A DNA stretch of 64,000 bases. Origin: Anolis carolinensis. Its lineage: Eukaryota. Location: assembly GCF_035594765.1 (NCBI RefSeq), contig NC_085845.1, positions 28,328,024 through 28,392,023 on the forward strand. The letters run 5' to 3'. The notes below the pieces were generated by a model. It ran no database searches. It was not told the DNA's origin and worked only from the letters and a program-made list of their open reading frames with translations. A program made the translations under genes and the position numbers. Positions 1-64,000 of the stretch are shown one piece after another (within the stretch, counting starts at the first letter, position 1; every line of letters starts with the position of its first letter).

Positions 1-558
1 AAGCACAGACAATACAGATAGCTGAAGAAAAATGAGCAGACTCAACACAACACATGGCATGAGTCATAAACTGGCTCCTGAAAAATATGTGCATGAAAAA
101 TGTTACATAAATGAATGATGTTAGCAAAAACTGTCAGGAGTATTTCAATTAAACAATGATCTAGTAAAAAATGTGGAAAATTGCATGGTGTGTTAAGAGA
201 TTGTCTGTGGAAATGTAGGAATTATAATTTCTTCAACCACAGCTTATTAATAATGTGGGCGAACCTTGCAAAACATATTCTGCATGGTTAGCTTCAGGGT
301 CTTTTAGGGCAGAATTGGTTCATCTGTGACCTAGTGCTTAAAAAACACAACTATGTTAAATAACAAAAGTTTATTTAAACAAATTTGTAGTCAACTCCTA
401 ATAGCCTCTGTTCCCTCCATCTCAGATTTTCTGTTCATATGCTGACTTACTTCCTGCTGATATCCTAAACCAGGGGTTCTCAAACTTTTTCAGCCACTGA
501 TGGCTTTTAGAAGGAAAGGTTTCTTGTGAAGCCCCAATAAAAATGTATATGATTATAT

Positions 559-564
<6 letters not shown>

Positions 565-616
<52 letters not shown>
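565..616. repeat. (TA)n microsatellite
   Basis: Directly visible. Confidence 0.95.
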
Positions 617-619
<3 letters not shown>

Positions 620-1130
620 GCATGGGCAAACTTTTGGATACGGAGGCCGCATTGAGTTTTAAAATTTGACAGATGGGCTGGGCCAGTGGCAGATGGATGG
701 AGAATGTTTGTGTGAACTAATTGAAAAAAATGAACAAATTCCTATGCACACTGCACATATCTAGTTTTTGTGCCAAAAATAACAAAAAATGCAATATTTA
801 AAATGTTAACCCACACAAACATAACAGTATTTCAGCGGAAGACCCCAGGGGCCATCTAGTCCAACCCCTTCTACATGTAGAAAAAGCACAATCAACGCAC
901 TCCCAACAGATGGCCATCCAACCTTTGTAACAACAACAACAATAGGAGCAACCTCAGGGCTGTCCAGTCCAACCCCTTCTGCCATGCAGTAAAGGCACAA
1001 ATCAAAGCACCCCCAACAGATGGCCATCCAGCCCTAGTAGTAGTAGTAGCAGTAGTAATAATAATAATAATAGCAGAAACCCCAGGGGACATCTAATCCA
1101 ACCCCTTTCTGCTATGTAGCAAAAGAAGCA
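617..1130 (+). mobile_element. Partial hAT element with tandem CR1-3'-end units
   Basis: Starts CAGGCATGGGCAAACTT; three CR1 3' UTR-like units at 838-1125; distal TIR not found. Confidence 0.65.
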
Positions 1131-1179
1131 AAGGGGTTTTGGAATCAAGGAAGGCACCAGAAAGGATCTGCATGGTGAG

Positions 1180-1315
1180 GAAGGGAAGGAAGGAAGAAAG
1201 GGAAGGAAAGGAAGGAAGAAAGCGGAAGGGGTAGGGGAAGCGGAAGGGAGAGAGAAAAGAGAAGGAAGAAAGGAGGGATGAAGGAAGGAAAAGAAGGAAG
1301 GGAAGGAAGGGGAAG
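1180..1315 (+). repeat. Polypurine (GGAA-like) tract
   Basis: Directly visible. Confidence 0.9.
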
Positions 1316-4300
1316 TTGTATAATAGCTCCTAAATCATCAGCTTGGCTTTCATCTTTAAAACTGAACAAGGACATTTTTCAGCGTGAGTTTTGGCAACAG
1401 TCAGAAAGCAGCCTTTCACAAGAGTTTCTCTAACTGTGTAATAAGAACACAGGTCTGGATGAACTGAGACTTGAAGAGAATGATGGTTTTAGGACAAGAC
1501 TGTATGACTGTGTGTCCAAGGACAATGAATCAGCATGTTTTGCATTTTGTAAGCACTTTCCATGCCAGATGCAAATTATTACATGACTCAGTCTTAAAAC
1601 AAACTCTCAGTACTTCTGTTTTTTCTTATTAGTCTTGCATTGTTAGAAATGAACAACATGTGCAAACTGTGCTGTGCTAAATTTTCGGTGTAACAGTTTA
1701 TGTCTGGTTGTGACATAGACTCCTTTAGTTACCTTAGTGGGCAACCCACACGGTGGACTGGAGTTGAGGAAGTGACTCCCTGATGTTTCTGCCAGATGTT
1801 CCAGTACGATCTTGATAGCATCACCCATAGTTTTCTTCGGAAGAACCTGTCTTATTTGAGATATAATTTTACTGTGGCTCTGGTCCCCAGGTGGGAGATG
1901 TGTTATTCCATTACAAGTGGCTTCAACATGTAATTATATCCATTCTTCTTAAAAAGTAACTTTCTAAGCTTAGCTATAAATGTACACCCAACTTGGAATG
2001 GTACTCTCTATTATAGTATATGAGAAAAACTATTTGAGAGATTACATTCTCACATACAAAGCTGCATCTGACTCTGGACCGTGATAGTAAAACCATTTTC
2101 GGGTAACTTCATTGGATTGTAAAGTATTTTTTATATATAAGGCTGTTATGGAATACTATTTGAAATCTTTAACATTGAAAAGAGGCAGTGATGTAGGGGA
2201 ACACTAGATGGATTGGGAGGAGTCATTCCCTGGCTGTGTGATAAATCTGATCCGCATTATTTTATTCGATACGGAAAGGAAAGAAGCGTGTGAGATGGGG
2301 TGAATAGGTATCCAGTTCTCATCTAGCATTCTTAAATGATGGGTTACCTACCTAAAACATGTTTTCCAAATTGTGTGTGATAAGGTCCTTAGCCTGTTGG
2401 GAGATCTGAGCTTTTTTTTATTGTGAGCTACTCTGACTCCCAGTTTTGTGAGAAAGGCGAAATATAAAACAAACACATGCACGCACATATGACACAAGTG
2501 GACTTTGTAACAGGGGACAAGTTTCGACAATAGTTGAGAACCTGCAGACCAGTGTACACCACAGCAATGGCAGGAGTAAAAAGAATGTGAGCAGAGAAGA
2601 GGAAATGACAGAAAAAGCCACTTTATCACCATCCAGAGAGGTAGTTGAATAGCCTATTTTTCCAGTGCCTGGCTCTTAGATGGGTCCTCAAAACTAAAGT
2701 TCATTTTTAAGTTGGCATGAGCAATTTTCCACAGCAAACTGTGCCAAAGCAACTTTATCTTTGAAGACACACCCTGAAAACACTGCCTTCATATGGCAAC
2801 AGTATGACTTTCTCTGCTTTCTTACTGAAACCAGTGTTCAGTCCTGAAAACCAGTGTATTATGCCAGCATAATATATCACTGTGCTATGCCAGATGTTGC
2901 TCCTAATCAAGCCTCTTTAGCAGATAGAACCTTCTGATTTCATGTCTTATAGTTTGAACTGATGTATGCCAAAATTTCATATGCTAAACAGTAAGCGATT
3001 AACATACTTATGTATTGGTAAATGTTATTGCTTAACGTTTACCCACTGGGATGTGACATTAAGGCCTCCCATAGACATGTTTATGCAGAATTAGATTTAA
3101 AGAGGCATTTTATGATGGTGTCACCTGTAAACAATGTCTCAAAGTTTCATCCAATTGCCGTAGAGAGTTTTTCTTACCAAACAGAAATGATTGGGGAAAA
3201 TCATCTAATGCATTTGGATCTATTTTATGTATTTATGTTCATAAGGAAGGAAGGCAGGCTGATATGATAGTTGCTGGGAAGCAACAGCACTTGGTTCGAG
3301 TTTGTTCTGACAGCATTCCAACAATCATGTTCATGATCAAGCAGAAAGAAAGAAAAAACTCATTGGTTCAGGGTGAGGTGTCATAAATTGATTTCCAAAC
3401 TCTGCTTATTAATCTACAAGAAGTGGTCAGTTAATTACGTGAAAAGCAGCTCATTTAATCCCAAGACAGTTGCTTTGCTTTGTGGACACTTGGAAGCTCA
3501 CATAGTGTTTCAGTTCCTCACTGGAGTTCACTGATTGTCAAAGAGAAATATGACCGTCTGGAGTTAGGAGCTGAAGGTAGAAACCACCCTTGTTTTGGAG
3601 TATCAAGGAAAGATTAACTGCTTAAAACTTCTAGGAATGATGGGTTTTGGCTGAGCTTGGCATATCTGGCAGAGTTTGTGGTTTCAAAGGAAAATGCCAC
3701 TATTGCTCACTGTGGTAACATTTAAGTTTTTATAGCCAAATTCCATTTATAGATACAAGGAACTGGTGTTTAAAATAGTGCTTCATTTTCTCAACTTGAT
3801 GATATTCTGGAAAGATATACTTCTTGAAAATAATTTCAAAAGGGGAAATAACCCTCTTGTGCAAATCTTTATGCTGGATAAATTCAGGAGATATTTTCCA
3901 GTTGTAGTTCATTTCTGCCACCTAATCTCCAAGAAGTTCTTTGGAATTCAAGTTTCCAGAATGCACTTGCTAAAAGCAACTTCCAGCAAACCTTTTTTTT
4001 TTTTTTGTAATTTTCAGTTGAAATATTTTGCTGCACATATGGTTATGAAAACAAAGCAGTACATCAGGCTTGACAACGTGATTTGCCTCTTCACGGATAA
4101 GAACTGAGGCACATCATGCATGTTTTATTGATAAATAAAATAAAACCATTTTACAGATGCTTTAAGTTATTTTACCCATGCTATTTTAAAGTCTAAATAA
4201 AAATCACAGATGTAGTTTGAAGGAGCAGGATATTTTTGTATTTATTAAAAGGATATGGGCCAAACAAAATTTGAGGAACACTGCTCTTTGGGTTGTGCCA

Positions 4301-4890
4301 TTTTCCCAACCCAAACAGAGGAACTCACAGCTGATGCCTAATCCCCCCCATTCCTCACAGGGCTGAACCTGATAGTAGCTTCCTTAACAAACAGCATGCA
4401 AGACTTCTTTGCAGCCACATTTCTTTGCATGCTAATCATACCATAGTTGCAAGCCCCGCCACAATGTCCTTCTCAGAGAGTCATGAAAGGAATTCCTGCC
4501 AGCTGATATTTACAGTACTACTTCCTCCCCCACCCCTATTTTATGTCCCTCCATTCACCTGATCTTTTCCACTCACTTAGCGGGAAGTCTGTAAAGAAGG
4601 CCAATATGAATTCCACATGTAACAATTTTTTAGAGTAGCTTCTTCTATCTCATGCCAGTATTACTCCTTCTACAAAGCCTCTGCAGCTGGATCCCTAGCC
4701 ATACCAAATATTGAACTCTGGGGTAAGCAGTGATTATTTTACTAACCCTCAAATTCTCTACTTCTTCCATCTAAAACATTTATAATTCCTCAATTCACAC
4801 TCAGAATATTCAGCCATTAACTTTAGAAGCTTTGGGATGACAGATTAGTGAATAATTATTATACTACAAAGGGGAATTATTGGAATAAAT

Positions 4891-5375
4891 GGGAGCTCCC
4901 AGTGGCGCAGTGGGTTAAACCCTTATGCTGGCAGGACTGCTGACCAAAAGGTTGGCAGTTCGAATCCAGGGAGTGGGATGAGCTCCCATCTGTCAGCTCC
5001 AGCTTCCCATGCAGAGACATGAGAAAGGCCCCCCCGAAGGATGGTAAAATATGGGCGTCCTCTGGGCAACGTCCTTGCAGAACACCAATTCTTATTTATT
5101 TATTTACAGCCTTTATATTCCGCCCTTCTCACCCCGAAGGGGACTCAGGGCGGATCACATTACACATATAGGCAAACATTCAATGCCTTTTAACATAGAA
5201 CAAAGACAGACAAACATAGGCTCAGAGCGGGCCTCGAACTCATGACCTCCTGGTCAGAGTGATTCATTGCAGTGATTCATTGCAGCTGCTCTCCAGCCTG
5301 CGCCACAGCCCGAGCCAGAAGCGACTTGCAGCTTCTTGCAGCTTCTCAAGTCGGTCCTGGCATGGGAAAAAATGG
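4891..5375 (+). mobile_element. tRNA-derived SINE interrupted by an L2-tailed SINE (5091-5313, minus)
   Basis: Head GGGAGCTCCCAGTGGCGCAG...GTTCGAATCC; insert is the reverse complement of 55359-55571. Confidence 0.85.
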
Positions 5376-5505
5376 AATAGTGTAGCACAAGGGTTTGATT
5401 TAAAGTTAGTATTACGCATTATTAGTTCTAAACCCTTCTGAACAATTTTGTCAAGAAACCTGGGACAATTTGCCTTAGGTCTACCATGTCAGAAATGGCT
5501 CAAAG

Positions 5506-5545
<40 letters not shown>

Positions 5546-7939
5546 GAACTCTAATTTGTTTGGACTATAGTTTTACTTCTCCTCCAGCTAGCATGGACAC
5601 TGGAAGATTTGGGAGATATTGTCTCCCAAGCTCTGTGCAAAGCCTTCCAGTCAAGACCTCCTCATTCAGTGGGGAAAATGTGAATTTATAAAACTGTCTA
5701 TGAATCTCTAGGTTCCATAAGAGATTGGTACAGAGTTGTAGCAGAAGATTTCAGAGGGACCATATTAATCAAATTAATAAATAATCAAAAGTTAAACTCA
5801 CAAATGCGGAGATCCGTTTGTACAGCTAAAACTACATTAGCAACTGCTTGCCTCATATCAGACAAAGAACAGACTACCTCCACTTAGGCTTTACTCCATT
5901 AGGCTTTATTCCATTCCTAATGGAACTGACCTATGTAGGAAAGGAACCGAATGTGTCAGAAAATTTTCCTATGAATCCAGTCTCTCCTCTGCCATTCAGT
6001 CTCATCAGTCTGGCTGCTACCATCCACACTGAATGAAAAGCAGATCATTCAAGTTGCATTACCATCATACAGGAGGCTGTTCAACAGTCTGTGCATCTAA
6101 ATGTAAAAGATGCTTCCATACAAGGTTTGCCAGGAACTCACAACCTTAACAGAATAACAAAGCAATCTAACAACACTATACAGATGATGGAAGAAACCTC
6201 TAGTATGGTTCCCTTTCAATTACCCCGCAAAAGAGTACACACAAACAAGAAGGTTCAGCATGAGACAAAAACATTAATGTGCTTTAGACAGGAAAAAGTC
6301 ATTATAAAGAAATAATCAGGATTTCAATGACTGCTATTTTTAAACCTCTGTATACCTGCCTACTTTCACTGAATGCTAGAGCCCTGTAAGTAGGAATTCC
6401 CACCCAAAATAGGAGACGAACCTCTGAATTGACACATTATAATAATGCCAAAAACTTTATATTACATAATAATGACTGAGGCTCAAACAAATAACCCTTC
6501 CTTCTCAATGTAATCCCCCCTCTTTCTGCATTTGTTTTAAAAGGTTTGGTACTAAATGAAAGCATTTTAATTGCTTTATGAACCTGCCTGTTTTCTGGCT
6601 CTCCATACCAGAGCTTGGAAAGTTTCATTTAAGAAGAATGATACATGCATATTTCTTACATTACTTTACAACTCTAATATAATAAGATGGATACAATCTT
6701 TCAGAATTCTGACCAGCAGGTTGTATATTATTCATAATCTTCAAAACACATTTTTCCAGAAAAAAATTGTCTATAAAAGTACCATATAGATAGAATAACA
6801 CATTGAAACCACTCATTACGCTGTATGGTTAGAAATGACTCAGAAAGGGGCTTTTTGTTTCTAAGGATTCTAATTGCATGAAGTCAATTAATTGGCATGT
6901 TTTTGAAATGTAATGCAAAATATGCTAATTGCAAATACACCATGGGCTTCAGTGGTCCATCCAATTATATATTTATCGGTTTGACTCTTACTAGGAACAA
7001 GTTATCCTCTCAGAGTTGCTTCCCTCCACTTCTGACTAAAAGTGATAATCAAGGTACTCCCATCATGACCCCAGGGCTTGTGCCTCCTTTATGTACACAG
7101 CAGGAAAACACCTCCCACGTCTACACTTGGAGAAAATATCTACTGCTTTGTGCCCCATTCCTTTCATCTACTTGCCAGAGTCCCAACATCACTGCTTCCC
7201 ATTTACTTTAGTGTAGTTAATTAGCAACTCGTATCTATAATGAGAAGCAAAGGTAATATTTCAGCACCTTATTAAACTGGCTAAGCTGCAGGATGCTAGT
7301 CTAATTTCGTAGGTGCCAATTGTCTTTTTGAAGAACAGCCTCTATAGCATGAGCAAAAGATGTACATATACACAGAGACAGGTACAGCATGAGCAATTGG
7401 CTACTTTTAACAGACTCCCCAATTAATTAGATGCTTATGGAAAAAATTTAAAACATTTCCCATGGTGCAAAAATATGTGTTTCTCTGAGTGTAGTTGAGC
7501 TTATGAAAATGCACATTCCTCCCAAAATCCAAGATGTGAAATGCTTAAAATTGTATTTATATTTAAGCATGCTTCTGTCCTATCCAAATTTAGCGCAGAT
7601 GAAAGAGACATATTTTCTATAAGTAAGGATAAATTCAGATGCTAGATTTTTAAAAATTACATCTCAAAATGTCACAACAGGAGCTAAAATGCAAGTCAAT
7701 CACATGCAAATCTGACAGTTTAGGATGGTTGGATATATGTATTGACTGCATGGATCTGTCGCACATCTATCCTACAAGCCTGTGAACAAGCACATATCTA
7801 TGCTATACAAGCACCTAAAATTTTCTGAAATGCCAAGTATATTCTTAGGAATCTGAAACTTGCCCCTTTACACCTTCAGCCCAAACACCTTGAAATAAAT
7901 GTCTATCAAACTAGTCGAATATGCTGCCTTGAAGTGTGG

Positions 7940-8066
7940 TGGCATCATCTCCTCAGAAGTTTTTAAGCAGAGGCTGGATTGTCATCTGTCATGACTGGTT
8001 TGTTTCCTGCAATCCAGGGGTTGGACTTGATGACCCTTGTGGTCTCTTCCAACTTTATGATTCTAT
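7940..8066 (+). mobile_element. CR1 3' UTR fragment
   Basis: TTTTAAGCAGAGGCTGGAT...GGTCTCTTCCAACT...GATTCTAT. Confidence 0.8.
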
Positions 8067-8069
8067 AAA

Positions 8070-8420
8070 CAAAGTTATGACTGTGCTATGATACACAGAA
8101 GAAAATCAACAAATTTGAAGTGTGGTGTTAGAGGAGAATTCTATGGCTATCATGGCTAACTAAAAAGAAAAAAATAAATGGAAACTACAGGAAAGCAAGC
8201 CTGAGCTCTGGTTAGAAGTCAAGGTGACTAAACTCAGGCTGTTGTACTTTGAAAATCTCATGCAGTGATGTGACTCACTAGAAAAGACAATAATGCTCAG
8301 TTAAGTGGAAAAGGAGTAGATTTGCATTCAGGTCAATCATTTCACAAGGAAGTCATAGCCTTCAGTTTATTGTTGATGACTGGAGTTCCTGAAGGTCTCC
8401 AATTCAAAGTGTCAATGACA
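8070..8420 (+). mobile_element. Degenerate RTE/BovB-like LINE fragment
   Basis: Remnant FE.WC.RR.L..W...KVTKLRLLYF...LEKTIML. Confidence 0.6.
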
Positions 8421-8556
8421 CCAAATAACAATGATGTGCCCTAGAGACTTCAGTCTCAACACACCCCTGTATGGAAACCACAGTTTCATAAAGTCCTGGG
8501 ATTTTCTGACCTGGCAGCTCTCAGTACATAAGCAGTTCTGATTGTGTGTCTCAACT

Positions 8557-8946
8557 GCAAAATAAGATGCATGAAGTTGATTGGTTGAGCCATGTCAGAA
8601 GAGCTGGTAAGCCTGGGAGTTTTGATACTGTTGTGATTTTGTTCAGGCCTGAGCTAAGCAGGTGCAGAGTGACAGTTAGAAGAATGAAGCAGAAAGGGAG
8701 AGACAGAGTTTGAAGTGTGCTCTTGCTCCATGAGCTGCTGGAAGGAATGCATCCATATGGGCAAAGAAAAGACTATTTTAAATCTCTCATAAAAGGACAT
8801 TATGTGAGTTGGTGAAACTGAGCACATTATACATATGTTGTTTTGGTTTTAGAAGATTAAACCATTTGTTATTTATTGTTCACCAGTGTGGCACATATCT
8901 TCTTTCTCTGGCCAAGCAGTGCGTGGACTATTTATACTACGTCACA
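8557..8946 (+). mobile_element. Second, diverged copy of the same LTR
   Basis: Colinear similarity to 34346-34749, ends GTCACA; 5' boundary unclear. Confidence 0.7.
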
Positions 8947-8987
8947 AGGTTTGCACACCTTCAAGTCACCTGTTGACTTATGGTGGC

Positions 8988-9630
8988 CTCCCAACGGTGT
9001 TCTATGCCTGCGAAACATGGTCTGTCTACAAACATCACACTCAACTCCTGGAACGAGTCCATCCGTGTTGCCTCTGAAAAATCCTGCAGATCTCTTGGGA
9101 AGACAGGCAGACAAATATCAGCGTGCTGGAAGAAGTAAAGACAACTAGCACTGAAGCAATGTTCCTAAGCCATCAACTCCGCTAGACTGGCCACATTGTC
9201 CGAATGCCTGATCACTGTCTCCCAAAGCAGTTACTATATTTCCAACTCAAGAACAGAAAACGGAATGTTGGTAGACAGAAAAAGAGATTTAAAGATGGGC
9301 TTAAAGCTAACCTTAAAAACTGTGGCATAGACACCTAGAACTGGAAAGCCTTGGTCCTTGAGTACTCTAGCTGGAGGTCAGATGTGACCAACAGTGCTGT
9401 GGAATTTGAAAAGGCATGAATGGAGGCAAAAGGGAGAAACATGCCAATAGGAAGGTGTGTCAAGCCAACCCTGACCAGGACCACATTCCCCCTAAAAACC
9501 AATCTCCTCGCTGTGGAAGAACATGTGAGTCAAGAATAGGGCTCCTAAGTCACCTACATACCCACCGCCAAGACACTACACTTGGGAGGCCATCATACTC
9601 TGACAACAAGAGATCACCTAAGTAAGTATG
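8988..9630 (+). mobile_element. RTE-clade LINE 3' fragment
   Basis: LPTVFYACETWSVYKHHTQLLER... with a degenerate C-terminal zinc-finger-like CGRTCESRIGLLSHLHTH; (TAAG) tail. Appears inserted in a 5S-type SINE. Confidence 0.88.
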
Positions 9631-11024
9631 TAAGGTGGCCCCATGAATTTCATAGGCTAGGCAAGGAATACTGAGAGCTCCTTCCTCTGTATTATAGCCC
9701 AGAGCTTCTGCCATTCTTTGTAGTTTCCTATCCAAGCATTAAAGCAGTGGTTCCCAACCTGTGGGTCCCCAGATGTTTTGGCCTACAACTCTCAGAAATC
9801 TCAGCTAGTTTACCAGTTGTTACCAGCTGCACTAAAGGAATAAGCCTAATAAGTTTCCAAGTTCAGATGGAATCTAGTACTTTACAGGTAGTGGTTTCTC
9901 AGTAGTCTCCTTCCAAAAGTGATGCACATATATAGACGTTTTGCCAAAAGCAAATAAAAGGCTTAAGATGGGAATGTGGCATCTCCATTATTGGGTAATG
10001 GGCCAGAAACACAGGTAGTACATTAGAGCTTTTTAAAAAGCCCCAACAAAGTGGCTTTTAAAAAAAGAAAAAAAGCCCACACCCTTCCAGAATCGGCAAA
10101 GGGCTCATTATCTCAAACGGTGAGCCTGCATGATCAAAGCCCCGGGAAAGGTCAGGCATTCCAGGAAGAGTGACACTGATGCCTGCAAGCACTCTTCCAG
10201 CATATATTTCTCCCAGCAGAAGCTTCAGCCCAGCACCTAACTGAAGTACATTATCTGGTTACCAGGTGAATTTGCAGATTAGACTTTGAGTAAAGCCAGG
10301 CAAGTTCCTGTCTCTTTCTAAAACTTCAGGAAGAAGAGAAAATTCTCTCCCATCCTCATTCCAAATTAGGCCCACTTCCAATGTAGCTTTGAATACAAAG
10401 CTTTTGCATGCTTGCACGTTTAATAAAATGCACAAGCCACTGGTCTTTGATGTACTAAGCCATACACATCCATGTATTCCGTCATTCTTTGGATGTTTAA
10501 AATTCATAGAATAAAATCCACACACACACACACACACACTCATAGGATTTTATAGGAGAAGGAGCAAGCATGTGTTTTACTTTTGAAAACAACCTGTGAT
10601 TGTGACTTCTTCCCCATATTTTTCATTCCACATAGAGAAAAACAGGCCCAGAGTATATTTTAACTAACACTGGTAGGAGCTCTTTGTCTGTAAATACTCT
10701 GTGGTGCAAAATCTAGACCATGCTTACTACGGAGACCTTTAGAGACACATCCACATGATTACCATTATCACAGGTATTTCATATATCATGAACATAATCA
10801 TATCACAAATATTTCATGTAACAAAAAGACAGGGCTTTAAGCATAGCTTCTCCATCCCATTATCATATGCCTTTACTCCCCTTCACATAATTATCCTGGG
10901 GTATTTTCCAATTGTAATTATCCTGTGCTTTCCCACTACTTTGTCTGTTTTTTTTCACTTCACATATATGATACATATACACACTTCATTATAATGAAAA
11001 GATAAAGGGGCTAGATGTACTTGA

Positions 11025-11260
11025 AGACCTACGTAAATACCTTAAATGCACCAGATCTCATCTTATCTTGGAGGCTAAGCAAGGTCAGCCTTAGTTAGTA
11101 CTTGGATGGGGGACTGCCAGTAAATACCAGTTGCTATAGGCTACATTGCAGAGGAAGAAATTACTTAAACTACTTGAGTGCTCCTTGTCTAAGGAAACCC
11201 TGTGAAAGGTATGGAATTGCCACAAGTTAACAGGTGACTTGAAGGCACATAAACACATAC
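11025..11260 (+). mobile_element. 5S rRNA-derived SINE
   Basis: Degenerate 5S head (GAGGCTAAGCAAGGTCAGCC..GTTAGTACTTGGATGGG...GCTATAGGCT) plus SINE body and tail. Confidence 0.8.
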
Positions 11261-13607
11261 TCACTCGAAGACTTCTGTTTGAAGGCATGCTTAATGCTAA
11301 ATCTAGTCTCATAGGCATCTTGCTAAGGACTTTTACAAAACAGATATCTGAAAGATCCCCTTACCAAAACTATTCCACCCATGATTAAGATATATCTAGA
11401 AAAGCAGAACCTCTCTTGAGTTCTGACACTAGCATTTACAATTCCTAATAATCTCTTCTCTCTTGAGTCATGCACTTCATGTTGACCTCCAGTTGGAAAT
11501 TTCTAATTAGACCCAACATTTGTTGATAAAACGAAATGGATATGGCATGAGATCAAGATTTAATGAGGAAAGATTACAAACACCACAAACTAAATTTGGC
11601 AGAAGAGACATTTAGCTTGGGTTTCTTGAGTTAAGCATGTACACGAAGTATGAATTAGAAGCAACCATGTGATTTTCCATGTATTTTTTTCAGTAGTGGA
11701 AGAAATGGAACATGCTGGTAAATCCAAGCAGAATGTGCAGCCCAAGCATTGCAAAATTTTCACAATGGAAGAAAATTAAGCCATTTTGAAATTTTATAAA
11801 TCAATGGTTATTTACACAATAATATAGCAAACACAACTATAAATTAAGAAACATAAAAGTAAGTGCGATTTAGGATGTGTGTATTTCTTTTAAAAATCAT
11901 TTGTCACTGGTAGCTTTAAAAAGAGTAGGGTAGGAAAAAAGCACAGAATTTTCTTCTGTTAAGTTCAGTGTTCCTTCCACACTTGCTAACCAACCACATC
12001 AACTCACTAAATTAATTTGTGGCCTTAGGCACTACTGGCATATAAGCTTTGTTGGATCTCCAAATAATAATCAAATAAATAAGCAAATAAATATCTATAT
12101 AATTGCATTCTTTGTTTAGGTTTTTTGGTTTCTTTAAAACAGTTCTTTCACAGGTACTTTTATGATGGGAATTTTGGCAACAATAGGAGTATCAACACAG
12201 TAAATATCTCAATTAAGATATTCACATAGGAGCATTAGGTTAGTATTTAGGTTCATTGCTTTTCCTCTTGATAGTAGTTCAGTGAGCAACAATCATGACA
12301 GAGCCTTTTTGTGGATTGCAAATTTCAGACAGGCAAAATCCTTCCCATCTGGAAGGCCCTGCATGATAAAGAAGCTGCATTTGAAATCTAGCTTAGTTAG
12401 CCTGAGGGAAAAATACAACACAGTAACTATGAATGTTAAGACCTCACCACTGCTCTGAAATACTTCCTCTTGATCTTTTGCTAGAACTAGGGTACGTTTC
12501 CACAGAAGCAGCAACCATGCATATTTCAAGAGAATCCTTGACAAGCCAGAAAGGCTTTAAATTTCTTATACTAGTTATTGTTCTAAAGCAGGATAGGGAA
12601 TCATGCAGCCTAATAGTTATTGCTATAATGAAGAATTCTGAGAGTAGCAGCTCAGCAACATCTGGAGGATTCACTACTTCAATTCCCTGTTCTAAGCCAT
12701 ATGATGCTCCATTATTTAATACAGCATGACCCCTGCATGCACGGTTTATGCAGCTTCACTCATCCACAATTTCACTTTGACCTTCTGTATAAGCTACTTC
12801 TTCTTCTTAGTGTCTCCATTATTATTATTGAAGATAATAGGATTCACTATTATTTATCATGTCATACATCAATGCAAGTCCTGGAACATACCCTCCTGTG
12901 CTGGGAAAATTACCCGACATTGCCTGAATTCATGTTATTGATCCAGGAAGACCCACAAATGATGAAGTTGGCTCTTTAGAGGGAGTGCAACACAGTATAA
13001 TACTACTTGAACATCTCTATTTATATCAGATAGTACTGTATTTCTATCTTGTTTGGATGAAGTCCTGCTTGCCTTCGTTCATCCAAATTTTGCCAGTAAA
13101 GCACATTCTCTGGATTTATATATCTTCTCTGGGATTAGTAGTATTGGAAAAAGAAAAGATGAAGGGAGTGTCGCCAGTGATATTGCAGCCCAGACTTTTG
13201 GATGACGTCCCTGAGTGCCCAATATTAGGCCTTCCAGATGTGCTGGACCTCAACTTCCAGAATTCCTTAAAATTGCTTTTAATGACTATGGCTTTGTGAA
13301 GGAGAAGTTCAAATCATTGGGATGTAAAAGTACTGACAGTTCCAGTGTTTTCACGCAAATGCCAAGGAATGGCAAAATAGTCTAATTTCTGATGTCCTTT
13401 GGGTGAAAGGCAAACATGTTAGTATCTAACAGGTTTTTGGCATTTAATTGACTTTAGTTGTGCTGACGTTCATTTTAATTGGTGGCTGCTATTTTTTTTC
13501 AAATTTAATTGATGTGTTTTCAACAGATTTACTTTTATATATTGATTATATTGTATGCCTCTTTGAATCTCACCCATGGGAGAAAAGCAGGGGAAAAGAA
13601 CAAATAG

Positions 13608-13644
<37 letters not shown>

Positions 13645-13647
<3 letters not shown>

Positions 13648-14170
13648 GCCTCAAGTACCACCTCCCAGCAGCAAAGAACTAGTGGGATCACAAACCTGCA
13701 AAAGTATTGGAAAATGAGCACGTAAAGATACTGTAGGACTTCCGAATCCAGACTGACAAAGTTCTGGTTCACAACACACCAGACATCACAGTTGTGGAAA
13801 AGAAAAAGGTTTGGATCATTGATGTTGCCATCTCAGGTGACAGTCGCATTGACAAAAAACAACAGGAAAAACTCAGCTGCTATCAGGCCCTCAAGATTGA
13901 ACTTCAAAGACTCTGGCAGAAACCAGTGCAGGTGGTCCCGGTGGTGATCGGCACATTGGGTGCCGTGCCAAAAGATCTCAGCTGGCATTTGGAAACAATA
14001 GGCATTTATAAAATTACGATCTGCCAACTGCAAAAGGCCACCCTACTGGGATCTGCGCGCATCTTCCGAAAATACATCACACAGTCCTAGACACTTGGGA
14101 AGTGTTCGACTTGTGATTTTGTGATACAAAATCCAGCATATCTATCTTGTTTACTGTGTCATACAATAAA
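13645..14170 (+). mobile_element. R4/Dong-clade LINE 3' fragment (restriction-like endonuclease) in a (TAA)n tract
   Basis: HNTPDITVVEKKKVWIIDVAISGDSRIDKKQQEKL..YQ PD-(D/E)xK motif; (TAA)n on both sides. Confidence 0.88.
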
Positions 14171-14188
14171 TAATAATAATAATATAAA

Positions 14189-40197: not shown

Positions 40198-41203
40198 TAC
40201 TTAAAAATAATCCTGTTTTTAAAGATGTGATTTTCTTACAATTGTCATCACTAATGATAAATGCTTTGATATTGCATATTTATATTATAGAAAACTATGA
40301 CATTTCTTTCAGAGATGATGCTTTGATAACTTGCTAGAACTAGAAGAGAACCACTGATTCTATATGATTTTGACACAACATCTGGCAATTAAAAAGTTCT
40401 GTTGCTCTAAGGCTGGCATTTTGGCCTAGACCAGTATCTTAAATACGGTGCCAAAAAAAGTTTAAGTACCTGATGCATCCAAATCTATTGAAACATTCAA
40501 AGATGTCCACCAAAATGAGACCAACCCCCAATAAAGCAAGGAGCTTCCAAAGTCTTGCTATAAACAATGTCATTCTTTGTTGCAGTTCAGGAGCTAATAC
40601 GGAGAGGCACAAACATCTATCAATCTCACTTGACATCTACTGCAGTCCTCTTACAAGATCAAAAGTGTTTATTTTCTGTACATGTATGCAGTATGTATAT
40701 GTATTCATATATATCTTTGCTTACATACCAGGCCTAGGGAACCATTTTTCTTCTGCTAAGGGCTACATTTTCTTAGGAGACATCTGTTCAGGTTAAGACC
40801 AGGCTGCAGGAGGAGGTCTCCATGAGATTAAGCAGAGGGCCACAGGTCACCCAGCCCGATTTGCATGCATTTTACACAAAATGACATGTGTGCACACAGA
40901 TATTTTCAGCTCTCCAAAAGTTCTGTAGTTTCAGCTTGTCAACAGCTATTTTAGTATTAGCCTTTGTGTGTGTGCAAAGACTTCAGAAATGAGAAACTTG
41001 CATGCAAACATGTCTATAACATTTGAATAGTCTTGTTTGGATTTCTGTAGGGAACCTGTGCCTCAAGGTTGAGCAGGGAAACTATGCCTAATATATGTTC
41101 AGCCATTGCACCCTCTTATAAGGAGTAACCTTCTGTTTCACGCAAGAACAAGGTTTGCTCATTTTTAAAGGGACATTTACTGCTCCATAACATGACTTTA
41201 GCA

Positions 41204-41340
41204 CAGTGGTTCTCAATCTGTTGGTCGGGTCCCCAGATGTTTTGGCCTACAACTCCCAGAAATCCCAGTCAGTTTACCAGCATTGATTTCTGGGAGTGGA
41301 AGGCCAAAACATCTGGGGACCCACAGGTTGAGAACCACTA
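41204..41340. mobile_element. Palindromic hAT MITE
   Basis: Perfect TSD CTTTAGCA. Confidence 0.9.
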
Positions 41341-43593
41341 CTTTAGCACAACTTCCACCAAAGAAAGAGCAAGGCTCATGATGATATAATCAGACTCCCT
41401 TATCTTCTCTATCAGCAAAGCATGTATGTATGTTTTGTTAGATACCAAAATTTATTTTACACCTTCTTGGGTTTTCTTTTCTTTTCAAGAAACAGAGGTC
41501 TTATATAGTGAGCTTTATTAGAAACTCTTTTGGAGCATACAATCCTTATGATTTCCATCCTATGGAAACAAAGCAAAACAACTATCTCAATGATATAGCA
41601 CATAAATCCTACACCTGTAACATCTTCTAATAGCCTTATATTGCCATGTTTCAGGATGCTGGCTGAAGTCACAAAGAATTGCTGTCTTTTCTCTGTGGCA
41701 GGCTAGGAGAGAAATCTCAGAATAGATACAGAAACACTTTCCATGTTTTGTGTGGGCTGTAGGTATAGCAGAATAGGATATGAGCCCTAACTAGAAAGAG
41801 TAAAGTTAACAGAAAAATATCAATGTGTTAAGTTAACCATTAATAAATAAGTTAACAAATCTGATTCAATTGCTTTTATATTGCAAAGGGAAACAATTTC
41901 AACTACTACACTGATTAAATTGCTATTTCAATGTACATTAAAAGTTTATACTAAATCTATGATAGACTGGAACTCAGAAATGCCTACTGTGTGATTTTTC
42001 ACTTCCCGTCTCCTTTTATCCCATCTTGAGTTTGGTAATACAAAGATCACCCTTCTTTCCAAGTTGAACTTACTTTTTGTCTTTTAAAAATGTGTTAACC
42101 TTGGAATTAATCCTGTTCCAACCATTAACTAACTAAATAAAAATTCTTATAGCCATTAACATTTGTAGTGGTTTGCATGTTGTGACCATAAGACTGTCAT
42201 TCCACTTTGTACAAAACACTGTAAAGTAACAAACAGAAATCCAAAAAGGCTAAGGTTCGTGAAAGACAAAATCCTTGGCTCTTTAACTTGGCCTCTAATT
42301 TAGCAATTGAATAACTTAATTAATAACTTAATTCTGGAATTAAAGTAATGCTGAAGTTTTAACTTAAGGCAATCAAATTAAAAAATGAATTTAATTAAGT
42401 TGCCTGTTTATTAAAAAAAGTTTAATTTAATTGATTTTAATTAGTTTTCATCACTGGACCTGGGAGAGAATGCCAACAATTGTTCTGGTTACTGTGTGTG
42501 TTTTGCTGCCTGCTTGCCAAAAATACTATGGGATTTTTCTCCCTTGGCCCTGCGTTGCAGTGTCTCCTGATTATCCCGCTTTACCTATATTCTGAGTCCA
42601 TTTACCAGGACTGCCCTCAGAGGACTAAGGAAAGGGCTTATTTCTCATTCTGAAGAAAAAGAAAATAATTACACAAATTACTCCTTTTATTGTAACTGGC
42701 ATAATAAGCATGTGTTTTGCACTTGGGTATCCAAACTCAAGTACAACATGTATTGGAAGTAGCAGTTCTTGGGGCCATGTCGAAACCCATTGTTTGGCTG
42801 AATATTTCCATATTGTTTTCCACAATACGAAACTGGCATACCACTTAGTTTTGGGCCAAGAACATTTGAAGTGTTCTCATAGCTTAGGCAAAGGAAGCAC
42901 ATGGCAAGAACTGTATAAGGCACAGCTGCACTGTCAGTGGTCTCTCAAATGTAACAAAAACAATAATGTTTTTCAGATGTGCAACCAAGGGCCCTTCTTA
43001 TAACCCAGAATATCAAGGCAGAAAATCCCATAGTATCTGCTTTAAACTGGTTTATCTGAGTCCACACTGCCATATATTCCAGCGGGATTTTCTTCAGCTG
43101 TGTGGAAGTGGCCTGAGTACTATATTCTATTCTTCTTTATCTGAGCTACACAAAGCAGCTGTCCCCAAATTTCCAAAACTCTCATTCATAGTTTCTTTTA
43201 TGTGCATTCTTAATTCTGATTTAGAAAGAAGGTACCTCATACAGAGGGCTTGCTGAACCCCAGAGCTTTTTGAGAGAGGGGTCATTCTGGTCACAAGGAT
43301 GCTCTGGCACTGCTTCCCAAGAAATCCAACTGTTCCCCATCCATTTTAGAATTACTGTCATTACATATATAGATGAATTAATATATCATCATGCAAGAAT
43401 GTGAGGAAGAGAACAAGTACAACCTATGGGTTCTGTGGGTCCCCCAATCCCCTTTCTGCAGACCCCCAGATTTCTTGAAAAAAAATGGCATTGCAATTTT
43501 CTACTTCTCACCCACCTGGAAATAGACTTCGCACCATCTGAGCTACTTCCCATATTTTTTTCTAGTGCCAGCACTACTTGAGAATTTCATATA

Positions 43594-43855
43594 CAGGCAA
43601 TCCCCTAGTTATAAACATCTGACTTACAAACAACTCATAGTTAAGAATAGGGTGAGACAACAGGAAGTGAAAGAAAACTTCCCTTCAGAAGGGATATTCA
43701 CTCCTGAAAGGATTATCATGGGGAAAAGCTGCCTCCACTGAAGCTTTATTCCCAATCTTTGTTTCCACAACAAGCCATTTTTTTTTTCAAAATCCACAGG
43801 GACAGAAAGTGAGGTGAAATCTTCTGAACAGGGGCACAGACAGCAAAAACAAAAC
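43594..43855 (+). mobile_element. Tigger-like DNA transposon 5' fragment
   Basis: TA|CAGGCAATCCCCTAGTTATAAACATCTGACTTACAAAC start. Confidence 0.55.
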
Positions 43856-44996
43856 AAAACTGAAAATAACTGAAATAATACTAATGCCTCCTTTTCTTCT
43901 ATCTTCTTCTCTGTTTAACACTCCTACGTTATGAGAGAAACTGCCAGAAGGCACACAATTCTCACTCTTTACAAGTGTGCTACATTAACACTTGCTTTGT
44001 GAAGGATTTTTCTGCCTTTTGCAGCTCCAGCTGTTCATGCTTTTTTCTTCCATTATTACAACTATTTCTCTTCCAGCAAATGGGAAACTTGTAACCTGAA
44101 GTATTCAAGGACAACATAGGTTGACTGAGAATAAAAACAAATGGGGAAAATCTAGATTGGATTAGAAAGGAAAGGAAGGTTTAGGAATAAAGATACAGCA
44201 ATATATATTTTTCCACTAGGAGTATCTTTAACCTATAAACAGGGATGTCATCATAATTATTCATTCTTGTCCTAAAGAATGAGCTCATTTACTCATCTTT
44301 CCAGATAGGGTCTTTTGAACTAAGGATGTCCTCACAAACATATAAACAATCTTTGAAAAGGAAAGTAAAAGATATATACTGTGTGCTCTAATCACTTCAA
44401 AAGGACACAGTTCACAACCTGGAAGATAATTCAGAGCAACTCGTGACAGAAAAGGGCTCCAAAATAATGCTCATTCATTCACAAGTCTGGAAGCCAGGAC
44501 AGTGCAATAGTTTGAGCTTTGCACTCAAACTCTGAAGACCAAGATTCAAATTCCCATTGAAGCCCTCTTGGTGACTTCAGAAGAAAACAATGATAAAATT
44601 CCTCTGAACAAATCTGCCAAGAAAATCCTGTGACAGCGTCATCTTAGGTCAGAAATGAGTAGAAGGTCCCCAACAACAACATTCTCTCTCTCAAAGTGAA
44701 CATAGCACACAGAGGGAAATGCAGCTTAGGTCACCGTCCTAAAACAGGAGTAAACTGCAGTGTTAAAGCTAACATGTAGCTGGTTTTAAAGCCTTTTACC
44801 CTTCCAAGTCCACAAGGACACACTATTCCAGGTATTTATTTATCATGTCAGAAGTGAACCAAGGATACATGTGTAATGTATTTTAAACTATTCCAGGTGA
44901 AATAAATAAATAAGAATAAATAATAAATGAGATGTATCTCTCCTTAATGAGTCCTTGAGCTGCTGTTCACCTGCAAGACACCACTATAGGCTACAA

Positions 44997-45316
44997 CAGG
45001 GGTCCCCAAACTTTTTAAACAGGGGGCCAGTTCACAATCCTTCGGACTGTTGGAGGGCCGGACNNNNNNNNNNNNNNNNNNNNNNNNNNNNNNNNNNNNN
45101 NNNNNNNNNNNNNNNNNNNNNNNNNNNNNNNNNNNNNNNNNNNNNNNNNNNNNNNNNNNNNNNNNNNNNNNNNNNNNNNNNNNNNNNNNNNNNNNNNNNN
45201 NNNNNGACTCCTTGGGCCATTGAGTCCAATCCCCTTCTGCCTTTGTGCACCGAAAGCACAAGCAAAGCACCCCTGACAGATGGCCACCCAGCCTCAATGT
45301 TAATAATAATAATAAC

Positions 45317-45355
<39 letters not shown>

Positions 45356-45604
45356 GAGGGTTGGAAGAGACCCTTTGGGCCATTGAGTCCAATCCCCTTC
45401 TGCCTTTGTGCACCAAAAACACAAGCAAAGCACCCCTGACAGATGGCCACCCAGCCTCAATGTTAATAATAATAATAATAATAAAGAGGGTTGGAAGAGA
45501 CCCTTTGGGCCATTGAGTCCAACCCCCTTCTGCCTCTGTGCACCAAAAGCAGATGCAAAGCACCCCTGAAAGATGGCCACCCAGCCTTAATATTAATAAT
45601 AATA

Positions 45605-45652
<48 letters not shown>

Positions 45653-45780
45653 GTTGTAAGAGAAGAAGAGACCCCTTGGGTCATTTAGCCCAACCCCCTT
45701 CTGCCCTTGTGCCTTGGGGGCCAGATAAATGGCTTCGATGGGCCGCATCCGGCCCCCGGGCCTTAGTTTGGGGACCCCTG
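44997..45780. mobile_element. hAT non-autonomous element carrying tandem CR1-3'-end/(AAT)n units
   Basis: TIR CAGGGGTCCCCAAACT; perfect TSD GGCTACAA (44989-44996 / 45781-45788); contains a gap. Confidence 0.9.
45064..45205. other. Assembly gap (N)
   Basis: Run of N inside a tandem-repeat-containing hAT element. Confidence 1.
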
Positions 45781-46231
45781 GGCTACAACATCAAAGTATC
45801 TCCCTATATATAACGATACAATCATTTGCAGATTTTTTTAAAATTTTGGGAAACTTTTTGATAATCTACTTAACTCAAACAAATTCCCAGGATAACCCTG
45901 GAATCTGCCAGTGTTAATCATTACTGGCATAAAATGATGGGAAGTAAGTGAAGTATTTTTTTTTACCAAGCTAGCTGTTTTGTGACTTCAAAATATACTG
46001 AACATCCTGCCAAACAGATCCCAACAAATACAAGTATGTGAGTGCCTTCAAATAGTCTTTCAACTTATGGCAACCCCATGAATTTTCTTAATGAAATTTA
46101 CTAAACTGCATCAAACTGTATGACATTTTTACATGACAAAATATGCAAGGATATATTCAGGCTTTATTTAAACTATGCACAATCTCAAACGCCTTCCAAT
46201 ATGAATATTTCTGTTCATCAAGAATTTTAAT

Positions 46232-46450
46232 ATGCCACACCCTAAAAGCACAAGATGACATCTGCTCCCAGAAGCTAAGCAGAGTCATTCCTGGTTAGTA
46301 CTTGGATGGGAGGCCAGCAATGTGTCCAAGATATTGCAGATGAAATTTCAGAGGAAGGAACTTACAAAGCCACCTCTGAGCATTCCTTGCCTAAGAAAAC
46401 CTCATGAGGCACCATCAGTTAACAAGCTGCTTGAAGATACATATACACAA
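46232..46450 (+). mobile_element. 5S rRNA-derived SINE
   Basis: GAAGCTAAGCAG...CCTGGTTAGTACTTGGATGGGAGGCC; same body. Confidence 0.8.
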
Positions 46451-48466
46451 AAATAGTGAGCAGTTTAGGTATACACCATGCTTCCCACCCACCTTCACCT
46501 GCATCTGAATATCAAATACACAGCAACTAATTAGATGCAGATGTCTCTCAGTACGTAATGGTATTCCTCAGATTTCCTGCTAATTGACAAGTCATGCTAT
46601 CCAGTAAAAAGGCGAGGAAATTCTCTGCATTCAAAATGCACTACAGCATTCTCTGTATCCTAACACCTTTGAGGAAACAGATGCAAGAAACTTGCAGATC
46701 CTTTGTTACATTAGCGAAGAATTTCTCATCTACCTTAAAACAAGTCTGCACACAAATGGTCCCTTCAACACAGGAGAGAATTATACATCTTTAAATGGAT
46801 CGGAAAAGAAACCAGAAGGTGGTATAACTAAAGCTCTACTAAAAAGGCAGGAATGGAAAAGCAGAATTTTCTCACCCTAGAAAATATGTGTTTCCAAACC
46901 TGTTTGTCAAGGTAACACAAATATGCAATTGTAGGGATGAATCTTTCTCAAAACCATCATATTCCACCACTCCGGTAAATACCTCTGTAAGCTATTTCCA
47001 CCCCCTCCAAGCTTATTTTATCCAACCAGTTAGGAATTATCTTAATGGGAACTCTGCAGTTGACACAAAATTCCAAAAGCCTAGAAAGAATATGTTTGAA
47101 TGTCATGATTTATATCACTGAATGCCTTATAACTGATGATTTATCACTAAAACACATAGAGCATAAATGATATAACCTGAAGGTGGGGAAACAAACTGAA
47201 GTCAACAAAGTGACACAGCTTGAAACACACAAGAATATTCAGTATTTTCCAGCTATTTATATCCTCCACAATCATATTTTAAATTTGTATGTACACGCAT
47301 ACAATTATCAATTACCAATATTTTCATATGCATATCAAGCCAAAGTAAATGCCTCTAAAGTAAATCAATAGGAAGCATGGACACATGCTAAACAATACAT
47401 TTTAGACATTTTACATACTTTATCCTCATGCAATCAGCTATCTTCTAAAACTTGTAAACTTTTTATTTTTAGGTTCATGTAAGGAATCACCAGTAACACA
47501 TAAACATCACAACAAGAAACATTGCTATGGAACCAGCTTGAACTTCCCATTTTGTTCAATAGGATGGAATAAGACACTGGGTAATTTGTCAGGTCAGTCA
47601 CTAAGCCATCAGAAAACATTTTGCTAAGGCAATTCTATCGCAGGTTTGTCATAAATCAGGGACCACTTGAAAGCAACTAAGGCTAAGCTAACAAATTTCA
47701 AACTGGAGTAAGTCCCAAATAAATTTACATAAAATTTTAGTCAATGGGTCACTTCAAGCCATAGTTGCTACCATACATTGTCACATAGGTGCATATGTTT
47801 TATCTGCAGAATGCATGCATTGAGATCATTAACCATGTGCCCAATATTTGCTGTTTGCATACAAACTTTAAGATGCATCCAACTCTCCTCTCGGTGCAAT
47901 CAGGATGCAAAAGTGGTTGTTGTGTTTTAAATGCTCACTTTGTTGAATGCCGCTCAGTGATGCCATAAAATTCAATACACCTTCCTTTTGGATATACTCA
48001 GCCATGCAGGAATACAAATCAATTCTTGAATGTCTGATCAGATCTATACCATATTGAGCTTGATGGGCTTTGCACTCAAGGCATGTAAATCTAAGATCTT
48101 ATGAAACGCTTAAACAACACTATCAAATCAAAGCCCACTTCACCATAAGTGCTACAAATGTAAAACCAACGGTTGGTTATGCCTACCACTGAAGCCACAC
48201 CACCAAGCTATTTGGTATGATTCACCTCTTATACTCCTCTGTAAGCTTTTCAAAATTCCTAGAAAGCTTATGCACAGTGAGAAATGAGCCTGAGCAGCAG
48301 GAATGCACTGTCAGCACCTTAATTAGAAATAAGCATTCTTCTTTAATCCTATCAAAACTAAAGACCTGCTAATCTGTAAACAACTCTTGTCTTGATAGAA
48401 TAATCTCCTTCTGCAATTCTAGACAGGCAGATATATAGCTGGATATATATAAAAAAGTAAACTTAC

Positions 48467-48600
48467 TGTTCTAGGGATCGGTGGAGAAAGGGATCCATTA
48501 GACATATAGGGGTCATTATTCATATTTGGCATCATAATATACCCAGAATAACCAGAGTAAGACGGTCCTTTACCATATAAGCCACCATCTGTGTGTTTGC
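48467..48600 (-). CDS. LEF1: LEF1 coding exon 3 (134 nt); gene continues beyond the window start
   Basis: Acceptor CTCTTTACAG|, reads (G)KHTDGGLYGKGPSYSGYSGYIMMPNMNNDPYMSNGSLSPPIPRT, donor |GTAAGT. Frame is continuous with exon 2. Confidence 0.98.
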
Positions 48601-49754
48601 CTGTAAAGAGAAGCATGGTTAATAGAGTTACTATCTACGGTTCTAATGTGTAAGCAATTTCTGTACAAAATAATAACTCATATTCTTCCAGCACTTAAAG
48701 AAAATGTTCCAGTTTTTATTATCAGTGTTTACATGTTTTCATTTCGTAGGCCTTTCAGAAAGATATTGTTAAAGTGGGCATAAGTTTTAACTGAGTCTAC
48801 TAGCAGATTTTAGTGCATGTCATTTTGCAGAAGGAGGAGGGAAGAAAACACCACCACTCCCAACCAACTCTGCATAAAAATCAAAATTTCAAATAAATAT
48901 CTTTAAATATGAGACATGAAAAGTCTCATATTTCTGTAGTGAATAACTGAGATGTTCTAACTAGCTTGGGTGTTTGTTTAACAAATCATCCCTCTTGTAG
49001 TCTGTATACATGTAGAATGAGGAAGTTTATTCTGATCGTGCCAATTAGAAGCAATTAAGGAGAAAAAAGATTTCAGACTGGCATACAACAGTACCCTGCT
49101 GCTAGTTCTGGGACTATTCATCATAGGGGGTTCCATTTTTAATCTGCTTAAGGTCTAATTTAAATGATAATGGCTATTTTGCAAGCACCCAGACAGAAGC
49201 TGAAATGCTGAATTTGGCAGAGTTCTTGTTACAACTCTTATTGACACAGGCTACCAAACCCTTCACTACAATCCTCCAGCCAACAACACTCATTTCTGTC
49301 TTCAATGACCTGAAATCAATAGATTCTGCTGTAAGAATCGTGTTCACCCAGTCAGCCTCATTGGGGGGGAAAACTCTCATCAAGTCGTGTAATTTGAGGG
49401 TCATCCAAAATATTTAGCTAATTAGCACTTCAGGCGACCACTGTGCTGTTTGAATTATGCTGATTCCAACATCATGCCTCAGCGATCACTGAAGTAACCT
49501 CTCCTGAACTTTAAAGAAAAGGCAAAAGCAGGGAGGTAGAAAGTAAATGCAATCGCATCCTGAAAGGACAAGAGTGGACATCTGCTTTCCTACAAAGGAA
49601 ATATAAGAATGGATCCTTCTCATGCTTCATGCCAAGGATCTAAAATGAATTGGAAACGTATCCATTGCACAAAGGTACAAAGTAAGAACTAAACCTTTTT
49701 TCCAAAACTATTCAAATACAGTTTTTTAAAAAAAATTCAGACACACCGTACCAC

Positions 49755-49962
49755 CTAAATATCCGACATATACCAGATTCTGTCTGAAGTTGGAAGCTAA
49801 GCCAGGTCAGGCCCTGGATGAGAGACCTCCAATGAATAACAAGTGCTGTAGGCTATATTTCAGAAGAAGGGACTGGCAAAACCACCTCTGAACACTCCTT
49901 GCCTAAGAAAACCCTATAAAACTAATGGGATTATCTTAAGGTGAATTGAAGGCACACACACA
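49755..49962 (+). mobile_element. 5S rRNA-derived SINE in LEF1 intron 2
   Basis: GGAAGCTAAGCCAGGTCAGGCC...GTGCTGTAGGCT; same body and tail. Confidence 0.8.
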
Positions 49963-50089
49963 GGCATACTATCAGTTGCCACATGAACCTGCTGATATTA
50001 TACAGATTCTAAAGAACTGTTACAGGTACACCTCTGCCACAATGTAAAGCAACAACGTGAAACTTTGTAAAGTAAAGAACAACTCTCAC

Positions 50090-50153
50090 CTTCCTCAGGA
50101 TGTTCTCTGCCTTTGTCATGGTAAATTTCCTGAGGCTGGCCTTGCCTGGACAC
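50090..50153 (-). CDS. LEF1: LEF1 coding exon 2 (64 nt)
   Basis: Acceptor TTTTGGCTAG|, reads VSRQGQPQEIYHDKGREHPEE+G (human VARQAQTSQEPYHDKAREHPDD, from memory), donor G|GTGAGA, phase 1. Not represented in this frame in the ORF track. Confidence 0.95.
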
Positions 50154-50424
50154 CTAGCCAAAAAGAAACCATCCAATATCATTATCACATTAGCATCCAT
50201 TTAATTTGATTTGTCCATGCTAAAACCTGGTGATGTCCGACTGCTACAGAAACAGAATAACTTCCTAATGTATAAGCTTGAAATGATGCTCCAGAAAAGG
50301 AAGCAAAGGGTTTATGTTGTCTAACTTTGTTCAGCTTTACTGGCTTTCCATGTTTAGTGACATAGTGGCTTCTACAGTTTTATTTTGAAAAATGTCACTG
50401 AGAGTCTCTGTATTACCATTAAAT

Positions 50425-50650
50425 CTAACACCTCCCCAGGCAGGAAGCAGTCAAGCTTTGAAGCTGCAAGGCCATTAAATGCTAATCAAGCTGGCCAACT
50501 GCAACCTTCACACTTGCCTCAAAAGACAAGAGTTATTTCTCCCACCCAGGGCATTCCCCATTTGCCTAGTTTCCAACAGACTTCACAACCTCTGAGATGT
50601 GGATGAAACATCAGGAGAGAATGCTTCTGGAACATGGTCCAGGAAACCCA
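50425..50650 (+). mobile_element. Penelope 3'/pLTR fragment (deleted)
   Basis: Similar to the other copies; hammerhead stem II deleted. Confidence 0.8.
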
Positions 50651-50821
50651 AACCATTTCCTGATTGCTTTAATGCTGGTAAATTACTAAACAGTTTATGC
50701 AAATGCTTTATACAGTTGATGACTAATGCTCTGACCTTGCTGATTTAAACCCAAGAGATTGTATGGCTATTCTAGGCTTAATGGTGTTTATTATATTATT
50801 CTTTTTCATATAAACTTTCCT

Positions 50822-51260
50822 AGCCCTATGAGGACAAGCCCTATGAGGAGCGGCTTAAAGAGCTGGGCATGTTTAGCCTGCAGAAGAGAAGGCTGAGAGG
50901 AGACATGATAGCCATGTACAAATATGTGAAGGGAAGTCATAGGGAAGAGGGAGCAAGCTTGTTTTCTGCTGCCCTGCAGACTAGGACACGGAACAATGGC
51001 TTCAAACTACAGGAAAGGAGATTCCACCTGAACATCAGGAAGAACTTCCTCACTGTGAGAGCTGTTCGACAGTGGAACTCTCTCCCCGGGCCATGGTGGA
51101 GGCTCCTTCCTTGGAGGCTTTTAAGCAGAGGCTGGATGGCCATCTGTCGGGGGGTGCTTTGAATGCGATTTCCTGCTTCTTAGCAGGGGGTTGGACTAGA
51201 TGGCCCATGTGGTCTCTTCCAACTCTACTATTCTATGATTCTATGATTCTATGATTCTAT
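50822..51260 (+). mobile_element. CR1 LINE 3' end (young) in LEF1 intron 1
   Basis: Nearly identical to 19086-19437; (TTCTATGA)n tail. Confidence 0.93.
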
Positions 51261-51544
51261 GCCATGAAAATTGATTTACATTCAATACTATGAATATCGA
51301 TGTAGAAATAAGTCTCACTGCATTAAACACGAATTACTTCCAGGTAACTTGCTTGAGGACTGCAGTATAAAGGAGAAGGGACTTACAATATATTGTAGAT
51401 TGGTGAGGCATCATGTCCACACCAAAAATAAAATAAAAATTATTATGCATTACACAGGATAAATGCAACAAACATAACAAGCTACAAGAACTAATAGCTA
51501 ACATGCTTGTTTACCAAATAGTGCAGATTATTCTAATATGTATT

Positions 51545-51903
51545 GGGTTTCTGTGAGTTTTCCAGGCTGCATGGTCATGTTCCAGAAGCATTCTCTCCTG
51601 ATGTTTCACCCACATCTATGTCAGGTACCCTCAGTGGTTGTGAAGTCTGTTGGAAACTAGGCAAGTGGGGTTTATATATTTGTGGAAAGTCCAGATTGGG
51701 AGAAATAACTCTTGTTTATTTGGTATTAGACTCCATAGATATATAAACCCCACTTCCCTAGTTTCCAACATACCACACAACCTCTGAGGATGCCTGCCAC
51801 AGATGTAGGAAAAATATCAGGAGAGAATGCTTCTGGAAGATGACCATATAGCCTGGAAAACTCACAGCAACCCAGTGATTCTGGCCATGAAAGCCTTCGA
51901 CAA
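51545..51903. mobile_element. Short Penelope insertion with inverted pLTRs
   Basis: TSD CTAATATGTATT (51533-51544) / CTAATACGTATT (51904-51915); ends ...GCCATGAAAGCCTTCGACAA. Confidence 0.88.
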
Positions 51904-52561
51904 CTAATACGTATTTATTGACAATAAAGTTAACCAGCTACTACTTTCAAATCAATCTGTGCAAGTTCCTGCGAATCGTGAGACAGGCTAGAAACAATGA
52001 AAATAACACAAAGCCAAGGCAAACAATGAACAACTTAAACTGAAGCAAGTTTGTAACTCAATCCCATCTCTGAACAAAGTCCTGCTGACTTTCCATATGC
52101 TTTATTCTCAGGACTGCCGCCAGGATTGTAAATGACACTGATTTTGAGTGGAATTTATTTGAAGTGTGTCTGCTTGAGACCATTCTGCTGCCTGTTTTTG
52201 TTACAGCTCCACTTATTTTCTTAATATATTGCTGATATCAGAATCCGGCAGCAGCAAGAGAAGAAGGTGTTTCTCCTGATATACAAGCAGCAGCTCCCAG
52301 TTCCCATGGTCAAGCCACTGAAGCCAGAGAAGTAAGGGTTCTAGAGTTTCTACAGATACCTTTCATGCATCTTTTCCCCCTGAAACATGCTCTGATTTAC
52401 TGAAATTCAGGCTTGGGTAATACATGCGGCAGGCTCATCCTGTTTCCTTTGGCAGCAACATGAAAACATCAGAGAACTGCCTACTTAAGGCTACAGTGCC
52501 TTTCTCTGTACTATACTGCCAAATTTGATCCCTGAAATTTTCTGAAATAACTTTTTTTGGC

Positions 52562-53693
52562 TGTTGAACGCTTTTATGGCCAGAATCACAGGGTTGATGT
52601 GAGTTTTCCGAGCTGTATGGCCATGTTCCAGAAGCATTATCTCCTGACATTTCGCCTGCATCTATGGCAGGCATCCTCAGAGGTTGTGAGGTCTATTGGA
52701 AACTAGGCAAGTGAGGTTTATATATCTGTGGAATGATGTCCAGGGTGGGAGAAAGAACTCTTGTCTGTTTCAGGCAGGTGTGGATGTTTCCATTGGCCAC
52801 CCTGATCAGCATTGAATAGCCTTTCAGCTTCAAGGTCTGGCTGCTCCCTGCCTGGGGGAATCCTTTGTTGGGAGGTGTTAGCTGGCCCTGATTGATTCGT
52901 GTCTGGAATTACCGTTTTCAGAATGCTGGGAGCCCCGGTGGCGAAGTGCGTTAAAGCGCTGAGCTGCTGAACTTGCAGACCGAAAGGTCCCAGGTTCAAA
53001 CCCCGGAAGCAGAGTGAGCCCCCGCTGTTAGCTCTAGCTCCTGCCAACCTAGCAGTTCGAAAACATGCCAATGTGAGTAGATCAATATGTACTGCTCCGG
53101 CAGGAAGGTAAGGACGCTCCATGCAGTCATGCCAGCCACATGACCTTGGAGGTGTCTATGGACAACGCCGGCTCTTCGGCTTAGAAATGGAGATGAGCAC
53201 CAACTCCCAGAGTCAGACATGACTGGACTTAACGTCAGGGGAAACCTTTACATATTCCTGTTTTCAGAGTGTTGTTCTTTATTTACTCTCCTGATTTTAG
53301 AGTTTTTAAAAATACTGGTAGCAAAATCTGGCTACCAGTATTTAAAGAACTCTAAAATCAGGAGAGTAAATAAAGGAAAACACTCTGAAAACAGGAATTC
53401 CAGACATGAAACAGTCAGGGCTAGCTAACAAAGGATTCCCCCAGGAAGGAAACAGCCAGGATTTAAAGCTACAAGGCTATTCAATGCTATTCAAGGTGTC
53501 CAATGGAAACATCCACACCTGCCTGAAAGTTCTTTCTCCCACCCTGAATCTTCCACAGATATATAAACCCTACTTGACTAGTTTCCAACAGACCTCACAA
53601 CCTCTGGGAATGCTTGCCATAAATGCAGGCGAAACCTCAGGAGATAATGCTTCTTGAACATGGCCATACAGCCCGGGAAACTCACAGCAACCC
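52562..53693. mobile_element. Inverted Penelope pair with nested Sauria SINE (52929-53251, +)
   Basis: pLTR/3' sequence on minus then plus strand, with a fold-back junction at ~53323-53330. Confidence 0.88.
52643..52683 (-). ncRNA. Near-intact hammerhead motif, LEF1-sense
   Basis: Core intact except GAAATGTC (C>T in the palindromic stem III). Confidence 0.6.
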
Positions 53694-53714
53694 AGACACT
53701 ATGGCTGCTTTTGA

Positions 53715-54010
53715 ACCTCTGCGTTCGCCCCGAGTCACAACTCCAAAAAGGAAGTGAGAGGAGGAAGGGGGAGAGCCTCCGCGGCGGCCAACAGCTTCCA
53801 GCTCCGATCCCTCCTCCTTCTCTTCCTCCTCCTCTTCTTCTCCCAGCGCTGCTCATTCATGGGGAACCGCGGCGGATCGGATTTCAAAGCGCCGCCGTCC
53901 AAAAACAGCCGCCCGGCCGGCGGTTCCCGGTTTCCATGCCCCGGCACACACGCAGGCTGCCTCGGCCCTGCTCGCCTGGGAGAGCCTGCCCTTCCGAAAG
54001 GCCCCTCTTG
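53715..54010. promoter_or_regulatory. CpG-rich unique segment in LEF1 intron 1
   Basis: High CpG density between TE blocks; TCF motif TTCAAAG at 53883-53889; ETS-like GGAAGT at ~53750. Confidence 0.55.
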
Positions 54011-54204
54011 TGAAATATCCATTGGGTTTTGTGGTGCCGTGGTTTGAGCGTTAAGACCGTGGCTGTACTGCCATCAGAGAATGAAGGCAGATAGACAGCT
54101 CTTTTCACTGCCATGGTTCAGTGCTATGGAACCCTAGGCATGGGTAAACTTGAGCCTCCAGGTTCTTTGGATTTCAACTCCCACAATTCCTAACAGCCTA
54201 CCGG

Positions 54205-54990
54205 CTGGGCTGCTTTGAGTTTTCAGGGCTGCATGGCCATGTTCCAGAAGCATGCTTTCCTGACGTTTCGCCCGCATCAATGGCAGGCATCCTCAGAGGT
54301 TGTGAGATCTTTTGGAAACTAAGCAAGTAGGGTTTATATATCTCTGGAAGATTCAGGGTGGGAGAAAGAACTCTTTTCTGTTAAAAGCAAGTGTGAATGT
54401 TTCAATTGGCCATCTTGATTAGCATTGAATAGCCTTTCAGTTTCAAGGCCTGGGTGCTTCCTGGCTGAGGGAATCCTTTGTTGGGAGCTGTTACCTGCCC
54501 TGACTGTTTCATGACTGGAATTCCCCTGTCTTATGACTGTTCTTTACTGTCCTGATTTTAGAATCTTTTAATACTAGTAGCCAGATTTTATTCATTTTCA
54601 TGGTTTCCTTCTTCTTTCTCTTGAAATTGTCCACATTCTTGTGGATTTCAGTGGATTCTCTGTGTAGTCTGTGAGTGAGAGTGGTCCAGCATTGCTGTGT
54701 TCTCAAATAATATGCTGTGTCCAGGTTGGTTCATCAAGTGCTCTGCTATGGCTGACTTTTCTGGTTGAATCAGCCTGCAGTGTTTGGGCATTGCTGCGTT
54801 TGCTGGTCCCTATGGAGACTTGTCCACAGCTACACAGTATACGGTAGACTCCTGCAGAGGTGAGAGGATCCCTCTTGTCCTTTGCTGAATGTAGTATTTG
54901 TTGGATTTTCTTAGTGAGTCTGCAGATAGTTTGTAGGTTGTGTTTCTTCATCAGCTTCCCTATGTGGTCAATGGTTGCCTTCATGTATGG
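54205..54990 (-). mobile_element. Penelope-like element 3' part (degenerate GIY-YIG endonuclease + pLTR)
   Basis: ORF remnants ...DKRDPLTSAGVYRILCSCGQVSIGT... and ...LHRESTEIHKNVDNFKR... match the Penelope/Poseidon GIY-YIG domain; followed by pLTR. Confidence 0.9.
54259..54299 (-). ncRNA. Minimal hammerhead ribozyme motif, LEF1-sense, intron 1
   Basis: CCT CTGAGGA T GCCTGC CATTGAT GCGGGC GAAACGTC AGG; core intact. Confidence 0.78.
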
Positions 54991-55004
54991 TAAGATCCTC
55001 TTAC

Positions 55005-55885
55005 CTCAGTAGGAATCTACCGTATACCATGCAGCTGTGGACAAGTCTACATAGGGACCAGCAAACATGAATCAAGGAATATGAAAAGCACTACAGACTA
55101 ACTCAACTGGAGAAGTCAGACATAGCAGAGCGCTTGATGAACCAACCTGGACACAACATATTATTTGAGAACACAGAAATGCTGGACCACTCTCACAACC
55201 ATCCTGTCAGACTACACAGAGAAGCCATTCAAATCCACAAGCATGTGGACAACTTCAACAGAATGGAGGGAACCATGAAAATGAACACCATCTGGCTACT
55301 AGTATTTTAGAAAATCTAAAACCAGGACAGTAAATAAAGAACAAGAGTCAGAAAACAGGCCCGGGCTGTGGCTCAGGCTGGTGAGTAGCCAACTGCAGCC
55401 AGCTGCAACAAATCACTCTGGCCAAAAGGTCATGAGTTCGAGGCCAGCTTGTCTCTGTCTTTGTTCTATGTTAAGGCATTGAATGTTTGCCTTATATGTG
55501 TAATGTGATCCGCCCTGAGTCCCCTTCGGGGTGAGAAGGGCAAAATATAAATACTGTAAATAAATAAATAAACAGGAGAATCCCAGACATGAAACAATCA
55601 GGGCCAGCTAACACCTCCCAACAAAGGATTCCCTCAGGCAGGAAGCAGCCAGGCTTTGAAACTGCAAGGCTTTTCAATGCTAACCAAAGTGATTAATTGC
55701 CACATTTACACTTGCCTCCAACAGACATGAGTTATTTTTCTCACCTTGGACCTTTTACAAATAAAGTATGTAAACTTCATTTGCTTAGTTCCCAACAAAC
55801 CTCACAACATCTGAGGTTGCCTGCCATAGATGTGAGCGAAACGTCAGCAGAGAAATGGCCATACAGCCCGGAAAACTCATCATAG
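55005..55885 (+). mobile_element. Penelope-like element, inverted partner of 54205-54990, interrupted by a SINE
   Basis: Reverse complement of the same GIY-YIG/pLTR sequence. Confidence 0.88.
55359..55571 (+). mobile_element. L2-tailed tRNA SINE (Anolis SINE2-like)
   Basis: Tail GTGATCCGCCCTGAGTCCCCTTCGGGGTGAGAAGGG...(AAAT)n; AAACAGG direct repeat on the flanks. Confidence 0.82.
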
Positions 55886-56015
55886 CAATTGTTAGGGATT
55901 GTGGGAGTTGGAAGTCCAAAAAATCTGGAGGGATGGCCGAAGTTTGCCCTTGCCGTAACTTTAACTAACTTACTCTCGCTGGTGAATAACTACTCCTTCC
56001 AGAAAGTTTCTTCCA

Positions 56016-56142
56016 GGGTTGTTGCATGTTTTCCGGGCTGTATGGCCATGTTCTAGAAGTATTATCTCCTGACGTTTCGCCCACATCTATGGCAGGCATC
56101 CTCAGAGGTTGTGAGGTATGGAGAAACTCAGCAAGGAAGGTG
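56016..56142 (-). mobile_element. Mini Penelope pLTR insertion (~127 bp)
   Basis: Flanked by GAAAGTTTCTTCCA (56002-56015) and GAAAGTTTGTTCCA (56143-56156), a 13/14 TSD. Confidence 0.8.
56068..56108 (-). ncRNA. Minimal type I hammerhead ribozyme motif (Penelope pLTR), LEF1-sense, intron 1
   Basis: Minus strand CCT CTGAGGA T GCCTGC CATAGAT GTGGGC GAAAC GTC AGG: CUGANGA and GAAA cores, stem II, palindromic ACGU stem III, GUC triplet, CCU/AGG stem I. Confidence 0.8.
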
Positions 56143-56237
56143 GAAAGTTTGTTCCACCTTCCCAGCTGCAGTGCCACCTCCCGCTGCCCCACACCAATGG
56201 CCTACTCTCCTCTTCCTCTTCTTCTTCTTCTTCTTAC

Positions 56238-56465
56238 CTCGTGCCCATTGCTGCTAGGGATGGTTTCCGACTCGTTGACCAGCGAGGACTTGATGTCGGC
56301 CAAGTCTCCCTCTTCCTCCGGGTGGCTGATCTCGGCGAAGATCTTCTCCTTCTGGGGGTCGCCCTCGTCTTTGAAAGGGATCATCTCGTCGGTGGCGCAG
56401 AGCTCGGGGTCGCCTCCTCCTCCTCCGCCGCCGCCTCCTCCTCCTCCTCCCGAGAGCTGAGGCAT
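56238..56465 (-). CDS. LEF1: LEF1 coding exon 1 (beta-catenin-binding domain), 76 codons
   Basis: Translates MPQLS(G)13DPELCATDEMIPFKDEGDPQKEKIFAEISHPEEEGDLADIKSSLVNESETIPSSNGHE, the LEF1 N-terminus. ATG context GCCACGATGC. Donor GAG|GTAAGA at 56237, phase 0. Confidence 0.98.
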
Positions 56466-56833
56466 CGTGGCTGCTGCCTCTGGAGAGCCTGGAGGAGAGA
56501 GGGAAGGAAGGAAGAGAAACAACAGGAAGGATGGAAGTTAGAAGTCTTGGAGAGGAGGCTCCCTAATCTAATCAACCCACGCAAATACACAAAGAGTTAC
56601 CCTCCTTCCATCCCTACGCCACTCACCACCAAACACCTGGAGAAAGGGGAGAAGAGAAGGGGGAAGGACTCTCCCTCTGCTTGGTCTGCCGGCTTTTAAA
56701 AGAGAGGAAGGAAGGAAGGAAGGAAGGAAGGAAGGAATACAGACCCCCTTCCCTTCCCCAGTTTCTGTAGTGTCTGCCGCAAGAAGTCTGGACAAGTTTG
56801 CGCCTCTGCCCGGTTTGGCTTCTCTGCGTCACT
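56466..56833 (-). promoter_or_regulatory. LEF1 proximal 5' UTR / CpG-island segment
   Basis: Unique GC-rich sequence immediately upstream of the ATG; contains a (GGAA)n tract at ~56706-56737. Confidence 0.65.
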
Positions 56834-58009
56834 GTGTTGTTGGAGGCTTTCGTGGCCGGAATCACTAGGTTGCTGTGAGTTTTCCGGGCTGTGTGGCTAT
56901 GTTCCAGAAACATTCCCTCCTGACGTTTCGCCCACATCTATGGCAGGCATCCTCAGAGGTTGTGGGTTCTGTTAGAAACTCAGAAAGTGGGGTTTATATA
57001 TATGTGGAAGGCCCAGGTCTTGTCTGTTTGAGGCAAGTGTGAATGTTGCTATTTTTTTTTCGTATCAGGAGCAACCGGAGTTGCTTCTGGAGTGAGAGAA
57101 TTGGCCGTCAGCAAGGACGTTGCCCAGGGGACGCCCAGATGTTTTTGATGTTTTTACCATCCTTGTGGGAGGCTTCTCTCATGTCCCCGCATGGAGCTGG
57201 AGCAGATAGAGGGAGCTCATCCTCATTCTCCCCGGGTGGGATTCGAACCTGGCAGCCTTCAGGTCAGCAACCCAGCCTTCAAGTCACGAGGCTTTAATCC
57301 CCTAGGCCATCGGAGGCTCCAATGTTGTTATTGATCAGCATTGAATAGCCTTTCAGCTTCAAAGCGTGGCTGCTTCCTGCCTGGGGGAATCCTTTGTTGG
57401 GAGGTGATTCGCTGTCCCTGATTGTTTATTATCTGGAATTCCTCTGTTTTTGAGCGTTGTTCTTTATTTACTGTCCTCTGCAGGAGTCTACCTTATACCA
57501 TACAGGTGTGGACAAGTCTACATACATAGGGACCACCAACCACAGCATTACCCTAACAGGAATCAATGAATATGAAAGGCACTGCAGACTAACTCAACCA
57601 GAGAAAGCCATTAGCAGAGCACTTGATGAGTTGAGAACTATTTTGTATCTGGGCTCTGCTAGTCTATGTCAGCCCAATTTACCACCATAGGCCACACAAC
57701 CAACCAAACAACTTTGTGAACTCCAACTAGCTTCAGTAAATTAATGTGAATGTTTGTTCAGAATTTATGCCATTATGTAATTTTTTGTCTGACTATGTTG
57801 GTTTAATTTATTGATGTTAGGTTTAATTCACTGATGTTAGGTTTAATTTGATGTTAGGGTTTAATTACTGATTTCATATGTGGTTGTTTTTTTCTGGGAT
57901 GCTATGTAGGTATTTGTCAGTTTTAGTGAAGGCTGTTAATGTTTGCCCTTGAATTTGGAATCTGCTCTGAGTCTCTTTGGGGAGAATAAGCAGAACAGAA
58001 ATAAAGTTC

Positions 58010-58062
<53 letters not shown>

Positions 58063-59858
58063 GTGATGAACCAACCTGGACACAGTATATTATTGGAGAA
58101 CACAGAAATGCTGGACCACTCTAACAACCACCATGTCAGCCTACACAGATAAGCCATTGAAATCCACAAGCATGTGGACAATTTCAACAGAAAGGAGGAA
58201 ACCATAAAAATGAACAAAATCTGGCTACCAGTATTTTTAAAAATCCTCTAAAATCAGGACAGTAAATAAAGACCAACACTAAGAAAACAGGGGAATTCCA
58301 GACAGGAAACAATCAGGGCCAGCTAATCACCTCCCAACAAAGGATTCCCCCAGGTAGGAAGCAGCCAAGCTTTGAAGCTACAAGGCTATTCAATGCTAAT
58401 CAAGGTGATCAATTACAACATTCACACTTGCTACAAAAAAAAAAAAAAGGTGGGTTGCTGTGAGCTTTCCGGGCTGTATGGCCATGCTGCAGAAGCATTC
58501 TCTCTTGAGGTTTCACTCACATCTATGGCAGGCATCCTCAGAAGTTGTGAGGTTTGGTGGAAACTAGGTAAGTGGGGTTTATATATCTGTGGAAGGTCCA
58601 GGGTGGGAGAAAGAACTCTTGTCTATTGGAGGTAAGCATGAATGTTGCAATTAATCAACTTGGTTAGCATTGAATGGCCTTGCAGCTTCAAGGCCAGGCT
58701 GATTCCTGCCTGGGATAATCCTTTGTTGCAAGGTGTTCAGGGTGAATCTACACTAAAATGAATGAGGATTGGCACCACTTTAACTGTCATGGAATCATGG
58801 GATCTGTAGTTTGGTGAGGCACCAGCACTCTTTGGCAGAGAAGGGAATTCCAGACAAGAAACTATCAGGGCCAGCTAACACCTCCCAGCAAAGGATTTCC
58901 CCAGGCAGTAAACAACCAGACCTTCAAACTGAAAGGCTATTCAATGCTAATCAAGGTGATCAATTGCAACATTCACACTTGCCTCAAACAGACAAGACTT
59001 CTTTCTCCCACCTTGGACCTACTCTAAGGTAAAGGTAAGTCCAGTCATGTCTGACTCTGGGGGTTGGTGCTCATCTCAATTTCTAAGCCGAAGAGCAGGC
59101 GTTGTCCGTAGACACCTCCAAGGTCATATGGCCGGTATAACTGCATGGAGCGCCGGGACCTTCCCTCCGGAGAGGTACCTATTGATCTACTCACATTGGC
59201 ATGTTTTCGAACTGCTAGGTTGGCAGAAGCTGGAGCTAACAGCGGCCTCTCACGTCGCTCCTGGGGTTTGAACCTGGGACCTTTCGGTCCGCAAGTTCAG
59301 CAGCTCAGTGCTTTAACACACTTCGCCACCGGGGCTCCAATTAGGGTTTTTATAGAACGTAGTCTTGTGGGATCTTTAGGCTCTTTCTCCCACCCTGGGC
59401 ATTCCACAGATACAATAGAGTCTCACATATCCAACATAAACGGGCCGGCAGAATGTTGGATAAGCGAATATGTTGGATAATAAGGAGAGATTAAGAAAAA
59501 GCCTATTAAACATCAAAATAGGTTATGATTTTACAAATTAAGCACCAAAACATCATGTTATACAACAAATTTGACAGAAAAAGTAGTTCATTACACATTA
59601 ATGCTATGTAGTAATTACTGCATTCACGAATTTAGCACCAAAATATCACAATGTATTGAAAACATTGACTACAAAAATGCATTGGATAATCCAGAACCTT
59701 GGATAAGTGAGACTCTACTGTATATAAACCCCACTTGCCTAGTTCCCAACAAACCTCACAACCTCTGAGGATGCCTGCCTTAGATGTGGGCGGAAGGTGA
59801 GGAGAGAATGCTTCTGGAACCTCCCCATACAGCCCGGAAAACTCACAGCAACCCAATA
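56834..59858. mobile_element. ~3 kb nested composite: Penelope with inverted pLTR ends plus nested SINEs, L2 tail, MITEs
   Basis: Inverted pLTR termini; GCGTCACT at 56826-56833 and 59859-59866. Nested: SINE 57053-57320, L2-like tail/(AAT)n ~57700-58062, Sauria SINE 59027-59338, mariner MITE 59413-59720. Confidence 0.85.
56919..56959 (-). ncRNA. Minimal type I hammerhead ribozyme motif, LEF1-sense, ~450 nt upstream of ATG
   Basis: Same 41-nt intact motif as 56068-56108. Confidence 0.8.
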
Positions 59859-59859
59859 G

Positions 59860-60930
59860 CGTCACTTTTGTTTTGTTTTTTCCAAAACATAAACACCCGC
59901 TGTCTTTCTTTTTTTTCTCTTCTTCCGCTTGGGATCGTCTTTTTAAAAATAGAAATAAAAAAATCATGCAGGTCAAGAGAGTAAGATTCCCACAAAGGAA
60001 AAAGAGCTATTTTGGGGGAGTCTGGAGGGATGTTGACAGGGCAGAGTGGAGAAAGAAGGGAGAAGGAAGGGGAAATGCCACAGACAGAGACTTCACCGAG
60101 GGAAGGGGAAATGCCAGAGTGAAAGAGAGAGGAGAAGAGGAAAGGGAGAAGAAGGGAAGCCGCTCTCTCGCACACTCGTTCCCCTCCACGGAGCTCCCCA
60201 GCCACGCACGCCTCCCCAATCCTCTCCCCTTCCCAAACCCACGCACCGGGCCTCTGCCTTTGTCCCCGGGACCGGGGAGTGCTGGTCTCCCCCTTCCGAA
60301 AGGTCTCTCCCTCCTCTTCCTCGCTGCCGTCGCCTCCGGAGAGAAAAAGGGGCGACTCTGGGGGTTGGGGTCCGCCAGGAGGGCTGCGTGGAGACCCCGA
60401 AGCCCCTTGAGCGAGACCCCGAAACTTCTCCCCTGGAAGAAGAAGAAGAAAAAGAGTCCAAGGTTGACTAAGTCCTCAGGAGAAAGACTCCGTCCGTGGG
60501 GTTCTTCTTTCGTGGTCCAAACAATCCTCGGGAATGCGAAGGGGGAAAAGAGTCGCCTCGCTGCGTGCGACCCACGGTCTCGCGTGGAGCCTGCTCCAAA
60601 AGGCAGTGGTTTCTCTCTCTCTGCCTCTCTCTCTCTCTCCTCCTCTGTCTCCCTCCGTAGTGGAACTTTAACATTCCCTCCTCCTCCTCCCACTCCCCTT
60701 TCCCTCCCTCCTCCCCCTTTTCCTCTCTCTCTCGCTCTGTTGAAAGGGTGGGGGCGGGAGGAAGAAGATGAAAGGGAAGCCGCCGCTTTGATTGACAGCG
60801 CATTGATAGACGCTCGGGAGAGAGGGAGAGAAAAAGGAAATGTAGCCATCCCGAGGAGGAGGGGAGGTGGTGGTGGTAGTGGAAAAGGCGGGGGGGGGGG
60901 GTGGACTCACAACAACCTCAACCCAGCTTA
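59860..60930 (-). promoter_or_regulatory. CpG/GC-rich segment, probable LEF1 promoter and distal 5' UTR
   Basis: Non-repeat, CpG-dense, with GA/CT tracts, a GC box (GGGGCGGG ~60750) and a TCF/LEF motif CTTTGAT at 60786-60792. TSS not determinable from sequence. Confidence 0.65.
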
Positions 60931-61020
60931 GGAAGCAGCGAACTGGGAAAGGGATAGGATGGATCTCTCTCTTTTGAAAAATTATTATATCTATGTACCC
61001 AAAGTTTTTTTTCCCCACCA

Positions 61021-61447
61021 CCCCCTTACCATGGGAAATGAAGATCATAAAGCAGCCTCGGCTACTGAGTTCCACATCAGGAAAGGTGCAAGCTCAGGGT
61101 TAGGAAGCAAGAAATGTACCTGGGAAAACAAGAAAATATGCCAAGAAGTCCCTCTGAAAACAAAACAAAAACATAAATGGTATTGTGTTGTCGAACACCC
61201 TGAACCTTCCACAGATATTTAAACCCCCCTTGCCTAGTTCCCCCTTACCATGGGAAATGAAGATCATAAAGCAGCCTCAGCTACTGAGTTCCACATCAGG
61301 AAAGGTGTAAACTCAGGGTCAGGAAGCAAGAAATGTACCTAGGAAAACAAGAAAGTAAGCCAAGAAGTCCCTCTGAAAACAAAACAAAAACATAAATGGC
61401 ATTGTGTTGTCGAACACCCTGAACCTTCCACAGATATTTAAACCCCA
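61021..61447 (+). repeat. ~219-bp tandem duplication upstream of the presumed promoter
   Basis: CCCCCTTACCATGGGAAATGAAGATC... starts at 61021 and 61240; few mismatches. Confidence 0.92.
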
Positions 61448-61480
61448 CTTTTGCCTAGTAGTTTCCAACAGACCTCACAA

Positions 61481-61521
61481 CCTCTGAGGATGCCTGCCAT
61501 AGATGCAGGCGAAACGTCAGG
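61481..61521 (+). ncRNA. Minimal hammerhead ribozyme motif
   Basis: CCT CTGAGGA T GCCTGC CATAGAT GCAGGC GAAACGTC AGG; perfect stem II. Confidence 0.8.
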
Positions 61522-61678
61522 AAAGAATGCTTCTGGAACATGGCCATACCGCCCGGAAAACTCACAGCAACCCATACATTGCATTGTTTTTGTGTCCCGT
61601 TGAAGGCTTTCATGGCCGGAATCATTGGGTTGCTGTGAGTTTTCCGGGCTATATGGCCATGTTCCAGAAGCATTATCT

Positions 61679-61719
61679 CCTGACGTTTCGCCTGCATCTG
61701 TGGCAGGCATCCTCAGAGG
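61679..61719 (-). ncRNA. Minimal hammerhead ribozyme motif
   Basis: Intact core, inverted relative to the 61481 copy. Confidence 0.8.
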
Positions 61720-62562
61720 TTGTGAGGTCGGTTGGAAACTAGGCAAGTGGGGTTTATATATCTGTGGAAGGTCCACGGTGGGAGAAAGAGGCAGGTGTGA
61801 ATGTTGCAGTTGACCAGCTTGATTAGCATTGAATGGCCTTTGCAGTTTCAAAGCCTGGCTGCTTCCTATCTGGAGGAATCCTTTGTTGGGAGGTGTTAGC
61901 TGGCCCTGATTGTTTCCTGTCTGGAATTTCCCTGTCTTCTGATTGTTGTTTTCTGAGTGTTCTTGATGAACCAACCTGGAAACAGCCTATTATTATAGAA
62001 CATAGAAATGCTGGACCACTCTCACAACCACAATGTCAGACTACACAGAAAAGCCCTTGAAAGCCACAAGCATATGGGCAGTGTTAGCAGAAAGAAGGAA
62101 ACCATGAAAATGAACAAAACGTGGCGACCAGTATTAAAAACATCTTTAAAATCAGGACAGTAAATAAAGAACACCACTCTGTAAACAGGGGAATTCCAGA
62201 CATGAATCGATCAGGGCCAGCTAACACCTCCCAACAAAGGATTCCTCCAGGCAGGGAGCAGCGAGATCTTGACGCTGAAAGGCTATTCAATACTAATCAA
62301 GGTGGTCAACTGCAGCATTCACACCTGTCTCAAACAGACAAGAGTTCTTTCTCCTACCCTGGACTTTCCAGATATTTAAACCCCTCTTGCCTAGTTTCCA
62401 ACAGACTTCACAATCTTTGAGGATGCCTGCCATAGATATGGGCGAAACGTCAGGAGAGAATGCTTGTGGAACAGCCCGGAAAACTCACAGCAACCCTGAA
62501 TTGTTTGTAATGTTGTGAGTCGTTTTAAGAGAGAAAAGCGGATATCATCATCATCATCATTA

Positions 62563-62620
<58 letters not shown>

Positions 62621-63597
62621 GGACCCACTACCACCATATCCCCCCGATTAGAGCCTCATCGCTTTCAGTATCCTCATCACCAATTCTCCTGACATCGTTT
62701 ATATAGATATTTTTATTATTATTGTTATGATCTGAGATGGGTTGAGGGCTTTTCTTTCAAAAGCTCCGAGGGTGGGAAGGGAATTGCTCTTTTCAAAGGG
62801 GTGGAGGTTTCTAATTCACTCTCCCCTTCCCCAAGGAAGCCTCTCCGGAGAGGGCAAATAATAGTTATCTGAACATCTTCAGACAAATCTGGAACAAGGA
62901 TGTTTTTCTAGGGCTGCTTTGTTAAGCCTTCCCCTTTTTGGAGAAGGAGGGGGAGCGCATATATTTCAAATTGTTTGGTGGCTGGAAATGGAGGGTGTGG
63001 GGAGAGGGAGAGAAGGCTCATGTGGGTGTTTTTGTTTGTTTATATTTACAGTTTTAGAAAAAGATACACAGAGAAAGAGAGGAAGGGAGGGGAAAGGCGT
63101 CGTTACGAAATGGGAAGGCAGGGAGAGAGGAAAAGGGATCAGAAATGAGCAGGCAAAATAGGGTTAGCAGCAGGCAGGTATCATAAAGGACCCCTGGATG
63201 CTTACTTGGAAGGTAAATCCAGAGAGAGAGAAACCATTCAAGGTCTTTCTGTGTACATCTTATGTGGCAATATGTCACATTGAATTGAATGGTATGGTCA
63301 CTTCAACAAGTCATAGAGTCGGGCTGTGTCTTCTTTTCAAAACAAATATCCTACCGATAGTCTTTTCCTATTGTAAATAAACCTTTTGTGATTTTTAAGA
63401 TTAGACTGTGCATCTTTGCTTGCCTAAACTCTGAATTCTTTACAGCCACATCACACGCTCTGCTGGCTCATGAGCTGAATGCTCAACTTTTAGTATCCTG
63501 TTTTATTTTTGGATGCTCTGCTATATTTTAGGGTAGCTTTCCCAAACAAAAAGGGTGATTAACTGAAACATTAATGCTAGCTTCCAACTGACAAAAG

Positions 63598-63797
63598 ACT
63601 CTTGTCACACCCTGGACTCTCCACAGATATATATTTTTTCCTTTCCTTGCCTAGTTTATCCATGCCTCACAACCTCTGAGGATGCCTGCCATAGATGTGG
63701 GCGAAACGTCAGGAGAGAATACTTTTGGAACATGGTCACACAGCCCGAAAGACATACAACAACCCTGTGATCCCGGCCATGAAAGCCTTCGACAACC
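63598..63797 (+). mobile_element. Penelope pLTR fragment
   Basis: Ends CCGGCCATGAAAGCCTTCGACAAC. Confidence 0.85.
63673..63713 (+). ncRNA. Minimal hammerhead ribozyme motif
   Basis: Intact core inside pLTR fragment 63598-63797. Confidence 0.8.
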
Positions 63798-64000
63798 AAA
63801 AAGGGTTTTCTATGCGTTTCTCTTTCTTCTATACGTACAGTAATTGAAATGTGCCATAGTTGGCATTCGAACGTGGAATAAAACATGGCATCGATATATA
63901 ATAGGATTGGACATACCATATTATATCTGTCTATATAATCGAACATGGTATGTGTGTATGCATTGCATACATATAGTGGAAATGGGCCAACATTAGTTGA

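Follow-up and report, generated by a model that had tools for sequence, protein, structure and literature searches.

About ten independent insertions of Poseidon-type Penelope-like elements (PLEs) lie no more than 2.6 kb of host DNA from the LEF1 ATG in the 64,000-nt window of the Anolis carolinensis genome analysed here (NC_085845.1, positions 28,328,024 to 28,392,023), and a bias of these elements for an open, hypomethylated promoter domain is the explanation towards which, for this one locus, we lean on balance. Independence of the copies, restriction of the excess to one repeat family, and retention of CpG sites in most copies are the observations that suggest this reading.

Distribution of PLE insertions around LEF1 exon 1

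The initial annotation had noticed some 15 hammerhead-bearing segments around exon 1, and the arm alignment identified exactly 15 arms with the hammerhead region between 50434 and 63797 (Table 1). As most arms form inverted pairs, they represent approximately 10 insertion events, or nine if the nested unit at 58451–59020 is counted with its host. A single insertion in the preceding 50 kb had also been reported, and an nhmmer search of all 64 kb with filters off indeed detected one event outside the cluster, the inverted pair near 15.6 kb, beyond which the next match outside the cluster reached only E = 0.82; a tblastn search with the full PAc protein agreed with this distribution. PLE-matching bases numbered 178 in positions 1–50424 and 5911 (44%) in positions 50425–63797, and PLE density in the host DNA of the cluster was about 2 events per kb vs. 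0.02 per kb outside, with the extent of the cluster upstream of LEF1 counted to the end of the window at 64000. Ten of 11 uniformly placed events would fall within any 13.4-kb span with P = 5e-5 (2 million simulations).

Table 1. LEF1 exons, CpG island pieces, and PLE insertions in the 64-kb window.
Feature	Position	Strand	Remarks
LEF1 exon 3 (approximate limits)	48467..48600	-	Translation
LEF1 exon 2	50090..50153	-	Translation; AG/GT boundaries
LEF1 coding exon 1	56238..56465	-	76 codons, beta-catenin-binding N-terminus; translation, Pfam PF08347, GT donor
CpG island piece 1	53698..54060		GC 0.62, o/e 0.83; TCF-type motif at ~53883
CpG island piece 2	55954..56836		Flanks exon 1; GC 0.55, o/e 0.51, repeats masked
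CpG island piece 3	59858..61021		GC 0.54, o/e 0.57; TCF-type motif at ~60786; likely promoter / 5′ leader
x0, lone PLE inverted pair	15571..15748		ATT microsatellite; tail on left arm; 5/7 CpGs decayed
e1, single arm with deletions	50434..50650	+	Broken ribozyme; 3/3 CpGs decayed
e2, inverted pair	51542..51907		Right arm tailed; CpGs decayed; 12-bp target-site duplication (1 mismatch)
e3, inverted pair	52556..53696		SINE 52929–53251 nested in left arm; CpGs decayed 3/5 in left arm, none in right arm
e4, longest pair	54205..55890		GIY-YIG endonuclease C-terminus (PAc residues 649–810), without RT; occupies loop of hairpin MITE (54135–54204 and 55891–55954); intact ribozyme core in left arm; SINE-like piece 55381–55567 nested
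e5, PAc-type single arm	56014..56135	-	Intact core; 13-bp target-site duplication (1 mismatch); ~100 bp inside LEF1 intron 1
e6+e7, 3-kb compound	56836..59857		8-bp duplication at outer bounds; outer pair is e6; e7 unit (58451–59020) probably nested in right pLTR of e6; nested SINEs 57042–57321 and 59036–59338, MITE 59411–59714, insert without family assignment 57630–58062; begins ~370 bp upstream of LEF1 ATG
e8, arm	61186..61574	+	10-bp inverted tail remnant; intact core; left end belongs to local ~220-bp tandem duplication (61021–61242)
e9, inverted pair	61599..62497		24 bp from e8; left arm with tail and intact core
e10, PAc (Poseidon_Ac)-type arm with tail	63540..63797	+	Intact core; 5/5 CpGs kept; 89% identity over 38 aa to PAc-like protein P0002

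SINEs, CR1, and MITEs had been described as spread through the window, and non-PLE repeats presented the same density (0.60 per kb) outside (30 repeats) and inside (eight) the cluster, in a list made by hand from a window self-BLAST, which is confined to families with at least two copies in the window except for one inside repeat (57630–58062) without a self-BLAST partner, listed solely as an insert. As non-PLE repeats show no excess in the cluster, the PLE excess is family-specific (10 of 11 PLE events inside vs. 8 of 38 other repeats; Fisher p = 5e-5). Six of the eight non-PLE repeats of the cluster sit within PLE DNA.

Placement of the cluster at LEF1 was confirmed by the match of the exon 1 translation to Pfam CTNNB1_binding (E = 2.6e-27). 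The segment at 50090..50153 we take to be LEF1 exon 2 from the LEF1 protein sequence; intron 3 occupies the remaining window below exon 3, down to base 1, where no motifs of later LEF1 exons were found. With the insertions subtracted, the cluster region consists of 5.1 kb of host DNA centred on a single CpG island of 2293 bp (GC 0.556, o/e 0.60, vs. o/e 0.16–0.22 in the first 50 kb), which the PLE copies break into three pieces, and in host coordinates the cluster is symmetric about the ATG (+2.5 to −2.6 kb). Intron 1 has been lengthened by PLE copies from ~2.6 to 6.1 kb.

The same distribution could in principle result from approximately uniform insertion followed by selection, with PLEs purged from the long intron 3, or tolerated or favoured at the LEF1 promoter; we consider this unlikely. 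Relaxed constraint, reportedly the framing of the anole Hox repeat invasion in Di-Poi 2009 (going by its title), is the published view, but it would admit all families, and the other repeats are not enriched, six of the eight inside being within PLE DNA. While selective removal over time has been proposed (Feiner 2019, PMC6791295), and ribozymes, inverted repeats, and splice-donor-like sites could harm introns, five PLE events persist in intron 1 of the same transcript, with the intact ribozyme cores of the e4 and e5 left arms (e4L, e5L) facing the LEF1 sense strand; moreover, 30 other repeats are tolerated in intron 3, and for selection alone to yield a hundred-fold difference, some 100 events would have had to be purged from intron 3.

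Identity and independence of the copies

Identification of the elements as Penelope was borne out, as the copies are Poseidon-clade PLEs with a GIY-YIG segment, hammerhead pLTR, inverted pairs, and tails. In tblastn, residues 649–829 of the 836-aa Anolis PLE protein P0002 matched e4, e6, and e9 (best E = 1.5e-58), the GVYRI motif is present in the translated element ORF, and the GIY-YIG C-terminal segment showed 61–87% identity over matched stretches in the PAc comparison; Pfam gave no match on the endonuclease fragments of the window copies. The telomerase-like RT is absent from all window copies, which are 5′-truncated, by tblastn, and RVT_1 is present in the homologous full proteins. Close protein matches were all from Anolis. 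Two subfamilies were distinguished, one of which matches the green anole element PAc and includes e10 and e5, while most copies belong to a sister subfamily 20–38% distant from e10 in the pLTR; e10 matched, by eye, 83 of 86 nt of the RNA in Supplementary Figure 1 of the PAc paper (PMC11167929). Splice-donor-like sites are also present in the PLE copies.

The pLTR contains a predicted minimal hammerhead that overlaps the ORF start and shares a long helix II and a bulged base with described min-hammerheads (Cervera and de la Pena 2014, PMC4209133). Its full catalytic core (CUGANGA ... GAAAC GUC) is kept in only six of the 15 arms and degraded in nine; helix II was predicted to fold in three of four arms tested, failing in the 15.6-kb copy, with weak z-scores (−0.8 to −2.0), and an Rfam scan returned no hammerhead, only sub-threshold miRNA-like matches on hairpins. 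Each event is a 5′-truncated copy, usually with an inverted partner, and the alignment revealed a 30–40-bp tail at one end, the outer ends being at +85 or +116 from the element start codon; +116 lies in the published 111–118 internal reverse-transcription start window, and +85 matches the opposite end of the tail. The canonical PLE unit (Craig et al. 2021, PMC8557442) presents the same 5′ truncation, inverted truncated partner, and tail; only density and position are unusual at LEF1. PAc (Poseidon_Ac; Frangieh et al. 2024, PMC11167929), from the endonuclease-bearing Penelope/Poseidon clade of Anolis, shares the ORF start inside the hammerhead, internal-RT-start ends, and a tail at one end; in contrast, the window copies are all short and dead, and mostly of the sister subfamily.

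Local re-insertion, raised in the initial annotation together with a phylogeny of the local copies as its test, was not supported, as the tree was star-like, indicating independent insertions. The 88 between-event distances averaged 0.156 and were unrelated to genomic distance (rho = −0.10, p = 0.34), and the 15.6-kb copy is as near to cluster copies as these are to one another. With event boundaries set by hand, the target-site duplications of e2, e5, and e6+e7 outscored all 300 random flank pairs and that of e9 was marginal (p = 0.04); none was found at e4 and e10, those at e1, e3, and e8 were non-significant (p = 0.12), and x0 lies in a microsatellite context. Segmental duplication was rejected, since the copies present no common flanks, common breakpoints, or local clade. 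One real case of local duplication exists, the ~220 bp at 61021–61242, which takes in a PLE end; flanks, truncation points, and target-site duplications nevertheless differ among the copies, which come from two subfamilies. By tblastn, no RT-coding copy lies within the window, which stops at 64000; the copies also break off at +85 or +116, without reaching the 172 nt of ORF that the in vitro template needed (PMC11167929). A local origin of the cluster, whether by segmental duplication or by re-insertion of a nearby source copy, is largely refuted and barely tenable, and source copies presumably lie elsewhere in the genome.

In another route, resident copies would themselves serve as targets: the endonuclease would recognise their pLTR or tail DNA, perhaps solely in the unmethylated state, and cut there or nearby, a first chance insertion thereby drawing others. 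PAc cleaves a target built from its own ORF–pLTR junction, and the D. virilis Penelope endonuclease required the tail for recognition (both PMC11167929); e7 apparently sits in the e6 pLTR within a common 8-bp outer duplication, and e8 and e9 are 24 bp apart. However, only one of 10 events lies inside another PLE, the others being in host DNA or a MITE, neighbours are separated by up to 1.2 kb of host DNA, the tailed 15.6-kb copy drew no insertion over 15 kb to one side or 34 kb to the other, and the centre of the cluster is the CpG island. We regard such self-seeding as fairly unlikely.

Where PRDM9 is missing, as in birds, dogs, and knockout mice, meiotic breaks concentrate at promoters. The lineage of anoles and fence lizards has lost PRDM9 (PMC8892340), and PLEs might be captured at breaks defaulting to CpG-island promoters, the RT priming on both ends; two-ended inverted insertions fit a double-strand break. 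We consider this distinctly improbable, as the 8–13 bp duplications of e2, e5, and e6+e7 would fit staggered, element-made cuts rather than resected breaks, PLEs of all hosts normally form inverted pairs (PMC8557442), and PAc itself cuts both strands (PMC11167929).

CpG decay as a probable record of germline methylation

Of 39 CpG sites in the 11 arms located from 53.3 kb onwards, only 3 had decayed to TG/CA, which does not exceed the non-CpG expectation (p = 0.95); in the remaining six arms the count was 16 of 23, or 17 if one double hit is included (p = 6e-11). The 53.3-kb cut was chosen post hoc, and the CpG columns were derived from the alignment itself. Rates of C>T/G>A change outside CpG were alike in the two sets (7.6% and 6.7%). 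Without a cut-off, the contrast was still present over 15 arms (Spearman rho = 0.62, p = 0.014). The closest arms of different events, e2R and e9L (distance 0.06, bootstrap 88), kept 1 of 5 and 4 of 5 CpGs, respectively, so that decay follows position, not subfamily. The SINE contrast between inside and outside was weak (6 vs. 3 and 4 vs. 1 kept, relative to the closest outside copy), MITE copies presented no inside/outside difference, and the CR1 contrast was weak or absent.

Judging from CpG retention, the arms from 53.3 kb onward would have sat in germline-unmethylated DNA, and the few sites available point to a putative broad germline non-methylated island over 53.3–63.8 kb at LEF1. Of the initial proposal, an endonuclease preference for unmethylated or open germline chromatin at developmental CpG islands, germline hypomethylation was supported for most of the cluster, two events and one arm at 50.4–52.9 kb lying in DNA with decayed CpGs; a preference of the endonuclease itself, and its extension to developmental islands genome-wide, would be conjectural. 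CpG decay in this flank covers 13 sites (all three in e1; five TG/CA and two other changes among eight in e2; three of five in the e3 left arm), and host o/e is 0.19 there, suggesting that persistent hypomethylation is not required or that the boundary has moved.

Proposed insertion bias and its meaning

P element, MLV, piggyBac, and Tf1 are mobile elements known to seek promoters, and repeated independent insertions near transcription starts would be the likeness if the bias is real; in contrast to these, the anole PLE enzyme combines GIY-YIG with a telomerase-like RT. We know of no tethering factor for PLEs, and Pfam on the PAc-like protein gave RVT_1 only, with no chromatin-reader domain and no tethering factor detected. 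Independent, family-specific insertions concentrated at a promoter island were found at one locus, LEF1. In the mechanism we propose, the PLE protein–RNA complex would preferentially cut AT-rich spots in open, hypomethylated germline promoter chromatin; the bias would act at insertion rather than through later selection and would reflect how accessible the promoter domain and its shores are, an unmethylated CpG at the cut site not being strictly needed, and later SINEs and MITEs would mostly have landed inside the new, neutral PLE DNA. The available text on PAc, described as the first PLE active in vitro, reports cleavage of both strands with an AT-rich ATT preference, internal start of reverse transcription, and AT-rich target motifs, and no chromatin or CpG-island bias was found in it (PMC11167929). 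Its activity in vitro would also open a chromatin preference of PAc to direct assay.

Developmental genes of vertebrates generally contain few repeats, to which anoles are a noted exception. Penelope accumulation at Hox and developmental loci of anoles has been published before: according to a review (PMC3899998), the repeats gathered at anole Hox loci are mostly PLEs, and broad non-methylated islands cover Hox clusters in 7 of 7 vertebrates tested, including anole (PMC3583005). Weighing against the bias, Feiner 2019 (PMC6791295) reported a slight over-representation of DNA transposons, not LINEs, in anole Hox clusters, and at the 1-Mb scale Penelope density is only weakly correlated with recombination (rho 0.15 for polymorphic copies), below SINEs (PMC7561263). 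LEF1 shares with the Hox invasion (PMC3899998; Feiner 2019, PMC6791295) the host group, element class, and developmental regulator, but is a single non-Hox gene, where the insertions concentrate no farther than 2.6 kb from the start codon, other repeats show no excess, and the sequence points to germline hypomethylation; these features favour insertion bias over relaxed constraint. A fine-scale PLE focus on a CpG island or promoter was not found among the listings of the literature searches, and Di-Poi 2009 and Feiner 2016 may contain more on other developmental genes.

A one-off hotspot peculiar to LEF1, with no genome-wide rule, would fit an analysis of one locus and the PLE pieces in bodies of many unrelated genes; it is very improbable given the comparable accumulation that a review (PMC3899998) describes for four Hox clusters and further developmental regions, and the two subfamilies that struck the same spot. 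Antisense PLE pieces turn up in the gene models of diverse anole genes, at the N-terminus, internally, or at the C-terminus (sets of 9 and 57 proteins, 26 Pfam-scanned, 10 named, no control family), and the range of this family therefore extends beyond developmental promoters; among the 26 scanned proteins, none had a homeobox domain and one had a bHLH. With mixed hosts and positions and no control family, these pieces were uninformative as a proxy for promoter bias.

Whether anole repeat load reflects relaxed selection or insertion site choice has been described as open (Feiner 2019, PMC6791295), and the LEF1 locus separates the two through a single enriched family, independent events, and a hypomethylation record. 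Insertion bias also makes a sharp prediction for public anole data, i.e., the assembly, testis non-methylated-DNA maps (GSE43512), and polymorphic TE calls; if no genome-wide bias exists, the LEF1 cluster is an ordinary pile of dead retroelement ends. We tentatively entertain, short of thinking it probable, that anole Poseidon is a family targeting germline-unmethylated broad islands of developmental genes, with the Hox swelling due to targeting rather than relaxed constraint and the LEF1 island cut in three. If so, a 3-kb ribozyme-bearing insert lies in the probable ancestral 5′ leader, which LEF1 must splice out or bypass, and an insertion bias would provide a new account of why anole developmental genes fill with PLEs.

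Identity and arrangement of the Penelope-like copies

A single repeat family, belonging to the Penelope-like retroelements (PLEs), occupied 5911 bases (44%) of positions 50425–63797, as compared to 178 bases elsewhere (self-BLAST and alignment); a profile search run with filters off across the whole 64 kb found no further copies beyond this cluster and a lone pair at 15571–15748. A translated fragment of the window retrieved four Anolis RT-endonuclease proteins. The N-terminus of P0002, an 836-residue Anolis RT-endonuclease, corresponds to the peptide that comes after the ribozyme in the copies of the window; toward the C-terminus, residues 649–829 of this protein match e4, e6, and e9. Event e10 was assigned to the Poseidon_Ac (PAc) type because it agrees, by eye, at 83 of 86 letters with the RNA that Frangieh et al. 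2024 show in their Supplementary Figure 1 (PMC11167929); e5 and e10 have minority bases in common (7/106), and all other events were assigned to a sister subfamily.

Location of LEF1 exons and PLE insertion events in the window
Feature	Position	Strand	Evidence
LEF1 coding exon 1	56238–56465	minus	Pfam CTNNB1_binding, E = 2.6e-27
LEF1 exon 2	50090–50153	minus	
LEF1 exon 3	near 48467–48600 (approximate)	minus	
e1	50434–50650		
e2	51542–51907		
e3	52556–53696		
e4	54205–55890		
e5	56014–56135		
e6 + e7 (e7, 58451–59020)	56836–59857		
e8	61186–61574		
e9	61599–62497		
e10	63540–63797		

Every cluster event is short and lacks RT. The outer ends of the copies lie at +85 or +116 from the element start codon; for PAc, internal reverse-transcription starts are reported at 111–118, with a 30–40-bp tail located between two start sites (PMC11167929). 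The initial annotation counted about 15 hammerhead segments, and the hammerhead region is indeed present in 15 arms (whole core kept in six); however, these represent about 10 insertion events, since an inverted partner plus a tail at one end is the usual PLE product (PMC8557442). Three intact cores (54205–54349, 56014–56135, and 56836–57053) are oriented along the sense strand of LEF1 and lie in intron 1 or the likely leader; minimal hammerheads have been proposed to act as dimers (PMC4209133), and PAc ribozyme cleavage in vitro required protein (PMC11167929).

The clustering of Penelope elements at the LEF1 island, noted in the initial annotation, is real and strongly non-random (P = 5e-5 for 10 of 11 events within one 13.4-kb span under uniform placement), and does not reflect a general build-up of repeats. 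Other repeats in a self-BLAST hand list, in which one of the eight inside entries (57630–58062) is counted simply as an insert, numbered 30 outside and eight inside the cluster, 0.60 per kb in both; six of the eight lie within PLE DNA, while one PLE (e4) lies exactly in the hairpin loop of a MITE (halves, 54135–54204 and 55891–55954). Intact copies of this MITE are present at 35283–35424 and elsewhere in the window. The names SINE, MITE, and CR1 are used here as provisional labels. The insert at 57630–58062, within e6, is 433 bp long and AT-rich, with a TAA tail and zero CpG, and has no partner in the window. A SINE-like pair (26603–26882 and 57042–57321; 94%) and a CR1 pair (19087–19438 and 50848–51240; 97%) are young and show that non-PLE families were recently active to either side of the boundary.

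Independence of the insertions

With CpG columns removed, the mean difference was 0.156 between arms of different events (88 pairs; 0.06–0.25) and 0.133 between arms belonging to the same event (seven pairs). Divergence was unrelated to chromosomal distance (rho = −0.10, p = 0.34), and the tree, built from arms with at least 150 aligned bases, was star-like. Three events have flank duplications that scored above all 300 random flank pairs: e2 (12 bp), e5 (13 bp), and the unit at 56836–59857 (8 bp); the duplication at e9 was marginal, those at e1, e3, and e8 were not significant against random flank pairs, and none was found at e4 and e10. Because the 8-bp flank is shared, 56836–59857 is suggested to be a single compound in which e6 houses a nested e7. 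The star-like tree, the lack of a distance effect, and the separate flank duplications led us to reject local duplication, which the initial annotation had considered, as the origin of the copies.

Attraction of new insertions by older copies nearby is unlikely, as it explains no more than a single nested event and one close pair; the local copies themselves are unlikely sources, since their ORF portion does not reach the 172 nt that a PAc template needed in vitro (PMC11167929). Another alternative is that PLEs were captured at meiotic breaks, the lineage having no PRDM9 (PMC8892340); this is very unlikely and clashes with the target-site duplications.

The LEF1 island and its CpG record

A LEF1 gene on the minus strand is represented by its 5′ portion, and intron 3 makes up the first 48 kb of the window; intron 1 is 6087 bases long, and would be 2575 without insertions. 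Removal of PLE events left 5132 bases of host DNA and rebuilt a single island of 2293 bp (GC 0.556, CpG o/e 0.60, versus 0.16–0.22 in the first 50 kb). In host coordinates, in which the ATG used was 3 bases off its true position, events reach 2.5 kb downstream and 2.6 kb upstream of the LEF1 ATG, around this island. The human LEF1 5′ UTR is 1178 bases long (PMC4248067); counting the same length of host DNA upstream from the ATG, with insertions removed, leads to ~60664. The 3-kb compound may therefore fall inside the ancestral leader. Donor-like sites are present on the minus strand at 56626, 59846 (supplied by a PLE), 60910, and 61029. An acceptor-like site precedes the ATG by ~23 bases. A near-identical tandem duplication of ~220 bp (61021–61460) takes in the left end of e8. 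Two of the island pieces carry TCF/LEF-type motifs (53883 and 60786), possibly autoregulatory Wnt elements.

At five CpG columns of the arm alignment, 11 arms from 53.3 kb on kept 32 of 39 CpG sites (three TG/CA, four other), while six arms to the left, including the 15.6-kb pair, kept five of 23 (16 TG/CA; Fisher p = 3e-7); this cut was picked after the data were seen, and a cut-free test gave rho = 0.62 (p = 0.014). Non-CpG C>T/G>A rates were similar (7.6% and 6.7%); CpG loss did not exceed background in arms from 53.3 kb (p = 0.95) and was far above it in those to the left. The right arm of e2 and the left arm of e9 form the closest cross-event pair yet differ in CpG state, which favours position rather than subfamily. 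SINE copies presented a weak inside/outside CpG trend and MITE copies none. We infer from these patterns a germline-hypomethylated domain over at least 53.3–63.8 kb, resembling the broad islands described at developmental genes (PMC3583005).

Proposed insertion preference and PLEs elsewhere in anoles

We somewhat favour a mechanism in which a PAc-like complex would cut AT-rich spots, consistent with the reported cleavage preference of PAc (PMC11167929), and would do so more frequently within a promoter domain that is open and hypomethylated, and in the shores of that domain. That unmethylated DNA is strictly required is disfavoured because the CpG-decayed flank holds e1, e2, and the left arm of e3. 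No chromatin-reader domain was found in the PAc-like protein; the proposed mechanism is plausible. Selection shaping the distribution is improbable, slightly more so than attraction by older copies: it fits poorly, since the excess is confined to one family and intron 1 tolerates five events, two of which carry intact ribozyme cores on the sense strand.

Gene models with antisense PLE sequence, a proxy that cannot measure promoter bias, presented mixed hosts and positions, with no homeobox gene among the 26 PLE-carrying models scanned; at the level of these models, the proxy shows that the family is also present in ordinary gene bodies. Anolis models with antisense pLTR (hammerhead-region) sequence as coding include TBATA, TIMM10B, ANKRD45, an MTMR-type phosphatase, RIPOR1, PPP1R3G, and others (P0005–P0013, P0015–P0036); these segments are probably annotation artefacts or real exonisation via the element's splice-like sites. 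A related PLE piece occurs in a gecko protein. At the Mb scale, the reported link between Penelope and recombination is weak (PMC7561263). Feiner 2019 reported DNA transposons as slightly over-represented in Hox clusters (PMC6791295); speculatively, automatic classifiers could misfile short inverted PLE pairs as DNA transposons.

The elements and their shape are already in print, and a review describes how PLEs have accumulated in Hox and other developmental regions of anoles (PMC3899998); our literature search found no report of PLE concentration on CpG islands. What this one locus adds is a fine-scale, family-specific pattern of independent events, accompanied by a methylation record.

What the first reader, a model, noticed from the sequence alone, without database searches (positions are those of the whole stretch)
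56068..56959. LEF1 coding exon 1 is bracketed by two intact, same-sense hammerhead ribozyme motifs
Seen: two identical 41-nt motifs on the LEF1 sense strand (CCU CUGAGGA U GCCUGC-CAUAGAU-GUGGGC GAAAC GUC AGG). One lies ~450 nt upstream of the ATG, the other ~130 nt into intron 1. Established: Penelope pLTRs carry minimal type I hammerheads whose palindromic stem III (here ACGU) cannot close as a monomer, and which are proposed to cleave as dimers of tandem copies. Inference: if transcription starts upstream of 56959, the two copies could pair in cis and cut after GUC at 56922/56921 and 56071/56070. That would excise an ~851-nt RNA holding the whole beta-catenin-binding exon. It would be a TE-derived ribozyme switch able to attenuate full-length LEF1 relative to intron-2-initiated dN-LEF1, and could yield a linear or circular by-product.
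Basis: partly seen in the sequence, partly recalled or inferred. Interest (0 to 1): 0.88.

Follow-up and report, generated by a model that had tools for sequence, protein, structure and literature searches.

The report
Penelope hammerhead copies flank LEF1 exon
The two identical hammerhead-ribozyme motifs around the first coding exon of the lizard LEF1 gene are real, but they are the standard end-pieces of two separate copies of a very common jumping gene (Penelope/Poseidon type), and nothing indicates that they cut the LEF1 RNA.

Summary
Observation confirmed. Identical 41-nt motifs lie at 56959-56919 and 56108-56068 on the LEF1 sense strand, with predicted cuts 851 nt apart.

They are the published hammerhead of the Anolis Penelope-like element Poseidon_Ac. 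The 41-mer equals the junction of that consensus's end and start. Both copies are 5'-truncated insertions that end at the element's two published reverse-transcription start sites.

The window holds 17 such copies, 15 with a recognisable motif and 6 intact. This scan has 18 hammerhead/Penelope intron notes on other DNA of the same genome; the two follow-ups shown called theirs ordinary.

RNA-like contigs of a close relative suggest a non-coding first exon near 60545-60247, spliced to 56488.

Cleavage is unsupported:
- Published assays found this hammerhead inactive without the element's own protein.
- The same paper found no RNA-seq read ends at its cut site.
- Folding disfavours the cis dimer by about 30 kcal/mol.
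- Each copy has an antisense partner in the same intron that would sequester it.
- No signal of selection on the motifs was found.

Verdict: ordinary transposon debris. The ribozyme switch is not excluded but unlikely (about 3%).

The parts
56919..56959 (-). Upstream minimal hammerhead motif (copy U). Predicted cut after C at 56922.
   Evidence: The CUGAGGA and GAAA boxes, the ACGU palindrome and C17 are intact. Helix II has 6 of 6 pairs and helix I 3 of 3.
56068..56108 (-). Downstream minimal hammerhead motif (copy D). Predicted cut after C at 56071.
   Evidence: Identical to copy U over all 41 nt.
56834..57053 (-). 5'-truncated Penelope-like (Poseidon-type) insertion that carries copy U. It ends 118 nt after the element's ATG (56951).
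   Evidence: I compared it by eye with the Poseidon_Ac consensus. The end coincides with the published distal RT start site at +111-118.
56015..56135 (-). 5'-truncated, tail-less Penelope-like insertion that carries copy D. It ends about 85 nt after the element's ATG (56100).
   Evidence: The end coincides with the proximal RT start, which is the start of the 34-nt 'tail' at nt 85-119.
56238..56488 (-). LEF1 first coding exon (ATG 56465-56463), encoding the beta-catenin-binding domain. Inferred to be exon 2.
   Evidence: Searches identify it as LEF1. The acceptor (a polypyrimidine tract followed by CAG|G) and the donor GAG|GTAAGA come. RNA-like contig record 8 stops at this exon's end.
60247..60545 (-). 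Inferred non-coding exon 1 of LEF1, inside a CpG-rich patch. Its 5' limit is not defined.
   Evidence: X13 record 15 lies on 60246-60545 with 67 further letters that do not lie on the adjacent DNA. X13 depth is zero on 59908-60241 and 56568-56734; donor CCG|GTGCGT at 60247|60246, and CpG observed/expected of 0.64-0.82.
56489..60246 (-). Inferred intron 1 (3,758 nt). It holds copy U and the 3-kb transposon nest.
54259..54299 (-). Third intact same-sense hammerhead, in the intron downstream of the exon. It belongs to a longer PLE fragment (about 54205-55010) with frameshifted endonuclease-region ORF pieces.
   Evidence: The ORF pieces resemble the PAc protein printed.
55695..55879 (+). Antisense PLE copy in the same intron as copy D. 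In the RNA it is complementary to D.
   Evidence: 56108-56069 pair with 55808-55847 at a probability of about 1; duplex energy -155 kcal/mol.
59721..59858 (+). Antisense PLE copy at the far border of the nest, in the same intron as copy U. It shares an 8-bp target-site duplication with U.
   Evidence: duplex with U -215 kcal/mol. AGTGACGC occurs at 59866-59859 and at 56833-56826.

Best explanation
The two motifs are the built-in hammerheads of two independent, 5'-truncated insertions of Penelope-like retroelements of the Poseidon_Ac kind. They landed in the introns on either side of the first coding exon of LEF1.

In this family, reverse transcription starts 85-118 nt inside the ORF and usually aborts early. 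Most genomic copies are therefore 120-230-bp end-pieces spanning the pLTR/ORF junction, which is exactly where the hammerhead sits.

The motifs are identical because the hammerhead is conserved in the master elements of different subfamilies. The host has not preserved it.

Both copies are transcribed passively within the LEF1 pre-mRNA and removed with the introns. They most likely do nothing to LEF1.

What is shown: identity, anatomy, abundance and lack of a selection signal. What is inferred: intronic position and co-transcription, from contigs of a relative. What rests on published assays and folding, not on any measurement at this locus: lack of cleavage.
For: (1) The 41-mer equals the last 9 nt plus the first 32 nt of the Repbase Poseidon_Ac consensus printed in PMC11167929. 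The cut site lies 26 nt after the element's ATG, as that paper states.

(2) Copy U ends at +118 and copy D at about +85 from that ATG. These are the two published RT initiation sites.

(3) The window has 17 copies on both strands. Fifteen lie in 50.5-63.8 kb, 15 have a recognisable motif and 6 are intact. The scan holds 18 notes on such motifs in introns of other genes of this genome.

(4) Over the 17 copies the motif is no better kept than its flanks, at 8.4% against 9.7% mismatch. Taking private substitutions as the decay rate, the chance of 0 changes in 41 nt is 0.09 for U and 0.35 for D.

(5) The flanks of U and D are only 78% alike, and each resembles different other copies. They are separate subfamilies and separate events.

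(6) With six intact motifs dropped at random in the cluster, the exon is bracketed by same-sense ones 64% of the time.

(7) The PAc hammerhead is inactive without PAc protein, and anole RNA-seq shows no read ends at the cut site. Minimal PLE hammerheads cut weakly even as dimers.

(8) Cis-dimer pairs have probability 1e-8 or less, and forcing them costs about 30 kcal/mol. The dimeric hammerhead secondary structure scores -17.7 kcal/mol against -32.2 for the two monomer folds. Antisense partner copies give duplexes of -155 to -215 kcal/mol.
Against: - Both copies keep all 41 nt, including two CpGs. Their joint probability under the private-substitution rate is about 0.03, and a placement within 500 nt on both sides has probability 0.009 under the local density. 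Both figures are post hoc.
- Both copies seem to be co-transcribed with LEF1, so the substrate for the proposed reaction would exist.
- The PAc hammerhead does cleave when its protein is present, and the element is described as apparently active. Cleavage in some cells therefore cannot be excluded.
- Nearest-neighbour folding ignores tertiary contacts, proteins and co-transcriptional kinetics.
- No raw RNA reads could be laid, so RNA ends at this locus were not examined.
Confidence: 0.85

Rival explanations
1. In the LEF1 pre-mRNA the two copies pair in cis into a double hammerhead and cut at both GUC sites. This releases an 851-nt piece that holds the beta-catenin-binding exon and lowers full-length LEF1.
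For: - Both motifs are intact and same-sense.
- Both probably lie in one primary transcript.
- Dimeric action is the published proposal for minimal PLE hammerheads.
- The required pairs are nested and geometrically possible.
Against: - There is no cleavage without PAc protein and no read ends at the site in anole RNA-seq.
- Activity of engineered dimers is low, and mostly seen at non-physiological Mg2+.
- Pair probabilities are 1e-8 or less, and forcing the dimer costs about +30 kcal/mol.
- The active fold is 14.5 kcal/mol worse than two inactive monomer folds.
- D is captured by an antisense copy transcribed 220 nt later, and U's antisense partner is transcribed before U.
- A third intact sense copy at 54259-54299 makes the pairing non-specific.
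- Three intact sense copies in an essential developmental gene argue against efficient cutting.
Confidence: 0.03
2. Protein-assisted cleavage at single sites. In cells that express the element's RT-endonuclease protein, the protein binds the tail region of intronic copies and helps any intact sense hammerhead to cut. Host pre-mRNAs, LEF1 among them, would be damaged as a side effect.
For: - PAc protein switches on cleavage of an RNA with one motif in vitro, independently of its endonuclease.
- Copy U keeps the full tail up to +118, where the protein is proposed to bind.
- The element is described as apparently active.
Against: - No read ends were found at the cut site in transcriptome data covering all copies.
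- Copy D lacks the tail.
- Sense and antisense copies are balanced inside the LEF1 transcription unit, 7 against 6, and the 3 intact ones there are all sense. This gives no hint of selection against sense copies.
Confidence: 0.04
3. The copies matter as inverted repeats rather than as ribozymes. Sense and antisense PLE copies in the two flanking introns pair across the exon and promote back-splicing of the 251-nt exon, or form long double-stranded RNA that is edited or slows splicing.
For: Across-exon pairs are predicted to be as stable as within-intron pairs. U with 55695-55879 gives -205 kcal/mol and D with 59721-59853 gives -169 kcal/mol. From general knowledge, flanking inverted repeats are the known drivers of exon circularisation in animals.
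Against: - Each sense copy has an antisense partner in its own intron. That partner is closer (for D) or transcribed earlier (for U), which favours within-intron pairing.
- No read evidence for a back-splice was obtainable.
Confidence: 0.05
4. The pLTR pieces have been co-opted as promoter or enhancer sequence for LEF1.
For: - The pLTR is thought to hold the element's promoter.
- The copies are crowded around the two CpG-rich patches.
Against: - The RNA-like run shows no unique-sequence coverage between 56568 and 56734, and its upstream exon lies beyond the nest.
- The copies are truncated, and their orientations are mixed.
Confidence: 0.03

Closest known systems
PAc hammerhead of the Poseidon_Ac Penelope-like element of Anolis carolinensis (PMC11167929)
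   Same: - The 41 nt are identical to the consensus end-to-start junction.
[quoted passage not shown]
- The copies end at the published RT start sites.
   Different: - These are short truncated copies of two subfamilies whose flanks are about 10-15% from the consensus, not active tandem elements.
- They sit in host introns, 851 nt apart, separated by unique host sequence.
Minimal type-I hammerheads of Penelope-like elements (min-HHR; Cervera and de la Pena 2014, PMC4209133)
   Same: - The catalytic boxes are present.
- There is an extra unpaired base between A9 and G10.1.
- The G10.1-C11.1 pair and a long helix II are present.
- There is no helix III loop, positions 15.2-16.2 are palindromic, and helix I is short.
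   Different: Helix I is only 3 bp here, against 4-5 bp described for the Schistosoma families. Nothing else differs.
Intronic self-cleaving ribozymes that act on their host mRNA (CPEB3 HDV-like ribozyme, PMC10919898; amniote intronic hammerheads HH9/HH10, as cited in PMC7761336)
   Different: Those ribozymes are single, fold and cut as monomers, and are conserved across species as single-copy sequence. The motifs here are high-copy transposon parts, inactive as protein-free monomers by published assay, and show no sign of host conservation.
Animal non-LTR retrozymes (PLE-derived tandem hammerhead repeats that give circular RNAs; PMC7761336, bioRxiv 10.64898/2026.07.22.740005)
   Same: Two same-sense type-I hammerheads could in principle release the RNA between them. 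The relation to pLTRs is the same.
   Different: Retrozymes are head-to-tail repeats of one unit. Here the two motifs belong to different subfamilies, and the sequence between them is host intron plus an exon.

Membership tests
PLE minimal type-I hammerhead (min-HHR) | Conserved core: C3 U4 G5 A6 N7 G8 A9, G12 A13 A14, and H17 at the cleavage site | tested here: met
   CUGAGGA, GAAA and C17 are present in both copies.
PLE minimal type-I hammerhead (min-HHR) | Unpaired nucleotide between A9 and G10.1, a G10.1-C11.1 pair, and a long helix II | tested here: met
   The bulged U is at 56949 and 56098. Helix II is GCCUGC/GUGGGC, 6 pairs of which 2 are wobble. In other window copies the variant GCAGGC turns both wobbles into Watson-Crick pairs.
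PLE minimal type-I hammerhead (min-HHR) | No helix III loop; palindromic 15.1-16.1 segment that can only pair with a second copy | tested here: met
   ACGU lies directly between GAA and C17.
PLE minimal type-I hammerhead (min-HHR) | Self-cleavage | not testable with these tools
   Published data only. The PAc motif cuts only with PAc protein, and Schistosoma dimers cut weakly.
Poseidon_Ac-type Penelope-like element insertion | Sequence spans the junction of the pLTR end and the ORF start of the consensus | tested here: met
   The consensus is printed, and I compared it by eye. The 41-mer is exact. The flanks are recognisably homologous but diverged.
Poseidon_Ac-type Penelope-like element insertion | 3' end at the internal RT initiation sites (about +85, or +111-118 with the 'tail') | tested here: met
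   U ends at +118 and D at about +85.
Poseidon_Ac-type Penelope-like element insertion | RT and GIY-YIG endonuclease ORF | tested here: not met
   U and D are too short to hold any ORF. The neighbouring copy at about 54205-55010 has frameshifted pieces that resemble the PAc endonuclease region, but Pfam gave no hit for them. This is as expected for truncated copies.
Canonical type-I hammerhead as modelled in Rfam | A match to an Rfam hammerhead covariance model | tested here: not met
   There is no hammerhead hit at gathering score in the whole window, nor at E up to 10 in 55800-57300. This fits the missing helix III.
Non-LTR retrozyme | Head-to-tail tandem repeats of one unit, each with a hammerhead | tested here: not met
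   The copies are 851 nt apart, with unique host sequence and an exon between them. Their flanks are 78% alike and belong to different subfamilies.
Host-domesticated intronic ribozyme (CPEB3 or HH9/HH10 type) | The motif is conserved beyond its neutral flanks, or across species at the orthologous site | tested here: inconclusive
   Within the window there is no excess conservation. Orthologous loci of other lizards were not available. Three DNA-like runs of the same organism do carry both copies.

The most novel reading that the evidence does not exclude
In cells where the Penelope-like element's protein or some host chaperone is present, the intact sense hammerheads in the introns flanking the beta-catenin-binding exon cut the LEF1 pre-mRNA faster than it is spliced. 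That would make a transposon ribozyme a brake on full-length LEF1 and a source of an exon-bearing linear or circular RNA.
Probability: 0.03. Interest if true: 0.75.

Novelty: already known. Interest (0 to 1): 0.13.

Why it matters
If the switch were real, it would be the first case of a transposon-borne hammerhead pair regulating a developmental transcription factor by cutting out an exon.

As it stands, the value is mainly in clearing the ground.
- It ties the motif to a published, biochemically studied element of this very lizard.
- It shows how the short hammerhead-bearing copies arise.
- It gives a probable 5' gene structure for lizard LEF1.
- It names a test that could settle whether any of the many such intronic motifs are active: read ends at the cut sites, and a genome-wide comparison of intact against decayed sense copies in introns.

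Tried and rejected
- **Rfam.** No hammerhead family matched, at gathering score over the whole window or at E up to 10 locally. The only local matches were sub-threshold miRNA-like hits on a hairpin and on low-complexity sequence. I dismissed them.

- **Sequencing runs.** The search returned only assembled contigs, none on record as RNA. Laid on 55900-60900, three runs behave like DNA and one like RNA. Contigs cannot show RNA ends, so the decisive question of ends at the cut sites stayed open.
  - It skipped repeats at 56202-56243, 56402-56523, 56696-56746 and two further places.

- **Pfam.** The endonuclease-like ORF pieces of the neighbouring longer copy gave nothing usable.

- **Selection on the motif.** Mismatch to the column majority made U and D look anomalous, with 0 of 41 against 10-15% in the flanks. 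This turned out to be subfamily difference; with private substitutions the contrast disappears. The column majority was used only inside the scripts for counting and was neither printed nor kept.

- **Folding of copy U.** The prediction for U's local fold changes with the length of RNA folded. Helix II has probability 0.76 and about 0.01, so I draw nothing from it.

The coding exon was searched alone, by reference.
  - The N runs at 29240-29467 and 45064-45205 were left untouched.
  - No comparison with human sequence was made.
Full report
**1.

On the minus strand, the same 41-nt string occurs at 56959-56919 and at 56108-56068. None is expected in shuffled sequence.

Read as a hammerhead, each copy has these parts:
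- CCU, the 5' strand of helix I
- CUGAGGA, the first catalytic box
- a bulged U
- GCCUGC / 7-nt loop / GUGGGC, a 6-pair helix II
- GAA, then ACGU, then C17
- AGG, the 3' strand of helix I

The exon between the copies starts with ATG at 56465 and ends at 56238. It encodes the N-terminal beta-catenin-binding domain (Pfam PF08347, E = 2e-27). It is closest to LEF1 among solved structures (3OUW chain B, 3.5e-34, against about 1e-10 for TCF3 and TCF7L2). Further LEF1-like exon peptides lie near 50150-50085 and 48600-48470.

**2. What the motif is**

The paper PMC11167929 studies the Penelope-like element Poseidon_Ac (PAc) of the green anole and prints its Repbase consensus.
- The last 9 nt of that consensus plus its first 32 nt give exactly the 41-mer found here.

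The motif also meets every sequence feature that Cervera and de la Pena list for minimal PLE hammerheads:
- the catalytic boxes
- the extra base between A9 and G10.1
- the G10.1-C11.1 pair and a long helix II
- no helix III loop
- a palindromic 15.1-16.1 segment

No Rfam hammerhead model matches, as expected for a motif without helix III.

The same paper shows that reverse transcription starts inside the RNA, 111-118 nt into the ORF. A second start lies at the beginning of a 34-nt 'tail' spanning nt 85-119.
- Copy U (56834-57053) ends at +118.
- Copy D (about 56015-56135) ends at about +85.

Both are therefore typical 5'-truncated insertions, one with the tail and one without.

The flanks of U and D are only 78% alike (62 of 79). 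Each has its best flank matches among different other copies. They are separate insertions from different subfamilies that share the conserved hammerhead.

**3. Abundance and chance**

- The window holds 17 copies of the repeat on both strands, 15 of them within 50.5-63.8 kb.
- Fifteen have a recognisable motif.
- Six are fully intact: 54259(-), 56068(-), 56919(-), 61481(+), 61679(-) and 63673(+).
- Broken copies mostly carry changes at the motif's two CpGs.

This scan already holds 18 notes on Penelope hammerheads in introns of other genes of this genome. The two follow-ups shown in that listing judged theirs ordinary.

With six intact motifs placed at random in the cluster, the exon is bracketed by same-sense ones in 64% of trials. 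Both lie within 500 nt in 0.9% of trials. The close spacing is mildly unusual for one chosen exon. It is a post-hoc pick in a genome full of such copies.

I found no signal that the host preserves the motifs.
- Over all copies the motif differs from the column majority as often as the flanks do, 8.4% against 9.7%.
- With private substitutions as the decay rate, zero changes in 41 nt has probability 0.09 for U and 0.35 for D.

**4. Transcription**

All runs offered were assembled contigs.

Three runs of the same organism (X1, X2, X15) behave like DNA.
- Their contigs run unspliced from intron into exon (56113-401).
- Their contigs cross both borders of the transposon nest (56747-56880 and 59830-60900).
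- Both insertions are therefore present in those samples.

Run X13, from a closely related organism, behaves like RNA.
- One 628-nt contig lies only on 56244-56401, and 429 further letters are not on the intron.
- One 367-nt contig lies on 60246-60545, with 67 letters that do not continue on the adjacent DNA.
- Depth is zero over the unique stretches 56568-56734 and 59908-60241.

On the minus strand a good donor (CCG|GTGCGT) sits at 60247|60246. A strong acceptor, a long pyrimidine tract followed by CAG|G, sits at 56489|56488.

I infer a non-coding exon 1 (at least 60545-60247, inside a CpG-rich patch), a 3,758-nt intron 1 and a coding exon 2 (56488-56238). The 67 missing letters would fall in the Gly-codon repeat that the read tool skipped, which also explains why both contigs break there.

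If this is right, both hammerhead copies are intronic and lie in one primary transcript. This is an inference from contigs of a relative, not a measured transcription start.

**5. Would they cut?**

Published evidence is negative.
- The PAc hammerhead shows no cleavage without PAc protein.
- Anole RNA-seq shows no reads beginning or ending at the cut site and no dip in coverage there.
- Minimal PLE hammerheads of Schistosoma are inactive as single motifs. As engineered dimers or trimers they cut weakly, mostly at non-physiological Mg2+.

Nearest-neighbour folding points the same way.
- In the 991-nt RNA from 57010 to 56020, the pairs needed for the cis dimer have probabilities of 1e-8 or less.
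- Forcing those pairs costs about 30 kcal/mol.
- For 55-nt pieces, the dimeric hammerhead secondary structure scores -17.7 kcal/mol, against -32.2 for the two monomer folds. Those monomer folds pair the CUGA box with UCAG around the cleavage site.

Antisense copies compete for both motifs.
- Once the antisense copy at 55695-55879 is included, D's whole motif pairs with it at probability about 1.
- U has an antisense partner at 59721-59858 that is transcribed before it.
- Predicted duplex energies are -155 to -215 kcal/mol.

These energy models ignore tertiary contacts, proteins and kinetics, so they lower the odds of the switch rather than exclude it.

One further argument is indirect. Three intact sense copies sit inside the transcription unit of an essential developmental gene, and sense and antisense copies are balanced there at 7 to 6. 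That would be unexpected if sense copies cut efficiently.

**6. Comparison and novelty**

The motif and its carrier are already described for this very species (PMC11167929, PMC4209133).
- It resembles a retrozyme only in having two same-sense hammerheads. It lacks the tandem unit.
- No paper in the library links LEF1 with these motifs.
- In Xenopus, PLE-derived hammerhead repeats are common in introns, at about 43%, though somewhat depleted there.

A more conventional way for these copies to affect the exon would be as inverted repeats across it, which favours back-splicing. That idea is equally untested.

**7. Verdict and limits**

These are ordinary transposon copies. The proposed function is unsupported and unlikely.

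Limits:
- There were no raw RNA reads.
- No other lizard genomes were available.
- The consensus was compared by eye only.
- The gene model is inferred from contigs of a relative.

Noticed in passing
window 56826-59866: A 3-kb nest of transposons is bounded by inverted Penelope end-pieces: 59721-59858 on the plus strand, and copy U at 56834-57053 on the minus strand. An exact 8-bp duplication, AGTGACGC, lies at 59866-59859 and 56833-56826. By my gene model the nest sits inside intron 1 rather than in the mature leader.
   Followed up: partly
window 50425-63797: Fifteen of the 17 Penelope copies, and all six intact hammerheads, lie in the 13 kb around the two CpG-rich patches of LEF1. The other 50 kb hold one overlapping inverted pair at 15578-15748. 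Broken motifs mostly show CpG-to-TpG or CpG-to-CpA changes, so low methylation near the CpG island might help the local copies stay intact.
   Followed up: partly
window 56127-56170: A near-perfect hairpin with arms GGAAGGTGGAA and TTCCACCTTCC lies directly 5' of copy D. It gives sub-threshold miRNA-like Rfam hits (mir-2985, 30 bits against a gathering score of 68). Its 3' arm overlaps the truncated 5' end of the element, so it may be a short inverted duplication made at insertion.
   Followed up: no
window 15578-15748, 51546-51904, 61418-61807: Penelope end-pieces recur as back-to-back inverted pairs, separated by less than 40 bp or overlapping. The nest borders have the same arrangement. It looks like a regular product of this element's insertion mechanism.
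   Followed up: no
window 54205-55010: A longer same-sense Penelope fragment lies in the intron downstream of the coding exon. It has frameshifted ORF pieces that resemble the C-terminal GIY-YIG region of the published PAc protein, and it ends in an intact hammerhead. Pfam did not recognise the pieces.
   Followed up: partly
window 56405-56445: The LEF1 N-terminus carries a run of 13 glycines encoded by a GGA/GGC repeat. Contigs of all runs break there, and the read tool skipped it.
   Followed up: no
window 60247-60545 and 56489: There is a probable non-coding first exon of LEF1 inside a CpG-rich patch (GC 0.56-0.66 and CpG observed/expected 0.64-0.82 over 60150-60750). It appears to be spliced to an acceptor 23 nt upstream of the ATG. 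This is inferred from RNA-like contigs of a closely related organism.
   Followed up: partly

What the first reader, a model, noticed from the sequence alone, without database searches (positions are those of the whole stretch)
56826..59866. A 3-kb Penelope-bounded TE nest with an exact 8-bp TSD splits the LEF1 5' leader/promoter
Seen: GCGTCACT directly flanks both ends of a block that begins and ends with inverted pLTR sequence, the same architecture as the small TSD-flanked copy at 51545-51903. The block contains at least five later insertions. Removing it joins two unique GC-rich segments into ~1.4 kb upstream of the ATG. Established: human LEF1 has a long (~1.2 kb) structured 5' UTR with reported IRES activity. 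Inference: the lizard gene must carry a ~4 kb leader, splice the block out as a new TE-born intron, or have moved its TSS.
Basis: partly seen in the sequence, partly recalled or inferred. Interest (0 to 1): 0.75.

Follow-up and report, generated by a model that had tools for sequence, protein, structure and literature searches.

The report
Transposon pile inside LEF1 leader intron
A real 3-kb pile of old transposons sits upstream of a lizard's LEF1 start codon, but it likely lies inside an intron of the 5' leader whose splice sites are the gene's own, so the mRNA would carry a short, clean leader and the case is fairly ordinary.

Summary
GCGTCACT flanks both ends (56826-56833, 59859-59866; 16 of 3000 random pairings match as well). 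The block is one old inverted Poseidon (Penelope-like) insertion of about 1.06 kb carrying six later insertions; this architecture is published. In run X8, which behaves as spliced RNA, one contig lies on 60246-60508 and leaves the genome at the best donor of the distal flank. Its 75 unplaced letters fit the best of 244 acceptors, at 56488, 23 nt before the ATG, and would then overlap the exon-1 contig by exactly 30 letters (k-1). The tool did not display the joint, so it is inferred, from one run. The block would sit in a 3758-nt 5' UTR intron whose splice sites are host sequence 380 and 337 nt from the block. The spliced leader is at least 285 nt with no upstream ATG (53 if unspliced). So the data point away from a 4-kb leader, a moved start or a TE-born intron. 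Still open: whether the 725-nt host intron is ancestral or arose in lizards from what humans keep as the 1.2-kb 'IRES' leader; no usable orthologue was obtained.

The parts
56238..56465 (-). LEF1 coding part of the ATG exon (76 aa, beta-catenin-binding domain, poly-Gly)
   Evidence: translation; PF08347 E 2e-27; X8 record 27 on 56244-56401
56466..56488 (-). 23-nt untranslated start of the ATG exon (inferred)
   Evidence: acceptor analysis and 30-letter contig overlap
56489..56541 (-). Predicted 3' splice site: CTAAC branch-like motif about 50 nt upstream, pyrimidine tract 18 of 18, 55-nt AG-free zone, CAG|G
   Evidence: sequence; top of 244 AG sites
56489..60246 (-). Inferred 5' UTR intron, 3758 nt (725 nt without the block)
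   Evidence: joint inferred, not displayed
56826..56833 (+). Left target-site duplication GCGTCACT
56834..57477 (-). Left arm of outer Poseidon: tailed pLTR end (ORF codons 1-39) and ORF 3' end, interrupted by a SINE
57052..57320 (-). Nested SINE-like element with 10-nt TSD (1 mismatch), 94% to 26603-26882
57471..59855 (+). Right arm of outer Poseidon in four colinear pieces (57471-57629, 58064-58437, 59381-59412, 59721-59855): endonuclease region (residues 696-829 of P0002), pLTR, tailless end at codon 28
   Evidence: colinear with sister copy 54860-54206; tblastn
57630..58063 (+). Nested insert ending in (TAA)n, TGATGA duplicated on both sides; family not identified
58438..59020 (.). Inner inverted Poseidon copy with a 99-nt insert at 58738-58836; its right end is lost
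59021..59338 (-). Nested SINE, 78-90% to five other window copies (the label Sauria SINE is recalled, from no call)
59411..59720 (.). Nested MITE-like element with terminal inverted repeats at a TA, 86-91% to four other window copies
59859..59866 (+). Right target-site duplication GCGTCACT
60241..60249 (-). Predicted 5' splice site CCG|GTGCGT (GT at 60246-60245), best consensus score in the distal flank
   Evidence: X8 record 31 ends here
60247..60508 (-). Inferred non-coding first exon, at least 262 nt, CpG-rich, no ATG; true start not mapped
   Evidence: X8 record 31
60509..60930 (-). Candidate promoter region; weak match to a human -1628 promoter primer at 60773
   Evidence: 5 of 200 shuffles; contigs of X2 and X11 cover it

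Best explanation
An inverted Poseidon retrotransposon copy with an exact 8-bp target duplication, later hit by six more insertions, likely lies inside a host-defined intron of the lizard LEF1 5' leader and would be spliced out with it. Shown: the element's anatomy, the TSD and the nesting. Inferred: transcription starts at or upstream of 60508; a non-coding first exon ends at the GT at 60246 and joins the acceptor at 56488, giving a leader of at least 285 nt without upstream ATGs. Inferred from published chemistry: the Poseidon protein nicked both strands 8 bp apart and primed reverse transcription from each nick, once at each of its two internal start sites, which gives one tailed and one tailless end facing outwards. 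Inferred and untested: the 725-nt intron was already there, which is why a 1-kb insertion this close to the promoter was tolerated and could grow to 3 kb.
For: X8 behaves as spliced RNA: depth 7.27 in bin 49950-50318 equals 67.1 letters at depth 40, and exon 2 (64 nt) plus letters shared at both joints is 67; its record 27 stops at the exon-1 donor while X2 record 14 runs through it in one piece. X8 record 31 lies on 60246-60508 with its first 75 letters elsewhere; 60246 is the G of the top-scoring donor in the distal flank. Joined to 56488 it shares exactly one letter with the intron start, as seen, and overlaps record 27 by exactly 30 letters, the k-1 overlap of adjacent contigs at word length 31. 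56488 ranks first of 244 AG sites. Upstream ATGs: 0 spliced, 53 unspliced, 3 in the unspliced leader without the block, all 3 inside the inferred intron. Both splice sites lie in unique flanks, 380 and 337 nt from the TSDs. Right-arm pieces are colinear with a sister copy, so both ends belong to one element. Tailed end at codon 39 agrees with the RT start 111-118 nt into the ORF; both strands are cleaved and extended in vitro (PMC11167929).
Against: The joint is not displayed: 56402-56523 was skipped as repeat and only 15 of 1176 joints were shown. It rests on one run whose RNA nature is the tool's guess plus my arithmetic. The piece table does not show every piece of a record, so the 75 letters could lie in the TE block; 57 of 268 AG sites share the one letter, though of the 3 hidden in skipped repeats only 56488 gives the 30-letter overlap. 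X11 record 8 crosses the donor unspliced (60040-60748); if X11 is RNA, unspliced or antisense forms exist. Depth is 14.2 on the first exon against 40 on the coding exons, so other 5' forms may exist. No orthologue shows the intron is older than the insertion; the human leader is drawn as continuous from -1189 (PMC4499130). The two arms are 85.6% alike, no more than the median of 66 pairs. The TSD is GC-rich although Poseidon prefers AT-rich targets.
Confidence: 0.68

Rival explanations
1. Intronization: the ancestral leader was one long exon as in human; the Poseidon insertion (or earlier drift in lizards) was rescued by turning on weak host splice sites on either side, which then matured into today's intron.
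For: Human leader reported as continuous, 1189 nt; the lizard leader without the block is at least 1010 nt, a similar length; 3 of 8 human primers match the distal flank in colinear order.
Against: The acceptor is mature (best of 244, branch motif, 55-nt AG-free zone). The block carries 50 of the 53 upstream ATGs of the unspliced form, so an insertion into an unspliced leader would likely be harmful unless splicing already worked (inference). The splice outcome is the same; only the order differs and it was not testable here.
Confidence: 0.18
2. The distal exon splices into an exonised TE piece inside the block, or belongs to another transcript, and LEF1 mRNA starts just upstream of the ATG (moved start).
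For: The 75 letters are not placed in the table shown; 57 AG sites fit the one-letter rule, one with a fair tract at 59778; depth differs 14.2 vs 40.
Against: The exact 30-letter overlap arises with 56488, also the best acceptor. GT-AG polarity is that of the LEF1 strand.
Confidence: 0.09
3. The mRNA keeps a 4-kb unspliced leader containing the whole nest, perhaps translated internally.
For: X11 record 8 crosses the donor unspliced; human LEF1 has a long leader with reported IRES activity.
Against: 53 upstream ATGs and 3 AATAAA in the unspliced form; X8 leaves the genome at the donor; X11 also covers a GC-rich stretch of intron 1 (53956-54178), as a DNA library would.
Confidence: 0.03
4. The 8-bp match is chance and the block is a pile of unrelated insertions.
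For: 3 extra bases at the right end; arms no more alike than unrelated copies.
Against: 16 of 3000 by chance; 2 of 3 other complete inverted copies have 10-12-nt TSDs; right-arm pieces colinear.
Confidence: 0.02

Closest known systems
Poseidon from Anolis carolinensis (PAc), Penelope/Poseidon clade (PMC11167929)
   Same: pLTR/ORF-start sequence matches Fig. S1B by eye, closest at 63709-63796; ends fall at two fixed sites, tail end at codon 39; endonuclease-region remnants 60-83% identical to an 836-aa A. carolinensis RT protein.
   Different: The block's arms carry sister-subfamily letters, are 7-8% from the local majority, hold no RT domain and are dead fragments; target is GC-rich.
Inverted-pLTR insertions of Penelope-like elements (PMC8557442, PMC2377424)
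   Same: Inverted 5'-truncated copy, 30-40-bp tail at one end only, TSDs (passages).
   Different: No structural difference found; only the later nesting.
Human LEF1 P1 leader (1.18-1.19 kb, reported IRES; PMC4248067, PMC4499130)
   Same: Same gene; similar distance from start region to ATG once the block is removed; weak colinear primer matches at human -1628, -951, -391.
   Different: The lizard leader is inferred to be spliced to about 0.3 kb; the human one is described as continuous. Homology of the leaders is only hinted, not shown.
Putative cellular IRESes that overlap promoters and 3' splice sites (PMC9456764)
   Same: A long annotated leader holding a strong 3' splice site close to the ATG is the pattern that paper links to false IRES signals.
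   Different: LEF1 is absent from its main text search count and from 5 of 5 supplements searched; no human LEF1 splice site was tested here.

Membership tests
Penelope-like element, Poseidon clade | pLTR overlapping the ORF start, ending at one of two RT start sites (tail of 30-40 bp) | tested here: met
   12 of 12 aligned ends stop at two sites, 5 tailed and 7 tailless; codons 39 and 28; paper
Penelope-like element, Poseidon clade | C-terminal GIY-YIG endonuclease after a telomerase-like RT | tested here: inconclusive
   tblastn places residues 696-829 of RT protein P0002, with a GVY...YIG motif, in the block; Pfam found no GIY-YIG family in 2 of 2 decayed fragments; no RT remnant in the block
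Penelope-like element, Poseidon clade | Inverted arms flanked by a TSD | tested here: met
Penelope-like element, Poseidon clade | Hammerhead ribozyme motif in the pLTR | tested here: inconclusive
   Rfam at gathering score found 0 matches in the window; no dedicated model built
U2-type 5' UTR intron | GT donor, branch site, pyrimidine tract, AG acceptor on the gene's strand | tested here: met
   (simple consensus counts, no trained model)
U2-type 5' UTR intron | Junction seen in RNA | tested here: inconclusive
   inferred from contig end, 75 unplaced letters and k-1 overlap in one run; joint not displayed
TE-born intron (introner type) | Splice sites supplied by the element's ends or its TSD | tested here: not met
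   inferred sites lie 380 and 337 nt outside the TSDs in unique sequence
Intron gained by intronization | Orthologous stretch exonic in outgroups, intronic here | not testable with these tools
   only orthologue obtained is a fish-like contig with 244 nt upstream and no leader alignment
LEF1 (TCF/LEF family) | N-terminal beta-catenin-binding domain and LEF1-type exons | tested here: met
   the name LEF1 among TCF/LEF paralogues rests on recalled sequence features

The most novel reading that the evidence does not exclude
The stretch that humans keep as the 1.2-kb LEF1 'IRES' leader is a spliced intron in lizards: either the leader was intronized around a retrotransposon insertion, a datable intron gain in a core Wnt gene, or amniotes share a donor near the TCF site and an acceptor just before the ATG, and the human IRES region holds a retained intron whose 3' splice site could account for its bicistronic signal.
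Probability: 0.25. Interest if true: 0.55.

Novelty: new member of a known kind. Interest (0 to 1): 0.27.

Why it matters
As a TE nest it is ordinary for this genome: the element, its inverted form and its tail are published. It matters modestly because it exposes a likely 5' UTR intron in lizard LEF1 where the human gene is described with one long leader. Comparing the two splice sites across amniotes is a cheap test of intron gain in a leader and of whether the reported human LEF1 IRES contains a 3' splice site.

Tried and rejected
No whole genome is held for this window, so no genome-wide copy survey. No RNA holder listed: none of 24 runs is on record as RNA. Parts without cover in X8 (56524-56591, 59913-60245, 60651-61000, intron bin 52164-52532; bin arithmetic) fit the spliced reading but no contig is shown joining across them, so they are not counted as evidence. 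No empty-site joint (56833 to 59867) among the 15 of 1176 joints shown; that says nothing on polymorphism. X7 record 21 runs 30 letters into the block at the left TSD, one short of the tool's bridging rule; the right junction is not in the table. Metagenome scan for orthologues: 6 loci, 1 true relative (L001, 244 nt upstream, aligns only over the coding exon). Human primer test: 3 of 8 primers in the distal flank were reached by 5, 22 and 12 of 200 shuffles, the other 5 by 31-200; in the proximal flank best 23 of 200; combined by hand about p 0.09, so only a hint. Rfam: 0 matches. Pfam on endonuclease fragments: no relevant family. Earlier findings: 3 answered look-ups, all empty. Literature searches listed no title or abstract start on a LEF1 5' UTR intron or on this locus; the original LEF1 IRES paper was not obtained, and Fig. 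S2 of PMC11167929 gave no text. Rejected: TE-born intron (sites outside element), 4-kb leader, chance TSD.

Full report
Setting. The minus strand carries LEF1: ATG at 56465, a 228-nt coding part of the first coding exon, exon 2 at 50153-50090 and exon 3 at 48600-48467, which join in frame; Pfam finds CTNNB1_binding at E 2e-27. The repeats match the Poseidon element of the green anole (PMC11167929 Fig. S1B, compared by eye) and the nearest proteins of an endonuclease fragment are from Anolis (2 of 30 candidates passed), so the window is most likely an anole. No whole genome was available.

The observation. GCGTCACT lies at 56826-56833 and 59859-59866. An exact 8-mer within 6 nt of both ends appeared in 16 of 3000 random pairings. 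Two of the three other inverted copies with both ends intact have 12- and 10-nt duplications with one mismatch; the third has none. The flanks are unique in the window.

Anatomy. The outer element has a minus-oriented left arm (56834-57477) and a plus-oriented right arm in four pieces that are colinear with sister copy 54860-54206. tblastn with an 836-aa Anolis RT protein puts residues 696-739 and 745-829 (endonuclease region) and then 1-28 on the right arm, and 1-39 on the left arm. De-nested, it is about 1.06 kb; about 1.96 kb was added later by six pieces: a SINE with a 10-nt TSD, an unidentified (TAA)n-tailed insert with TGATGA duplicated, an inner inverted Poseidon, a 99-nt insert in it, a second SINE, and a MITE at a TA. 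All 12 aligned pLTR ends stop at one of two sites. PMC11167929 (first two of four parts read) shows that the protein cuts and extends both strands and starts at two internal sites that bound the tail, one 111-118 nt into the ORF; the tailed end here is codon 39. Inverted copies with a tail at one end are described in PMC8557442 and PMC2377424 (passages). The arms are 6.8% and 8.3% from the local majority and 85.6% alike, equal to the median of 66 pairs: an old insertion, and arm identity neither supports nor harms the single-event reading.

The transcript. Of 24 runs listed, none is on record as RNA. I laid four on 49950-61000; all are contigs and TE contigs crowded the tables. X8 behaves as spliced RNA: its depth in the exon-2 bin equals 67.1 letters at depth 40, and exon 2 plus the letters shared at its two joints is 67; its record 27 (536 nt, depth 40) is laid only from 56244, at the exon-1 donor, whereas X2 record 14 passes that point in one piece. 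X8 record 31 (338 nt, depth 14.2) is laid on 60246-60508 and its first 75 letters go elsewhere. 60246 is the G of CCG|GTGCGT, the best consensus donor of the distal flank. Of 268 AG sites downstream, 57 would share exactly one letter with the intron start as observed; 3 of these fall wholly in stretches known or presumed to be skipped as repeats; only 56488 makes record 31 overlap record 27 by 30 letters, the overlap of neighbouring contigs at word length 31 (that neighbouring contigs overlap by k-1 is general knowledge). 56488 is also first of 244 AG sites by pyrimidine count, with a 55-nt AG-free zone and a CTAAC motif about 50 nt upstream. The joint itself is not displayed, because 56402-56523 was skipped and 1161 joints were cut, and the piece table omits some pieces, so an acceptor inside the block is not formally excluded. 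One run supports it. Against: X11 record 8 crosses the donor unspliced (60040-60748); X11 also covers a GC-rich part of intron 1, so it may be DNA, but its library is not on record. X2 and X7 cover unique intron sequence and behave as DNA.

What follows. The inferred intron is 3758 nt, 725 nt without the block, with its sites 380 and 337 nt outside the TSDs. The spliced leader is at least 285 nt with no upstream ATG; unspliced it would be 4043 nt with 53, and unspliced without the block 1010 nt with 3, all in the intron part. The simplest history is a Poseidon insertion into an existing leader intron, tolerated because it is spliced out, and then a safe landing place for more elements. That the intron came first is inference from the mature acceptor and from the cost of an ATG-rich insert in an exon; no orthologue tests it.

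Comparison with human. The human main start is at -1189 and the leader is drawn as continuous (PMC4499130, passages, one section and the whole supplement); the IRES reporter holds 1.178 kb (PMC4248067, passages). Eight published primers chosen by spacing were compared with the flanks: three match the distal flank in colinear order (human -1628, -951, -391 at lizard offsets -1275, -771, -532 without the block; 5, 22 and 12 of 200 shuffles), five are at chance level, and none stands out in the proximal flank. This is a hint of homology only. The -951 match is a TCF-type site 10-20 nt before the lizard donor, and the human -11 primer read in sense begins with an AG at about -30/-29 (lizard AG at -25/-24). 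If these are homologous, most of the human IRES region corresponds to the lizard intron. PMC9456764 (passages) links such 3' splice sites to false IRES signals but does not name LEF1. Nine literature searches, read as listings, showed nothing on a LEF1 leader intron or this locus; subscription papers, including the original IRES paper, were not searchable, so this is no proof of novelty.

Verdict. Real and correctly described, but best explained as an old TE nest in a host 5' UTR intron (0.68; 0.86 with the intronization variant, which has the same splice outcome). New member of a known kind; interest 0.27. The open question worth a day's work is the age of the intron and whether mammals share its splice sites.

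Noticed in passing
window 51544-51904, 52552-53695, 56834-59855, 61588-62496: All 4 of 4 inverted Poseidon copies with both ends intact have one tailed and one tailless end; would fit one RT start site per strand. Tail at one end only is already described; n is too small (1 in 16 by chance at even odds).
   Followed up: partly
window 53668-54000: Unique GC-rich stretch in LEF1 intron 1; X2 contig depth 40.7 against 4-14 on its other unique intron contigs, and covered in X11. Candidate regulatory element or internal promoter; library types unknown.
   Followed up: no
window 61021-61574: 219-bp tandem duplication (96% alike) ending in a pLTR, abutting a further inverted Poseidon, about 500 bp upstream of the RNA-like contig's start: the promoter region is hemmed in by Poseidon copies on both sides.
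   Followed up: no
window 60773-60815: Dense motif cluster on the minus strand (TGTCA, TCAATCA, ATCAAAG; factor labels MEIS/PBX/TCF are recalled) next to the best human primer match.
   Followed up: partly
window 56413-56448: Poly-glycine run of 13 codons after MPQLS, longer than the 5 in the fish-like L001; contigs break here.
   Followed up: no
window 63630-63796: pLTR copy that matches the published PAc sequence almost letter for letter and differs from the sister subfamily that makes up the other copies.
   Followed up: partly
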